Part shown: positions 1 to 54,852 of the stretch, piece by piece
Numbering within the stretch: position 1 is the first letter of the stretch
Layout of the letters: every line of letters begins with the position of its first letter
Virus record (IMG/VR): IMGVR_UViG_3300022206_000004
Location: 1-54,852 of that record
Direction: 5' to 3' (one strand)
DNA: 54,852 nt
Source of the DNA: a virus
Lineage: Duplodnaviria; Caudoviricetes
Made by a program: the position numbers and the translations under genes
The notes under the pieces: model-generated
What the model saw: only the letters and a program-made list of their open reading frames with translations
Database searches by the model: none
Told to the model about the DNA's origin: nothing

Positions 1-698
1 GTATGGGTAGCCCCTGTGTTCATCGGGTACACCTCAGGCGGGGCCTGCATACCTGGCATTGCGGCTCCTGGCTCCATGCTTGGCATCGGTACCGGAGATG
101 CCCCAACTGGGCCAACGGTCCTCTGGCTTGGCATGGGTACTGGTCCTGCACCACCCGGTATAGGCTCGAACGCACCACCGATCTCAGGTCTACCAGGACC
201 CTCAGTCCTAATTTTTTCCTGTTGTTCTGGCGTTATACCCGCTGTCCCAGGTGTGGGTGCTGGCACTCCACCCTGGTTGAATTGAGCCAGTGCTGCAGCT
301 AACTGAGCAGCTAGGTACTTGGCTAACGGAGTTTCAATCGTATTACCAAGCTTATCCTTAGGTGCATTTTTCCGCTCTGCCTCTAGGGCCTTTTGGATTT
401 TGTCCACCCGCTTCTCTTTCTTGGCTTCCCTAGCTGTCCTCTCAGCGTCAAGTTTAGCCATAACAGCCTCATGCTGTTTCTGTGCCTTCTCGTAAGATGC
501 AAGCACTTTCTTCTGTGCTTCTCTTACGTGACCGGGAAGCGGAAAGTCCTCTGCTCTCATGCCGGGTATAGCGTCTGGTCCAGTCCCTATGGGACCGTAT
601 TGACCTGCCCTTGGGCCTGATACCCTACCAGACGGCACACTCCCTATGGGCTGAATGAAGCCGCTGCTGTTTCGTCTGTATCCTCTTGGAACTGCCAT
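1..698 (-). CDS. Pro/Gly-rich putative internal virion (ejection) protein; runs off the left edge and probably ends at 54834 across the circular junction
   Basis: ATG at 698 with GGAGG RBS. Hand translation is open to position 1 (MAVPRGYRRNSSG...MPGMQAPPEVYPMNTGATH) and continues TGSATF* if joined to the right end. Not in the ORF track. Confidence 0.7.
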   Translation of the reverse strand, partial: MAVPRGYRRNSSGFIQPIGSVPSGRVSGPRAGQYGPIGTGPDAIPGMRAEDFPLPGHVREAQKKVLASYEKAQKQHEAVMAKLDAERTAREAKKEKRVDKIQKALEAERKNAPKDKLGNTIETPLAKYLAAQLAAALAQFNQGGVPAPTPGTAGITPEQQEKIRTEGPGRPEIGGAFEPIPGGAGPVPMPSQRTVGPVGASPVPMPSMEPGAAMPGMQAPPEVYPMNTGATH

Positions 699-707
699 TG
701 TATCCTC

Positions 708-1373
708 CTACGTTGGTCTAGGTGTCATTAGTCCAGGTCCTTGATTGGGTCCCGTTACCCTTCTGAACGGATTAGATGGTGTCGAGAGGGACCGAATACT
801 CGCACCACCGCTAGTAGGGTTTCCGTAAGGATTCTGCAAACCTAGACGTTCTAGCGCCGGGTTCCTCCTGTTGAATCCAGCATTAATCCCAGTACCACCT
901 GGCATCTGGAACCCTAACATCTCCATCTGTCGAGCCATCTCTCTCTGCTGCGACCTGGATATGTCACCATAACCAAATTGCTCCATCATCTCAGGAGTCA
1001 TAACGCCAGTCTGGTTGTAGAGATTCATCAACCTAGCCATGTCTGCCTTCTGCTCCTCTAGGGAGAACTGCTTCTCCCAGTTGGCCTGCTCCTGCTGTCT
1101 CTGTGATTCCCATGCAGCTTGCTGGGTCTCAAACTGTTCCTGTTTCTGCCCCATCCTGGTAGCTTCCACACCAGCCCGTGCAGCGGCTTGTCCAGCCTCT
1201 TCAGCATAGGGTGCCATACCCCTAGCCACGTTCTGCATAGCTGATCCCACCCCCTGCCGCTGTGCTAACTGCAGTAGGTAGTCGTACATTCCAGACCTTT
1301 GCTTCCGCAGGTTAGGCATCATACCCTGCTGAAGTTGGTCCATGTACTGTTTGTAATACGGTGAAGTTGCCAT
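708..1373 (-). CDS. Q/M/G-rich coiled-coil protein, putative ejection/pilot protein
   Basis: 221-aa low-complexity helical ORF downstream of the tail genes, where podoviral ejection proteins lie. Confidence 0.55.
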   Translation of the reverse strand: MATSPYYKQYMDQLQQGMMPNLRKQRSGMYDYLLQLAQRQGVGSAMQNVARGMAPYAEEAGQAAARAGVEATRMGQKQEQFETQQAAWESQRQQEQANWEKQFSLEEQKADMARLMNLYNQTGVMTPEMMEQFGYGDISRSQQREMARQMEMLGFQMPGGTGINAGFNRRNPALERLGLQNPYGNPTSGGASIRSLSTPSNPFRRVTGPNQGPGLMTPRPT

Positions 1374-1375
1374 GA

Positions 1376-1831
1376 TTAACCCCCCTCCTCTGTCTCATAA
1401 TGTTTATTCTTGTGAACCCAAACCTCTGCGTAGTAAGGGCAAGTGGTACATTCCTTATAGAAGGAGCGCCTTCTCTTCCTCTTGCTCTGACATTCGTTTA
1501 CGGGTTCGCCTACCATCTTATCTCCACAGCGTGGACAGAATCCAACCACAACCCTTGGGCGACCAGGGTCTGGTCCTTCTTCCATTGCTGCCATCTTTCG
1601 TTTCTTTTCCTCGTACTTACTGTTTGTTGTTGTCATGCTTTCGGCATGTACCCTACGCTCGTTTTCAATACCATCTAAAAGTTCCTGCATTAGTGCAGTG
1701 GCATCACCATTCCACCCAAAACGTTCTAGGAACTGTTTAACCGCATAGAGACTCTGAAGTTCAAATGCCGTTGCAAAAGTCTTAAGTTCTTCCATCATGT
1801 CCCACAACTCCCTGTGCATTCCCATACCCAT
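1376..1831 (-). CDS. Zinc-finger protein
   Basis: CPRC and CTTC pairs; tightly packed with neighbouring genes. Confidence 0.6.
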   Translation of the reverse strand: MGMGMHRELWDMMEELKTFATAFELQSLYAVKQFLERFGWNGDATALMQELLDGIENERRVHAESMTTTNSKYEEKKRKMAAMEEGPDPGRPRVVVGFCPRCGDKMVGEPVNECQSKRKRRRSFYKECTTCPYYAEVWVHKNKHYETEEGG

Positions 1832-2934
1832 ACAGCCCCACTCATTGCAAGCCAGTTATTGGTACAGTCTTGGCATCCGTTACAACAGTATACTGACTGC
1901 TGAATCCACTTATACCAGCCATCATCACATGATAACCCTCTGTCACCGTTTATGCAGATACCACCCCCCCAACAAATTATATTGTATTTGTGTAGCTCAT
2001 CACCAGTTGACGGTCCATTTTCTATACTAGTCCCGCACCAAGGGCCACTACAGGTACCAGCAGCAGAGAAGCTACCACAGGTTCTCCATCCCCCGGTGGT
2101 GATACGAACACTCTTAGAAGCAGTGGCGTAGCATCCATACTTCTCGTCCCATATGGTTACGGTGAATCCCCCACAGGCACCACTTGGTATTGACACTGTG
2201 ACTGTGCTTCCAGCATCATTCATTTCGCACCCAAGCACACACCCACTGTTACTATCCACCACACAGCTATACCCATTACATGCAGGGCTTATAGTGCCGT
2301 ACCATGTCCCTGGTGAGGCAACTGTGTCTGACCCGGTTAGTGATACTGAGTCATTGCAGCAATCCTTGCACGTTACCTCGACCTCCATATCTCCAACGCA
2401 GTCCAGTGGACCCTGATACTTTATATTAAATTTACCAGTCGCCTCAGAGTCACAGCATACAGTAGCCATGACAGGGCCTGAGAACAACATCTTGCAGTCA
2501 CCTGACTGGAACTCCTTATTGATTATCTCCCACGACCCGAACGCAGCCCACCACGGTGCTATCTCACAGCCCAACCAAAGGTGTGCCTGAGACCATGTAA
2601 AGCACTGGTCACACTCCATGCTATCTGGGCCAACAACACCAGCCCAAACGCAGTCCTCATCTATGGAGCATGGGTGAGGTACCGGATCAGGAAAATCAAT
2701 AGGTGGAATTGTAGGCCAATCTTTGTCGGGCCAGGTCCACTCCCAACTTGGGTAATCCTCGTTATCATTGCCATAAGGTTTCTGGAACTCTGAGTACTCT
2801 GTTAGGTCACCGTCGCTTCCAGCTTCCCACGTCTTCCACCTAACCATATCCAGGTAGTCTCTGTCACCAGCAAGGTACGGCTTGTCCATCATTCCTAAGT
2901 ACTGGTCATCCCCATATGAGTCTATATTACTCAT
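1795..2934 (-). CDS. Cys-rich protein, probable tail accessory or receptor-binding protein
   Basis: 379 aa with about 30 Cys, beta-rich; start overlaps the stop of the upstream tail gene. Confidence 0.6.
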   Translation of the reverse strand: MSNIDSYGDDQYLGMMDKPYLAGDRDYLDMVRWKTWEAGSDGDLTEYSEFQKPYGNDNEDYPSWEWTWPDKDWPTIPPIDFPDPVPHPCSIDEDCVWAGVVGPDSMECDQCFTWSQAHLWLGCEIAPWWAAFGSWEIINKEFQSGDCKMLFSGPVMATVCCDSEATGKFNIKYQGPLDCVGDMEVEVTCKDCCNDSVSLTGSDTVASPGTWYGTISPACNGYSCVVDSNSGCVLGCEMNDAGSTVTVSIPSGACGGFTVTIWDEKYGCYATASKSVRITTGGWRTCGSFSAAGTCSGPWCGTSIENGPSTGDELHKYNIICWGGGICINGDRGLSCDDGWYKWIQQSVYCCNGCQDCTNNWLAMSGAVWVWECTGSCGT

Positions 2935-5900
2935 TTGACCTTCCCCTGTCTACCGTGGTAGAGTGACCTATGAGCTTCATTCTTGCCTTAGTGCTTCTGT
3001 TTCGTATTCTAAATTTAGATGTCTTCTGGCCTGGGTATACCTTAAGATTCTTCTGGAACGCACCGAAGATTTTGCCCAGCCATGTCATTGATCTCTTACC
3101 AACCTCAACCGGGGTCTCTAAACCATCTGGGTATTCATCTACCTCTATCATCCCACCCTCATCATCAGATTCAGCCCAGACGCTAAACAGTCTTTGTTTA
3201 ATACCATCTGACCAACCAACCTTCATGTCTTGTGTTACGACAAAGGCATCTACGGCAGTTGCAGTCCCAGATGTGTTAACATCGGTAACCCCAGTGTCAA
3301 GTAGATAGAACTTACCGTTGTTGAATCCACCAGCAACCATATACATCTTATTATTTATCACGGAGAGTATCGCACCAATGTCGGTAGCGTAGTCAAATAT
3401 ACCATACCACATTGTTGGAACATGAAGTACAAGAACCTTTGTTGGTGTAGTTGCCGATGATCCTGAGTACACAGACCACATAACAAGCTGGTTAGTAAAG
3501 TCATACGAGCCATACGTCCTATCAAGATACGTCGGGTTAATGTAGTCATCATGGTCAGCATCAAAGAAGCTGTCTATATCTGGAGCAGATATTTTCCATA
3601 TACGTACCCCATCGAATAGCCAAAATCCATCGTTGAACTGCCAGGTAAGCAGCACCTTGATACTGTCATTGACATTAACACCTGACTCAACAGACACAAG
3701 ACTCTGGGGCGCACTTATCCCTACATTAGCTGATAGCCTAAGTCTACCAAAGTTCTGAGGTGCATTACCCTGGAGCATCCACATCTCAGTGTCTGCGTAG
3801 ATTACCGTTTCATTGTAGAACGGTGCGGCAGCACGGAGTGGCCTTTCTCCGAAATAGACGTATCCACTATCATTGCCGTTCCATACATTGGGAAGGTTAG
3901 ACGCAGAGTATCTAACAGCGTTCTCGTCCCCCCGTGGGGCAAGCTGCCATGCCCTCCTCTTGTAGGCAAAACACCCATAGCACGACTCCGGGTCTTGTCC
4001 AAGTGGCATCCCAGCTACGTAATATATGCCGCACGGGTCTGTAAGCGTTGCACTCCATTCAATCTTGTACCAATACATCGGTACGCTATCACCAGCAATG
4101 GTGGTCATTTTCTCATTGTCCTCACCAGGATCAGCCCACGATAATCTACCCTTCTGGGCAAAGCTGCCACTTCCTGACTTTGTGGTGTCGGTTATGGTGC
4201 CAACCGATGTTGCCGTACCTGAGGTATTGTAGTAATAGATAGCATCTACCACAGAAGCTGTCGCATTAGGCTCCTCTGATGGAATATAAACATCCACGCC
4301 AGAGCATCGTTCAGCAAACCCAACATAGAGGGCATATGACGATGTTGCCCCGGACAGGTCTACAGCTTGGCCCTCAACCATGTTATTAACATAGGCAGTG
4401 TAGTCAGCATATGTAGTGCCGTCATATAAATAACATCCAGTACATATTCTGCCAAGACCGTCCCACAGGTCTTTAACTTCACCCATCGGGGTGTGTACCG
4501 TAATCTTCTCAACCGTGACATCTGAGTCCAATGGTACCAATGGCTTTATTTTGTATGCGTATCCAGGTATACCCTGTATTTCAGTGGGTATCTCATCACT
4601 TGGAGGGTCCCACGTCATTGAACCGTCCTGCCCCATTGTAGCCTCTGATGTTCTCGTACCATCTGAGAAACCATTACCAGTTAATACTCCACCAGTTGTA
4701 CCAACCTTAATCCACTCATACCGTGTGGTTTCACAATCGAAGCCAGCATCTGAAATATCCACGCATAGTAAATAGCCGTCTGTAGCACCAATAAGCCAGT
4801 CATTATCCTGGTCTGTCCACAAATTAGTATCATTAATCCATAGTGATGATGTAGTTGGGTTATTGGTAAAATCAACAGTCTGGGTAATGGTGAAGTACCC
4901 ATCTGTCAGTTCTTCACCAAGTAGTGCGGAAAAGTCATACCCCTGATTACTACTACCGTTATTATAATATCTATATGCCGTATGTCCCCTCAAGTATACT
5001 AACGACCTATAGTTACTACCAGTAGGACCTGGGTCCAATACAATCTGGCTCAGTGACGAAAGATTATGGTTAAACCTATGGATACGTACAGTCAAGGTTA
5101 TAACATCATTATAGAAAGTACCAGCGTCGCAGGTTCTTCTTGCACCACCACCGGAGGTTGTGTCACATTTAAAAACCTCCCTACCATTCCAGGTCTCCTC
5201 AGTAGATTCACCAGGTGCAGAGTCAAAGTCTCCCCAGGTTACAGGTGGTGCAGCGAAAGTATCGCAATCCTCATCAATTATCTCACTACCTCCAAGATAG
5301 TAGTTCTTCTCTAGTAACGTCCAAGTACCATTCCAGTAGTATACCTCACACTCTCCCTTATTACTATTCAGTGATCCGAACTCAAATCCGATTGTGTCTG
5401 CAGGCATCTCAGAGATAACAGTTAGTTCGTCATCCCATGTCATAGAGTCTAACTCTAATACCGTTGCAGTATCTTCGTCTGTTGTTTCGTCATAAAAGTT
5501 TATATATTTACTGGTACCGCTGTCGTAAAAGAATACGCCACTTGGTTTATGTGAGGTACCCCTCCATATTAAGAACTCCTTGTCATTGGCAATAAGGATA
5601 GCCTTGGCAACATTCGCCCACTGTGATACCTCGCACGATGCCGTCAGGTCATACATTTCTGACCAGGTTATCGCAGTCGGTGGTAATGCGCTGCCGCTCA
5701 TTATACGCTCACCATTGGTTGAATCATATGTATGAGCCAGTATCACATTGGTAGTATCGTCAAGGGTGCGGAACTGAACCATGCTCTTGAATCTTAGCCC
5801 GGTAGCAACCGCTGAGGATGTAAGCTCAGACATTCCTCTCCGCTGCTTCCATCCGAATCCAGGCTGCATGTTCTGGGTGTCTGATAGCTCATCCTTCTCC

Positions 5901-5974
5901 AATAAGAGGGAACTTTTACCCTTAACCATCTTACCGAATCCAGCAGTGAACTCCTCCTCAGTTCTCTTCTTCAT
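2927..5974 (-). CDS. Tail nozzle/stabilization-type protein, paralog 2
   Basis: 1015 aa, follows the adaptor gene. Beta-propeller-like C-terminus (VRYSASNLP..W, VGISAPQSLV, DGFWLFDG) resembles P22 gp10/T7 gp12-type proteins. Aligns by eye to 5977..8997. Confidence 0.7.
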   Translation of the reverse strand: MKKRTEEEFTAGFGKMVKGKSSLLLEKDELSDTQNMQPGFGWKQRRGMSELTSSAVATGLRFKSMVQFRTLDDTTNVILAHTYDSTNGERIMSGSALPPTAITWSEMYDLTASCEVSQWANVAKAILIANDKEFLIWRGTSHKPSGVFFYDSGTSKYINFYDETTDEDTATVLELDSMTWDDELTVISEMPADTIGFEFGSLNSNKGECEVYYWNGTWTLLEKNYYLGGSEIIDEDCDTFAAPPVTWGDFDSAPGESTEETWNGREVFKCDTTSGGGARRTCDAGTFYNDVITLTVRIHRFNHNLSSLSQIVLDPGPTGSNYRSLVYLRGHTAYRYYNNGSSNQGYDFSALLGEELTDGYFTITQTVDFTNNPTTSSLWINDTNLWTDQDNDWLIGATDGYLLCVDISDAGFDCETTRYEWIKVGTTGGVLTGNGFSDGTRTSEATMGQDGSMTWDPPSDEIPTEIQGIPGYAYKIKPLVPLDSDVTVEKITVHTPMGEVKDLWDGLGRICTGCYLYDGTTYADYTAYVNNMVEGQAVDLSGATSSYALYVGFAERCSGVDVYIPSEEPNATASVVDAIYYYNTSGTATSVGTITDTTKSGSGSFAQKGRLSWADPGEDNEKMTTIAGDSVPMYWYKIEWSATLTDPCGIYYVAGMPLGQDPESCYGCFAYKRRAWQLAPRGDENAVRYSASNLPNVWNGNDSGYVYFGERPLRAAAPFYNETVIYADTEMWMLQGNAPQNFGRLRLSANVGISAPQSLVSVESGVNVNDSIKVLLTWQFNDGFWLFDGVRIWKISAPDIDSFFDADHDDYINPTYLDRTYGSYDFTNQLVMWSVYSGSSATTPTKVLVLHVPTMWYGIFDYATDIGAILSVINNKMYMVAGGFNNGKFYLLDTGVTDVNTSGTATAVDAFVVTQDMKVGWSDGIKQRLFSVWAESDDEGGMIEVDEYPDGLETPVEVGKRSMTWLGKIFGAFQKNLKVYPGQKTSKFRIRNRSTKARMKLIGHSTTVDRGRSNE

Positions 5975-5976
5975 AA

Positions 5977-8900
5977 TTACTCCTCAGCCCTGCCACGATC
6001 CGCTGTCGTGGAGTGTCCTATTAGAACCATCCTCGCATTCTTACTCCGGTTCCTTACCCTGAACTTAGTTGTCTTTTGACCAGAGAAGACCTTCAGGTTC
6101 CTCTGAAAAACACCAAACAGTTTACCCAACCACGTCATAGACCTTTTACCTATGTTTTGCGGTGTCACGCTACCGTCCGGGTACTCGTCTAGCTCTATCA
6201 TACCTCCTGCCGCTGCTGACTCAGCCCACACGGAGAGTAGTCTCTGTCTCATTCCGTCAGACACACTAATAAACATATCCCTGGTGACTGCGTAGGCATC
6301 TACGGCTACAGTGTTACCGGAGTCGTCAAGGTCTGTGATCCCGTCATAGAGTCTAAAGAACTTACCAGTGTCAAATGCACCGCCAACAGTGTAGTACCTG
6401 TCGTTAATTACTGGCAGTATACAACTAATCTCCGTACCATATTCATAGATACCGTACCACATAGACGGGAAGTGCATCACTATAACCTTGGTTGGTGTGG
6501 TAGCTGATGCACCAGAGTAGACAATCCACTGTGCTGTCTGCGACTCATGGTCGTATGTTCCGTATGTTTGATCAAGGTATGCAGGGTTTATGTAGTCTTC
6601 GTGCAGCGGATCGAAGAAACTATCTATGTCAGGTGCAGATATTTTCCAAATTCTACTGTTGTCGAAAACCCATATACCGTCAGCAAAAAACCATGTAACT
6701 ACGTTCTTGATCTTCTCATCAACAAGTATGCCAGATTCTACCGTAACTATACTGTTTACTGCGCTGCAGCCTATGGTACCTGACAATCTGAGTCTTCCAA
6801 AATTTGATGGCGTACTACCCTTGATCATCCATATCTCAGTGTCTGCGAATACCATTGCCTCATTATACAAGGACACTGCTGCCACTAATGGTCTCTCACC
6901 AAAGTATATGTACCCGCTGTCCAGTCCGTTCCACACAGTGGGTAGGTTGGCTGCGGAAAACCTTACTGCGTTCTCTTCGCCACTGGGAGCGATCTGCCAC
7001 ACCCTGCGTTTGAAAGCCAGCACACCTTTTGAAGGCAGTATGGCTTCGCCTATCGGTATACCCCGTATTCTATAAAGTGTCGTTGGGTCTGATAGGGTTG
7101 CATCCCACTCAAAAATATACCAGTACATCGGGGAGGTATCACCACCCACGGTGACTGGCTTCTCGTTTTCCTTACCGGGATCAAGCCAGGTAATAGTTCC
7201 CTTCTGACCAAAGCCTGCTGTGCCTGCTAGGGTACCGTCCTCGAAGCTTGATACCGCAGTCTCAGCGGCTCCTGCGTTGTGATAGTAAACAGCGTCTACC
7301 TGTGCGTTCTGTGTGTTTTGTTCATCAGATGCAGGATAAAATTCAATACCAGAAAGCCTATACGGAGAGCCAACAAACAGTCTATAAGACGTAGTAGCCC
7401 CGTTAAGGACTGCACCCTGTGCCTCAACGTCGTTATTAACGTAGGCAGTATAGTCCTTATACTTTGTGCCATCATACACATAGCACCCGGTGACGAATGT
7501 CTTTGACCCATCCCAAAGATTGCCTACCGGGTTCCACGGAGAGTACAGGCCGACCTCCTGTATATCCACTGAGGCATCTAAGTCGTTGGTGTATCCAAAT
7601 TTGTATACGTATCCTGGGATACCCTCAAGAGATGTTGGTAGCTCTGTTGAGGGGGCTGTTTCCCATGAAATTGTGTTCTTGCCTGCCGTGTTAAGAGATG
7701 TTCCCTCACGAATCCAATGGACATGGGCGTTCCCATCCCAACTAGCTTCCTTCTGGCAGTTAAAATAGCAAACTACCTGCACGTTTTCCGTGGTCCAGGT
7801 GTCATCCCTGGCTATCTCAGTCCAGTCACCTGGTTCTCCCTCATACGCCACCAGTGAATTACTAATCCTTGTAAATCTATAATACCAGGTTAATTCTCCG
7901 TTGCTTTGCGCTATCTCAGTCCAGCCCTCGTCCTGTCTAACACCGCCAATACGTATGTCGGAGTAGTGTCTTCTGGTACTAGTTGTCCATTGCCTACCAA
8001 CATATCCATCATTATTAGAGACAACCATTCCCTTAACGTAAAACCTGAAGTCGTTGTACCCAGAGGGGGTGTTCGGTGTGTCGGTCCCAACCGTCACATG
8101 ACAGACAATATCAAAGTCGCCAACTAGGTCTACCTTGCCCTGTGAGTATATTTGTGCTGAGGTGGAGTCTGTGTCTGGAACAAATACTAAGTCATTATCC
8201 TGAGAGAGCTTCCCGCTGGCATCTGACTCGGTCCACTTACTGGTGTCTATGACCGTACCTTCAAACTCCTCTCTAAGCTGAGAGTCCTCGGTACCATCGG
8301 TCATTGCGCCACAGCCGTTAGCTGCCATTATCTGTGACCACCCGGACCCGTTCCAGAAATACCCCACCAGGACAGCATTGTTGCTATTGGTATTTCCTAC
8401 TGTAGCCATGACATCAGTTACTGGCATCTCAGATATTGCGTACCAGAAGTCATTCCCAGCATCAAAACTATTCAGGGGCATTGAGGTTGCTGTGTCGCCA
8501 TCTGTCACTTCATCGTAGTAATTAATATAATTTCCAACGGTCTCGTCGAAGTAGAAGATACCTGTTGGCTTATGTTCCTCTCCTAACCATATAATAAAAT
8601 CTTCACCAGTAGCTACAACTATGGCGTTAGCCACGTTAGCCCACTGTGCTATCTCACAGCCTGCAGTAAGATCGTACATTTCTGACCAGGTGATTGAATT
8701 GGGGGGAAGCGCACTGCCCTTCATTATGCGCTCTCCGTTGGTGGAGTCGTAGGTGTGAGCCAGCAGGCAATCAGTACTCCCGTCTAGTGTACGGAATTGT
8801 ATAGCACTCTTAAAGCGCAAACCTGTGGCTACAGCACTTGCGGTTAGGGCTGTCATGCCCTTACGCTGTTTCCACCCATACCCAGGCGTGAGATTAAGGG

Positions 8901-8997
8901 TATCGCTCAACTGATCATCTGATAACATCAGCGAACTCTGTCCCTTGATCATCCTGCCAAACTTATATGCGAACTCTGCTTCGGTTTTCTTCTTCAT
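5977..8997 (-). CDS. Tail nozzle/stabilization-type protein, paralog 1
   Basis: 1006 aa with the same N- and C-terminal motifs as 2927..5974 and a central lectin/ConA-like insert. Confidence 0.7.
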   Translation of the reverse strand: MKKKTEAEFAYKFGRMIKGQSSLMLSDDQLSDTLNLTPGYGWKQRKGMTALTASAVATGLRFKSAIQFRTLDGSTDCLLAHTYDSTNGERIMKGSALPPNSITWSEMYDLTAGCEIAQWANVANAIVVATGEDFIIWLGEEHKPTGIFYFDETVGNYINYYDEVTDGDTATSMPLNSFDAGNDFWYAISEMPVTDVMATVGNTNSNNAVLVGYFWNGSGWSQIMAANGCGAMTDGTEDSQLREEFEGTVIDTSKWTESDASGKLSQDNDLVFVPDTDSTSAQIYSQGKVDLVGDFDIVCHVTVGTDTPNTPSGYNDFRFYVKGMVVSNNDGYVGRQWTTSTRRHYSDIRIGGVRQDEGWTEIAQSNGELTWYYRFTRISNSLVAYEGEPGDWTEIARDDTWTTENVQVVCYFNCQKEASWDGNAHVHWIREGTSLNTAGKNTISWETAPSTELPTSLEGIPGYVYKFGYTNDLDASVDIQEVGLYSPWNPVGNLWDGSKTFVTGCYVYDGTKYKDYTAYVNNDVEAQGAVLNGATTSYRLFVGSPYRLSGIEFYPASDEQNTQNAQVDAVYYHNAGAAETAVSSFEDGTLAGTAGFGQKGTITWLDPGKENEKPVTVGGDTSPMYWYIFEWDATLSDPTTLYRIRGIPIGEAILPSKGVLAFKRRVWQIAPSGEENAVRFSAANLPTVWNGLDSGYIYFGERPLVAAVSLYNEAMVFADTEIWMIKGSTPSNFGRLRLSGTIGCSAVNSIVTVESGILVDEKIKNVVTWFFADGIWVFDNSRIWKISAPDIDSFFDPLHEDYINPAYLDQTYGTYDHESQTAQWIVYSGASATTPTKVIVMHFPSMWYGIYEYGTEISCILPVINDRYYTVGGAFDTGKFFRLYDGITDLDDSGNTVAVDAYAVTRDMFISVSDGMRQRLLSVWAESAAAGGMIELDEYPDGSVTPQNIGKRSMTWLGKLFGVFQRNLKVFSGQKTTKFRVRNRSKNARMVLIGHSTTADRGRAEE

Positions 8998-10361
8998 TAT
9001 AAGAAAGCCCCGTCATCACCATAACCGGAATCCCAGTTAATTTCTTGGCGAACACGGCTTACCTCATTGTCTCCAGACGAATCTACTGCCTCTTCTACTA
9101 GCTGAAGTTCGTTAACTATACGTTGCCATAGCTGCTCTTCGTTAACCTGACCAGCTAATATCTTAGCACCCTCTAGGACAATTAGACGTTCCATCCGATT
9201 GTCAAAAAGTGTTGTGTCTGTGTCTGCAGACAACGTAGCATCCCACGCCATGTACCTTAGTTGGATTGCGTTGTACTGCTCCCGTGAGTTATTAGGCCAG
9301 AGCCATATCTTATTTTCAAACACGGCTACAACCCGTGGGTCACCAGTGCTTCTCGACCTAACATCATACTCCTGGATATGATCCCTGATCAGAGGCTCCC
9401 ACATTGAACTGTTCCACCACCGGATGTCAATGACGTTCTTTAGGTCAGTTGGATAATCCTGACCTATATAATAATTGTTTGCTGCGTAAGCTTCCTTGAC
9501 CTTACCAGTGGCAGACGATGTACCCCCGGTCAAAATCTCATTGGCTGCGAATAGACCGCTGCTATAGCCTGAGTCGTTCATGACTATCCCAGGTGTACCA
9601 GTGGTGCCACCAGTCAGGGTCTCACCGTTTGTAAATGTCCCTGATGGGTTCTTAACCTGTAAGGTATTCGTGCCATCAAGAACTACGATAGCAGTCACCC
9701 CGCTTGTAGCCCCGGTAACTGTCTCCCCAACGATCAGCGATCCACCACCAGTGATACTGAACTTAGTAACGAAGTCCCTTATAACTATGAACGTGTCGCC
9801 AACATATTCAACAACGGCAGTGTGTCCCTCGTTGCCCCCGGTAACTGTCTCACCAGCAACCATTGTACCGGAAGCGCCAACTATATCTATCTTTGACATG
9901 ACCTTGATGTCTTCGTCATGGTAAGTTTTCTCTACTCCACCGAAACGGAGTGCCACAAGTTTCTGAGCCTGGGCTAGTGCGTCTTCAACCTCTGTGTCAG
10001 TCCACCGTGTGCCGTCTAAGCCCCTCTGAGCATGACGGTCATATATCTGAACGACATCACCTGTGTCGTATTGGTTGTCAGTACCACCCTCTATGGAGCT
10101 AACCATTAGCTTATCATTAGTACCACCACCGTTAGCGAATCCACGGATAACCGCTAAGGAGCCGCCATCACTTGTATTATAGATAACGTCACCAACGATT
10201 ACACCAAGTGTGACAAAGTTGTGTGAGGCATCCTGAAAAAACGCCTCGTTGTCGGTAGCACCGTCGTGAGTGAGGGTAAGCGTAGATAGCTTCCTCAGTG
10301 GGGCAGGATCATTGACCTCAGCCCGTATATATTTGCGAAGTGTCTCTAAGGTTGCTCCCAT
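8997..10361 (-). CDS. Head-tail adaptor-like protein with inserted GETVTG-repeat domains
   Basis: N-terminal TLETLRKYIRAEVND...RWTDTEV and C-terminal PTDL...IWLWP...IQLRY pattern of phage adaptors; position after the capsid genes. Confidence 0.65.
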   Translation of the reverse strand: MGATLETLRKYIRAEVNDPAPLRKLSTLTLTHDGATDNEAFFQDASHNFVTLGVIVGDVIYNTSDGGSLAVIRGFANGGGTNDKLMVSSIEGGTDNQYDTGDVVQIYDRHAQRGLDGTRWTDTEVEDALAQAQKLVALRFGGVEKTYHDEDIKVMSKIDIVGASGTMVAGETVTGGNEGHTAVVEYVGDTFIVIRDFVTKFSITGGGSLIVGETVTGATSGVTAIVVLDGTNTLQVKNPSGTFTNGETLTGGTTGTPGIVMNDSGYSSGLFAANEILTGGTSSATGKVKEAYAANNYYIGQDYPTDLKNVIDIRWWNSSMWEPLIRDHIQEYDVRSRSTGDPRVVAVFENKIWLWPNNSREQYNAIQLRYMAWDATLSADTDTTLFDNRMERLIVLEGAKILAGQVNEEQLWQRIVNELQLVEEAVDSSGDNEVSRVRQEINWDSGYGDDGAFL

Positions 10362-10412
10362 AGACCTCTCCTGTTATTTATAGTGTCACCTTTAAATTAA
10401 AGTGTCATAGAT

Positions 10413-10441
10413 AAAAAGTGTGGGGGACCGAAGCCCCCCTT
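10413..10441 (-). terminator. Intrinsic terminator after the capsid gene block
   Basis: Minus strand GGGGGC-TTCG-GTCCCCC followed by ACACTTTTT. Confidence 0.6.
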
Positions 10442-10446
10442 ATTAC

Positions 10447-10701
10447 CTAGTACCCGATGAAGTAGAACAGACGGTACTTGGCATTGTCAACTGCTGTCAT
10501 AGTGATAGAGGTTCCTGAGTAATCACTAATGTAGCCGTTACCAGTGTCATCGACACTGTGACTCCAAGCTGCGTCTATTCTTGAAAGGCCAACTGAGGCC
10601 GCAGTAATGCTTGTAGTCGATCCGTCACCCAGAACCGATACCACCACCAGCACTCTGTCACCAAGGGATACACGTTTCACGATGCTTTGTGTATTAGCCA
10701 T
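10447..10701 (-). CDS. Small virion structural protein
   Basis: 84 aa, beta-rich, GGAGG RBS, ends in FIGY; directly after the capsid genes. Confidence 0.6.
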   Translation of the reverse strand: MANTQSIVKRVSLGDRVLVVVSVLGDGSTTSITAASVGLSRIDAAWSHSVDDTGNGYISDYSGTSITMTAVDNAKYRLFYFIGY

Positions 10702-10738
10702 CTGTTTTCCTCCAATCCTCCGTTATAGTTCCACGGAT

Positions 10739-10758
10739 GGAGGGACCGAAGTCCCTCC
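10739..10758 (-). other. UUCG-capped hairpin (mRNA stabiliser or partial terminator)
   Basis: Perfect 8-bp stem GGAGGGAC-TTCG-GTCCCTCC between two genes, with no U-tract. Confidence 0.55.
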
Positions 10759-10768
10759 GGTTAGTTGT

Positions 10769-11521
10769 CTACGGATGCACCTGCAGCAACACTGGTTGCC
10801 AGTCAGCGCCAACACCAGTCTCCATACTAATACCCACCAATGGGAACAGCGGGTTGTATGTGGCGTTGTCAGCGTCAAGCTCACCAGCGGTAGCGCCAGC
10901 AACAAGCCTAGCACCGATTGCGGCAGTGTCGCCACGAAATACATTGGCAAGACCCCAAGTCTGCGTCCAGTAGTAATACGCAGCGGTCACACCGATCAGC
11001 GGCACACCGATTGAGGGGATTTCCTCGGCGGTACCCTGTACGCCAGCCATAAACATGTTGGCGATCAGACCACCTGTGGGGGTGGACGCAAGAGCGGTAC
11101 GGATGGGATCAAAGGTCTTAATGGCAAACGCAGCACTACCAGCGGAAGCGCCATTAGAACGGACCTTCAACATTTGACCAGCACCACCACCACTGTTAAT
11201 GTAGAAGTAACCATTAACGTAGTAGTTGGCTACAACAGCAGTACCACCGTCGGTAGCGGAAAAAGTCTTCGCACCAACGGCAGCGGCTGAAAGAGCCATG
11301 TCCTGGTGGTTAGCCACCTGAGCGGCAACCTGTGTGTTCTTGCCAATTCCCAGAGCGCCAGCGCCAGCCTTGGCGTAGAAAAATACACGCCCGTCAGCTA
11401 ACTGCATTCTGGTACCAACATTGTGATTAGCGGTAGCTGACTCTTCAAACAGCCCCTGCTTGATCACTTTGCCAGTCGTGGTTTCAAAACCTCTCGTTTT
11501 ACTTAAGCCTCCTAGAGCCAT
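10769..11521 (-). CDS. Capsid decoration/cement protein
   Basis: 250-aa Ala/Gly-rich protein immediately after the major capsid gene, with G.R....DGR.F.Y.KAG and YYWTQTWG motifs. Confidence 0.65.
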   Translation of the reverse strand: MALGGLSKTRGFETTTGKVIKQGLFEESATANHNVGTRMQLADGRVFFYAKAGAGALGIGKNTQVAAQVANHQDMALSAAAVGAKTFSATDGGTAVVANYYVNGYFYINSGGGAGQMLKVRSNGASAGSAAFAIKTFDPIRTALASTPTGGLIANMFMAGVQGTAEEIPSIGVPLIGVTAAYYYWTQTWGLANVFRGDTAAIGARLVAGATAGELDADNATYNPLFPLVGISMETGVGADWQPVLLQVHP

Positions 11522-11614
11522 GATTCAAACCTCCATGCGCTCTTCCGATTCTAGTCGGAAGACTACGCTTTAAGTTAACGGGGGTGAGTTCACACCCCCA
11601 GCCAATACGGATGA

Positions 11615-12565
11615 CTACGCAGTCAGCGCACTCATGTAGTAGTGAGCATTCCTGCGGGTACATACCATATTACCCTTCCACAAGTACTGCATGGACTTGG
11701 TCACCTGATTCGTGGGGACCTTCCATGGGGTGCGAACGTAGTTCGCATTCTTGTGGATTACAAATCCCCAGTGGCGGCTGTTCAGCCAGAAACCTGCAGC
11801 AGACGGGCATTTGCCATCGGCCCAGACCTCAGCCTGATCCAACATATGCACACCGGAGAAACCAGCCTTCGCAGCCTGAGGCGACTCCATGCGCTGAGTG
11901 GCCTGGAGTTGATTCAACCAAGCGTCAACGATGGCATCGTTCATGATTATCATGTCGGGCTTGTCTTTCACACCGTCGCCAATCTTGACAGCGGTACGCC
12001 CAGCACGAAGAACTGCACTGGTAATCGGGGTAGAATCGGAGCTAGTGTTGGCAGACCAAACACTCATGTCATCCTCAGCGATCCCACCGTAAGCAGTCGA
12101 ACTGGTGGAATTAAAAAGCGCTAAGAGACCGTCAATGTCTTTCCCGCCATTGCCAGTACCATCTGAATACAGAGCGTCAGCCTGATCCTCTTCCATCGAC
12201 TTCTGACCATTCTGCAATTTGGTAACCACCATGTCTACCTCTTCCTCAGGACCGTTGTTCTCAAGCTCTTCGTCCCAGGTGATGGTGACATTGATGTAGC
12301 TGTTACGCCAATCGAAAATGGCAGAGTTGATGATGGTCTGGTGACTGGTATCCAGCGTGTCAGCCCCGTAAAAGGACCCACCAAGCATCCGATCATAGGT
12401 CAAAGGAATCTTAATGTCCTTACCACCAGCGGGTTTCCGCAGAGGCTTTTTAGCCGCTTTGCGAAGCAGGTAGTTTGACCCGAAGAACTGATCAAATGCG
12501 GCCCCACCGTCAGCCATAAAATATGACCGGGTGATGCTCTCAAGTTCTCCTCTTGTTAAAGCCAT
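11615..12565 (-). CDS. Major capsid protein (HK97 fold)
   Basis: 316 aa after the scaffold, with GG..I..PL.Y and LYSDGTGNGGKDIDGL motifs typical of podoviral MCPs. Confidence 0.88.
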   Translation of the reverse strand: MALTRGELESITRSYFMADGGAAFDQFFGSNYLLRKAAKKPLRKPAGGKDIKIPLTYDRMLGGSFYGADTLDTSHQTIINSAIFDWRNSYINVTITWDEELENNGPEEEVDMVVTKLQNGQKSMEEDQADALYSDGTGNGGKDIDGLLALFNSTSSTAYGGIAEDDMSVWSANTSSDSTPITSAVLRAGRTAVKIGDGVKDKPDMIIMNDAIVDAWLNQLQATQRMESPQAAKAGFSGVHMLDQAEVWADGKCPSAAGFWLNSRHWGFVIHKNANYVRTPWKVPTNQVTKSMQYLWKGNMVCTRRNAHYYMSALTA

Positions 12566-12601
12566 AATTATTTCCTCCCACGCCCTGCGTGGGTTGCAAT
12601 G

Positions 12602-13567
12602 CTACCCGGCAGAACGTTTCTTTAAAAGGTTCTTGGTTATTTCAGCACGGAGTTTCATACCGTCACCATCTGTCTCAATCCCAGTATTGGCCTTACCGCT
12701 AGATTGCTTTGCGGCAGAGCCGTCCAGCACGGCAGAATGACCCTTGGCTTGAATCTCCTTAATTGCCTGTTTCTTGCCTTCAGCGATTCCCTCTGCCCGT
12801 GCCGCCTTGACCTGGTCCTCCACACCCCTGCTGGCCTCTTCAATCTTGGCCTGGAGAGCGGGAATCTCAATCTCGTAAGCGTATGCTGAGATGACATTGT
12901 GCATGGGGTTACCATTCATAATCTCAACCAGCTTGTTTGCGTTGGGCATGAAGTCCTCATGGTTTTTGGCGAACTTATCCAACTCTGACTGAAGAGCATA
13001 TTGGTACCGCTCCTCTGCCTGCCTTTCTGCAATTTCTGCAGCAGTGGCGGCTTTCGCCTGCCCCTGTATGGCACGGATAAACGCAGCAGGGTCCTCTTGA
13101 AAAGCGTCGAGAATCGCCTGAGGTTCACCATCTAGGACATCGTCAAAGGGGTCCTTCACCGGAGCAGCTTCCTCAGGTTCGGGCTGTCTTTCAAGAGCGG
13201 CAAGCCGTCCCTCAAGAATAGCCTCTTTCCTGGCCCACTCAAGCTCCCTGTCTCTCAGGGTCTGTTCCGCTGTCTTCATACGTTCGTTGACATCGTCGAA
13301 CCTACCCTTAGGGATTCTGGCCTCTTCGTCGTCGTCCTCTCCCGAATCATCGTCAGATTCCAAAGGTTCGTCAGTTTTTATCGCCCCTCCGGGCGGGTCA
13401 CCTTCATCATCATCGTGTGAGTCAATGTCTTCTACAACCTGGTCGTAGTCGTCAATGTCGGGGTTGTGGGTTTCGAGTTCATCGGCAGGTGAGCCGATAC
13501 CTGCGTCGTGGTCTGCGGTCACACGATCATCAGTGTTTACACCTTGGTCATTAGTCTCGTCGCTCAT
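12602..13567 (-). CDS. Capsid scaffolding protein
   Basis: Acidic N-terminus, IPKGRFDDVN motif and coiled coil; lies between portal and capsid genes. Confidence 0.8.
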   Translation of the reverse strand: MSDETNDQGVNTDDRVTADHDAGIGSPADELETHNPDIDDYDQVVEDIDSHDDDEGDPPGGAIKTDEPLESDDDSGEDDDEEARIPKGRFDDVNERMKTAEQTLRDRELEWARKEAILEGRLAALERQPEPEEAAPVKDPFDDVLDGEPQAILDAFQEDPAAFIRAIQGQAKAATAAEIAERQAEERYQYALQSELDKFAKNHEDFMPNANKLVEIMNGNPMHNVISAYAYEIEIPALQAKIEEASRGVEDQVKAARAEGIAEGKKQAIKEIQAKGHSAVLDGSAAKQSSGKANTGIETDGDGMKLRAEITKNLLKKRSAG

Positions 13568-13586
13568 GTCTTACTCCTTGTGTGGG

Positions 13587-13754
13587 TTATCTGTTGTCAC
13601 CCAACTCCTCTCTTCGCCTTCGTTGGCGCTCACCTATAGCACCAACTGCATCAACGATTCGTGGGCTGGATAGGGGTTTCTTTTTCTTCTTCTTCCTAAA
13701 CCCTACTATACGTTTTGCAATCCTCTGGACTAAACTCTGAGTATCAACTGGCAT
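13587..13754 (-). CDS. Small basic protein (55 aa)
   Basis: Hand translation MPVDTQSLVQRIAKRIVGFRKKKKKKPLSS...; GGAGG RBS; fills the operon gap. Confidence 0.55.
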   Translation of the reverse strand: MPVDTQSLVQRIAKRIVGFRKKKKKKPLSSPRIVDAVGAIGERQRRRREELGDNR

Positions 13755-13911
13755 CTTTTTTCCTCCTTCTGATAATTCCTTTTATTTTAAGATAGGCCAC
13801 GACGAGTGCTACTAGCGCTCCAGCGGCATAGTACGCACATTGTGTCCACGTCAAAACCTCTTCTGGCTTAACTGCAAGAGCCTGTGGCAGTTGTTCTATT
13901 GGCATTCCCAT
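13744..13911 (-). CDS. Small single-TM membrane protein (55 aa)
   Basis: Hand translation ...YYAAGALVALVVAYLKIKGIIRRRKKDAS; TAATG-coupled to the upstream gene. Confidence 0.55.
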   Translation of the reverse strand: MGMPIEQLPQALAVKPEEVLTWTQCAYYAAGALVALVVAYLKIKGIIRRRKKDAS

Positions 13912-14270
13912 TAGTACCTCTCCAAGTATCTGGTCCTGAGTAGGCCAACCCGCTTGTTAGCCTGGACTTCTTTATTATTCCGGGGCCTGGGGTAGGGGTC
14001 AGCATAAAGTCGTCTTATTTGGCCTCTAGCGTCCTCTCTCGTCGTGATTTCCTTAACCCTCCCTTGGCGCACATGCTCAAGGTCATTTATAAAGCCGTTC
14101 ACGTCCTTGACCCAATTTGCATCCGGGCGCTTGACAAACCCGTCTGAGAGTAGTTTATTTAAAGGAATATCATGACAGTCAGGGCAATAGAACTTCGGGG
14201 CCTCATCCATCTTGTGGAACTTCTCTACCACGTAGTCACACTTATGACATCCATAATCGTATAGCGGCAT
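13911..14270 (-). CDS. FmdB-family zinc-ribbon protein
   Basis: MPLYDYGCHKC...CPDC signature; coupled to the portal stop codon. Confidence 0.8.
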   Translation of the reverse strand: MPLYDYGCHKCDYVVEKFHKMDEAPKFYCPDCHDIPLNKLLSDGFVKRPDANWVKDVNGFINDLEHVRQGRVKEITTREDARGQIRRLYADPYPRPRNNKEVQANKRVGLLRTRYLERY

Positions 14271-16303
14271 TACAAGTTACCTCCTGCACCAGTGGGGGCT
14301 GCTCCTGGACCACCCTTAACAGCGTCTGCCTGCACCTCCTTCATCTGATTCAGTGCGGCATTATACTCCTGGTCATCCATATCAGCTATCCTGGTGACAA
14401 GCTCTAAGACTTCCGGGTTAACTCCCAACTCTTCCATACGCTCAAGTAGCATCCCACTAGCACCCATCTCCATCCTATGAATAACCTCCTCACGGTTGGG
14501 CCAATCAAGTCTGATCATAAGCTCCCTTATGTCGATAGCTCCCTGACCATGTAGCTCTTTGGCCTCCTCTCTCATCTGCAGCCTTGAGGTTGGCATGGTA
14601 GAACCAGCCTCTACGGTAAAGTGTAATGGGATAATAAGGTCCTTCCCAACAACCTGCCCCGTTTCCATGGCTCCACCCTCTTGTTCAACGAAGAATAATC
14701 TCTCCTCAGTATACCAGTTCTGGGCATGTGAGAGCCACATCCTCCCCCTGTCTCTTATCATCCTGCCATAGCCCCTAATCTTACCACGGAGCATGGTGTG
14801 CATAGACTCAATGATGGTAGCAACGGTCTTGTATGCCATCCTACCCTTAGCGATAGAGGGATCAGTCATGTCAAAAATCCCGGCTATTTTGTCAAACATT
14901 TCCTTATAGATAGCGTATATGTTCTCTATGTCACGCTGTGGAGCAGGTGCTTTCATGTGCTGAATACCAGCAGCAACGATGTGATCCTTTGGGTTTATAA
15001 CCTTTGCCGGGGCGTTGGTGAAAGCACTGTTTGGAACCTGTGCGGTTCTTGGATTAATGATTGGGCTTCTGACTGCCTTGTCCTTAACCATATTCAACTG
15101 TGTGAGGCATTTATCTATCTCGAAATTTATATGCTCAAGCTGCTCAATGGAGCTAAACCCCCACGGAGACACGATGTCCTTGTTAGACGGGGTAAGCGTG
15201 AACGGGAACCTCGACCACAGCCACGTTTGGCTTGCAAGCATCGGATCAAGTAGCGGGTTGATTGAGGGATTAGGTCTGTCACTCAATACAACGTCACCAC
15301 CGTTACACGTAGTGATGGTACGTATGTTACCTGGGTACTTCGGGCGCTTCTCCGTAACTGCCGGGATTACCACTACATTACCCTCAAGGTCTATCTCTAC
15401 CCTCTCAGGTTCCACCTCAACATCCTCAAGCGTGAAGTCCCTCACCCAAAACTCAAGGATGAGAACGTCACCATTCTTACCAAGAATCTTCGACAGGGAC
15501 TCTACATTACCAGTGAAACTGGCATGATCTACACCGAAGTCACCCTGCTCCTTGTTTCCAACAGAGCTTGTGGTCCCACCGAAAATCTCTCTCCTGGCCT
15601 CTCCAAGCTGCTTGCGCCACATATCGTCTGTCTTGACATAGTTAGCCATTTCAGGCCAAAGCCTACGCACCTGGTTGATGGGTACCGGGTAATAGTGTAG
15701 GGCAGCTTCCCACTTCTCAGACCTCTTCTCATCCAGAGGCCAGAAGCCAAAGTTGTGTGGGTCAACGGTTATTGTCTCAACTTCTCCCAAACCATTATTA
15801 AGTGCTGGGTTAAACGATGTCTTCTCTACAACGCACCCATTAATCTCAGACATTGTTACTGAGTCTGACAGTATACCCTGCTGCTCAGTCTCGTTCCACC
15901 AGTACCTGGCTACCTTATGTATGGTGGAAGCGACTTTATCATTGGCTGCGAGTATGTCAAATGTAGGATTTTGGTCAGTGAGTAGGCTGACAGTTCTTGT
16001 AATGTAGTTCCAAATTAAGTTTACTGTTGCAAGTTTTACCGTACTCCTACTCTTCCAATGCTTGGCACGGAATAGCTCATAATTGCGGAGCCATTTATCA
16101 GGGAGTTTCTTGCTATCCTTGTCCCTAACAACTTCTCCAAGTACATAGAAGCAGTAATGACCCACGTTCTCATGACCAGCCTCTGGGATTATGCTCGTAG
16201 TAAGCGCCTTCTCCTCAGGCTGTAGGTTCTCCTTCTCCTTGGTAGCCACTGCATCTCCAGCACGTTTTGTGACAGATGCAACCTTAGGAATCTCTTGTGC
16301 CAT
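14270..16303 (-). CDS. Portal protein (P22-like)
   Basis: 677 aa between terminase and scaffold; VNLIW, VDPHNF, FPF and WGFS..EQL motifs. Confidence 0.88.
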   Translation of the reverse strand: MAQEIPKVASVTKRAGDAVATKEKENLQPEEKALTTSIIPEAGHENVGHYCFYVLGEVVRDKDSKKLPDKWLRNYELFRAKHWKSRSTVKLATVNLIWNYITRTVSLLTDQNPTFDILAANDKVASTIHKVARYWWNETEQQGILSDSVTMSEINGCVVEKTSFNPALNNGLGEVETITVDPHNFGFWPLDEKRSEKWEAALHYYPVPINQVRRLWPEMANYVKTDDMWRKQLGEARREIFGGTTSSVGNKEQGDFGVDHASFTGNVESLSKILGKNGDVLILEFWVRDFTLEDVEVEPERVEIDLEGNVVVIPAVTEKRPKYPGNIRTITTCNGGDVVLSDRPNPSINPLLDPMLASQTWLWSRFPFTLTPSNKDIVSPWGFSSIEQLEHINFEIDKCLTQLNMVKDKAVRSPIINPRTAQVPNSAFTNAPAKVINPKDHIVAAGIQHMKAPAPQRDIENIYAIYKEMFDKIAGIFDMTDPSIAKGRMAYKTVATIIESMHTMLRGKIRGYGRMIRDRGRMWLSHAQNWYTEERLFFVEQEGGAMETGQVVGKDLIIPLHFTVEAGSTMPTSRLQMREEAKELHGQGAIDIRELMIRLDWPNREEVIHRMEMGASGMLLERMEELGVNPEVLELVTRIADMDDQEYNAALNQMKEVQADAVKGGPGAAPTGAGGNL

Positions 16304-17009
16304 CTTCTATCTCCGCTTGTTTGCCAATCAATGCCTGCTCTCTCCTGTAGCAGTTCAAACGATCAGCGTACTTGTTGTTTTCCTTCACCTCTCCACCACA
16401 GCCGCACGGACAAATTCTACCAACAGTCTTCTCTTCTGGCTCATCATAGGTTTCCCCATGAATCTCCATCATGTGTTTCTTCCAGCACTCTAAACCAGAG
16501 TATTCCTTCCCCTCTACAAGTATCTTCCTGCCGCAGCCACATAGACAGTAGCTTGGCTCCACAATGTCGAGAACGTCGAACGTAGTGCCGTCTTCTGTTA
16601 GAAACGAACTTGCCTTCTCATGTTGACCTTCGATAACGTCTATGAACAAGTGCATATCACCGTCCCATGCGTGGGGGCAAATAAAGTCAAGTGGACCATG
16701 TGACGGCAGAGGCATGTGCCACGCTTCACACCCTAAGTGCCTGTGTATCATGGAACCACGTAGCGGTAATCTACACTCAAGCGGCTTTATGAAGCCAACC
16801 CGGTTGCGGCACTTGGTACAAATTATGTCAACGTCATCCCTCTGTAGGTCTGCCTCAGTAGGTACAGCACTCTCTGCCTTGAATCTTTCAACCATTGCGT
16901 TCCACGCAGACCTATCACCTGGTACAAACCCACTATCTGGAACACTGATACCTGCGTAATGTTGTTTCTTCTTCTTCTGAATCCTAACTATCTCACGTTC
17001 CTCTGTCAT
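16284..17009 (-). CDS. Zinc-binding hypothetical protein with repeated CxCGCG motifs
   Basis: CTKC, CLCGCG and CPCGCG motifs. Confidence 0.65.
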   Translation of the reverse strand: MTEEREIVRIQKKKKQHYAGISVPDSGFVPGDRSAWNAMVERFKAESAVPTEADLQRDDVDIICTKCRNRVGFIKPLECRLPLRGSMIHRHLGCEAWHMPLPSHGPLDFICPHAWDGDMHLFIDVIEGQHEKASSFLTEDGTTFDVLDIVEPSYCLCGCGRKILVEGKEYSGLECWKKHMMEIHGETYDEPEEKTVGRICPCGCGGEVKENNKYADRLNCYRREQALIGKQAEIEDGTRDS

Positions 17010-17017
17010 GTATCACC

Positions 17018-17284
17018 TCATGAGTTATGTTCACGTAATTGCTCAAGCTGCGAGTCGGATGGGAACTCTAGCCCACCTTCACCAGGCTCAAGTCTAGCCC
17101 TCTCGAAGTACTCCTCTCCAAGAACGGTTGGGTCATATTCGTCCACCTCGACTTCCTTGCGCCTGAACGTGGATGAATCCGTGAATCGTCCAAGTGTAAA
17201 GCCAAGGACGAACAACCCAGCCCCAGCTATGAGGCCAAGACCAAAGGCTATCATAATGGGGTACAACAAAAATATCAGTTCCAT
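17018..17284 (-). CDS. Small membrane protein
   Basis: N-terminal hydrophobic segment of about 30 aa followed by an acidic tail. Confidence 0.65.
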   Translation of the reverse strand: MELIFLLYPIMIAFGLGLIAGAGLFVLGFTLGRFTDSSTFRRKEVEVDEYDPTVLGEEYFERARLEPGEGGLEFPSDSQLEQLREHNS

Positions 17285-18900
17285 ACCATCGGGTCCTCTC
17301 TTTCCTCCATGTCAGATTCTAGTCGATACCCGTCCATCTTGTGAAACTCATTGGCGAATCCCTCGAACGGCTCTTCGTGCGTTGGGGGTCCCTCTAATGC
17401 GTCACTCCACTTCTGCAATGCCGTCTTATTTGGAGCCTTCCAGACTTCCGGGTAGTAATCAGCGAATGCCAACATTAAAGCGTCAGCAAGGTCAGGAGAC
17501 TTTAACCCATCCCGCCTCATTTTCTCCTTGGACCAAATCGCTATCTTACCGCTGGGGTTATGCTCATACCTGATAGAACAAATCTGCTCGACAAACTTAA
17601 TCATGTCAGACCTACTCAGTAGGCTTACCAGCGGAGCCAGTGAAATACTACCTTCCTCAAATCTCTTTCTAAGTGACCAGTAATACTCAGCACGGAGATT
17701 AGCGAACTTATCCTTGTGGGTAGCCTGTCTTCCAACCTCTACGCCAGATATGTTGTATCCCTGCTCAAGTACACGGTCAACAACACCAGCGCCAACGCCT
17801 ATCTCGTCAACCTTGATGTTGTTTGGTTCAACCATCTTACAAAGGGCTACCACCTGGGCAGCGGTCTTCATGGTACTTTGCTTGGGGTACTGCAGTATGC
17901 CAACAACCGTTACGCCACGTACAAGTACGAACACGGTCTTGTTCTCACCGTACCTTGCCACATCAACCCCGGCAGCGTCGTACTTCTTGTCTGCCAGTCT
18001 CTGTATTGGTGAAACCTTCCTTTCGAGTGCGGCAGCAACCCACTCTTTTGGTATAAGAGTGAAGTCAGATTCTACCGGAAACTCACCAAGGACACGAACA
18101 CGGTATACATCTGAGTCTTCGCCAAACTCAACTGCGATCTCTCTAATATACCTTTCACCAACAATGGGAGACTCTTCACCATTAAAAGTTAAGCATGTCC
18201 ACGGTTCACCATCCCATAATGTGTGTGAGTTATAGAAGAACCCGGTTGTTCTTGTCGGGTTAGATGTCATCACACATCTATTTCTGTCGTCAGTTAATGC
18301 ACCACGTACAACTGTGAAGACCTCCTCTGCCACACCGGAGGCTTCCTCAATTATAAACAGTAGGTTCGCAGCGTGGAATCCTTGCAGGGCTTCTGGCTTC
18401 TCAGACCGTGCGGTTCTCGCTACTGCAAACCACGTAAGTTGGTGATCTTTATGGTAAAACTTATCACTCGTAATAACAAGTTGGTTCTTGAAGAATGGGT
18501 CGAGCTTGTCAAGCCAAAGTGCAAGTTCCTTCCATAGAACATTCTTCAACTGTGCTTCTGTCGGTGCGGTACATGGAACCTGAGCGTCCTTCCTGGTACA
18601 CATAAACCAAATTATAATCCAGGCATCAAACGCTGTCTTCCCGGTACCGTGACCTGACTTTATGGAAACGTGAGTCCCAAGAGCTACGGCTTCAAGAGCC
18701 TGCCTCTGCTGAGGGGTTGGGGTTACGTGCAGCATCTCTTCAACAAATGCTACCGGATCATTGTGATACCTCCCCATCTTCCACCACCAGTACCTCCACG
18801 GGTCCTGGCGCTTCATCTCCTCCTCTATCAGAGCTTCCTCCAATAAGTCTACGCTCCCTAAGTTGTCTGGCACGTTCTTCAAGGACTTCAAATGGCACAT
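17275..18900 (-). CDS. terL: Terminase large subunit
   Basis: Walker A SGHGTGKT, Walker B IIEEA, SNPT coupling motif, nuclease GVDVA and SPDLADAL. Start codon uncertain. Confidence 0.95.
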   Translation of the reverse strand: MCHLKSLKNVPDNLGSVDLLEEALIEEEMKRQDPWRYWWWKMGRYHNDPVAFVEEMLHVTPTPQQRQALEAVALGTHVSIKSGHGTGKTAFDAWIIIWFMCTRKDAQVPCTAPTEAQLKNVLWKELALWLDKLDPFFKNQLVITSDKFYHKDHQLTWFAVARTARSEKPEALQGFHAANLLFIIEEASGVAEEVFTVVRGALTDDRNRCVMTSNPTRTTGFFYNSHTLWDGEPWTCLTFNGEESPIVGERYIREIAVEFGEDSDVYRVRVLGEFPVESDFTLIPKEWVAAALERKVSPIQRLADKKYDAAGVDVARYGENKTVFVLVRGVTVVGILQYPKQSTMKTAAQVVALCKMVEPNNIKVDEIGVGAGVVDRVLEQGYNISGVEVGRQATHKDKFANLRAEYYWSLRKRFEEGSISLAPLVSLLSRSDMIKFVEQICSIRYEHNPSGKIAIWSKEKMRRDGLKSPDLADALMLAFADYYPEVWKAPNKTALQKWSDALEGPPTHEEPFEGFANEFHKMDGYRLESDMEEREDPMVWN

Positions 18901-19231
18901 CCGTTATCTCAGCCATCAGTACCTGAATGTTCTCATTAATGTCAACACCGATATGACCGGAGACCTTTTTCTCCTTGACCTCAGTGAGATTCAGAATCTG
19001 AGTGGCTAGGTTGTTTGCACGTTCGATATGACCCAACTCTAGGGCTTCAACAAGTATAGCCCTCTTTATCTGCCAAGAGGCTGAGTTAAGAACCTTCCGC
19101 AGTTGAGTCGCTGAGGTAGCAGTGACTACCAGGTCCAAGACATCACCAAGTATCTCCTTGACACGGAGTCTCTCGACCTGCCTGTGTGTCTGCATACCAC
19201 CATCTTTTCGTTGCTTCTTAGGCTGTCTCAC
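18758..19231 (-). CDS. Probable terminase small subunit
   Basis: 157-aa helical protein directly upstream of, and overlapping, terL. Confidence 0.55.
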   Translation of the reverse strand: MRQPKKQRKDGGMQTHRQVERLRVKEILGDVLDLVVTATSATQLRKVLNSASWQIKRAILVEALELGHIERANNLATQILNLTEVKEKKVSGHIGVDINENIQVLMAEITDVPFEVLEERARQLRERRLIGGSSDRGGDEAPGPVEVLVVEDGEVSQ

Positions 19232-19240
19232 AGTAACCCC

Positions 19241-19417
19241 CTACACGGTGTCTTTGTGGAGGATTATCATGGTAACGGTATTGCTGTCTCCAACAACACT
19301 GATGTCAACTATGGTCTGCGTCGTGTCATCTATCGTTTCAAGATAGGTTTCAGCAGCAGCAGCTACTTCAGTTGGCGTACCACGGATGACTTTGTCTGTG
19401 ATAATGTAATTGGGCAT
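19241..19417 (-). CDS. Small protein (58 aa), paralog of 19427..19594
   Basis: Hand translation MPNYIITDKVIRGTPTEVAAAAETYLETIDDTTQTIVDISVVGDSNTVTMIILHKDTV; AGGAG RBS. Confidence 0.75.
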   Translation of the reverse strand: MPNYIITDKVIRGTPTEVAAAAETYLETIDDTTQTIVDISVVGDSNTVTMIILHKDTV

Positions 19418-19426
19418 CAGTATCTC

Positions 19427-19594
19427 CTATGCTTCGTGTAGAATTATGTAGGTAACAAAGTTGCTGTCACCAACAACACCAAAGTAATATAAGGTCTTCG
19501 TATTGTCTATTGTCTGCAGATATGTCTCTGCCTCTGCAGCAGCAGCAGTCGGAGTACCCCTTATTACCTTGTCTGTAATTGCGTAAAGTGCCAT
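19427..19594 (-). CDS. Small protein (55 aa), paralog of 19241..19417
   Basis: Hand translation MALYAITDKVIRGTPTAAAAEAETYLQTIDNTKTLYYFGVVGDSNFVTYIILHEA; AGGAGG RBS. Confidence 0.75.
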   Translation of the reverse strand: MALYAITDKVIRGTPTAAAAEAETYLQTIDNTKTLYYFGVVGDSNFVTYIILHEA

Positions 19595-19603
19595 TAATAC
19601 CTC

Positions 19604-19846
19604 CTAAAAAATTTTTACTGTTACCTTCTTAAACTCCTCTACCGTTCTAACCCACGCTTTCTCAAACGCCTCTGCTATCTCCTCACTGTTGTAAACTTGT
19701 CTCAAACGTTTGTGAGGAAGTTCTTTCATGAAATGGTACAGGAGTTCGTCGTGAACCTTGTCTTCGTGGTACTCGTAAACAACATCTTCGTAGTTATTGC
19801 CAATTAAAGTCTTGATATGCTTGATAATAGCAAACCGTAGTGACAT
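19604..19846 (-). CDS. Hypothetical protein
   Basis: 80-aa ORF abutting the upstream stop codon. Confidence 0.6.
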   Translation of the reverse strand: MSLRFAIIKHIKTLIGNNYEDVVYEYHEDKVHDELLYHFMKELPHKRLRQVYNSEEIAEAFEKAWVRTVEEFKKVTVKIF

Positions 19847-20374
19847 CTACAATCCTTTCACCAAGGCAATCAAATGCCCTATTAATGGTAAGCTCTGGAG
19901 CCATTCACCAAATGACCCAACCTGGTTGTAGGTAGCCCTCTGTGCGTTCCACACAGCCTGAGCTACCTGTTCCTGTGTTAGTCCACCACCACCACCAACG
20001 ATTGTGGTGTCAACTGCACCCAACTGCAGTGCTGTATCCGCAGAACCAACCTCACACCTTACTGGCCTGCTGCTAAGACCACCAGCAACGTTACCATCCT
20101 TAACGGTACCAAGGTTAACACCGTCCCAAAACTCAATATACCAGTCAGCATGTAGAGTCATTGTGATGCCACCAGGTACTCCTGATACAAGTTCAACCTT
20201 ACCCTCAGCGTCAGTGACCGCATCTTGGAGTGTAGCCACCTGACCACCAAAAGCTATACCCTCAGGTGTGTCCTCAGCGGCTCTTATTGCATCTACTAAT
20301 TCCTGAACGGTAACAGTGGTTGTGGGACTCGTTATATAAATGACCTCAGTGTAATAATCTACTAATATCGGCAT
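19847..20374 (-). CDS. Putative virion accessory protein
   Basis: 175 aa, GGAGG RBS, GGGGLT.EQVAQAVW motif; co-oriented with large beta-rich genes. Confidence 0.6.
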   Translation of the reverse strand: MPILVDYYTEVIYITSPTTTVTVQELVDAIRAAEDTPEGIAFGGQVATLQDAVTDAEGKVELVSGVPGGITMTLHADWYIEFWDGVNLGTVKDGNVAGGLSSRPVRCEVGSADTALQLGAVDTTIVGGGGGLTQEQVAQAVWNAQRATYNQVGSFGEWLQSLPLIGHLIALVKGL

Positions 20375-20552
20375 TTACTTGTTCCTCCAGCCGTCTTGCA
20401 GCCTCTGCTTCACGTTCCTTCTGCTTGAGGGTGTCAATCATCTCGTAGAACTTGCTAATGGTTGCACGTTCCTGTTTGATAGCCTCTTCAAATGTCTTTA
20501 TGTTTTCCTTCGCATGTTCTATACCTCGCTCCAATCCCTCAATGCTGTGCAT
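20346..20552 (-). CDS. Small coiled-coil protein (possible fibre chaperone)
   Basis: 68-aa heptad pattern; AGGAG RBS. Confidence 0.55.
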   Translation of the reverse strand: MHSIEGLERGIEHAKENIKTFEEAIKQERATISKFYEMIDTLKQKEREAEAARRLEEQVNADISRLLH

Positions 20553-20561
20553 AGCCGCTCC

Positions 20562-23126
20562 TTATGTTATGATGGTATCTATGGTCCGAACAGTCGGGAT
20601 TGACTGATCAGTACCAGATGTTGAACCATCAGAACTGTATGGTTTTATTGGACCGTTGACAAGGTCTGTCTCCCTGGTATTCCTCACCTTAACCCTGAAG
20701 TAGAATGCTGATCCTGGGTACACCAGTGAGGCACTTGAGGAACTAGCCGTCGGATATTCATGGATGACACAGTTATAACAGTCATCAGAAGATGTAACAG
20801 CTATTGGCACACAGTTAATTTCAATGTGGTCACCAATAGGTGACCCCGAAAAGGCTGGGTATATTGTGCAGTTATCGTTATCAGTTATCTTTGTGATGTA
20901 ACTAACCTCGTCAAGATCATGGTTATATACCAAATCACCACGTTGGGCATTGGTAAAAGCACCAGTCTCCTGCAGAGTTGTCGTTGTACCACCAGTAAGA
21001 GTAGCAATGTCTATGTTAGCCAGTGTGTAAACACCGGAAGCATATGAGGAATACCTTATGACGTACTCCTTATTCTGGTCGCTGTTATCAATCAAAACTA
21101 TGCGCCCTACAGATGGTGACCAAACAGGAATACCAGTGCCTGAGCAATCAAGGCTTGTATCACCAATGGCCTCACCGCCAACGCAGTTCATTGCGTACAC
21201 AGCGTCTGTCGGGTCCTTATCAATGTCCCCGCCTGAACCAGTCAGTGGGTATACAGCAACTAGGTCGGCATCGTCATTAGTTCTTGCGTTACCCCATACG
21301 TTGGTAACCTCAATAACGATAGACGTTGGACGCTGCCTTGAGGTACCCTCTATGTCAACAAGGATGAAGGAGTTCTCATCAGTAGATTTATAATCAATCA
21401 GGAGAGCGCCCCTTGCACCAAAGAAGGTCCCACCAGCGAATGTCCCTAACGGGGCAGCAACGGAAGCAGCAAAGTTACCAGCCTCGTCCGGGGTAAACGT
21501 ATCTGAGTCATCGTCTGCGTCAATGGTGTCACTAGCATTAAACGATCCCCTAGTAGAACGCAGAAGAACAACATCATTTGTGGTGTCGTGAGAGATGATT
21601 ACGCCAGTGGCTAGAGTATTCTGCTGAGTCACAGACTCACCCTCACCGATGGTACCAGTCATACCTGAGTACCCGAAGTATGCTGTACCACCCTCGTACT
21701 CCTCGCCCTGTACTCCTGATTCAGCGGTTTCTATAACACCACCAGTCCCCTGACCGAACTGGCAAATGTATTTTAACCACTGATAAACCTCTGTCAGGGG
21801 ATTTTGGTTACAGTCAATAGTTATGCCGTAATGCTCGTCAACCGTATCGTTGTCGATGTCGGCAACCGCATTCTGAAATAGAATGGTTGGCACACCTGAG
21901 CCAGTAAACCACCCAGAAGCAGCGGGACCGTCATCTGCCGGGGAGCCAGTTGCAGTAGCCGAACCTGACCCAGCGCCCTGACTTGTGATGGCAGAAGTGT
22001 TATTAAAAGCCGCAAGTTCACCACCAACCGCATCCTTGGTAATAGGCCAATACACAATCTCAGAGTTTACCGTAGAGTTCGTGAGGTCTATGATACCACG
22101 GGCTAAGGTGGTAGCCTGCTGGATAACCTCACCATTAACAAACGTTCCAGTCCAAGCACCAGTTGAAATCTTTTTTGTACCGTGACCCCTACCTGAGTCA
22201 GCCGAATAACCAGCGTCAAGGTCGAGAGAAGTCTGAAGCGGAATTGGGTTCCTACCACCTGAGGTGGTTGAGGTCGAGACCTCAAAGCTTGAGAATAGAT
22301 CACCACCCTTGCGACCAAAGACCCTCATTTTTCCACCGTCAATTACAGCCCAGGTTGCTGAGTCATACTCCTTAATAGGAACACATATATCGAAGTGTCC
22401 GTTTGCCCAGTAATCCAGGGATGTGCTGTTAATACTGTAGAGTCTGGCACTGGCATCTGTTGTTAACCTCGCACCCTGGTAAACGTAGAGGTGTACCTCA
22501 GGATCAATGTTACCAATGGAGTACAGGTTGGCCCAGATCATCTCACCAGAGGTATTGCTATCTGAACCCTGAGTGAAGGTGTGAGCGGAAGCCTCAGTTG
22601 ATGTGATCACCTGAGAGGCAGTGGTAAACGCATCTCCAGCAGCACTTGAGTCCGGGCGAATCACAAGGTATTCATCTACACCATCACTGATAACCTCCAA
22701 GAGCGTTCCGCTCCCTGTCGTAGCGCCAGTGACAGTGTAGCCAAGGTCTATGTCAGCCATGTTTGTATTAGTACCCTTGACTATGACAATTCCAGTGTTT
22801 GTGCCAGTGGCACGTAACCAGCCGTTGGTTCTTAATGAGCCTCCGGTGATTCTCTCCATCAGTTCAAAGGTGATGTAAAACGGATCATTGTCACCAGAGT
22901 CAATCTTACCGATGGTATACTCAACCGGGGTATCTGCGAAGAAGCAGGTGCCGTCATCAGACTGATCAGGCTCATCCTGCAAGTTCTGCATAGCTGAGTA
23001 TAGCTGGTTTATGGTGTACGTTCCGCTTGACCCCTCCCAGGTCAGCATCTTACTGCGGTTGTTGGATAACCACCATACGCCAACGTCACCGCTGAGAATT
23101 GTTGTGTCTGGACTTTTAGCTGCCAT
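20562..23126 (-). CDS. Large T/G/S/D-rich virion structural protein (fibre/spike-like)
   Basis: 854 aa, beta-rich, with repeated GE.(V/I).Q/G motifs. Confidence 0.65.
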   Translation of the reverse strand: MAAKSPDTTILSGDVGVWWLSNNRSKMLTWEGSSGTYTINQLYSAMQNLQDEPDQSDDGTCFFADTPVEYTIGKIDSGDNDPFYITFELMERITGGSLRTNGWLRATGTNTGIVIVKGTNTNMADIDLGYTVTGATTGSGTLLEVISDGVDEYLVIRPDSSAAGDAFTTASQVITSTEASAHTFTQGSDSNTSGEMIWANLYSIGNIDPEVHLYVYQGARLTTDASARLYSINSTSLDYWANGHFDICVPIKEYDSATWAVIDGGKMRVFGRKGGDLFSSFEVSTSTTSGGRNPIPLQTSLDLDAGYSADSGRGHGTKKISTGAWTGTFVNGEVIQQATTLARGIIDLTNSTVNSEIVYWPITKDAVGGELAAFNNTSAITSQGAGSGSATATGSPADDGPAASGWFTGSGVPTILFQNAVADIDNDTVDEHYGITIDCNQNPLTEVYQWLKYICQFGQGTGGVIETAESGVQGEEYEGGTAYFGYSGMTGTIGEGESVTQQNTLATGVIISHDTTNDVVLLRSTRGSFNASDTIDADDDSDTFTPDEAGNFAASVAAPLGTFAGGTFFGARGALLIDYKSTDENSFILVDIEGTSRQRPTSIVIEVTNVWGNARTNDDADLVAVYPLTGSGGDIDKDPTDAVYAMNCVGGEAIGDTSLDCSGTGIPVWSPSVGRIVLIDNSDQNKEYVIRYSSYASGVYTLANIDIATLTGGTTTTLQETGAFTNAQRGDLVYNHDLDEVSYITKITDNDNCTIYPAFSGSPIGDHIEINCVPIAVTSSDDCYNCVIHEYPTASSSSASLVYPGSAFYFRVKVRNTRETDLVNGPIKPYSSDGSTSGTDQSIPTVRTIDTIIT

Positions 23127-23138
23127 CGTTTACCTCCA

Positions 23139-25277
23139 TTAAGTTGCGTTGTTAGGGTCCTCTTTTAGAATAACACTAAGAGTGTACCCCCCAGATTCTA
23201 TCTTTCCAAGGGTAGAGAAGTTAACGTAGTTCGTTCCCCCACTAGCCTTTCTCACCCTAACCTCTATATCCTGATCTCCCACATAGTTATATGATGCCTG
23301 AGCTATGCCCAAGGCACTTGTATCTTCGTTCATTAACTCTGTTCTGCTTGCATCATCGGTGTATATTGATGTCTGTGCATCCTGTATTACCACGCCAGCT
23401 TCGTCTTTTACCGTGATTGTCAGGTTCACGGAGTTTACTATATTAACAGAACCCTTGGGCTGTGTCTGCATAGTATAGGTAGCTGGGTTGGAATCGGTAG
23501 CGTTAATCTTAACGTACCCGTCCCTATTGACAAAGAACCTACAATCGTAGGTCTGGCTTGACCATGAGCTAACGTATGTATTGCAGGTCTCGCTACCAGA
23601 CCCAGCGGTTAGATATTCAACCTCAAGCCTGTTGGAGGAGTCTCCACCAGTGTACTCCACTGATATGTGGTAATCTGTAGCTGCTACCAGGGTGTACTCG
23701 TCTATAAACTCAAACTCAGCCATGTCAAAAGACGTGGTTAGATCAGCTATGTCGTAAGCTTTACTTGTGGCTAGTGCGGTGCCAGTGGGCGCTCCCCCGG
23801 AGTTTGCATACAGTTTTATGTATACGCTTCCAGTAGGTGAACCCTGTTTTCTAATACTAAATGAGGCGTGTGTTAGCTGACCTGCTGTAGCAGTAAATTG
23901 CTGTGCAACCCTAGTGATTGAACCGCTATAAACATCTACGTCACCATCCTCTGTGGGAGCGTATTGGTCAACCAATGTGGCAAGTGAGCCTACAATGAAT
24001 AAGTCGTAGAGGTTACCTGAAAAGTACAAGTCAGTAAATCCATAGGTACCCGCAGCCCAAATATCAATACCAGCAGCGCCAGTATCAGCGTTGGCGATAA
24101 AGTTACATTTTTGTACGTTTATACTACTATTCCACTTAAGCGCCCCTTGGGATGGCTGACAGTTGATGAAGTCTACGTTTCGTATAATTGGTGCGCCAAC
24201 CGGGTCAAACGTGCCGCACCTGGTAACTGACCCACCATAAAATAAGTGCTGGGCATCGTCCCCCATGTTTATACCGCCAGAGATGTTGCTAAACTGAGTG
24301 CCGTACAGCCTAGTTAGTGAGCTTGCGTTGCTACCACCGTACAAGTCAATCGCCACAGAAAGATCATCATGACCAATGAATGTACTACCATCACGACCAC
24401 CGTCGGTGCCAACCAGCACACCGTCATCAAAGGTAGTGGTATAGCTTGAGTCATCTTCTATGACAATACCAGCGTAGGTACTTGGGTGTGATATGACCCA
24501 TGCGGAACTATAGTAGTACTCAGATGTCCCGAATTTAATGATTGGACCAGCGGTTTCAGTAAAAGACTGAGCCGCAGCCACAACACCATCCTCACCGAAC
24601 CAGATGGTGCCGTACACATAGTATATGCCCTCCCTTTCCTGAACGCACCCCCAGGCCCTATTTGAGTAGTCAGTACAGTAGGATACTATGTCTGACCATG
24701 GTGTGGTTGATGTTCCAGTAACCCTAAGCCCTTTACCAACAGACATCATATCAATTAAGATATTGTTACCCTTGGCAAGTGCGGTTATATCTAGGTCAAC
24801 CCAAATATAATTGATATTTCCAACGTCAAAAGACCCGCTATCAGACACAGTCCCAGGCTTTGTTGGATCAATAACAAAGCACTTCCAGTCACCAGTCCAT
24901 CCATTGGTTGCATCTCCAGCCGCAATCATAAACGTGCGGAAGTCAGCACCAGCAGATGTTCCAAAACAAACAGTCAATCCACCGTTTGTTATTGTCTCAT
25001 GGAGGTAAATTGTAGATGTCTGAATCCAGATGTAAAGGAACTGACCCTCTTCATTCCCACCAGTATCAAAGTCTAATGCAGATGATAGTGCGTACTGCTG
25101 TCTACCAGTCTTATTTGAATAGGCACCCGCTATACATCCGCTCCCTGTCAGGTAGGCATCCTGTCCGTATTCTATGGCACCACCACCAACCTCAGTCCAC
25201 GTACCACCTGCAGAGTCAGATAGTCCATCACAGTTGGCAATTACGCCAGTGCCTTCCCACGCTATTGTCAAAGCCAT
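23139..25277 (-). CDS. Large virion protein (tailspike/receptor-binding-like)
   Basis: 712 aa with a beta-helix-like middle, a VAQQF...G.PTG...LY carbohydrate-binding-like module and an Ig-like C-terminus. Confidence 0.6.
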   Translation of the reverse strand: MALTIAWEGTGVIANCDGLSDSAGGTWTEVGGGAIEYGQDAYLTGSGCIAGAYSNKTGRQQYALSSALDFDTGGNEEGQFLYIWIQTSTIYLHETITNGGLTVCFGTSAGADFRTFMIAAGDATNGWTGDWKCFVIDPTKPGTVSDSGSFDVGNINYIWVDLDITALAKGNNILIDMMSVGKGLRVTGTSTTPWSDIVSYCTDYSNRAWGCVQEREGIYYVYGTIWFGEDGVVAAAQSFTETAGPIIKFGTSEYYYSSAWVISHPSTYAGIVIEDDSSYTTTFDDGVLVGTDGGRDGSTFIGHDDLSVAIDLYGGSNASSLTRLYGTQFSNISGGINMGDDAQHLFYGGSVTRCGTFDPVGAPIIRNVDFINCQPSQGALKWNSSINVQKCNFIANADTGAAGIDIWAAGTYGFTDLYFSGNLYDLFIVGSLATLVDQYAPTEDGDVDVYSGSITRVAQQFTATAGQLTHASFSIRKQGSPTGSVYIKLYANSGGAPTGTALATSKAYDIADLTTSFDMAEFEFIDEYTLVAATDYHISVEYTGGDSSNRLEVEYLTAGSGSETCNTYVSSWSSQTYDCRFFVNRDGYVKINATDSNPATYTMQTQPKGSVNIVNSVNLTITVKDEAGVVIQDAQTSIYTDDASRTELMNEDTSALGIAQASYNYVGDQDIEVRVRKASGGTNYVNFSTLGKIESGGYTLSVILKEDPNNAT

Positions 25278-25280
25278 ATC

Positions 25281-25712
25281 TTACCACCCCATTGCGGCTC
25301 TACCATCCCATGAGCCTACTATCGGTCCTTGGATGCGAGTTGGGTTGTTCCCCGTAAAGGTAAACTTCCAAACAAACCAGTTAGTATCTGAAGTTGCCGC
25401 CCCAATAGTAGTGTGAAAACCCTTATATAACGGGTTGTTACCAGAAAACTCAAACCGCTGTTCCTTCCAATAATTGGCGGCAAGCAGCTTCTCAATATCA
25501 CCCATCTCCACGGTGAGGTCATCAGCGTAGATCATGGGTTGAACCATCTTCTCCCATTGGAGGGTGGTGGTATTCCAAACATACTGTATTACAGCTAGAC
25601 CTCCGGTAAGGTCCTCCATATCAAGAGGCTTTATCTCGTCCGTGTCTTTATCTAGTGCGCCAAGGAGAACATACTTATCTGTATGTGCCTGTATGTTGTC
25701 ACTCTTTGCCAT
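25281..25712 (-). CDS. Putative virion protein
   Basis: ATG at 25712 with GGAGG RBS; C-terminal Y.G...W...KF...GSWD.R motif. Confidence 0.6.
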   Translation of the reverse strand: MAKSDNIQAHTDKYVLLGALDKDTDEIKPLDMEDLTGGLAVIQYVWNTTTLQWEKMVQPMIYADDLTVEMGDIEKLLAANYWKEQRFEFSGNNPLYKGFHTTIGAATSDTNWFVWKFTFTGNNPTRIQGPIVGSWDGRAAMGW

Positions 25713-25725
25713 GTGATCCTCCAAT

Positions 25726-25770
25726 AAAAAACCCCATCTTATGTAGTATATATACTACTTAAGACAGGGT
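25726..25770 (-). terminator. Long hairpin plus U-tract upstream of the virion gene block
   Basis: Minus strand ACCCTGTCTTAAGTAGTATATATACTACATAAGATGGGGTTTTTT. Confidence 0.6.
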
Positions 25771-25805
25771 CTATAATAGTCCCTAAGACTGACTATAAAC
25801 GTCTA

Positions 25806-26047
25806 TTATTTAAATTTGAAGTAGTTCATCATCTTGTACTCTATCTCTTCCATCGTTGGAATGTGATTCTGGTGAATCATGCCAACTCCACGGCAGATAG
25901 GGCAAGGTCTTGGGTGCTTCCACAAATGGTCACCATTCCCCTGAGAGAGCATAACCTTCCCTGAGTTTTTACACAATGGGCATTCTATGTGCTTCTTCAT
26001 GTAGCAGCACACATCTGCAATCGTAATTTCAGTGTCTTCTGGCATCT
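25806..26047 (-). CDS. Small zinc-finger protein (DnaJ-like CxxCxGxG)
   Basis: CPLCKNSG and CPICRGVG; likely start MPEDT near 26046 (approximate). Confidence 0.55.
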
Positions 26048-26352
26048 GCTCCCCCTGACATAATCGTTTGAGCCAACTCACCAAATCTGTCAAATATCTC
26101 TTCAAGTCTCTTCCTATCCTTCTCAGGTGGGGGGTTTTTCGGATCAAAGGCCAAGTATGGCTTGTACTTCCACTCTATCACTTCACTGTCAATATAGTTC
26201 ATGAAAAGCAGGCAGTACCCTACACACGCAGCGTCAGCTTTATCCAGGGCATGTTTCACAGACTCTATAGTCTGAAGATTCCATTTCTCCAGGTTGAACA
26301 TCTCCATTCGATTTCTCCCAGTTGAATTTGTCAGCCGATTCGTAGCAAACAC
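26029..26352 (-). CDS. Hypothetical protein
   Basis: Member of an overlapping chain of small ORFs; start uncertain. Confidence 0.5.
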   Translation of the reverse strand: MFATNRLTNSTGRNRMEMFNLEKWNLQTIESVKHALDKADAACVGYCLLFMNYIDSEVIEWKYKPYLAFDPKNPPPEKDRKRLEEIFDRFGELAQTIMSGGADARRH

Positions 26353-26506
26353 CGCACGGTTCGTCGGTTGCTAAACACCTATCAAAATATAAACAATCGT
26401 CACATGATTTATCAGACTGTGGTTCACCTGGGCCTCTTTCCTGACCCACATTAGGTTCAACAAAGGTCTCCTTCATCCCTTTCCTCCATACCAGAAATTT
26501 TTCCAC
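26240..26506 (-). CDS. Small Cys-rich protein
   Basis: CDDC...C...CGVC pattern. Confidence 0.5.
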   Translation of the reverse strand: MEKFLVWRKGMKETFVEPNVGQERGPGEPQSDKSCDDCLYFDRCLATDEPCGVCYESADKFNWEKSNGDVQPGEMESSDYRVCETCPG

Positions 26507-26741
26507 AACCTACACAGTATAGCTCTTCTTGGTCTTCACCTTCATAAAAGCGCCTGCTTTGACAGGCAGTACAAAAAAGCTTGTATTCCCTTCTGGTAGA
26601 GGGGTCAACCGCACCCCCCGGTGAGGGGGAGCATATAACCACTACAATCTCTGTAGAGATGCAGCGACCTTGTTCGTCATATTCACTTAGTGACATACTG
26701 GCTTCTCGCAATCTGGCTTGAACACCCAGCGCTTCCCGCAC
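26457..26741 (-). CDS. Small zinc-ribbon protein
   Basis: CTAC...CVGC. Confidence 0.5.
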   Translation of the reverse strand: MREALGVQARLREASMSLSEYDEQGRCISTEIVVVICSPSPGGAVDPSTRREYKLFCTACQSRRFYEGEDQEELYCVGCGKISGMEERDEGDLC

Positions 26742-26947
26742 CCAAGCCTACACTTAATTCGGTCAATCATAAACCTGCCAAGACACGGGTAGAAGCTCAT
26801 TGTCGTATGACACGGCTTGTTACAATCGGTACAAAAGATTTGCCATCCTTCTACGTACTTTAGGTTATGAACAACATGGAAACTACTTACAGAAGCTTCC
26901 TCGCCTGGTTTTTGTGACGGAGGGCCAAACCCTTCCCATTGTTCCAT
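26687..26947 (-). CDS. Small zinc-ribbon protein
   Basis: CTDC...CRLGC. Confidence 0.5.
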   Translation of the reverse strand: MEQWEGFGPPSQKPGEEASVSSFHVVHNLKYVEGWQIFCTDCNKPCHTTMSFYPCLGRFMIDRIKCRLGCGKRWVFKPDCEKPVCH

Positions 26948-27094
26948 TTTCTTGCCTGTCTGCGAGTGGGTTCAATACCAGCTAGGTCACACGCACCTAG
27001 AAAAACTACATCGGTCAATCTGGACTCTGCCCTCTTGTAGCGCCTCTCTGCCTCTACGTCAAGGGGTGGTGATGTCGGGAAACTATGCCACCAA

Positions 27095-27442
27095 CTAACT
27101 CCCATCGGACTCCTCCTTGCAGTTACAGTCCTCGCAACTACCCTCACATGCCGCTATCTTCTCTTTGTCTAACAGGTCCCGAACTTCATCGTTTGGGTAG
27201 AAGAAGCCACACTGAGGCTCGTTCTCCTCAACTACTGGGCGAAGCATTAGTGGTAAGATGTCGGGCTGTGTAGGCTCTTGTCCCAGTGCCTGAATCTTAT
27301 TCTGCCTTGGGACTGGCATCGGAAACACAGCGGGTGGATTATACGTACAGTAGCCACGCCCAACCTTCGGGGCCTTTGTCCCCTGTGGGGGTTTAGCTGC
27401 CCTGTACCAAACACAATGACCACATGCGAAATCCATCATCAC
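27095..27442 (-). CDS. Cys-rich hypothetical protein
   Basis: CGHC..Y...GYC...PP...P.V....CG.F pattern. Confidence 0.65.
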   Translation of the reverse strand: MMMDFACGHCVWYRAAKPPQGTKAPKVGRGYCTYNPPAVFPMPVPRQNKIQALGQEPTQPDILPLMLRPVVEENEPQCGFFYPNDEVRDLLDKEKIAACEGSCEDCNCKEESDGS

Positions 27443-27445
27443 TCC

Positions 27446-27688
27446 TTATGGTGATTCGTTAAAGTCAACTACCTTGGAGCCATCCTGGTAGCTCCCGTCA
27501 TAGCCGTCCTTAGCCCATCCCACTCCTTTCAAGTGGAACGATGACACGGACACAACCTTCTTAGCTGTAAGTCCACCACACTGGTCACACTCTATCTCAG
27601 TATGAAGCGGGGTAACCCTTGGGATAACCCTGTAAAACTTCTCATGAATCTTCCCGCAGGTATCACACTCAAATTCATAGTATGGCAT
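27446..27688 (-). CDS. FmdB-family zinc-ribbon protein
   Basis: MPYYEFECDTCG...CDQCG...F.LKG.GW...Y signature. Confidence 0.85.
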   Translation of the reverse strand: MPYYEFECDTCGKIHEKFYRVIPRVTPLHTEIECDQCGGLTAKKVVSVSSFHLKGVGWAKDGYDGSYQDGSKVVDFNESP

Positions 27689-27817
27689 TATCTTCTCCTG
27701 ATGACCTTCTTAAACCACTTTAAAAATCTCCACCGGACCCTGCAGCATGAGCATGGGGTGACTGATAACCAACCCTTAAAGGTTGTCACGTCCATCTCCA
27801 CGTTACACTCTCTGCAC

Positions 27818-28030
27818 TTAATCCAACACAATTTCATCAGGCGGGTATCTCCTTCCCTTCAGAGCCTGATAGAGGAATCGCTCGTCATCGGCTATGATTG
27901 TCATTGGAAAAGGATGCTTGTGCTGACCGGGGGACTTTACCATCCTGTACTCCCGGTTACAAGCGTACTTCATCACGGAGTTTTTCCTGTATGCTATCTT
28001 GCGGAGTATCTTGGCTTTCTTGCCGTTCAC
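27818..28030 (-). CDS. Small basic hypothetical protein
   Basis: MNGKKAKILRK...R.LY..LK pattern common in phage genes. Confidence 0.6.
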   Translation of the reverse strand: MNGKKAKILRKIAYRKNSVMKYACNREYRMVKSPGQHKHPFPMTIIADDERFLYQALKGRRYPPDEIVLD

Positions 28031-28153
28031 GGAGTTTCTCCCTTAGGATGTTAGCCCAATATATCACATTGCCATAATTCCCAACATGCCTGACATACTC
28101 TATACGCTTCATAACCTCTTCTATTGTCATGTGCTTGTGCTTATATATGCCCT

Positions 28154-28420
28154 TCATATCTTGACCACCCTATGCTTGAGGTTGTGGCGCTTAGTACGCC
28201 CGTTTCGCTTGATCCCCATGGATTTTAAATACTCCCAGTATTCGGTTAGGGAAATTCCGTTCTCCATGAAGTAAGTACGGATAACTTTAATGAGGGACTC
28301 AGGTTCGATCTGTATTAAGGTGGTTAGTGGATTCTCTTTAATAACGTCCCCGATTACCCTCGTACTTCCCACGTCAGCCACTGCTTTTCTCAAGTCTGTC
28401 CTCCAGTGCATGAGTATCAA
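28154..28420 (-). CDS. Hypothetical protein
   Basis: 88-aa ORF in an overlapping chain. Confidence 0.55.
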   Translation of the reverse strand: MILMHWRTDLRKAVADVGSTRVIGDVIKENPLTTLIQIEPESLIKVIRTYFMENGISLTEYWEYLKSMGIKRNGRTKRHNLKHRVVKI

Positions 28421-28613
28421 TGTAGATCACTCGCTCCTGGTGATCCTTGGCACACAGGTACAGCTTCCCACCGAAGTCAATCTTCTCGTAGTGAATCTGT
28501 CTACAACTGATGCCGCCATCATCTTCACGATACGGAACACTCATTGAGTATCCGCACAGGGCTAATCTCACTACCCTGTAAGTCTTCTCTACTGAGTACT
28601 TGTCCTCGCTCAT
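28374..28613 (-). CDS. Hypothetical protein, probably on a leaderless mRNA
   Basis: ATG lies 6 nt downstream of the TATAAT box; no SD sequence. Confidence 0.55.
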   Translation of the reverse strand: MSEDKYSVEKTYRVVRLALCGYSMSVPYREDDGGISCRQIHYEKIDFGGKLYLCAKDHQERVIYIDTHALEDRLEKSSG

Positions 28614-28619
28614 GTTTCT

Positions 28620-28647
28620 ATTATACTCCCCAGGCGAATAAAGTCAA
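28620..28647 (-). promoter_or_regulatory. Sigma70-type promoter, conserved motif copy 1
   Basis: TTGACT-TTATTCGCCTGGGGAG-TATAAT with a 16-nt spacer. Confidence 0.8.
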
Positions 28648-28698
28648 GGCTTTTTTAGTCTCAATACGAAAAAAATTAGTACGCAGACCAGTAGGACC

Positions 28699-29160
28699 TC
28701 AAGGCCCATCTCCCACACTTGATCCAGGTTTAACCAGGTGGTAAGTATTTGGTCCGGTCCCATGGTAATCTGCCCTATACATCGGAATGTTAAGTCTAAG
28801 TGTTATTCGTGTGGGTTTACTGTCGGTTATCTGATATGGATGGAATGCGAAGTGTCTGTTCATCATAATCACTATAATGTATGACCCGCACGGGTGATAG
28901 AAGGATAGATTACTGTACTTATCTACTTCTCCTGAGTAAACACGCTCTCTGTCACGGTAAAACGGTACTATTGTTCTTCTGGCTATCGTGTAGGTAACTG
29001 TGAACGGAGTGTCGTTGTAGAAGTGCATGATGTTGTGAGGCACAGACTCTGTCTGTTCAGGTATAGCCTCAACGGCTTTGGCGTTTACTGCGGCACAGCC
29101 ACACAGTAACGCCCACATCAAAAATAACCCTAAGATAAAATGACGCACTCGTTTTAGCAC
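28699..29160 (-). CDS. Exported protein / putative lipoprotein
   Basis: Basic N-terminus, hydrophobic stretch and lipobox-like LLCGC. Confidence 0.6.
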   Translation of the reverse strand: MLKRVRHFILGLFLMWALLCGCAAVNAKAVEAIPEQTESVPHNIMHFYNDTPFTVTYTIARRTIVPFYRDRERVYSGEVDKYSNLSFYHPCGSYIIVIMMNRHFAFHPYQITDSKPTRITLRLNIPMYRADYHGTGPNTYHLVKPGSSVGDGP

Positions 29161-29169
29161 GATGTCTCC

Positions 29170-29340
29170 TTAGAGGATTATGAAAAGACTCAAAAGGAAC
29201 CCAATAACGCCACCACTAAGCACACAGATTGCGTGGGGGAGGTAGGGTTTAATCTTCTCATAAACGCTTCTGGTATCTTCTAAGTACTCCTCCAAGCACT
29301 CGTCAAACCACTCTTTGAATTGGTCTAGTTCCATTGTCAT
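29170..29340 (-). CDS. Small C-terminally anchored membrane protein (56 aa)
   Basis: Hand translation MTMELDQFKEWF...AICVLSGGVIGFLLSLFIIL; GGAGG RBS. Confidence 0.55.
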   Translation of the reverse strand: MTMELDQFKEWFDECLEEYLEDTRSVYEKIKPYLPHAICVLSGGVIGFLLSLFIIL

Positions 29341-29354
29341 CCCCTCCTGTAGTC

Positions 29355-29588
29355 TTACGGTTCAGGTACGTCGTCGTACTCGACCTCAAGCTGCCCGGTA
29401 GCGTCACGTTGGATGTTCTTAACGTTGAACTTCCCACTAGCTGGCGAAGTCTTAACAATCCGCATCAGGTCCTGGTCAAGCAGGTCTTCCCTTGTGAATG
29501 AGCCTGTGGCACCGTCGATAGCGGTTATCATCTCATCACCAGTGTATGACTGGGCGTTGGGGTCAAGCGTCATTACTTGAATAGCCAT
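29355..29588 (-). CDS. Small protein, possibly virion-associated
   Basis: 77 aa; C-terminal P.SG.F.V.NI....TG.L.V.YDD motif. Confidence 0.65.
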   Translation of the reverse strand: MAIQVMTLDPNAQSYTGDEMITAIDGATGSFTREDLLDQDLMRIVKTSPASGKFNVKNIQRDATGQLEVEYDDVPEP

Positions 29589-29597
29589 TGCTACCCC

Positions 29598-29744
29598 CTA
29601 TGTCTCGTCGTCAAAATAAATAACTAGCTTACCTGTGTCCTTGTTGACAAATATGTTGACCACCTTATAGTGTCCAGGTGGAGGTTCAGTTGGGATGTCC
29701 ACCCTCACTAGCTTACCCGTTTCCGGGTCTATTGTCCATGCCAT
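29598..29744 (-). CDS. Small protein (48 aa) sharing the C-terminal motif of 29355..29588
   Basis: Hand translation MAWTIDPETGKLVRVDIPTEPPPGHYKVVNIFVNKDTGKLVIYFDDET. Confidence 0.65.
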   Translation of the reverse strand: MAWTIDPETGKLVRVDIPTEPPPGHYKVVNIFVNKDTGKLVIYFDDET

Positions 29745-29747
29745 AGA

Positions 29748-30020
29748 TCACTCGTCTTCTAGGTCAATATCTTCCCCGAAGATCATTCGCATCATAGCTT
29801 GTTCCATGGCTTCGTCTAGCATAGGGTCTGGCTCGTCCGGGCCGAAATTCAGGTCGTCTGGGAAACCCCTACCCTTAAGGGACTCTGCAGACTTACGTAC
29901 CGCTCTCATTCTCCGGGCATCCGCTATGTCAAAAATTTCTGCTTCTCTTCCGCTCCTCGACCTTGAGCCTACGGGCTTCCTTCTTCGATAATCTGTCAGG
30001 TCGAAAAGCTTTGCAGCCAT
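29748..30020 (-). CDS. Hypothetical protein
   Basis: 90 aa; AGGAG RBS. Confidence 0.6.
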   Translation of the reverse strand: MAAKLFDLTDYRRRKPVGSRSRSGREAEIFDIADARRMRAVRKSAESLKGRGFPDDLNFGPDEPDPMLDEAMEQAMMRMIFGEDIDLEDE

Positions 30021-30119
30021 TACATAGCTCCTTGTCTAACTGTATACGTGGGTTGCACTTGGCTATGCACGAACCCTCCATACACTCAGTACACTCAGTG
30101 CAGTCAATCGCACAGCAAA

Positions 30120-30410
30120 TCATAATACCCCCATTGATATAAGCTCTGCCTTGGGTCCCTCATTACACTTGCAGCGCAGTTCTACACACTTATCACAGTT
30201 ACATGGGTGCTTCTTGATGTCCTCTTCCTTCTTCTCGTCCCACTCCGTGATGCCTAACATGTCGGTTAGCCTGTCAATTAACAGGGCTGCACCATCATGC
30301 ACGTCTAGGGTGCCGTACTCAGATTCCGATAGGGAGGTGGATACACTAAGCTCTCCATCAGTGAATTTTAGGACCTTGGTGTGTCCCATGTCAATTAGTT
30401 CACACTTCAT
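30120..30410 (-). CDS. Hypothetical protein
   Basis: 96 aa, AGGAGG RBS, C-terminal Cys cluster. Confidence 0.6.
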   Translation of the reverse strand: MKCELIDMGHTKVLKFTDGELSVSTSLSESEYGTLDVHDGAALLIDRLTDMLGITEWDEKKEEDIKKHPCNCDKCVELRCKCNEGPKAELISMGVL

Positions 30411-30437
30411 GCTAACCTCCTATGTGTAATTTTACCT

Positions 30438-30511
30438 TGGGGTGCGGGAAGGGACTTGCACCCTTATCTCTTCGGGCCACAACCGAAGCGCTTTACTTAA
30501 GCTACCCTCAC
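30438..30511 (-). tRNA. tRNA-His (GUG)
   Basis: Acceptor GTGAGGG/CCCGCAC, anticodon arm CTTCGG-TTGTGGC-CCGAAG, T arm AAGGG-TGCAAGT-CCCTT, C73 and encoded CCA. Confidence 0.85.
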
Positions 30512-30514
30512 AGT

Positions 30515-30601
30515 TGGTGGGGTAGCTAGGAATCGAACCTAGTGAGCTATAATAGCACCTGATTTACAGTCAGGCTCCGCTCCATATGGATATACTACCC
30601 C
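30515..30601 (-). tRNA. tRNA-Tyr (GUA)
   Basis: Acceptor GGGGTAG/CTACCCC, anticodon arm CCTGA-CTGTAAA-TCAGG, long variable arm, T arm CTAGG-TTCGATT-CCTAG, ACCA end. Confidence 0.9.
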
Positions 30602-30679
30602 TGTGGTGTGGTAGGGTATCTCTTCTGGATACCCCGGAGTTTCTCCACAATAATAATGGTAGTGATATTTTTCACGCAT
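30539..30679 (-). CDS. Putative Tyr/His-rich leader peptide (46 aa) overlapping tRNA-Tyr
   Basis: GAGGT SD 7 nt before the ATG; MREKYHYHYYCGETPGYPEEIPYHTTGVVYPYGAEPDCKSGAIIAH*. Confidence 0.45.
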   Translation of the reverse strand: MREKYHYHYYCGETPGYPEEIPYHTTGVVYPYGAEPDCKSGAIIAH

Positions 30680-30691
30680 AATCCATACCTC

Positions 30692-30769
30692 TGGAGCCGT
30701 AGGTCAGAATCGAACTGACAACCTTAGGTTTACAAGACCCATGCTCTGCCTAGTTAGAGCTACTACGGC
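30692..30769 (-). tRNA. tRNA-Thr (UGU)
   Basis: Acceptor GCCGTAG/CTACGGC, anticodon arm TGGGT-CTTGTAA-ACCTA, T arm GTCAG-TTCGATT-CTGAC, TCCA end. Confidence 0.92.
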
Positions 30770-30771
30770 AT

Positions 30772-30936
30772 CTACTTGTTTAACCTTGTTGGTCCCCCAA
30801 CCCTAGCTGGGGCCTCATATTTGCCTTTCTTCTTACGCTTGCGCTCTTCCTCAAGCCGTCTACGAATCTCTTCTAGCATTCGCTGTCTACCAGTCTGAGT
30901 CTGTTGTGGAACTTGTGTGTTTGCTGTGGTAGTCAT
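30772..30936 (-). CDS. Small basic protein (54 aa), first gene of the leftward block
   Basis: Hand translation MTTTANTQVPQQTQTGRQRMLEEIRRRLEEERKRKKKG...; AGGAG RBS. Confidence 0.55.
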   Translation of the reverse strand: MTTTANTQVPQQTQTGRQRMLEEIRRRLEEERKRKKKGKYEAPARVGGPTRLNK

Positions 30937-30947
30937 ATACATACTCC

Positions 30948-31100
30948 TAAAAAATAATAAAAAATTTTTTTGGGCAAGACGCTTAATGGGACCCTATCTC
31001 TATATATATATGGGTGGTAGGCGGGGTCAAGGTGGGGGGTGGAGGGGGGTGTACTACCTTTTTATTATACACACATGCGTGTGTGTGCGTAGCCCTCACA
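30948..31100. other. Low-complexity A/T-tract and G-tract segment at the strand switch; candidate genome terminus or pac region
   Basis: AAAAATTTTTTT, (TA)n and four G-runs in a non-coding gap between divergent blocks. Confidence 0.4.
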
Positions 31101-31471
31101 GCGCCCACTGCTGCATACGCTCACCTCATAAGCGTTTATACGATGGTAACGGGTCAGGGTCACATGGGTCAATGGGACATAAACCCGCATGGTTACTGGG
31201 TGTGGGAGAGTGTGCCACTCTCAACTAGAAAGGGCCTGCCGCAGCAAGCCCGATGGGTATTTCCTTATCCTTTGTCCTTTTGCCCTATTCTAGCTCCATT
31301 ATAGCATATTTCCTGAGTATTTACCGTCACTTAAAGCTATCCTAAGTAGCGCTGAGGATCACACTTGATCACACTCATCCTATCCTTTATATAATAGGGG
31401 AAATTCTCAATCACCGTAGATGCACTGATAGAGCGGGTTTACAACTATTTTACTATTGGTGCATTATTTTG

Positions 31472-31500
31472 TTGACTATCGTTCCCGGTTTTGGGATACT
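31472..31500 (+). promoter_or_regulatory. Candidate early sigma70 promoter
   Basis: TTGACT-17 nt-GATACT with TG extended -10 and an AT-rich upstream element. Confidence 0.55.
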
Positions 31501-31504
31501 AAGA

Positions 31505-31990
31505 CCACGTACAGGACCGCAACATCAACCGCAACCTCAACAAGGAGCAACGAGAGACCATACAGGGCTGCATACGGGACTAGACGGAGCCTGCAGCAAC
31601 CCACCGAAGCTAAGACAGCCCAGGCGAGAGCATCCCCGGCTACACGATGACCAACCACTGATGACCGGGACGGACCAGGGCTGAGACAGCAGCGGAGGAT
31701 TTCAGGGGAATGCCGCTCCCCGGTACAGGCAAGGCTGATAACACAACGATGACCCGCAACCAAGTAGCCTGACTCTGGCATCATGGTGGAGAGAGGCAGG
31801 CAAACAGGGCCGGGACCGTCGGACCTTCTAAGGAAAGCCCCAAGACAATCAGACAACTGTTCCAAACAGCGTATTCGCACGTCAGGAGAGGCGTAGCGAG
31901 CTTTTGGCACTTGTCGGTCAACTCCTTTTTCTCTCCACCTGAATATCCAACTAGGCTCATAACCTGGGCGAAAGATGCCCATAAACACTA
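31505..31990 (+). ncRNA. Putative large structured leader/ncRNA
   Basis: About 500 nt without a credible ORF; nested stems such as GGTGGAGAG/CTCTCCACC, ACCGGG/CCCGGT, AGCGG/CCGCT, CAGGC/GCCTG and TGGGC/GCCCA. Confidence 0.45.
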
Positions 31991-32007
31991 AGGTCTAGGA
32001 GGAAATC

Positions 32008-32319
32008 ATGATCAATTACGTAGCATGGATTTGTGGAGGATGTGGCTGGGAACTCAACGTGGTCCCCAATGAGGTACATGGAGCGGTTGGAGTCATTTGT
32101 TTCACTTGTGGCAGAGCAATGCACAAGAACGAGACCCAACCGGAGGATAGCCCATACACCAAGGCTTCAAGGCTCCTCAAAGAGCTTCAGGACCTCCACG
32201 CTGGTGGGTTCGTAAAGGACTACAAGGTCGGCTACAGCGTTAAGATGAATGACTTTGATCCAACCTTTTGCGATACCTGCAGGCGCTACATCCACTCTGA
32301 CACTGGCTGTTACTGCTAA
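32008..32319 (+). CDS. Early zinc-finger protein
   Basis: AGGAGG RBS; CGGC, CFTC and CDTC...CYC. Confidence 0.7.
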   Translation: MINYVAWICGGCGWELNVVPNEVHGAVGVICFTCGRAMHKNETQPEDSPYTKASRLLKELQDLHAGGFVKDYKVGYSVKMNDFDPTFCDTCRRYIHSDTGCYC

Positions 32320-32332
32320 GGAGGAAAAAACC

Positions 32333-32554
32333 ATGTCATCACTGATCCCCAGGAAGACCAGAGAGACCGTAGTTGAGGACGTAGCAAGGGCTGACGAGCA
32401 TATCAGGGAGGCTTTCAACGCTATCTCCACTGACTTCTGGCAGGCCCAGAGAGTAGGTTGCACCAAAGTCTCAATCGCCACAAACGCAGTGAGAGTGCAG
32501 CTTAACAACATCTCAAAAGCTATCTACGACCTCAAAAAGGACCTCAATATCTAA
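32333..32554 (+). CDS. Early hypothetical protein
   Basis: AAGGAGG RBS before the ATG at 32333. Confidence 0.65.
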   Translation: MSSLIPRKTRETVVEDVARADEHIREAFNAISTDFWQAQRVGCTKVSIATNAVRVQLNNISKAIYDLKKDLNI

Positions 32555-32627
32555 AAGGAAAGGACCAGGCGTGAGCCTGGTTGGATGTTCAGAACAACTG
32601 ATAAACCATTATCATAAGGAGAGAATC

Positions 32628-33668
32628 ATGAGTAATCGGAGAAAGATCAAGAGAAAGAGCGTCCCCAGCTTGACACCCGCCAAGATGTTCAAGGCGCTGG
32701 TAACAGCGTTCCAGAACCGCTTGCAGTTGCTTCTGGTAGGCGCTCCAGGCGTAGGTAAAACCGCTCTAGTCCTGCAGGCGGCAGCAAAGCTGGGCTACAA
32801 CGTGATCATCATGCACCCGGTTGTGAGCGATCCCACTGACTTCAAAGGATTGCCGTGCCTGGTGAACGGTAAAGCCGTGTTCTTGCCCTTCAAGGAGCTT
32901 CAAGAGATGATTGATGCCGATACACCTACCATCGTATTTCTTGATGACCTGGGCCAAGCCAGCGCAGCGGTTCAGGCGGCTGCAATGCAGCTAATCCTGG
33001 GCAAGCGCATCAACGGTCACAACCTCAGCGATCACGTCATCTTCGTTGGTGCTACCAATAGAAGAGAGGACATGGCAGCGGTGCAAGGCATCTTGGAGCC
33101 AGTGAAATCACGCTGGCACTCAATCGTTGGCCTGGAATGCGACGTGAATGCTTGGCTAGAATGGGCTGAAGAGGAGGGTCTCAACCGCTTTGTGAGAGCC
33201 TTCATTGCCCGTAGACCAAAGCTGCTTCACGATTTCCAACCATCCCAGGACATGGTCAATACTCCATCACCAAGGACCGTGGCTAATGCTGCAGCCGTCA
33301 TTGATGCCGGGTTCCCGGCTGAGGTGAAACGGGTAATGATAGCTGGTGCCGTTGGTGAGGGCTGGGCCACTGAGTACCTGGCTTTTGAGGACATGGTAGA
33401 CCGCATGGTTGACCCAACAGTGGTCATCCAGGCACCTGATGACGTGGACGTTCCAACCGATCATGACGTTCTCTACGTCCTCTGCTTGGCACTGGCTGAG
33501 AATGCCACTGATGCGAACTTCAACAACATCATGACTTTCGCCAACCGGATCAAGGGACGTGAGTTCCAGAAGTTGCTGGTTAGCACTGCTACCAAGCGTG
33601 ATGAGGAGCTTAAGAACACCACTGGCTACATCACCTGGGCTTCAGCTAACCCGGAGCTTCACAACTAG
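32628..33668 (+). CDS. MoxR-like AAA+ ATPase
   Basis: Walker A GAPGVGKT, Walker B VFLDD, sensor GATNR and TPSPR; start chosen from the AGGAG RBS. Confidence 0.9.
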   Translation: MSNRRKIKRKSVPSLTPAKMFKALVTAFQNRLQLLLVGAPGVGKTALVLQAAAKLGYNVIIMHPVVSDPTDFKGLPCLVNGKAVFLPFKELQEMIDADTPTIVFLDDLGQASAAVQAAAMQLILGKRINGHNLSDHVIFVGATNRREDMAAVQGILEPVKSRWHSIVGLECDVNAWLEWAEEEGLNRFVRAFIARRPKLLHDFQPSQDMVNTPSPRTVANAAAVIDAGFPAEVKRVMIAGAVGEGWATEYLAFEDMVDRMVDPTVVIQAPDDVDVPTDHDVLYVLCLALAENATDANFNNIMTFANRIKGREFQKLLVSTATKRDEELKNTTGYITWASANPELHN

Positions 33669-33836
33669 AAACCTTCTTCGATGCCGTCGGTGGGCAACAT
33701 TGCCAGCCGTGAGGACCCGCTACAACCGCTCCACCGTGAGAGGGCTGGGCTGGACCAACAATGACACAAAGCCGACGGTATTCATAGGTGGTTTTTGGTA
33801 TGTAATAACAACAACATAGAGGAAAAGGAGAATGTC

Positions 33837-34691
33837 ATGATTATCAAAACAGATTTACGTGAAAAGGCTATGACGGTTGCGCTGAACATTAGCTGCTGGT
33901 CTGCTAGGAAGTTCGACAAGGCAGTGACAAAGCGCATCCATGAGGATTTTGGCGTTGAGGGTAAAGAGGCTGGCAGGTTCAATAAGCTGCTGGTTGAGAA
34001 AGCCGCTATCAAGGCTATCGAAACAGCCCGGAACAACTGCTACACCTTCCATTACGCCAACACCTTGCCCTGGGGAAAAGGCATCACGATCCTGAAGGCT
34101 ACCAACTATGAGAACTACGCCACTGAGATGGGCAAGTTGGAGGAAGCCTACTGGGCTGAGGTGGAAGTCTTCCTGGCACGTTACACCAGGCTGATTGAGA
34201 GAGCCAAAGAGCGCTTGGGTGGCATGTTCAAGAAGGACGACTACCCGCATCCTGCTGTAATCAGAGGCAAATTCAGGTTCAACGTAAGCTATCAACCTCT
34301 GGCAGGCTCTGACGATTGGCGGGTAAACCTGAGTGCAAAGCAGGTTCAGGACCTAGCCGCCAAGACGGCTGAGAGAGAGCGTGAGTTGCTGGCAAGCTCC
34401 ATGAAAGAGGCATGGCAGCGGCTCTATGACGTGATCAAACACGCTGTAGACAAGCTTGGCAAGGCCGATGCGATCTTCAGAGATAGCCTAATTGGCAACG
34501 TGGTCAAACAGTGTGAGATACTCCCGATGCTCAACCTGGAAGATGACCCGGAGCTTGAGAAGATGAGGAAAGCGGTTCTCAGTTCAGTTGGTCGGCTGGA
34601 CCCGGCTATGCTGAGAGAGGACCCGGAGGGCCGCAAACGTGCGGCAAAGGAAGCTGAGTCCATCTTGAAGAAGCTGGACGGCTACTTCTGA
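33837..34691 (+). CDS. DUF3150-like helical protein
   Basis: ISCWSARK.D, TLPW and DYP motifs typical of the family found between AAA and VWA genes. Confidence 0.7.
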   Translation: MIIKTDLREKAMTVALNISCWSARKFDKAVTKRIHEDFGVEGKEAGRFNKLLVEKAAIKAIETARNNCYTFHYANTLPWGKGITILKATNYENYATEMGKLEEAYWAEVEVFLARYTRLIERAKERLGGMFKKDDYPHPAVIRGKFRFNVSYQPLAGSDDWRVNLSAKQVQDLAAKTAERERELLASSMKEAWQRLYDVIKHAVDKLGKADAIFRDSLIGNVVKQCEILPMLNLEDDPELEKMRKAVLSSVGRLDPAMLREDPEGRKRAAKEAESILKKLDGYF

Positions 34692-34799
34692 GACTTCTTC
34701 GATGCCCAGTGGCGCTGCATCTAGCGGCAATCCCAGGCTACTGGGTATTCATAGGAGACTTAGGAACATCAAATAATAACCATTTAACAGGAGTTGGAT

Positions 34800-36215
34800 A
34801 TGAACATAGCTGAACAAGCGGAAAGAGCTATGGAAGAGGCGAGAGCCGGGTTGGTCTCTACTCATCCATCCTTGGGCTACCTCAGCTTCAAGTTGAAATG
34901 GTTCGCTGATCCTACCTGCAAGACAGCATGGGTAGATGGTGTAAGCGTCGGTTTCAACCCGGAGTTTATCATGGGATGTACCAAGGGCCAACGTAAGTTT
35001 GTGGCGGCTCATGAGGTGGGTCACCCGATGTTAGGTCATCACCTCAGAAGAGGTGACCGGGACCCGGAACTGTGGAACCAGGCATGTGATTACGTCCTCA
35101 ACTGGATGCTGAAGGACGGGAACTTCGACATGCTGGAAGGAGTTCTACTTGATCGTAAATTTGCCCTCATGGCAGTGGAAGAGGCTTATAGCCACTTGGA
35201 AGCCAAGAGGCAGGAAGAGGACAAAGGAGGTGACAAGGATGATTCATCTGAGGATGGAAAGGATGGGGACAAGGGTGACGGCACTGGAAGCGGAAGCGAT
35301 CAGGAATCAGGAAGCGGTGGACCGTCTTCTGAGCAGGATGACGGTGCTGGAAGCGAGAGAGGAGGAGATAGTTCGCCTGAGGAACCGGGTGATAGCCCTG
35401 GAGGGGGCCAACAGCCAGGTGATGAGGATGCTGGAGGGTCACACGGCAAGTCGAGTGGAGGACCTGAGAGCGATCCACAAGAGGCTGGAAGCGATCAAGG
35501 ATGGGACGGTGTAAGAGACCTCCCAGGAGATAGCGGAAAGGCCACTGAGGAGGAGCTTGACGCTGAGGCTGAGAAATGGGACATAGCCACTCAACAAGCG
35601 GCTCAGATAGCCCGTAAGCTGCAAGGAGAGGTACCTGGGTTCGTTGAAACACTCCTCACTGACATTAGCGATCCCAAGCTGCCCTGGAATGAGATTCTGG
35701 CCCGGTTGGTAAGCCAAAAGGTAAAGGATGACTACAACTTCAGCAAGCCCAACCCACGTTACTCCTCAACTGGCTTCTTCATGCCAGCGCTTGAGAGCCT
35801 GGACATAGGCAAGGTGGCGATCTTCTGGGATACATCCTGTAGCGTCACTGACTCTCAGGTTGCTGACATAGCGGCTGAGACTCACGGGTTGCTTGAGGCC
35901 CACCCAGGTGTAAAGATTGACCTGTACCACATTGACACTGAGGTGCGTCACATTGAGGAACTCGACCAGTACACCGATTGGGATAACATCAGTGCTAAGG
36001 GTAGAGGCGGCACTGACTTTCGACCTGGCTTCTACGCTGTGGAAGACAGTGAGGAAGAAGACCCAGTAGGCATAATCTACATGACTGATGGGGAGTGCAG
36101 CAAGTTCCCGGAAACACCCCCCAATATACCAGTACTGTGGATCATCGTTGACATGCCTCACTACCAGCGCTTTGAGCCGCCTTTCGGTGAGGTGGCTTAT
36201 TACGACGACTTCTAG
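34800..36215 (+). CDS. HExxH metallopeptidase-like plus VWA protein (DUF2201 type)
   Basis: HEVGH and WNQACD, an acidic G/S/D linker, MIDAS DTSCS, GRGGTDF and MTDG. Confidence 0.9.
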   Translation: MNIAEQAERAMEEARAGLVSTHPSLGYLSFKLKWFADPTCKTAWVDGVSVGFNPEFIMGCTKGQRKFVAAHEVGHPMLGHHLRRGDRDPELWNQACDYVLNWMLKDGNFDMLEGVLLDRKFALMAVEEAYSHLEAKRQEEDKGGDKDDSSEDGKDGDKGDGTGSGSDQESGSGGPSSEQDDGAGSERGGDSSPEEPGDSPGGGQQPGDEDAGGSHGKSSGGPESDPQEAGSDQGWDGVRDLPGDSGKATEEELDAEAEKWDIATQQAAQIARKLQGEVPGFVETLLTDISDPKLPWNEILARLVSQKVKDDYNFSKPNPRYSSTGFFMPALESLDIGKVAIFWDTSCSVTDSQVADIAAETHGLLEAHPGVKIDLYHIDTEVRHIEELDQYTDWDNISAKGRGGTDFRPGFYAVEDSEEEDPVGIIYMTDGECSKFPETPPNIPVLWIIVDMPHYQRFEPPFGEVAYYDDF

Positions 36216-36326
36216 GAAGGAGGTTGATGCTTGAAGGTGATGGGAAGGCTGATTGCACCGTATCGTAGAAGGTGCGTGTCTTTCCTGATCCTTGAACCAT
36301 TAACCAAGGGAAAGGAGGTGGTAAGA

Positions 36327-36521
36327 ATGAGCGAAGCACAAGCGCTTAAGGCTCTGAACAAGATAGAAAAGGCTAGGGTGGTCTTCACCCGTGCGCTCAT
36401 AGCTGCACTGGAGACCGGGACCCCACTACCACCTGAGGTGGAAGTTAAAGAGGTGGTTGGCGGCTTCACTGTTAAGAATGCCGCTGGGTTCTTTGTTGTA
36501 ACCGTTCAGAAGGCAGGGTAA
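36327..36521 (+). CDS. Early hypothetical protein
   Basis: AGGAGGT RBS. Confidence 0.6.
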   Translation: MSEAQALKALNKIEKARVVFTRALIAALETGTPLPPEVEVKEVVGGFTVKNAAGFFVVTVQKAG

Positions 36522-36560
36522 TAACATCTGACAAACGCTTATCAGAAGAAAGGAGTAGAG

Positions 36561-36857
36561 ATGGCAAACGTTGCAAGATTCATCAAGGACCTTGCTACCA
36601 CTGGTATCTACCAGGGAGATGCACGGCTGTACCAACTGGATGAGCCGATCACCGTAGGCTACCAAGACTTTGATGGGGAGGTCTACGAGACCTGCTTTGT
36701 AGCAGTGAGTGCGAACTACACCTTTGATAGGGGACCGGAAACGATGGTATTCGGAGCATTTGAGGACGGTGCGCCTATCAGTGGTCAAAGTTTTGGTCAG
36801 TGCCACGGCTACAACTTTGAGAAAGCACTGGAGCAAGGAGGATTTGAAGTGGAATAG
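36561..36857 (+). CDS. Early hypothetical protein
   Basis: AGGAG RBS; A.LY.L...V.VSA...GPET..F pattern. Confidence 0.7.
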   Translation: MANVARFIKDLATTGIYQGDARLYQLDEPITVGYQDFDGEVYETCFVAVSANYTFDRGPETMVFGAFEDGAPISGQSFGQCHGYNFEKALEQGGFEVE

Positions 36858-36947
36858 TAACCTCAGCGTAAAGGGCCAGAGTGAGGACCTGGTCCTTTAT
36901 ACGGATGTTACTGTTTGTATTATAAACCATTAACAAAAGGAGTAGAC

Positions 36948-37235
36948 ATGGTAAAGTCAGGATTTGAAAGTGGCGTATGGAGCCGTGAGGCCAAGGTTAA
37001 GAGCCTCAGGGATAACGCCAAACAGCCCAAGCCATTCAAGATTGATGGAAGGCGCAAAAAAGAGGCTATGCTTGAGGACCTATACCAGTACGTGAAAGAT
37101 GCTAGGCACTTCTGGTGGACCAGAAAGGACAACCCGTACAAGTTCTGTGAGATGACCAGGGCTGCAGGCAAGAAGGATGCCTACGCCAAGGTCGAAGGTA
37201 TGCTACGCAAAATCTTGGATAAAGGGAGGGACTAA
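36948..37235 (+). CDS. Early basic hypothetical protein
   Basis: AGGAG RBS before the ATG at 36948. Confidence 0.65.
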   Translation: MVKSGFESGVWSREAKVKSLRDNAKQPKPFKIDGRRKKEAMLEDLYQYVKDARHFWWTRKDNPYKFCEMTRAAGKKDAYAKVEGMLRKILDKGRD

Positions 37236-37471
37236 TGCCAGTAGACATCCTTGAGATGCACCGGGAAATAGCAGCAGGAATGAGCGACCTGTGGCGCTAT
37301 ATCGTCATTGATCATGAGGGTAACACCCAGAAGAATCCTCTGACAACGCAGTCTGAGCTTCTTAACATGTTCCCAGAGATCAACCCACGATTCTTTCATA
37401 ACTTTGGTATCACTGAGCTTGTCATTAGGCAGGCCAACGGTACCCAACTAATCCTGAAGAAGGTGAGATAG
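37235..37471 (+). CDS. Hypothetical protein
   Basis: TAATG coupling; GGAGG RBS. Confidence 0.65.
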   Translation: MPVDILEMHREIAAGMSDLWRYIVIDHEGNTQKNPLTTQSELLNMFPEINPRFFHNFGITELVIRQANGTQLILKKVR

Positions 37472-37479
37472 GAGGGCCT

Positions 37480-37671
37480 ATGAGACTTGAGAAGGAATGC
37501 CCCAGGTGTAAGGGCCAGATTGGCTTCTGGCGTGATGGTATCTGGTACCCGTGCATCACATGCAAGACACTTGGGAAGGTAAAGGTAGCCTCTGAGGCTG
37601 AGTACAGAAGGCTGAAACACATGGTCGAGAACCCGGAAAAGGTCAAGACCAAACAACGGGAAAGGAGCTAA
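37480..37671 (+). CDS. Small zinc-finger protein
   Basis: CPRCKG...CITCKTLG. Confidence 0.65.
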   Translation: MRLEKECPRCKGQIGFWRDGIWYPCITCKTLGKVKVASEAEYRRLKHMVENPEKVKTKQRERS

Positions 37672-37673
37672 CA

Positions 37674-37886
37674 ATGGTGCAATCAGGACCAGTAAGCATA
37701 TGGGACCAACACCCAACCAAGTGTACTCTCTGCGAGACCTTGATGCCTCTTAAGGTGTGCAAGAGCGCAGCGGGATACTACCTGGGCTACATATGCCCCA
37801 AGGATGGTCCCTACAGCCGTGAGACCCATTACTGGGCCACTAAGGCTGAGGCCAACGACGCTCTGGAAAGGTGGCTCAATGGATAG
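37674..37886 (+). CDS. Small zinc-binding protein
   Basis: C..C....L.V..SAAGYY.G..C...GPYSRE..Y motif. Confidence 0.7.
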   Translation: MVQSGPVSIWDQHPTKCTLCETLMPLKVCKSAAGYYLGYICPKDGPYSRETHYWATKAEANDALERWLNG

Positions 37887-38406
37887 CCTGTGGTATAAAG
37901 TCTGGTGGCTAATCGTCATTGTTGCCTGTGCTTTGAACCTACTCAACTTCGCAGAACTAATGATCTTCTGAGAAAGGATTGTCACATGATTCTACCTAAG
38001 CCGATAACCGACGAAGGGCTGTACGCTGAGTTGATGCGCTTCCATCATGCCACTGACGGTGAGCTTGATGACCTGCCCTGGAAGGAGGACTGGGAAATTG
38101 AAGAAACCCTATAGGTACGACGAACTATCGGATGTTGTGTGCCGGGAACCCGGTTGCACTAGGCGCTTGAAGAAGAACGTAGTTGAGCGGAAGACGCTCT
38201 ATGCTACCCACTGCTTCAAGCATGAACCCAAGCACCGCATCAGCGGTCATAGCCAGAGGAGCCGCTAGTGGACTCTTACAGCGACATTGACAGGCTGAGG
38301 ATAAAGAAGTGGATCAAGCGTCCACCGGACCCGGCACCGCATATCATGATCTATTGCTGGGATCACCGGGACGCTGAGGTGTGGTTCAAAATAGAAAGGA
38401 GGTAAT

Positions 38407-38447
38407 AAAGAAAGCCCCTCAGGTTAACGCCTGGGGGGCCTTTTTTT
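38407..38447. terminator. Bidirectional intrinsic terminator between convergent blocks
   Basis: GCCCCTCAGG-TTAACG-CCTGGGGGGC with T7 on the right and an A-rich left flank. Confidence 0.85.
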
Positions 38448-38473
38448 GTTGGTACATATCATGTGATAATGGT

Positions 38474-39052
38474 TTATAGTGTGCCTTCAGTGAAGTGAGG
38501 CAGGAAGGGCTTGTCTATGCACTTCTTGCAAGGCATATCATCCAACTCATTTGCCTGGTATACGCACTTCTGGCACGATCTTTCCCCAACCACCTCTGAG
38601 TCCTCAAAGCCAAGGATGCCCGGATCAACAACGGGTGATCCATCTGGTAGGTGGAAGCCATGCTCACTGATGTGCCGCTGGGCCTTTTGTTCGATGAACC
38701 GAAGCTCTGCATTAATGTCATCGAAGATTGCCCGTCGAACCTTATTTGTATACGTATCCTGGGATACCCTCTCACTCTTCTGGGTATTAAAGACTCCAAG
38801 GATACCGTAGCCAGCTATGTCATTCCATGGACTTTCGCCAAAGGCATCCTTCTTGGTTGCGATCCTGAAGAGCTTATCAATGACTCTAATTATCCCCAGC
38901 ATGTCAGTGTACTCCTCAGGCTTCACCCCGTCCGGGTAGAGCAATTCAATAAGCTTCCCGGCCTTTGCAAAGGAGTCTCCATAGGCTTTGTTCTTCTCTT
39001 CGCAGAGCGCTCCTATGTCTCTGCCTATCTCCCCAAGCGTTTTATCCTTCAT
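38474..39052 (-). CDS. Nucleotide-modification-associated (DUF1599/Nmad-like) domain protein
   Basis: KN.AYGDS...R..DKL.RI...W.DIAGYGIL motif; C-terminal Cys cluster. Confidence 0.7.
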   Translation of the reverse strand: MKDKTLGEIGRDIGALCEEKNKAYGDSFAKAGKLIELLYPDGVKPEEYTDMLGIIRVIDKLFRIATKKDAFGESPWNDIAGYGILGVFNTQKSERVSQDTYTNKVRRAIFDDINAELRFIEQKAQRHISEHGFHLPDGSPVVDPGILGFEDSEVVGERSCQKCVYQANELDDMPCKKCIDKPFLPHFTEGTL

Positions 39053-39671
39053 CCATACCTCCTCTCACTGGCTTGATTAAGTCAAGTAGAGCCTTCCCGG
39101 TTACCCGCAGGTCCCCATGTTCCCCCACTTGAAAAGCTTTAAGTTTGCCGCTGTAAATCATTTTCCTAATTGTCACCACGCTATACCGCAGCATATCAGC
39201 CACCTCTTTGACGGTATACACACGGCTCTCCTCTATAAGGTCCACGTTTATCTCTCTCCTCTCCACCCTCTCCCGAAGGTCCCTTGAAGTACTGTCAAAC
39301 CGTTTATATTTGCTGCGCCCAATTCGATCAGGCTTGTAATCGTCTGAGAGCATAGCGTATATGCTTCTACAGGTCTCCTTGAACTGTTCCCTACCCTGCC
39401 AGCGATAGAAAGCGCCCACCTCATTCTTGTAAACCATCTTGAAGTAATACAGGATAAGCGCCCAATCGGTCTTGGTCAATTTGAGAATTATCTTGTCAAC
39501 GTCCACCCAGGTATACCACCAATCCGGGTAATCAAAGTGTTCAGGGGCAAGGTAAGGTGGCTTGGCTATGTCATCCTCATGGATAAAGATAGCTGGGATA
39601 CTATACTCTCTGACGGCATCACCATACTCGTACCAGTAGGTCAGGACTGAAATGCCAGTGGGAAATTTCAT
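39042..39671 (-). CDS. Protein with a C-terminal excisionase-like (HTH_17) DNA-binding domain
   Basis: YTVKEVADMLRYSVVTIRKMIYSGKLKA. Confidence 0.8.
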   Translation of the reverse strand: MKFPTGISVLTYWYEYGDAVREYSIPAIFIHEDDIAKPPYLAPEHFDYPDWWYTWVDVDKIILKLTKTDWALILYYFKMVYKNEVGAFYRWQGREQFKETCRSIYAMLSDDYKPDRIGRSKYKRFDSTSRDLRERVERREINVDLIEESRVYTVKEVADMLRYSVVTIRKMIYSGKLKAFQVGEHGDLRVTGKALLDLIKPVRGGMDEG

Positions 39672-39925
39672 TCTGTATCCTCTGCGCCCGTTTCGTCTGT
39701 GTCAAGCACCATCCTCATATCGTTCACAGCTTGATTGATAGCAGTCTGAAAGTTTACTGCCTCAGCATAATGCTCTGGAGTAACCTTAAGGCGCTGTAGT
39801 AGGGTAACCGCTTTGTGCATCCACATTCTAAGGTTTATGGTCCATTCGGGGACTGGCTCATCCCCATATCTGATATGGTGGTTTTGGTAGACGGGACCCC
39901 TATAAGTCCTCTTCTTCTTCGCCAT
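39668..39925 (-). CDS. Degenerate HNH-like protein
   Basis: Q.HHI.Y...L....H; start MAKKK has an AGGAG RBS. Confidence 0.5.
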   Translation of the reverse strand: MAKKKRTYRGPVYQNHHIRYGDEPVPEWTINLRMWMHKAVTLLQRLKVTPEHYAEAVNFQTAINQAVNDMRMVLDTDETGAEDTE

Positions 39926-40073
39926 CAATATCTCCTGTTCCGAAGCCTGGGTCCTCAACGATACTGAAACCGTCTGTTCCAAGCTCTTCGGTCAGTGGGT
40001 CATACAGAAAGTTTGGGTCATCCCCATCCTCTATGTACCCGAACTGCTCGTCTGACGTTGGTTTACGGGTCAT
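39900..40073 (-). CDS. Very acidic 57-aa protein
   Basis: Hand translation MTRKPTSDEQFGYIEDGDDPNFLYDPLTEELGTDGFSIVEDPGFGTGDIDGEEEEDL; AGGAGGT RBS. Confidence 0.65.
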   Translation of the reverse strand: MTRKPTSDEQFGYIEDGDDPNFLYDPLTEELGTDGFSIVEDPGFGTGDIDGEEEEDL

Positions 40074-40241
40074 TTTTACCTCCTACAAGGGCAGCGCAGA
40101 GGGGGTTCATGGCTAAGGGTATGCATCCCCTGTCATCCATCCCCCCTCGTTGCTCCCAGGTAAGCTAGTTGGTAGGGGGGGCTGGGTGCCACTGAGTGGT
40201 CTTACCCCAACGGGATTCAACCCTACCCCCCACTCATTTAG

Positions 40242-40775
40242 CTAGAACGGAATATCATCATCCCGCTCCCTAGCGGGTCCTCTATCCCTATCGCTATGGT
40301 CATCCCGGCCTCCGCTATCCGCTCTTCTGCTTCCCGAAGAACGTCCAGAGCCTCTTCGATCATCTCTTCGGTCATCGTTACCCCTGCTTGACGGACGATT
40401 CCCACGATCATCCTGCGTACCTCCTCTCTGGTTGCTGCGTTTCTCCCAAGGGTCAGGTATCTCAACTATAACCATAGCCCTGATGAAATCAGCGTATTTA
40501 TTGTTACCATCACGGTCCTTCCAGGTATCAGTCAACTTCTGTCCTTCTACGAATACCCAGTCATCCTTACGTAGCTCCATATCGTCTACGTCCTTGTTGA
40601 TCCGCTTAACCGTGTGATAAGTGTTTCTCTTTTGATACTCCTGTTTCTTAGTATCATACCACCCATCATCGGTAACTACACGGAGTTTAATTGTGGGGAT
40701 TCCTGAACCTGGGATTGATCCATACTCAGGGTCCTCGACGATTCTGCCTGCGATTTGATGCCTGTTCAGTTTCAT
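40242..40775 (-). CDS. ssb: Single-stranded DNA-binding protein
   Basis: OB-fold motifs (N...IAGR...DPE, K.D.VFVEG.....W.D.DG) and C-terminal DDIPF. Confidence 0.92.
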   Translation of the reverse strand: MKLNRHQIAGRIVEDPEYGSIPGSGIPTIKLRVVTDDGWYDTKKQEYQKRNTYHTVKRINKDVDDMELRKDDWVFVEGQKLTDTWKDRDGNNKYADFIRAMVIVEIPDPWEKRSNQRGGTQDDRGNRPSSRGNDDRRDDRRGSGRSSGSRRADSGGRDDHSDRDRGPARERDDDIPF

Positions 40776-41632
40776 TTGCTCTCCTTTTGGTTAAGGTACT
40801 GGCTATAATCCGTTGATCCTGACTTGTCCACTGGGTCTACTTCATAGATGGGCCAACCTCCTTCCAGAATCTTTGTCACGTTCCTGCCAAGCAGTAGCCA
40901 ATCGAAGTTTGGTTTAAACTGTGGCTTCTGCGGGGCGAACACCCCCTCTGGGTCCATTACCATCGGGTATTTCCTAGCGAGTTTAAAGTATGATTCCCAC
41001 CACTCCGTGGCCCTAGCCTCCGGGTGGTTAGACACCACCCAGTTAATCGCTAGTTCTCTCTGAGGTGTAAGCTTAACCACCTTGGGTAACTCAGGCAACA
41101 CTCCGTGGTAAATCTTCACGACCTGCTCAGGTAGTTTCCAGCTTATAACATCAGCAGGTATATTCTCATTCTTTTCATTCTTATCATTATTGTTTGTGTT
41201 CGTAGTCTGTTCGTAGTCTGTTCGTAGTCTGTCCGGTTGCTTGTCCACTTTTTTTGGATCACCCTGGTAAGTATTCCAATTAACTATAGAAATGATAGAG
41301 AATTGCTTGTCCTCTTTGCTGTTCACTACTATCATATTCATAGCCTCTAACTTCTTTATGTAGCGATAGATAGTAGACTCAGGGACATTCTCGAACATAC
41401 CTTTATGTGCTGACTTCCTTCCAAAGATAAACGAACCTCTCTGTACGTGTATTTTTCTGGGTCCCCTGCCGCTATTAACGGTAACCCATTTAGTCTTATG
41501 GTTGGCTCTGTGCAGGCAGTAGCTCCAAACGTAATAAGCTACAGGTCCTAAGGCCCAAACCTCAGACTCTAGGGTTTTACGGTATGACTTAATCCATCCT
41601 AAGCCATCACCTACAAGGTCTATTGGTTTCAC
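40772..41632 (-). CDS. Replication initiator (lambda O-like)
   Basis: GWIK.YRK, ANHK, RGSF..GR, ISI.NW..YQ and C-terminal FDWLL...N..KILEG; carries internal iterons. Confidence 0.85.
   Translation of the reverse strand: MKPIDLVGDGLGWIKSYRKTLESEVWALGPVAYYVWSYCLHRANHKTKWVTVNSGRGPRKIHVQRGSFIFGRKSAHKGMFENVPESTIYRYIKKLEAMNMIVVNSKEDKQFSIISIVNWNTYQGDPKKVDKQPDRLRTDYEQTTNTNNNDKNEKNENIPADVISWKLPEQVVKIYHGVLPELPKVVKLTPQRELAINWVVSNHPEARATEWWESYFKLARKYPMVMDPEGVFAPQKPQFKPNFDWLLLGRNVTKILEGGWPIYEVDPVDKSGSTDYSQYLNQKESK
41161..41240. repeat. Iterons plus AT-rich tract: putative replication origin
   Basis: TGTTCGTAGTC three times in tandem (41197-41229), one degenerate copy, and an adjacent AT-rich run. Confidence 0.75.
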
Positions 41633-41722
41633 TCCGTACTTCCTCCCTCCTCAGTCGGACCTTAGAGGTACCGAACCTAAGGTCCTGCCCTCGTATGGTC
41701 GCAGCAGAGTCTCGCAGATAGA

Positions 41723-41953
41723 CTACCTTCTGCTCAACTCCTTAGCCATAGCTCTTGTCAGGTCCTTCAGCGTGTCTATTCTCTCTTGATACGCCTGCCT
41801 CTCAGCGTGGTGGCTTTTGAACTGGTGGTTATAGAGGTCGTTCATCCTCTTAATCTCCCTCTCATGTAGCTCACCAGCCTTTTCGATGGCCTTTCTCACA
41901 GCCTTCTCAACCTCTTTCTTCTGTCCCTCAGTGAACTTCTTAGTGTTAGCCAT
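41723..41953 (-). CDS. Coiled-coil hypothetical protein
   Basis: 76 aa; GGAGG RBS. Confidence 0.65.
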   Translation of the reverse strand: MANTKKFTEGQKKEVEKAVRKAIEKAGELHEREIKRMNDLYNHQFKSHHAERQAYQERIDTLKDLTRAMAKELSRR

Positions 41954-41962
41954 TCCACCCTC

Positions 41963-42280
41963 CTATGCGGTTAGTATATCCGGGTCAGTAACCCGATAGG
42001 TAGCGGCCTTACATCCTGACAGCGTTTCCTCCTCACCTGAGATATAGATTAGCCCATCCCGCTTAAGCTCTGAGATTCGAGCGGAGCAAGTCTGGTGCTT
42101 GAGTAGCAGCATGAACTCCAGTGCCTCACAGGTAATGTCCGGGGTAAGACCGATCTGGTCAAGTATCTTCTGCCGTATGGACCGTTTATCAGCCCTGATC
42201 TTTCTATGGGCAGCGACTGACTTGGGGTTACCCTTGTGTCTGTTGGCGCAAATGTCTTTACTCATCTTTTTCCTCCTCAT
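41963..42280 (-). CDS. Winged-helix DNA-binding protein
   Basis: TCE.LE..L..KHQT.SARISELKRDGLI motif. Confidence 0.7.
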   Translation of the reverse strand: MRRKKMSKDICANRHKGNPKSVAAHRKIRADKRSIRQKILDQIGLTPDITCEALEFMLLLKHQTCSARISELKRDGLIYISGEEETLSGCKAATYRVTDPDILTA

Positions 42281-42638
42281 AAAGGATTTTCAGTGCCTTA
42301 CTCCAGCCCTCACGTTCTTCTTGGGCATCCATCATCATGATATAGGCTTCATCTGTGTCGGCTAACATTGGTACCTTTGGCGGGGGTAGTGGTTCTACAC
42401 CTCCCCTTTGTGCCTTAAGGTTCTCTACCATTTGCCTTACAGCCTTTTCAGAGATACCCGCTTGATGTTGGTTGATAGCCTGTTGCTGTTGCGCTGTATG
42501 GGAATAGGCACCAAGCCCAAATAGGTTAGTGTTCATCGCATCCCGCATCTCTTCCTGGGCTTTCGCATAGGCCGAATCCATCGCCTGACGTGTTATTTCC
42601 TCAAGTTCTTTTCTTGTGAGAGCCATTAGTAGTCCCAT
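42258..42638 (-). CDS. Hypothetical protein
   Basis: 126 aa in a coupled chain. Confidence 0.6.
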   Translation of the reverse strand: MGLLMALTRKELEEITRQAMDSAYAKAQEEMRDAMNTNLFGLGAYSHTAQQQQAINQHQAGISEKAVRQMVENLKAQRGGVEPLPPPKVPMLADTDEAYIMMMDAQEEREGWSKALKILYEEEKDE

Positions 42639-42961
42639 TAGCCTCCATCGTACTCTATGCGTTCCCTAATCTCTGACAGCAATTCCTCTGTTGTGAAGTC
42701 CTCTATGGGTCTGTACGGAGGAACCCAGGTAATAACAGTGCCTGGGGTATAATCGTAAAGCATTCCACTTGCCCTCTCCAGCAGGTCATCCATACAGGGG
42801 GTAATATCGTTGTCGTGGAAGTAGTCGAGCTTCTCCGCTGCGTAGCGCTGGATGAGCGCCCCAACTGCGGTTGGGGTTGACCCATGGCTGTCTAGCCACC
42901 ACTGGATACTCCTAATAATACGCTGCAACTCATACTGTGACGGTTTCGTTTTCTCTTTCAC
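42638..42961 (-). CDS. Hypothetical protein
   Basis: 107 aa; AGGAG RBS. Confidence 0.6.
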   Translation of the reverse strand: MKEKTKPSQYELQRIIRSIQWWLDSHGSTPTAVGALIQRYAAEKLDYFHDNDITPCMDDLLERASGMLYDYTPGTVITWVPPYRPIEDFTTEELLSEIRERIEYDGG

Positions 42962-43296
42962 TGTTGACTCCTTTCTTTAAGTTGCTCCTTGGTTATCGTA
43001 AACCCACATAAATTACAAAATATGTCATCACTATCTGCAGACGAGAGGAGTGGTGACATCTTTTCCTTCTTCCAACAGTCTGGACATAGTATTAGGTTCA
43101 TTAGTAATCCCCGTTGTCATTGTAGAGGACCCTTGGGTAGTCAATGTCCATCTCTTTCTCGACCTCGACGTTATTGAACTCTATGGTACTTGGGTCATCT
43201 TTGACAAGGCTAATAGCCTCAGATGGTGAGTTTGCTATCACAATACAGCTACCACCAAGCCATAAGCCATCATAGGTTACAAGATATGCTTTAATG

Positions 43297-43482
43297 TCAG
43301 TCCCCCGCTGAGAACGTTAGAAGAAATCCAAACATGGAGAAGAGGTCCTTGAATGTCTCTCTGGTAGCACCGAACATCTGTACCTCAGTGTCAAACCAGA
43401 TAAGGTCTAAGGTCCACTCACGCTCAGACTCATCATACTCTGCCCTAAACTTCCGCAGTAGCTTCATTCCTGTTTGCCTCAT
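43297..43482 (-). CDS. Hypothetical protein
   Basis: 61 aa in an overlapping chain. Confidence 0.5.
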   Translation of the reverse strand: MRQTGMKLLRKFRAEYDESEREWTLDLIWFDTEVQMFGATRETFKDLFSMFGFLLTFSAGD

Positions 43483-43663
43483 TAATCTCGTATAAAATCC
43501 TTGTGGTGAATGGTGGTCTACCCTTGACTATCTCAAACTGTGCGTCGTAAAGCTCTTCGTACCCGAATACCCAGCCAAAATTATCTTGACCATTGGCAAC
43601 GATTGGTACACACGGGCATATCATAACTTGCTGTGTATCGTCTAGCATTGCTATTTGTGACAT
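43445..43663 (-). CDS. Hypothetical protein
   Basis: TGATG-coupled to dnaB. Confidence 0.55.
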   Translation of the reverse strand: MSQIAMLDDTQQVMICPCVPIVANGQDNFGWVFGYEELYDAQFEIVKGRPPFTTRILYEINEANRNEATAEV

Positions 43664-44988
43664 CAGTACTCTCCGTATTGGGTCTGGTCCAGATTAGTAA
43701 ACTTTGTTGAGGTGGCATTCCATGACAGGACTGCCGTCCCGATAGCTCCCTTACGCTGCTTGCGTATTATGGCTTCAGCTATACCGTGGTGGTCCTTATC
43801 GCATACCTCACTAGGACTGTTACAGGCTTGGCAGTAGTACTCATCCCGGTAGAGCATGATAACGACATCAGAGTCCTGCTCTATATCTCCTGACTCTCTA
43901 AGGTCAGCGAGTATCGGCCTCTTATTGTCACGCTTCTCACAGTCACGGTTAAGCTGACATATCAAGACCACTGGGATTTCCAGGTCTTTAGCCGTTGCCC
44001 TCATGATCTTCGCAGCATCTCCAACCTCAAGGTATCTCTGCTTGTGGCTAGACTCACCCTTGATCAGGCCAAGATAGTCGATGACAGCTACTGATAAACC
44101 GTTATATTTTAAATGAGCCTTAGTCATTGCCGCTCTAAGGTCTCTAGCTGTCAGCCTACTTGAGTCATTTATAACTATAGGGAACATATCTTGGAGCCGT
44201 TCAGCCGCACCCTGCAGTCTACTGTACGCAGATTCGTCGTAATATCCAGACCTTACGGCTTCTGCGTCCACCACAGCCTCACTAACCAGCATCCTCTCTA
44301 CTAGGCTTGAGCGATCCATCTCAAGTGACCCAATGAATACAGGGCCTGCGGTAAGCGCAGCATGGTAGGCAATCTGAGCGCCCAATACCGTCTTACCCAT
44401 GCTTGGTCTCCCGGCTACCACTACAAGGTCATTCTCCTGTAGCCCACTGGTCAGCTTATTAATCTTGGTCCATGGAGTGGCTAATCCAGTTACGGTATTT
44501 CCCCCACGTCTGTCCCTGATGTTGTCAATGACATCAAAGGCTACGTCCTGCGCCAGGTAGTTTTCGCCAACCTTTTTCCCTGCGCCCAATTCAGCTTGGT
44601 GATTCTGGAGTGTTACCACCAGGTCTTCAGTCACCGCACCAGCTTCAGCTTCATGAAGAAGGTTATGGGCAAGCCTCAGGACTTGTCTACGTAGAGCATC
44701 ATCCTTAACTATACCCTCGTAAACCCCCTGGCGATTTACGTTTGAGTACATGTTCTTCAGTTCTCGAAGGTAGTCTCTGCACTCCGATAGCTGAGAACCA
44801 GATAACTCCTGCATCTTATTATTAATGGTTACGACATCTGGGATAATGCCATCATCCCTCAGGGCAATAGCTGCCTGCAGGATTTCCTGGTGCCTGTCAT
44901 CAACCAGGTCCTCTGGCAGAAGATCAGTAGTGTGTCCCTGTACCACACTAGCAATGACCTGCTGCTCTGCCTCAAAAAAGTCACTCAT
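43663..44988 (-). CDS. dnaB: Replicative DNA helicase (DnaB family)
   Basis: GRPSMGKT, SLEM, IDYLGL, QLNR, RP.LADLRESG.IEQD.D and KQR.G; start at 44988 chosen from the RBS and promoter. Confidence 0.96.
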   Translation of the reverse strand: MSDFFEAEQQVIASVVQGHTTDLLPEDLVDDRHQEILQAAIALRDDGIIPDVVTINNKMQELSGSQLSECRDYLRELKNMYSNVNRQGVYEGIVKDDALRRQVLRLAHNLLHEAEAGAVTEDLVVTLQNHQAELGAGKKVGENYLAQDVAFDVIDNIRDRRGGNTVTGLATPWTKINKLTSGLQENDLVVVAGRPSMGKTVLGAQIAYHAALTAGPVFIGSLEMDRSSLVERMLVSEAVVDAEAVRSGYYDESAYSRLQGAAERLQDMFPIVINDSSRLTARDLRAAMTKAHLKYNGLSVAVIDYLGLIKGESSHKQRYLEVGDAAKIMRATAKDLEIPVVLICQLNRDCEKRDNKRPILADLRESGDIEQDSDVVIMLYRDEYYCQACNSPSEVCDKDHHGIAEAIIRKQRKGAIGTAVLSWNATSTKFTNLDQTQYGEY

Positions 44989-45016
44989 AGGCTCCTCCGT
45001 TTTATGTGTTATACCT

Positions 45017-45044
45017 AGTATACTCCCCACACGGACAAAGTCAA
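45017..45044 (-). promoter_or_regulatory. Leftward promoter, conserved motif copy 2
   Basis: TTGACT-TTGTCCGTGTGGGGAG-TATACT. Confidence 0.8.
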
Positions 45045-45066
45045 GCGTTTTTTTTGAAAATAATAC

Positions 45067-45094
45067 TTGACTTCATGCGGCTGGGGAGTATAAT
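45067..45094 (+). promoter_or_regulatory. Rightward promoter, conserved motif copy 3
   Basis: TTGACT-TCATGCGGCTGGGGAG-TATAAT. Confidence 0.8.
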
Positions 45095-45100
45095 AGATTT

Positions 45101-45328
45101 AGACGATGGGAGAGAAAGACGAGTCTCCCAAGAGGTTAAAGGCATGTCGGGTAGCCAAGTGTGCTACCTAACCTCAGAGGTTGCAGGGTGAAAGCGTTTA
45201 GCACCGTAAGTATCCTGAGTGACCATGGAGTCCGGGGGAGCGGAGGTCTTAGCACGAAGGCTAGAGGGTTGGACCCTAAGCTAACTAGCTGGACAGACTG
45301 ATGATGTGGACCCCCGGAAAACCTCCAA
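45101..45328 (+). ncRNA. Putative structured leader/ncRNA
   Basis: Consecutive stems TGGGAGA/TCTCCCA, GAGGTTA/TAACCTC, GGTAGC/GCTACC and TCCGGGGG/CCCCCGGA. Confidence 0.55.
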
Positions 45329-45339
45329 AAGGAGTAATC

Positions 45340-45480
45340 ATGAAAGTAGCTGCAGCGCTTGCAATAATAGCGCTCTGCATCGGGTTTTACCTCATTGGGT
45401 ACCGTGATGGTAAGTACTTTGGGTACTGGGAAGGTGTGTTGAAGCAGAAGGCTATTCACTTAGGTTTAATAAAGGAGTGA
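45340..45480 (+). CDS. Small membrane peptide (46 aa)
   Basis: AGGAG RBS; MKVAAALAIIALCIGFYLIGYRDGKYFGYWEGVLKQKAIHLGLIKE. Confidence 0.6.
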   Translation: MKVAAALAIIALCIGFYLIGYRDGKYFGYWEGVLKQKAIHLGLIKE

Positions 45481-45497
45481 GAAGGAGAAGTATAAAG

Positions 45498-46535
45498 ATG
45501 CCGTTGAAGTGGTTCAAATGCCCCGATGATGGTGGAATAATTGAAGTGGAGAAGTGCCTCTCCGTGAGAGGCTGTCGCCTTGGACAAAGGTGTGCCACGA
45601 TGCCATATCTCAGGAACGCTGCCACTGATAGAGAGTGGAAAGCTGTTACTCCCTCCCAGGCATTTAATGGCCCCCGCTTCATCTATTTAAAGGAGGTAGT
45701 TTATTATGCTGAGGACCCTCATGACAAAGCTTTTGCGATTCTTGGAACGGGATCGCATGATAAACTTAGCGTACATCGCCTTGTTAGAGGATTCGTTAGC
45801 GAAAAAGGATTCGATGACGGACTTATCAGGGGTATCCCTGACATCGTCGAACCTGACGAATACGCTCTGGGATTCTATATTCTCTACGACTATAAAACCA
45901 GTGGAAGTTTCAAGGTGGCATTGGCCCTTGGCTTAGAGAAGTCATCCGTAGATGTCATTGGTGACGACGGTCATCCAGTACTTTATAAAACTGGGACTAG
46001 GAAAGGAACTCCAAAGCAAAAGAGCGTCTGGGTTCCCAACCCAAAGAAGGGGATAGCGGAGATTGAGGACTGGTCCTACCAGATGAATAGATACCGTATC
46101 CTGGTTGAGGAGCATGGGTTTAACATCTCCCGTATGGTGGTTCAGTGTATCCCAAGGGACGGTAATACTTATGTGGCTAAGAATCGTGGTGTTGATAAGA
46201 ACGTAATTCTGGTGGAGATACCACGGATGGATAATAATTTAATACTAAACCATTATGACAAGTTGCAGAAGGAGATTGAAAAGAGTTTTAAAACACATAG
46301 GCCCAGGATATGTAATAAGAAAGAGTCATGGGACGGAAGAAAGTGTAACGGTTACTGCCCGGTAAGTGAAGAGTGTAGGCAGATGGAAAAGGACGGTAGG
46401 ATATTTAAGCCTATCAAGGGATCAAAGTGGGATAAACAGTGTAAAAATGAGAACATCAACACGGATGACCTTGATTGGAGAGAAGGTAAGATAGAGAAAT
46501 GTGGTTGTCCAAAAGGAGAATGCCCTAATGATTAA
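45498..46535 (+). CDS. PD-(D/E)xK exonuclease, Cas4/RecB-like
   Basis: G...H, GIPD, DYKT and Q...Y motifs, with C-terminal C...YCPV...C. Confidence 0.85.
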   Translation: MPLKWFKCPDDGGIIEVEKCLSVRGCRLGQRCATMPYLRNAATDREWKAVTPSQAFNGPRFIYLKEVVYYAEDPHDKAFAILGTGSHDKLSVHRLVRGFVSEKGFDDGLIRGIPDIVEPDEYALGFYILYDYKTSGSFKVALALGLEKSSVDVIGDDGHPVLYKTGTRKGTPKQKSVWVPNPKKGIAEIEDWSYQMNRYRILVEEHGFNISRMVVQCIPRDGNTYVAKNRGVDKNVILVEIPRMDNNLILNHYDKLQKEIEKSFKTHRPRICNKKESWDGRKCNGYCPVSEECRQMEKDGRIFKPIKGSKWDKQCKNENINTDDLDWREGKIEKCGCPKGECPND

Positions 46536-47181
46536 AGTGACTGAGAACGCAATTATCATAGACAGAAAGGCCCTATCAGACTGGCTCAACAAGGAGGGTG
46601 ACGTACCATGGGACGGTGACCCAAACAGCACCAGTGATTTAACTGATGCGGAAAAGAAGGAACTAGATAAGGAAGTTCATGGTTACGTTACTGGAAGTGG
46701 TGAAAAGAAGCCTTTTCCAAACCCGGCAAAGGGTGATGAGCATGTTCAGGACGAAGACATCGGTGAGCGCCCTGATTCGGTGAACCTATTTGATGTCGGC
46801 CCAAATGGTATTGGCGGTACACTCCAAGACGCACCCAAAGGGGCTGACAAGATCAAGGATATGCGGGACTGGTTAAAGAAACAAAAGTTTAATTATAGAA
46901 ACTTCTGTTTATTCCTCCATGGGATCACTGAGCTAGGTGGTTGGCCTCTATCTGAACCACTTATTGGAACAACCGCAAAAGGGGAACCGTCACTCTTCCA
47001 GGTTGCTGCCAGGTTCCATAGTTACTGGATGTCATCCAAGGATGAGGTAGCCAAGGCTTATAAGAAGTTCCTCCACGGACAGTTGGAGGATATGGGTGTC
47101 AAGATTGAACTAATAACCGATATGTTCAACGGGACTGAGATAGACCCAAAGAAACTCCCGAAGGGCATTGAAGTGTCGTAA
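46528..47181 (+). CDS. Hypothetical protein
   Basis: 217 aa, overlapping the nuclease stop; AGGAG RBS. Confidence 0.65.
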   Translation: MIKVTENAIIIDRKALSDWLNKEGDVPWDGDPNSTSDLTDAEKKELDKEVHGYVTGSGEKKPFPNPAKGDEHVQDEDIGERPDSVNLFDVGPNGIGGTLQDAPKGADKIKDMRDWLKKQKFNYRNFCLFLHGITELGGWPLSEPLIGTTAKGEPSLFQVAARFHSYWMSSKDEVAKAYKKFLHGQLEDMGVKIELITDMFNGTEIDPKKLPKGIEVS

Positions 47182-47185
47182 TCTA

Positions 47186-47318
47186 TGGGGGTGTAGGTGG
47201 ATAGCGGGTCTGCATCTGGACAGCTTAAATGCTGGTGGAACCGTGAAAGGCCGAAGGCGGGTAGGGCGAGGGAAATCCCAGACCTGAAGGCTGGTGCGAG
47301 TCCAGCCACCCCCAGCCA
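47186..47318 (+). ncRNA. tRNA/tmRNA-like RNA with an expanded anticodon domain
   Basis: TGGGGGTG/CACCCCCA acceptor plus GCCA, T arm GCTGG-TGCGAGT-CCAGC, and a GGGTCTG/CAGACCT helix enclosing about 66 nt. Confidence 0.65.
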
Positions 47319-47326
47319 TTTTTTTC

Positions 47327-47355
47327 TTGACAAAGAGTGTAGGGTGTGGTATATA
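47327..47355 (+). promoter_or_regulatory. Candidate sigma70 promoter
   Basis: TTGACA-17 nt-TATATA with TG extended -10. Confidence 0.55.
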
Positions 47356-47373
47356 GGAGATGGAGGTGAAGAA

Positions 47374-47562
47374 ATGCTAATTCACAAGGACGTGACGAAA
47401 GAAAAGGAGGAAATGGCTTTTGCGCTGTTTCTAACAGGGAGCGAATTGGCAGTCATGACTAACGCCCTTGAAGACGCTACCGTTAATTGGGCTGAGGGTA
47501 GTGACATCCAACTCAAGGCAGAGGACCTTGTCATGACAATCACCAAAATCATAGGCCCTTAA
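47374..47562 (+). CDS. Hypothetical protein
   Basis: GGAGGTG RBS before the ATG at 47374. Confidence 0.6.
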   Translation: MLIHKDVTKEKEEMAFALFLTGSELAVMTNALEDATVNWAEGSDIQLKAEDLVMTITKIIGP

Positions 47563-47572
47563 AGGAGGATGT

Positions 47573-47896
47573 ATGAAGAGACAAAGGGACCCACGACCAG
47601 GTGGGTACAGGACAAACAGCCTTAGGAAGCCAGAGATTTATGAGGGTATTTGTTCTTGCTGTGGCACTAAACCGATAGCTAAGGGGAACAGGAAGTTGTG
47701 TGTGTGGTGCTATACTGATTCGTGGGATGAAGAGTTTAGACCTGATCCAAACCTCATTGAGAAGAAGGACTTAGTGTACCTGACCATCAAGGTGATGGAG
47801 ATGGAACGGACTCCCCCAACTCCTGTTAAACACTTCTCATGTGATAATCACACACAAGAAGAACTCCGGGCTATCCTGAAAGGAGAAATGGGGTGA
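47573..47896 (+). CDS. Zinc-finger protein
   Basis: CSCCG...LCVWC; AGGAGG RBS. Confidence 0.65.
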   Translation: MKRQRDPRPGGYRTNSLRKPEIYEGICSCCGTKPIAKGNRKLCVWCYTDSWDEEFRPDPNLIEKKDLVYLTIKVMEMERTPPTPVKHFSCDNHTQEELRAILKGEMG

Positions 47897-48204
47897 ACGC
47901 TTACATGTACCACATGCTACTACGAGCGAGAGAGGCTCATGAGGATAATGAGGTAACCGGAGTAAATGGAATCAAATGCCCGTTCTGTGTTGCAGACGAA
48001 GATCAGGAGTGGTTTAAACATGTTAAGCTTGGTGCTGATGAAAATATCGACATTGGACCAAGGCCAGATCGCCCGTTAGCCCCGCACTGTGTCAACTGCC
48101 CACTGCGGAACCTGGCAGGTGTACCTATGCAGCAGCTAATGGATGACTGTGTAACCATTGGGAAGTACATGCTCGACAAGTATGAGGGGATAGAAGATGA
48201 TTAA
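47893..48204 (+). CDS. Zinc-finger protein
   Basis: CPFC...CVNCPL. Confidence 0.65.
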   Translation: MNAYMYHMLLRAREAHEDNEVTGVNGIKCPFCVADEDQEWFKHVKLGADENIDIGPRPDRPLAPHCVNCPLRNLAGVPMQQLMDDCVTIGKYMLDKYEGIEDD

Positions 48205-48328
48205 ACTTGCTCTTACTGTTGCCGCTGTAGCCTGTGGTATTTTTGCAATGGTGGGGATCATTCTAATCTCAATAGGCTTTGTCTTAGTTGCAGCGGCACT
48301 ATGGATTTCAGAGAAAATGGAGGATTAG
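48197..48328 (+). CDS. Small hydrophobic membrane peptide (43 aa)
   Basis: Hand translation MIKLALTVAAVACGIFAMVGIILISIGFVLVAAALWISEKMED. Confidence 0.55.
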   Translation: MIKLALTVAAVACGIFAMVGIILISIGFVLVAAALWISEKMED

Positions 48329-48329
48329 A

Positions 48330-48602
48330 ATGTACGATCACTTACAAGCATGTATGTACTGCCCCAAGTCTGACATGACCTGTGATGGTGAGGTACACTG
48401 TACCATCTATGCAAATAGGTCTTGGGTGAACCGTGTTGGTGGTTGTGGGATGTTTCCCTTCAGAGAGCTACCACCAGGTCTTTCTTATATAGATGGGAGG
48501 ATAGCTGGCAGGGGGAGGATAGGTCAGCAGAAACAGAAGCACGAAGACCGCAAATACCATTCCAAGAACGATGGGAAGCGTAAGTATAAATTTAAGGTAT
48601 AG
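48330..48602 (+). CDS. Small Cys-rich basic protein
   Basis: C..C...C..Y.....W.NR.GGC and R.GQQKQ; GGAGG RBS. Confidence 0.6.
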   Translation: MYDHLQACMYCPKSDMTCDGEVHCTIYANRSWVNRVGGCGMFPFRELPPGLSYIDGRIAGRGRIGQQKQKHEDRKYHSKNDGKRKYKFKV

Positions 48603-48610
48603 GGGGAAAA

Positions 48611-49765
48611 ATGACAACACAAGATATAGGGGGTATATACTCAGATGCTAAGTGTCCGTTATGTGGAGGTAATTACGTAGATGACCACCATTCGGCACTG
48701 CGCTGCCTAGACCATCCACAACATATAGCGGGTAGGTTTAAGGTAAAGATACGGGATGTTTGCGCCAGGTTTAATAGCTACTCAGATGCGAAGCTGTTCC
48801 TTGAGGCAAAGAGACAGGATGTTCGTAACGGCACCCTTACTCTAAAGAAGGATCAGAAGACGCTGGGTCACCTTATGGATGCCTTTCTAGACTGGAAGGA
48901 GAAGCTTGTTGAGTATGGAAAAATCAAAGAGAAAACCGTTATCACGTATCACCACAGGCTCAGAAGAATTGTGGATAATATCGGTGTAGCTAGACTGGCT
49001 GATGAGATTGAGTATAGACACATACACAGCTTTCTGTACTCCACCAACTTCTCCACCAAGTCAAAATATGACAGCTACGTAGTCTTCAAGGAGATGATGG
49101 TTCTAGCCCATAACCTTGGCTTAATCAGTGAGCTTCCACAGTTTCCAGGCTGGCAGTTTGACCTTGAGCATGACATGAAGAGGCGTAAGACCATTGATAA
49201 GAGTACCCAGGAGAAAATACTTGGTCAAGTATGGAAGAATGAGGGTGCTAAGAGGCCCAGGTTGTACCTTGCCATCAGGTTCCTGGCTACCTACATCAAC
49301 CTAAGGCCAAATGAGCTTCGTATGGTGAACGAAGAGGACGTGAACAGGAAAAATGGGACCATAATCATCAAGCACCACAAGACATCAAGGACCCCAAAGA
49401 TCATTAGGCTTACTGAAGACGATGCTGCGTCTATCAGGAATCTTCAACGGGCGTTTCCAAGAACCCCATTCTTTAGGGATAAATACCATCAGAGATTCGG
49501 CAGGAACATGATGTACCGGGCATGGAAAAAGGCAGCTTCCCAGATTGGGTGCTATGACGTTGACCTCTACGGTGGTACACGACACAGTTCAGCTATTGCC
49601 TTATATAAGGAGCATGGAGTTAGCCCGGAAGAGATAAAGAAGGCTACTGGTCACAAGACATCTGTGGCTTTTACACGATACTTCAAGCTTGACATCGACG
49701 ACATAGCTGAGATTCATAGTTTGGCACAGCCAACGGTAAAAATATCAATTCAGGAGGGGGTATAA
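48611..49765 (+). CDS. int: Tyrosine recombinase/integrase with an N-terminal zinc ribbon
   Basis: LRPNE (Arg), HKT (Lys), LYGGTRHS, TGH and RY (Tyr); N-terminal CPLC...C..H. Confidence 0.9.
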   Translation: MTTQDIGGIYSDAKCPLCGGNYVDDHHSALRCLDHPQHIAGRFKVKIRDVCARFNSYSDAKLFLEAKRQDVRNGTLTLKKDQKTLGHLMDAFLDWKEKLVEYGKIKEKTVITYHHRLRRIVDNIGVARLADEIEYRHIHSFLYSTNFSTKSKYDSYVVFKEMMVLAHNLGLISELPQFPGWQFDLEHDMKRRKTIDKSTQEKILGQVWKNEGAKRPRLYLAIRFLATYINLRPNELRMVNEEDVNRKNGTIIIKHHKTSRTPKIIRLTEDDAASIRNLQRAFPRTPFFRDKYHQRFGRNMMYRAWKKAASQIGCYDVDLYGGTRHSSAIALYKEHGVSPEEIKKATGHKTSVAFTRYFKLDIDDIAEIHSLAQPTVKISIQEGV

Positions 49766-49766
49766 C

Positions 49767-49937
49767 ATGCTTGCAGGGTACCACCATTTTCTTGACAGGC
49801 TGAGGTCGGATGGGAAACTGTACTTCTGGTGTTCGTGTGGTCGATCTGCTAAGATCACTAAGGACATGCCACTCCGCATGATTTGCTTCTGCAAAAGACG
49901 TATGATCGTAATGGACAAGGAGGACTTACCGTGCTGA
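49767..49937 (+). CDS. Small Cys-containing protein (56 aa)
   Basis: Hand translation with CSCG...CFC. Confidence 0.45.
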   Translation: MLAGYHHFLDRLRSDGKLYFWCSCGRSAKITKDMPLRMICFCKRRMIVMDKEDLPC

Positions 49938-50113
49938 AAATCAGATGCAAGAAGCACAAGGACTATAAGGGGGTGCTACCCCCCAGAGTACAGTGCTTGG
50001 CTTGTGGCTTCGTCCATATGACACGGAGTATCATCAACCAGTCACCCAATGAAGACCTCCAGTTCAAAAGGGGTAAGCGGTGGCAGAACAAGAACGCTGA
50101 ACCTGGGAGGTAA
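49931..50113 (+). CDS. Small zinc-binding protein
   Basis: C.KH..YKG..PP...C.AC; AGGAGG RBS before a GTG start. Confidence 0.55.
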   Translation: MLKIRCKKHKDYKGVLPPRVQCLACGFVHMTRSIINQSPNEDLQFKRGKRWQNKNAEPGR

Positions 50114-50115
50114 TA

Positions 50116-50265
50116 ATGCAACACTGGGGATTGAACCTGGATACACTTGGAGAGATTATGAGGTTCGTGTTAGCATGTTCTTGGATTGCCCTTATCGCAG
50201 TTGGGGCTGTCCACCTACTTCGATACGTGATAAGGGTTTATCAGAAGGTGAGGTGGGGGAGATGA
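50116..50265 (+). CDS. Small membrane protein (49 aa)
   Basis: GGAGGT RBS; MQHWGLNLDTLGEIMRFVLACSWIALIAVGAVHLLRYVIRVYQKVRWGR; ATGA overlap with the next gene. Confidence 0.55.
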   Translation: MQHWGLNLDTLGEIMRFVLACSWIALIAVGAVHLLRYVIRVYQKVRWGR

Positions 50266-50630
50266 GGGTGCGTAAGCCTGGAGAACTCACTGATACTGAG
50301 AAGAATACTCTTAAGATTGAGATTCGTGCAGGATGTAGAAATATGGGGGCTAATTCCATATACTTGGCTCCAGGTCAGAAGGTTAGGATACACGACAGGG
50401 AATCGTTTGGCCTCTGTGCTGACTGTGGTCACTTCGGGTTCATGGCAACCCAATACAAGATTAAAATGGCTGTCTGTGAGAGGGCTGACAATTTCCTGAT
50501 ACGCTTATCAGAGGACGAACCAATAGTTGAATGTACCAGTTATTATACCAGGGATGAGCAGGATGCTCACGATTACTCTAAGAATGCCTGGTTGCTTGAC
50601 CCGGCAGAAAAGAAAGTGGGGATCATATGA
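50262..50630 (+). CDS. Cys-containing hypothetical protein
   Basis: GLCADC...C...CTSY...AWLLD; true start likely 50262. Confidence 0.65.
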   Translation: MRVRKPGELTDTEKNTLKIEIRAGCRNMGANSIYLAPGQKVRIHDRESFGLCADCGHFGFMATQYKIKMAVCERADNFLIRLSEDEPIVECTSYYTRDEQDAHDYSKNAWLLDPAEKKVGII

Positions 50631-51538
50631 AAGAGATAAACAGTTACCCAAAGATTTACAACTTGGGTCACCGTGCGATCCGTGACATCTTCAAGGAGTC
50701 CGTACTATGCCAGGAGAAGGTGGATGGGTCACAGATAAGTTTCTGCAGGCGTGATGTAGACATCTACGCCAGAAGTAAGGGGGCTATGCTATACTTTGAT
50801 AACCCTGAGAAGATGTTTGCCCCCGGCCTAGAGCAAATTTGGGACATAGGTGATTCCCTGGTAGACGGCTGGGTATACAGGGGTGAGTATCTTAAGAAGC
50901 CAAAACACAACGTTCTGGAGTATGACCGCACTCCAATACGCCACATCATCCTATACGACATTCAGGTTGGTGATCAGGACTTCCTTGACCCTGAGTCTGT
51001 TAAGGAGGAGGCAGAGAGGATAGGTCTTGAGGTGGTTCCATACTGGTTTCTACCAGAGGGAGCTACCCTTGAGCAGCTATCTGACCTTCTGCTGAATGTC
51101 TCATGCCTTGGTGGCTGCGCTCCAGAGGGCATAGTGATCAAGAACTATAGGCGCTTTGATCCGTACACTGGTAAGGTGATGATGGGTAAACATGTAAGTG
51201 AGGCGTTCAAAGAGGTCCACCGAAACTCTAAGGGGAAGTACAGAACAAGTAATAAAGATGTTATACAAAGCATCATTGACAATTACAAGACTGAGGCCAG
51301 GTGGCAGAAGGCTGTGCAGCACCTCAGAGAGGCCGGGAAGCTAGAGGACTCACCTACCGACATCGGTATGCTGATTAAGGAGGTGTCGCAAGATGTTTAC
51401 CACGAAGAGAGACTAGAGATTCAGGAGATTCTCTTTAAGTGGGCCTGGAAACAGATAAGCCGTGGTATCACTGCAGGTCTTCCAGAGTGGTACAAAGAGA
51501 GTTTACTTAAGAAGCAATTCGGAGGGGAAGATGATTGA
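50627..51538 (+). CDS. RNA ligase (Rnl2-like nucleotidyltransferase)
   Basis: YPKI, motif I EKVDGSQ, YRGE, LYDI and EGIVIK. Confidence 0.85.
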   Translation: MKEINSYPKIYNLGHRAIRDIFKESVLCQEKVDGSQISFCRRDVDIYARSKGAMLYFDNPEKMFAPGLEQIWDIGDSLVDGWVYRGEYLKKPKHNVLEYDRTPIRHIILYDIQVGDQDFLDPESVKEEAERIGLEVVPYWFLPEGATLEQLSDLLLNVSCLGGCAPEGIVIKNYRRFDPYTGKVMMGKHVSEAFKEVHRNSKGKYRTSNKDVIQSIIDNYKTEARWQKAVQHLREAGKLEDSPTDIGMLIKEVSQDVYHEERLEIQEILFKWAWKQISRGITAGLPEWYKESLLKKQFGGEDD

Positions 51539-52265
51539 AAAAGCTGCTCACGAATATCGTGATCTAGGCTTTAGTGTCATGCCAGTAGGACCTGATAAAC
51601 GCCCAATGATTGAATGGAAGCGCTACCAAGAGGAAAGACCAAGTCATTCCCAGATTACCCACTGGTGGGACAAGTACCCACATGCAAACGTTGGGATCAT
51701 CACTGGTATAGTATCAGGTCTCCTAGTGTTCGATCTTGATAGCCACGGAGCAAGAGACTACGTTAAGAGGCGTGGTTTACCAACCACACCAATAGCAAAG
51801 ACAGCAAAGGGGATACACATTTATCTTGACTATCCTAGTGTTTTAGTAGGAAATAAGAGTGACCCCAAAATCGGAATGGATGTTCGTGGTGAGGGGGGTT
51901 ACGTCGTTGCCCCTCCAAGCACCCATGAGAGTGGTAAAAGGTACGAATGGACCCACTGGCACCCATGGAACACTGAGGTGGCACCGCTTAATCAGTGGAT
52001 GATTGACTACTGTACTGATCCGTATGTCCACAACGGTCAGCGTGAGAAGGGCTGGCACTATGAAGTTCTTCAAGGTGTAGAGGATGGTGGTCGCAACCAT
52101 GCTTGTGCCTCACTGGCAGGGAGATTCTTTAATAAAGACTTGTCAGTTGTTGAGATCACAGAGATTCTACTGATGTGGAATGAAAGGAACCACCCTCCTC
52201 TTCCTGAGGATGAGATTGTAAGGACTGTTTCAAGTATAGGTGCTAGGCACGGAAGGAGGAAGTAA
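51531..52265 (+). CDS. Bifunctional primase-polymerase (Prim-Pol plus PriCT)
   Basis: ANVGIITG, DLD, KGIHIY, DVRGEGGYVVAPPS.H.SG..Y.W; GGRN and N.PPL...E. Confidence 0.92.
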   Translation: MIEKAAHEYRDLGFSVMPVGPDKRPMIEWKRYQEERPSHSQITHWWDKYPHANVGIITGIVSGLLVFDLDSHGARDYVKRRGLPTTPIAKTAKGIHIYLDYPSVLVGNKSDPKIGMDVRGEGGYVVAPPSTHESGKRYEWTHWHPWNTEVAPLNQWMIDYCTDPYVHNGQREKGWHYEVLQGVEDGGRNHACASLAGRFFNKDLSVVEITEILLMWNERNHPPLPEDEIVRTVSSIGARHGRRK

Positions 52266-52870
52266 TGATTATCTTTTTAGACATGGATGAGACCCTGGTC
52301 AACTTAGTCGATCCATGGCTGGCTTACCTCAATGAGGAGTCGGGCAAGAACCTAACCAGAGATGACGTTGGTGCCTACTCGGTTGAGGATAACTATGAGG
52401 ACAAGCTAAGTCGCTCCAAGATATTCAAGCCATTCAAGACCAAGGGCTTCTGGGTAGACCTGCCGCCATTTGTTGGTTCTATCCCATTCGTTAGGCAGCT
52501 ACACCAGAATCATACAGTGTACCTGGCTACCATCCCAGCGCTTGGCAAGGTCTGTGCCTATGAGAAGGAGAAGTGGATGGAGAAGCACCTACCATTTCTA
52601 GGTAGGGACAGACTAATCCTGTGTCATCACAAGTACTTATTACGTGGGGACATCCTCTTGGATGATAACCCAAAGTACCTATCTAACTTTACTGGTAAGC
52701 GTCTATTATTTGATAGACCTTGGAATAGGAACGATCAACTTTTAATGGATGGCTTTAATCCTGAGCGGTTCATTAGGATACATAACTACGGAGAGGCATT
52801 GTCGTACATAAATCAACTCTGGTTACCGTTCAAAGAAATCCAAGAGTACCCAGAATACCCTCAAACATAG
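52265..52870 (+). CDS. 5'(3')-deoxyribonucleotidase (HAD/NT5C family)
   Basis: DMDETL, EK..W...HLP, GDILLDD and PWN. Confidence 0.9.
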   Translation: MIIFLDMDETLVNLVDPWLAYLNEESGKNLTRDDVGAYSVEDNYEDKLSRSKIFKPFKTKGFWVDLPPFVGSIPFVRQLHQNHTVYLATIPALGKVCAYEKEKWMEKHLPFLGRDRLILCHHKYLLRGDILLDDNPKYLSNFTGKRLLFDRPWNRNDQLLMDGFNPERFIRIHNYGEALSYINQLWLPFKEIQEYPEYPQT

Positions 52871-52883
52871 ACCCCCTCAGCCT

Positions 52884-52922
52884 GCCCCCTTTGAGAATCC
52901 TCCGCTCATTGGGGGCTTTTTT
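52884..52922 (+). terminator. Intrinsic terminator
   Basis: GCCCCC..TGAG...CTCA..GGGGGC followed by T6. Confidence 0.7.
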
Positions 52923-53155
52923 GTGACCCACCTGGTCACTCTGTTTAGTCTCATCCACCCCTCAAATCACAAACGTTCATTATTTGTTCATTTTTAGTGA
53001 AATCTTGGTTCTGTTGAACAGGAATGCCGAATCCCCCACAAATTCGGCAGGTTATCCTCATATCAAACGGACCCCTAACGTCGAGAACAGCCAGGGGTCC
53101 ACACTTATTGCAAACATATAGTATCATTAGGGTTTCCTCCGAAAAAACGCAAAAG

Positions 53156-53193
53156 AACCCCCTGAAGGAAAATCATAATTACTTCAGGGGGTT
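53156..53193. repeat. Perfect 12-bp inverted repeat with a 14-bp spacer
   Basis: AACCCCCTGAAG-N14-CTTCAGGGGGTT. Confidence 0.7.
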
Positions 53194-53222
53194 ATGTTGT
53201 AGATGTAGCTATAGGGTTGGAA

Positions 53223-53981
53223 TTACTGGGCTTTCCAGGTGTACCCACCGTATCCAAATACACCATCTATAATGATGTGTGGGTACAGAGTGAAGTTACC
53301 CGCATGAGTGTACTCAACTGTAACGAATCCGTTCTGATGTCTAGTAGGTCGTTTCTGCTTGTAGTCAGGGTAACGGTCTGTTAGACAGCCAAGAGACTGA
53401 GCGATCTGCTCTTTCTTGGCGAAGTGGACGTTCCTTGTATCTTGCTGTAGGTGATGCACATGACAGTATACTATGGAATCACCGAAGTCATGGAGGGTCT
53501 TAGCTGCGTGGTACTTGTTCCAGAACCAGCCGTGCGCCCACCAGAGTTGACCAATTTGAATCGCCTCTCCGAATGGGACCACGTTCATCCCCATGTCTTC
53601 AAGCTCAAGGTCCTTTACCAGGTCCATGGCTCCGTGCATCTCAGGGTTCTTCTCCACGTACCACCTAACCCGGTGTTCATGGTTGCCAACGATGTAGTCA
53701 AACTCCGTGTCAGGTAGCCTGCTCTTGAAGAGTCTGAGTTCATCCTTGACAATCTCGTAATCATCCTTGTATCTGCGCCCCTCAGCTATCAGGGGTTTCT
53801 TCCTGTTCCAACTACTGAGCGACTCAAACTCTCCCATGTCGCCCATAAACACTATCCTGTCTGGCTTGATGTCGAAGCAGTACTCTCTCGCCACGACGTA
53901 AGCCGGGTGGAGTACCTTGTCAAAGGGGTCCAGGTGGATGTCCGGTAACCCCACCACTACAGAATCTGTTTTGGTTTTCAT
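53223..53981 (-). CDS. Calcineurin-like metallophosphoesterase
   Basis: DIH, GD, GNHE, HG and H.H motifs. Confidence 0.9.
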   Translation of the reverse strand: MKTKTDSVVVGLPDIHLDPFDKVLHPAYVVAREYCFDIKPDRIVFMGDMGEFESLSSWNRKKPLIAEGRRYKDDYEIVKDELRLFKSRLPDTEFDYIVGNHEHRVRWYVEKNPEMHGAMDLVKDLELEDMGMNVVPFGEAIQIGQLWWAHGWFWNKYHAAKTLHDFGDSIVYCHVHHLQQDTRNVHFAKKEQIAQSLGCLTDRYPDYKQKRPTRHQNGFVTVEYTHAGNFTLYPHIIIDGVFGYGGYTWKAQ

Positions 53982-53989
53982 AAACCCTC

Positions 53990-54346
53990 CTAAGACTTAA
54001 AGATTTTCCATCCCTTTAAACCAAAGATGGCAACGTACATACCAACGAAGCAGTACCCGAACCAGTCTGGGGCCACTGTTGAAAGGTTAGTCCATCCAAC
54101 CTTGAGTGCGTTCTGGATTCCAGAATTTGGAATGAAGTGGGCAGTAACTAGAGCAGTGGTCCAGAGGGTGAGCCACTCATCCTTCCAGCTTGCTGCCATA
54201 CCATGCTGTGCCGCCACGTTATAGTCCATCTCACCAGCTATAATTCGTTCCTGCACAGCAGTCTTTGCTTTCTGTTTAGCGGTGAAGTACTCAAAACCAG
54301 ACTCAACCATACTGGTTATGCCGCCCGTAATTATCTTCCAGATCAT
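53990..54346 (-). CDS. Probable holin (3-TM type)
   Basis: SWKDEW...P.W..Y......AIFG pattern, adjacent to the endolysin. Confidence 0.7.
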   Translation of the reverse strand: MIWKIITGGITSMVESGFEYFTAKQKAKTAVQERIIAGEMDYNVAAQHGMAASWKDEWLTLWTTALVTAHFIPNSGIQNALKVGWTNLSTVAPDWFGYCFVGMYVAIFGLKGWKIFKS

Positions 54347-54816
54347 GACAAATCTCCTAGTAATAGTGCGGGATCAATGTGTTGCTCATATGATACGTAC
54401 CTCCCACCGGAGAGGGTGGTGAATGCCAGCATGGTAACCCTTACATGGATGTGGGGTGTCATTATACCCTTCTTTTCATCCTCACCATACTTCTTTGAGA
54501 TGTCTTGGGCGTATCCCACTGCCTGACCAGGCTGAACAAACTTGCCAATGAGGTTAGCGTATGGAGCCATATACCATATCTCAACACGTAGTTTTGAGTT
54601 GGCTATCTGAATGCCAGTATATGACAGGTCACTCCGGTATGGGTACTCTACCTTTTCAGCCATACCACCAATCATTGAGAAGACTGGTTGCGGGGGTGTC
54701 ACTATGAGGTCTAATCCATCATGGAATTTACCTCCCCGTGATGCACCAAATGCACCATCTCCCCATAAGTCTTTTCGTACTACGGGTTTAGGACCCGATG
54801 GGCTGTACCGTTCCAT
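54343..54816 (-). CDS. M23-family (LECT2-like) peptidase, probable endolysin
   Basis: G.FGA.R...HDGLD (HxxxD), PHIH (HxH) and C-terminal IDP. Confidence 0.85.
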   Translation of the reverse strand: MERYSPSGPKPVVRKDLWGDGAFGASRGGKFHDGLDLIVTPPQPVFSMIGGMAEKVEYPYRSDLSYTGIQIANSKLRVEIWYMAPYANLIGKFVQPGQAVGYAQDISKKYGEDEKKGIMTPHIHVRVTMLAFTTLSGGRYVSYEQHIDPALLLGDLS

Positions 54817-54852
54817 TTATCCTCCTATTCTTGTTAAAAGGTAGCTGATCCC

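What the first reader, a model, noticed from the sequence alone, without database searches (positions are those of the whole stretch)
30539..30691. YHYHYY leader peptide inside the tRNA cluster that reads into tRNA-Tyr: candidate tRNA-sensing switch
Seen: right after the CCA of tRNA-Thr, a GAGGT SD sits 7 nt before ATG CGT GAA AAA TAT CAC TAC CAT TAT TAT. That is six consecutive Tyr/His codons, the same two amino acids served by the downstream tRNA-Tyr and tRNA-His. The frame continues (..GYPEEIPYHTTG..) through most of tRNA-Tyr and stops at its T arm. The spacer has a GGGTATC/GATACCC hairpin and CTACC segments able to pair with the GGTAG of the tRNA-Tyr 5' acceptor strand. Known: attenuator leaders sense charged tRNA through runs of cognate codons. 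Inference: with host Tyr/His tRNA plentiful, ribosomes run over the tRNA and block its maturation. When these tRNAs are cleaved or depleted, stalling at YHYHYY lets the phage tRNAs fold and be processed. I know of no described example.
Basis: partly seen in the sequence, partly recalled or inferred. Interest (0 to 1): 0.85.

Follow-up and report, generated by a model that had tools for sequence, protein, structure and literature searches.

The report
Codon-run leader gene before phage tRNA-Tyr
A tiny ribosome-readable gene made largely of tyrosine and histidine codons sits directly in front of a phage's tyrosine and histidine tRNA genes, is kept in a distant relative and recurs in an unrelated giant phage, which suggests an undescribed way for phages to gauge their tRNA supply.

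Summary
tRNA-Thr ends in CCA. GAGGT follows, then ATG 7 nt later, then six consecutive Tyr/His codons, 48 nt before tRNA-Tyr and tRNA-His.

It is not chance. It is the only Tyr/His run of 5 or more codons in the window, and 1 of 300 simulated windows held a run of 6.

A relative diverged to synonymous saturation (dS 1.0-1.8) keeps SD, ATG and YYHYHY directly before its own tRNA-Tyr. The two genomes have swapped which of two homologous start regions drives the leader and which drives a conserved 54-aa gene.

An unrelated 332-kb jumbo phage has AAGGAG-ATG-…YYYYY… ending inside its tRNA-Tyr, and a Lys-rich mini-ORF ending inside tRNA-Lys. Among 132 control phage tRNAs, none has a cognate run longer than 2.

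Not conserved: read-through across most of tRNA-Tyr. This window has an inserted acceptor-like minihelix there, and relatives stop within the first ~10 nt of the tRNA.

Best reading (0.4): a translated leader that couples Tyr/His decoding capacity to folding or processing of the adjoining tRNA. Translation and function are untested.

The parts
30692..30769 (-). tRNA-Thr (anticodon TGT) with encoded CCA. Its 3' end directly abuts the leader's Shine-Dalgarno sequence.
   Evidence: ARAGORN. Rfam tRNA, 60.1 bits.
30687..30691 (-). Shine-Dalgarno-like GAGGT ('SD2'), 7 nt before the ATG. It is homologous to the SD that follows tRNA-Thr in L002, where it drives the conserved 54-aa gene.
   Evidence: Sequence. 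Alignment of the tRNA-Thr 3' end, SD and ATG in both genomes.
30539..30679 (-). Leader ORF of 46 codons plus TAG (MREKYHYHYY...). Only the first 16 codons or so have a counterpart in the relative.
   Evidence: the ORF listing. L002 counterpart of 18 codons. The exact 46-aa product was called on 4 contigs in the protein collection, with no other relative found.
30650..30667 (-). Run of six consecutive Tyr/His codons (Y H Y H Y Y).
   Evidence: It is the only such run of 5 or more codons in the window. Its counterpart YYHYHY is the only such run in the 21-kb L002 locus.
30636..30646 (-). Small hairpin GGAG-AAA-CUCC directly before the GGGG of the minihelix. L002 has a GGA...UCC hairpin at the same place. 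One natural variant, 30644 T>C, keeps both the Gly codon and the pair (as G.U).
   Evidence: Folds. Variant seen in the DNA contig of run X6.
30609..30635 (-). Acceptor-stem-like minihelix: 8 bp, a 7-nt loop, then ACCA. Its two strands resemble the 5' and 3' acceptor strands of tRNA-Tyr, with a compensatory G-C to U-A change at the 7th pair. It is probably a collapsed tRNA-Tyr copy. It is absent from L002, where the real tRNA-Tyr sits at this position.
   Evidence: Fold -11.3 kcal/mol, z -3.0. Comparison with L002. Not recognised as a tRNA.
30602..30608 (-). 7-nt linker (CACCACA) between the minihelix ACCA and tRNA-Tyr.
   Evidence: Sequence.
30515..30601 (-). tRNA-Tyr (anticodon GTA), class II, with encoded CCA.
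   Evidence: ARAGORN. Identical to the L002 tRNA-Tyr in 68 of 92 alignment columns.
30438..30511 (-). tRNA-His (anticodon GTG), 3 nt after tRNA-Tyr.
   Evidence: ARAGORN. Rfam, 44.6 bits.
30772..30936 (-). Conserved 54-aa gene (MTTTANTQ...RVGGPTRLNK), driven here by the operon's first start region ('SD1'). In L002 that same start region drives the leader instead.
   Evidence: 41% identity, equal length, C-terminal 10 residues invariant.
30995..31035 (-). Conserved promoter-like block (TTGACC followed by a TA repeat) at the head of the operon. Its role as a promoter is my inference.
   Evidence: Conserved with L002. The consensus scanner did not call it.

Best explanation
The element is a translated mini-gene (leader ORF). 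It consists of a Shine-Dalgarno site, an ATG, a few codons, then a run of six Tyr/His codons that ends 11-14 nt before the 5' strand of a tRNA-Tyr acceptor helix.

Proposed working (inferred):
- The tRNAs are made as part of a longer transcript, and a ribosome loads on the leader before RNase P has cut.
- If charged tRNA-Tyr and tRNA-His are plentiful, the ribosome reads on into the first nucleotides of the acceptor helix. In the relatives the stop codon lies within roughly the first 10 nt of tRNA-Tyr. In this window the ribosome passes through the minihelix and on into the tRNA. While it is there, the helix cannot fold or be processed.
- If Tyr or His decoding capacity is low (codon demand, starvation, or tRNA cleavage by a host defence nuclease), the ribosome pauses on the run. 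By general ribosome-footprint knowledge, its front edge then stops at or before the tRNA 5' end. The tRNA-Tyr and tRNA-His behind it fold and mature.
- The outcome is negative feedback of phage tRNA output on the decoding capacity these tRNAs provide.

Shown: the anatomy, its conservation, its recurrence and its rarity. Inferred: translation, pausing, and any effect on processing.
For: 1. The anatomy is confirmed.

2. Conservation under saturation.
- Window versus L002: pS 0.68 (dS 1.76) in the ATPase gene and pS 0.56 (dS 1.04) in an 88-aa gene. The tRNAs are only 73-74% identical.
- Yet L002 keeps AAGGAG, 6 nt, ATG, six Tyr/His codons, a small hairpin and the ...CCGGGGTA junction. Its stop codon lies in the first 7 nt of tRNA-Tyr.
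- The length difference between the run and the junction is 3 nt, so the frame is kept.

3. Start-region swap.
- In the window, promoter/UTR/SD1 drives the conserved 54-aa gene, and the SD2 after tRNA-Thr drives the leader.
- In L002 the homologous SD1 drives the leader and SD2 drives the 54-aa gene.
- So in each genome the leader sits behind a start region that serves a real gene in the other genome.

4. Rarity.
- It is the only Tyr/His run of 5 or more codons in the window and in L002.
- The chance of an in-frame SD+ATG is about 1-2%.

5. Independent recurrence.
- A scan for 5 or more Tyr/His codons just before a tRNA-Tyr returned 3 loci in 2.9 million viral contigs. They are the two relatives (L192, which is the L002 contig, and L198) plus L231.
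- L231 comes from a complete 331,944-nt jumbo phage. There AAGGAG-ATG starts MEGEYYYYYRNMRR, and the stop falls at nt 9-11 of tRNA-Tyr.

6. Covariation.
- L002 also has tRNA-Pro, tRNA-Asn, tRNA-Ile and tRNA-Thr. Its leader has 5 Pro and 1 Asn codon. Twelve of 17 codons are cognate to its own tRNAs, binomial p 7e-5, post hoc.
- The jumbo phage has MKRKRKVRKQTYTCL ending in tRNA-Lys. That is 4 Lys in 14, p 0.04.

7. Controls.
- Of 58 distinct tRNAs in all loci held, only the two tRNA-Tyr leaders had an SD-ATG ORF reading into the tRNA.
- Of 132 tRNAs in 8 control loci (T5, Moby, Asswx_1, Muntaha, Mater, L076, L027, L055), 3 had such an ORF. The longest cognate run among them was 2.

8. Natural variation. 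The one variant seen inside the leader is synonymous and keeps the hairpin.
Against: - There is no direct evidence of translation or stalling. The RNA-library contigs that cover the leader (X18, X19) cannot show strand, ends or ribosomes, and may be DNA.
- Only two independent lineages carry it, plus one near-identical sister (L198). The statistics on codon content are post hoc.
- The jumbo-phage case was found by a pattern that required the run, so only its SD+ATG and its stop position are independent information.
- Its third mini-ORF, before tRNA-Phe, has only 2 Phe in 19 codons.
- In L002 the Ile codon is ATA, which the GAT anticodon does not read.
- In this window the predicted fold pairs part of the SD with the ACC/CCA words behind the minihelix. 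The real tRNA-Tyr lies 48 nt from the run. The geometry therefore differs from the relatives.
- There are no alternative hairpins or terminator of the attenuator type.
- Ribosome occupancy at a stop codon is brief, so a strong effect on processing is not obvious.
- None of 185,579 prokaryote species genomes has such a run before a tRNA-Tyr.
- T5, whose tRNA-Tyr is known to matter against a defence system, has no such leader.
Confidence: 0.4

Rival explanations
1. The leader is translated and selected, but not as a tRNA sensor. Translation of a short ORF at the head of, or inside, the tRNA cluster would serve another end. Possibilities are keeping the precursor covered by a ribosome (protection from RNases or Rho), timing RNase P access, producing a non-stop fragment after RNase P cleavage, or making a Tyr/His-rich micropeptide.
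For: - This uses the same evidence for translation signals as the best explanation.
- The annotated T5 genome carries small ORFs between tRNA genes, some overlapping them, without cognate runs. T5.057 ends 6 nt inside tRNA-Met.
- In all three phages, RNase P cleavage at the tRNA 5' end would remove the stop codon (read from the sequences; inference).
Against: - It does not explain why the codons are exactly those of the adjoining tRNAs in two unrelated phages.
- It does not explain why the leader's N-terminal part differs completely between relatives while the run is kept.
- No homologue of the peptide exists in 5.8 billion clustered proteins apart from itself.
Confidence: 0.2
2. The run is an RNA- or DNA-level signal and the ORF is incidental. 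An A/U-rich pyrimidine-A-pyrimidine repeat would be a single-stranded 5' leader for RNase E or RNase P, a protein-binding site, or a -10-like promoter element (TATTAT, CATTAT, TACTAT) placed 7-14 nt before the tRNA or minihelix 5' end.
For: - All differences between the window's run and L002's run are C/T transitions, which keep the pyrimidine-A-pyrimidine pattern as well as the codons.
- The L002 run looks like a slipped TATCAT repeat.
- Tyr/His codon runs inevitably contain -10-like hexamers. In L231 the last such hexamer ends 7-8 nt before the tRNA.
- The L002 leader is predicted to be unstructured.
Against: - It leaves unexplained a good SD plus an in-frame ATG in three different upstream contexts, each about 1-2% likely by chance.
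- It also leaves unexplained the kept frame between the run and the junction.
- The sigma-70-type scan finds no promoter over the run on the tRNA strand in the window, L002 or L231. The -35 positions are poor.
- Phage-specific promoters are not covered by that scan.
Confidence: 0.2
3. The element is a chance or vestigial sequence. It would be a stub of a former gene, or debris of tRNA-cluster rearrangement, carried along with tRNA-Tyr. The minihelix next to it shows that such debris exists here.
For: - The tRNA cluster is rearranged between relatives.
- The window carries a collapsed tRNA-like helix and a tandem ACCAC duplication right beside the leader.
- Frames open through tRNAs occur by chance.
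Against: - Neutral sequence would not survive dS above 1.
- Markov simulation gave a run of 6 or more in 1 of 300 windows.
- An analogous element exists in an unrelated phage.
- Control tRNAs lack it.
Confidence: 0.1
4. One reading: the 'off' state is ribosomes reading through most of tRNA-Tyr, and CTACC words in the spacer pair with the GGTAG of the acceptor strand.
For: In this window the frame does run 63 nt into tRNA-Tyr, and two CTACC words exist.
Against: - The read-through results from a 34-nt insertion and a TAG to TAT change that are specific to this window.
- L002, L198 and L231 all stop within the first 4-11 nt of the tRNA.
- The minimum-energy and centroid folds leave tRNA-Tyr as a cloverleaf and the CTACC words unpaired.
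- L002 has no CTACC in its leader.
Confidence: 0.08

Closest known systems
Leader-peptide attenuators of amino-acid operons (hisL, pheL, thrL, trpL, and pheM of pheST). Known to me from textbooks; for pheL I saw only the abstract of PMC3082878 in the listing.
   Same: An SD-led ORF of 14-20 codons holds a run of codons for the very amino acid(s) whose supply is at stake. The ribosome's position on that run is the presumed signal.
   Different: - There is no terminator/antiterminator pair and no U tract.
- The thing behind the leader is a tRNA gene, not a biosynthetic or synthetase gene.
- The ORF ends inside the tRNA's acceptor strand.
- The setting is a phage.
Stalling leaders that remodel downstream RNA without a terminator (ermC and cat/cmlA type translational attenuation). 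Recalled, not tested here.
   Same: A ribosome paused on a short leader would decide how the RNA immediately downstream folds.
   Different: - In those systems the pause depends on a drug and the nascent peptide, and it frees an SD.
- Here the pause would depend on the supply of cognate tRNA, and it would free a tRNA for processing.
Small ORFs in the tRNA region of phage T5 (annotation of NC_005859).
   Same: Short SD-led ORFs lie between phage tRNA genes and can overlap the tRNA 5' end. T5.057 (27 aa) ends 6 nt inside tRNA-Met.
   Different: - There is no enrichment of cognate codons: 0 Met in 26 codons.
- T5 has no ORF before its tRNA-Tyr.
T-box riboswitches.
   Same: A cis-acting RNA leader reads the state of a specific tRNA through codon-anticodon recognition.
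   Different: - There is no T-box fold; no Rfam hit at E up to 1.
- Recognition here would be through the ribosome.
- The target here is a tRNA gene rather than a synthetase or transporter gene.
tRNA-like stable RNAs and minihelices of phage tRNA clusters (T5 RNA1/RNA2/RNA3 as annotated; RNase P and CCA-enzyme minihelix substrates, recalled).
   Same: The window's 27-nt element is an acceptor-type helix with a 3' ACCA, lying between tRNA genes.
   Different: It is much smaller, is seen only in this window's lineage, and is not known to be stable or processed.

Membership tests
Leader-peptide transcription attenuator | Short ORF with its own ribosome-binding site and start codon | tested here: met
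   GAGGT, 7 nt, ATG in the window. AAGGAG, 6 nt, ATG in L002. AAGGAG, 10 nt, ATG in L231. By the same SD rule, 20 of 42 long ORFs of the window have an SD at their first start.
Leader-peptide transcription attenuator | Run of regulatory codons for the relevant amino acid(s) | tested here: met
   YHYHYY in the window, YYHYHY in L002, YYYYY in L231. Tyr plus His make up 6% of codons in the window's long ORFs.
Leader-peptide transcription attenuator | Mutually exclusive hairpins ending in an intrinsic terminator between the leader and the regulated gene | tested here: not met
   No terminator-like site on the tRNA strand between the leader and the tRNA. Folds show only a weak 3-4 bp hairpin, and in the window the minihelix.
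Leader-peptide transcription attenuator | Translation of the leader, and a response of downstream expression to charged-tRNA level | not testable with these tools
   Needs reporter fusions, toeprinting or ribosome profiling, and northern blots.
T-box riboswitch | Stem I with a specifier loop, and the T-box antiterminator/antisequestrator sequence | tested here: not met
   An Rfam scan of 29800-31500 at E up to 1 returns only the three tRNAs.
tRNA gene or pseudogene (is the 90-nt spacer itself a tRNA?) | Cloverleaf recognised by tRNA models | tested here: not met
   ARAGORN and Rfam find nothing in 30602-30691. The spacer does fold into an outer stem plus three hairpins (-24.2 kcal/mol, z -2.6). 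The 27-nt minihelix mimics only the acceptor stem plus ACCA.
Small ORFs of phage tRNA regions (T5 type) | SD-led short ORF lying between tRNA genes and overlapping a tRNA 5' end | tested here: met
   Met by the window, L002 and L231. The same layout is seen for T5.057 and tRNA-Met. This class has no defined function, so membership is descriptive only.

The most novel reading that the evidence does not exclude
Some phages place a translated 'codon-run' leader directly against a tRNA gene, so that the ribosome itself reports whether that tRNA species is available. Depletion of Tyr, His or Lys decoding capacity would release maturation of the phage's replacement tRNAs. Host tRNA-cleaving defences could cause such depletion; tRNA-Tyr and tRNA-Lys are the published targets of retron-Eco7 PtuAB and PrrC (abstract of PMC11555353). 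This would be the first leader-peptide sensor that controls tRNA genes, and an inducible counter-defence.
Probability: 0.3. Interest if true: 0.88.

Novelty: new variant of a known kind. Interest (0 to 1): 0.7.

Why it matters
Codon-run leader peptides are the textbook way in which bacteria read charged-tRNA levels. To my knowledge, and in the five paper searches run here (context in 44), none has been described in front of a tRNA gene.

If the reading is right, it would show that tRNA genes can be autoregulated through the ribosome. It would give a rationale for the puzzling small ORFs in phage tRNA clusters. It would also link phage tRNA expression to the depletion of particular host tRNAs, which is now known to be a defence strategy.

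The element is small, about 60 nt plus one tRNA. It exists in three natural versions with different geometry, so it is directly testable in a laboratory strain.

Tried and rejected
**Searches for more relatives**
- GenBank phages by blastn: no match, neither distant mode on the 0.9-kb region nor megablast on 24 kb.
- The large terminase is under 40% identical to any GenBank phage.
- Exact tRNA-Thr 3' word in viral contigs: 0 loci.
- ATPase protein in viral contigs: 1 locus, L002.
- ATPase alignment in viral contigs: 80 of 159 loci kept. Apart from L002 and a 1,082-nt fragment (L133), all are 50% identical or less. Among their 59 tRNAs, none but L002 has a tRNA-Tyr.
- Alignment of the 88-aa neighbouring gene: only the L002 contig again.
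- Acceptor-stem pattern of the tRNA-Tyr: only L192 and L198.
- Junction pattern: 7 loci, of which 5 are unrelated and have no tRNA.
- Run of 6 codons before a CTGTAAA loop in viral contigs: 61 loci, of which only L192 and L198 are at a tRNA-Tyr.
- The same pattern plus a T loop in 185,579 species genomes: 2 loci, neither a tRNA.
- The 46-aa product in the protein collection: only itself.
- L231 region against GenBank phages: only tRNA-sized matches.

**L198.** It is a third carrier, but its promoter, leader and tRNAs are about 99% identical to L002. I do not count it as independent.

**Reads.**
- Run X12 has no cover over 30505-30690, and its contigs break at 30695 and 30505.
- An X12 contig holds a diverged tRNA-His in other surroundings.
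- I draw nothing from these gaps.
- The RNA-library contigs cannot show transcription, ends or strand.

**Ideas considered and dropped**
- The spacer as a tRNA or tRNA pseudogene: no model hit.
- A sigma-70 promoter over the run: none by the scan.
- Classical attenuator hairpins: none.
- An Arg-rich leader before tRNA-Arg(CCT) in Streptomyces phage Muntaha: only 1 of 3 Arg codons is AGG.
- The Phe mini-ORF of the jumbo phage as a cognate leader: not significant.

**Tools and material not available**
- Supplementary files of papers were not opened.
- I saw only the search listings of the papers, and the abstract and outline of PMC11555353.
- Statements about T5 papers of the 1980s, erm/cat leaders, ribosome footprints and RNase P minihelix substrates are recalled, not checked.
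Full report
**1. What is there**

The window is a complete IMG/VR virus record of 54,852 nt, estimated 87% complete. It is a tailed phage with terminase, portal, an internal virion protein, a DnaB-type helicase and an integrase. Its large terminase is under 40% identical to any GenBank phage, and blastn found no GenBank phage match.

Runs of about ten studies, mostly sediment and marine metagenomes, hold nearly the same 5-kb stretch. One of those studies may be the source of this DNA.

The finding lies on the minus strand. ARAGORN finds three tRNAs:
- Thr(TGT) at 30769-30692
- Tyr(GTA) at 30601-30515
- His(GTG) at 30511-30438

Rfam agrees and finds nothing else in 29800-31500 at E up to 1.

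The 90 nt between tRNA-Thr and tRNA-Tyr read as follows:
- GAGGT directly after the CCA of tRNA-Thr
- 7 nt, then ATG (30679)
- CGT GAA AAA, then six Tyr/His codons (30667-30650)
- an open frame of 46 codons in all, ending at a TAG in the T arm of tRNA-Tyr

The cluster is embedded in an operon of small genes. Upstream lies a 54-aa gene (30936-30772). Downstream lies a 96-aa gene with a strong SD.

**2. It is not chance**

- The run is the only stretch of 5 or more Tyr/His codons in any frame of either strand of the window. The relative's run is the only one in its 21-kb locus.
- First-order Markov simulations of the window gave a run of 6 or more in 1 of 300 cases.
- Tyr plus His make up 6% of codons in the long ORFs.
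- An SD plus in-frame ATG within ten codons upstream, with no stop, occurs at 0.8% of random positions and 1.8% of real positions of the window.

**3. A diverged relative keeps it**

The neighbouring AAA-ATPase found one related viral contig, L002, at 83% protein identity. L002 has six tRNAs. On the same strand they run Tyr, Pro, His, Ile, Thr, with Asn further on. There are no others in the whole record.

Directly before its tRNA-Tyr, L002 reads AAGGAG, 6 nt, ATG, then MWPNPIPYYHYHYPEFPG. The TAG falls in the first seven nucleotides of the tRNA.

The two phages are far apart:
- synonymous sites differ at 68% (dS 1.76) in the ATPase gene and at 56% (dS 1.04) in an 88-aa gene
- the three shared tRNAs are only 73-74% identical

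Unconstrained sequence would be scrambled at this distance. Yet the following are all kept:
- the SD and the ATG
- six Tyr/His codons
- a small GGA...UCC hairpin
- the ...CCGGGGTA junction with the acceptor strand

The distance from the run to the junction differs by exactly 3 nt, so the frame is kept. In the best register, the two runs differ only by two C/T changes at third codon positions.

A third contig, L198, also carries the element. Its promoter-leader-tRNA block is about 99% identical to L002 although the flanks differ by 10-40%. I treat it as the same lineage.

**4. The start regions are swapped**

In L002 the leader is the first reading frame of the operon. It sits behind a conserved promoter-like block, a 5' UTR and 'SD1'. 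The 54-aa gene follows tRNA-Thr, behind 'SD2'.

In the window the homologous promoter/UTR/SD1 drives the 54-aa gene. The homologous tRNA-Thr-CCA/SD2/ATG drives the leader.

The 54-aa gene is real. It has 41% identity, equal length and an invariant C-terminal decapeptide.

So in each genome the leader occupies a translation start that serves a bona fide gene in the other. Both starts have been kept since the rearrangement. A crossover within the SD-ATG microhomology could have produced the swap without selection. The later retention at dS above 1 is the argument for selection.

**5. An independent case**

The last viral scan looked for five or more Tyr/His codons 33-63 nt before CTGTAAA, with a GTTCGA T loop behind. 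It returned three loci: L192 (the L002 contig), L198 and L231.

L231 belongs to a complete 331,944-nt jumbo phage with terminal repeats, 38% G+C and 48 tRNA-model hits. It is unrelated to the window.

In the 85-nt spacer between its tRNA-Phe and a tandem pair of tRNA-Tyr genes lies AAGGAG, 10 nt, ATG, encoding MEGEYYYYYRNMRR. The TGA falls at nt 9-11 of tRNA-Tyr.

The pattern demanded the run and the tRNA. The SD, the in-frame ATG (about 1% by chance in that locus) and the stop position are independent of the search.

Of 41 ARAGORN tRNAs in the stretches of this phage that I hold, three have an AAGGAG-led mini-ORF that reads into the tRNA:
- Tyr, as above
- Lys(TTT): MKRKRKVRKQTYTCL, 4 Lys in 14 codons, p 0.04
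- Phe(GAA): 2 Phe in 19 codons, not significant

**6. Controls**

- Among the 58 distinct tRNAs in all loci held, only the two tRNA-Tyr leaders had an SD-ATG ORF that starts within 100 nt upstream and reads into the tRNA.
- Eight control loci held 132 tRNAs: T5, Stenotrophomonas phage Moby, Aeromonas phage Asswx_1, Streptomyces phage Muntaha, Bacillus phage Mater, and three metagenomic loci. Three of the 132 had such an ORF. The longest cognate run among them was 2.
- T5 shows that small ORFs overlapping tRNA 5' ends are a known, annotated feature of phage tRNA regions. T5.057 ends 6 nt inside tRNA-Met. They lack cognate runs, and T5 has none before its tRNA-Tyr.
- No prokaryote species genome of 185,579 has a run of six before a tRNA-Tyr.

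**7. What is peculiar to this window**

Where L002 has the real tRNA-Tyr, the window has a 27-nt minihelix (30635-30609). It has eight base pairs, a 7-nt loop and a 3' ACCA (-11.3 kcal/mol, z -3.0).

Its strands resemble the two acceptor strands of tRNA-Tyr. The seventh pair is changed on both sides. The position of L002's TAG reads TAT. A tandem ACCAC duplication and the real tRNA-Tyr follow.

The simplest reading is a collapsed copy of tRNA-Tyr. Because its stop is lost, the frame runs on into the real tRNA. That long read-through is therefore not a conserved feature.

The whole spacer folds better than shuffles (-24.2 kcal/mol, z -2.6). In that fold an outer stem pairs part of the SD with the words behind the minihelix. 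The L002 leader is unstructured (z -0.5).

Folding leaves tRNA-Tyr as a cloverleaf.

**8. Population and RNA-library data**

- The window-type leader is present unchanged in contigs of two metatranscriptome libraries: X18 (29604-30671) and X19 (30482-31042).
- A DNA contig of another study (X6) carries one difference inside the leader, 30644 T>C. It is synonymous (Gly) and keeps the hairpin pair.
- Contigs cannot show strand, ends or translation, and DNA may be present in such libraries. This only shows that the element is stable in nature.

**9. How it most likely works**

Established knowledge:
- Leader peptides with codon runs report charged-tRNA supply through the position of the ribosome.
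- A bacterial ribosome covers roughly 12-15 nt downstream of its A site.
- RNase P needs a folded acceptor/T domain.

From the anatomy:
- A ribosome paused anywhere on the run ends at or before the first nucleotide of the acceptor helix. The distance from the run to G1 is 8 nt in L231, 11 nt in L002, and 14 nt to the minihelix in the window.
- A ribosome that is not paused moves on into the 5' acceptor strand.

I therefore favour a ribosome-mediated feedback. When Tyr/His decoding is poor, the adjoining tRNAs are free to fold and mature. When it is good, part of the precursor is held unfolded.

This is inference. Rivals are given with their odds in the Rival explanations section:
- translation for another purpose
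- an RNA- or DNA-level signal with an incidental ORF
- debris of rearrangement

The covariation hints fit the sensor idea, but they are post hoc. They are the Pro and Asn codons in the leader of the phage that has tRNA-Pro and tRNA-Asn, and Tyr and Lys in the jumbo phage.

Tyr and Lys are also the two tRNAs reported as targets of retron-Eco7 PtuAB and PrrC and rescued by phage tRNAs (abstract of PMC11555353).

**10. Novelty and limits**

- Five full-text searches found no report of a leader peptide in front of tRNA genes (context). Older T5 literature is outside the searched library.
- The element meets two defining features of attenuator leaders, the SD-led mini-ORF and the cognate codon run. 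It fails the third, the terminator switch. I file it as a new variant of the codon-run leader principle, not as a member of that family.

Noticed in passing
window 31030-31251 (minus strand): A conserved non-coding block lies upstream of the operon. It has a terminator-like hairpin at 31251-31232, which is 88% identical to L002 8891-8933. Contigs of two RNA libraries cover 31030-31241. It may be the 3' end of the upstream transcription unit or a small RNA.
   Followed up: partly
window 30936-30772 and L002 8149-7985: A 54-aa basic protein with an invariant C-terminal RVGGPTRLNK is always co-transcribed with the tRNA cluster. It sits before tRNA-Thr in the window and after it in L002. Its function is unknown.
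   Followed up: partly
L002 8237-8272: The Ile-Thr spacer of L002 holds a 12-nt unit (CACGGAAGTCAC) repeated two and a half times. L198 has a 1-nt spacer there.
   Followed up: no
window 30123-30226: In runs X6 and X12 a contig replaces 102 nt inside the 96-aa gene downstream of tRNA-His with 87 other letters (table 5). This is a strain-variable segment.
   Followed up: no
L231 (whole locus) = jumbo phage G003, about 148.6-156.5 kb: Most tRNAs of this 48-tRNA phage are preceded by AT just before the first G. In the frame that starts at that ATG, reading stops at tRNA nt 8-10, usually U-A-G. The spacers are about 100 nt. ARAGORN also calls two odd tRNAs with 2-nt anticodons and a tRNA-Tyr with anticodon ATA.
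   Followed up: partly
L002 8585-8591: ARAGORN starts the L002 tRNA-Tyr at 8588, 3 nt inside the G run that pairs with the 3' CTACCCC. By pairing and by length (87 nt, as in the window) the 5' end is 8591.
   Followed up: partly
window 48611-49765: An integrase-family gene matches PHROG integration/excision families. The phage may be temperate, but no prophage copy turned up in the one genome-collection scan, which was aimed at the leader pattern only.
   Followed up: no
L238 (Streptomyces phage Muntaha) 19151-19189 and L076 7745-7858: Two of the three control SD-led ORFs that read into a tRNA lie before tRNA-Arg(CCT) and are somewhat Arg-rich (3 of 11 and 6 of 36). Only one Arg codon is AGG in Muntaha, and none in L076.
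   Followed up: partly
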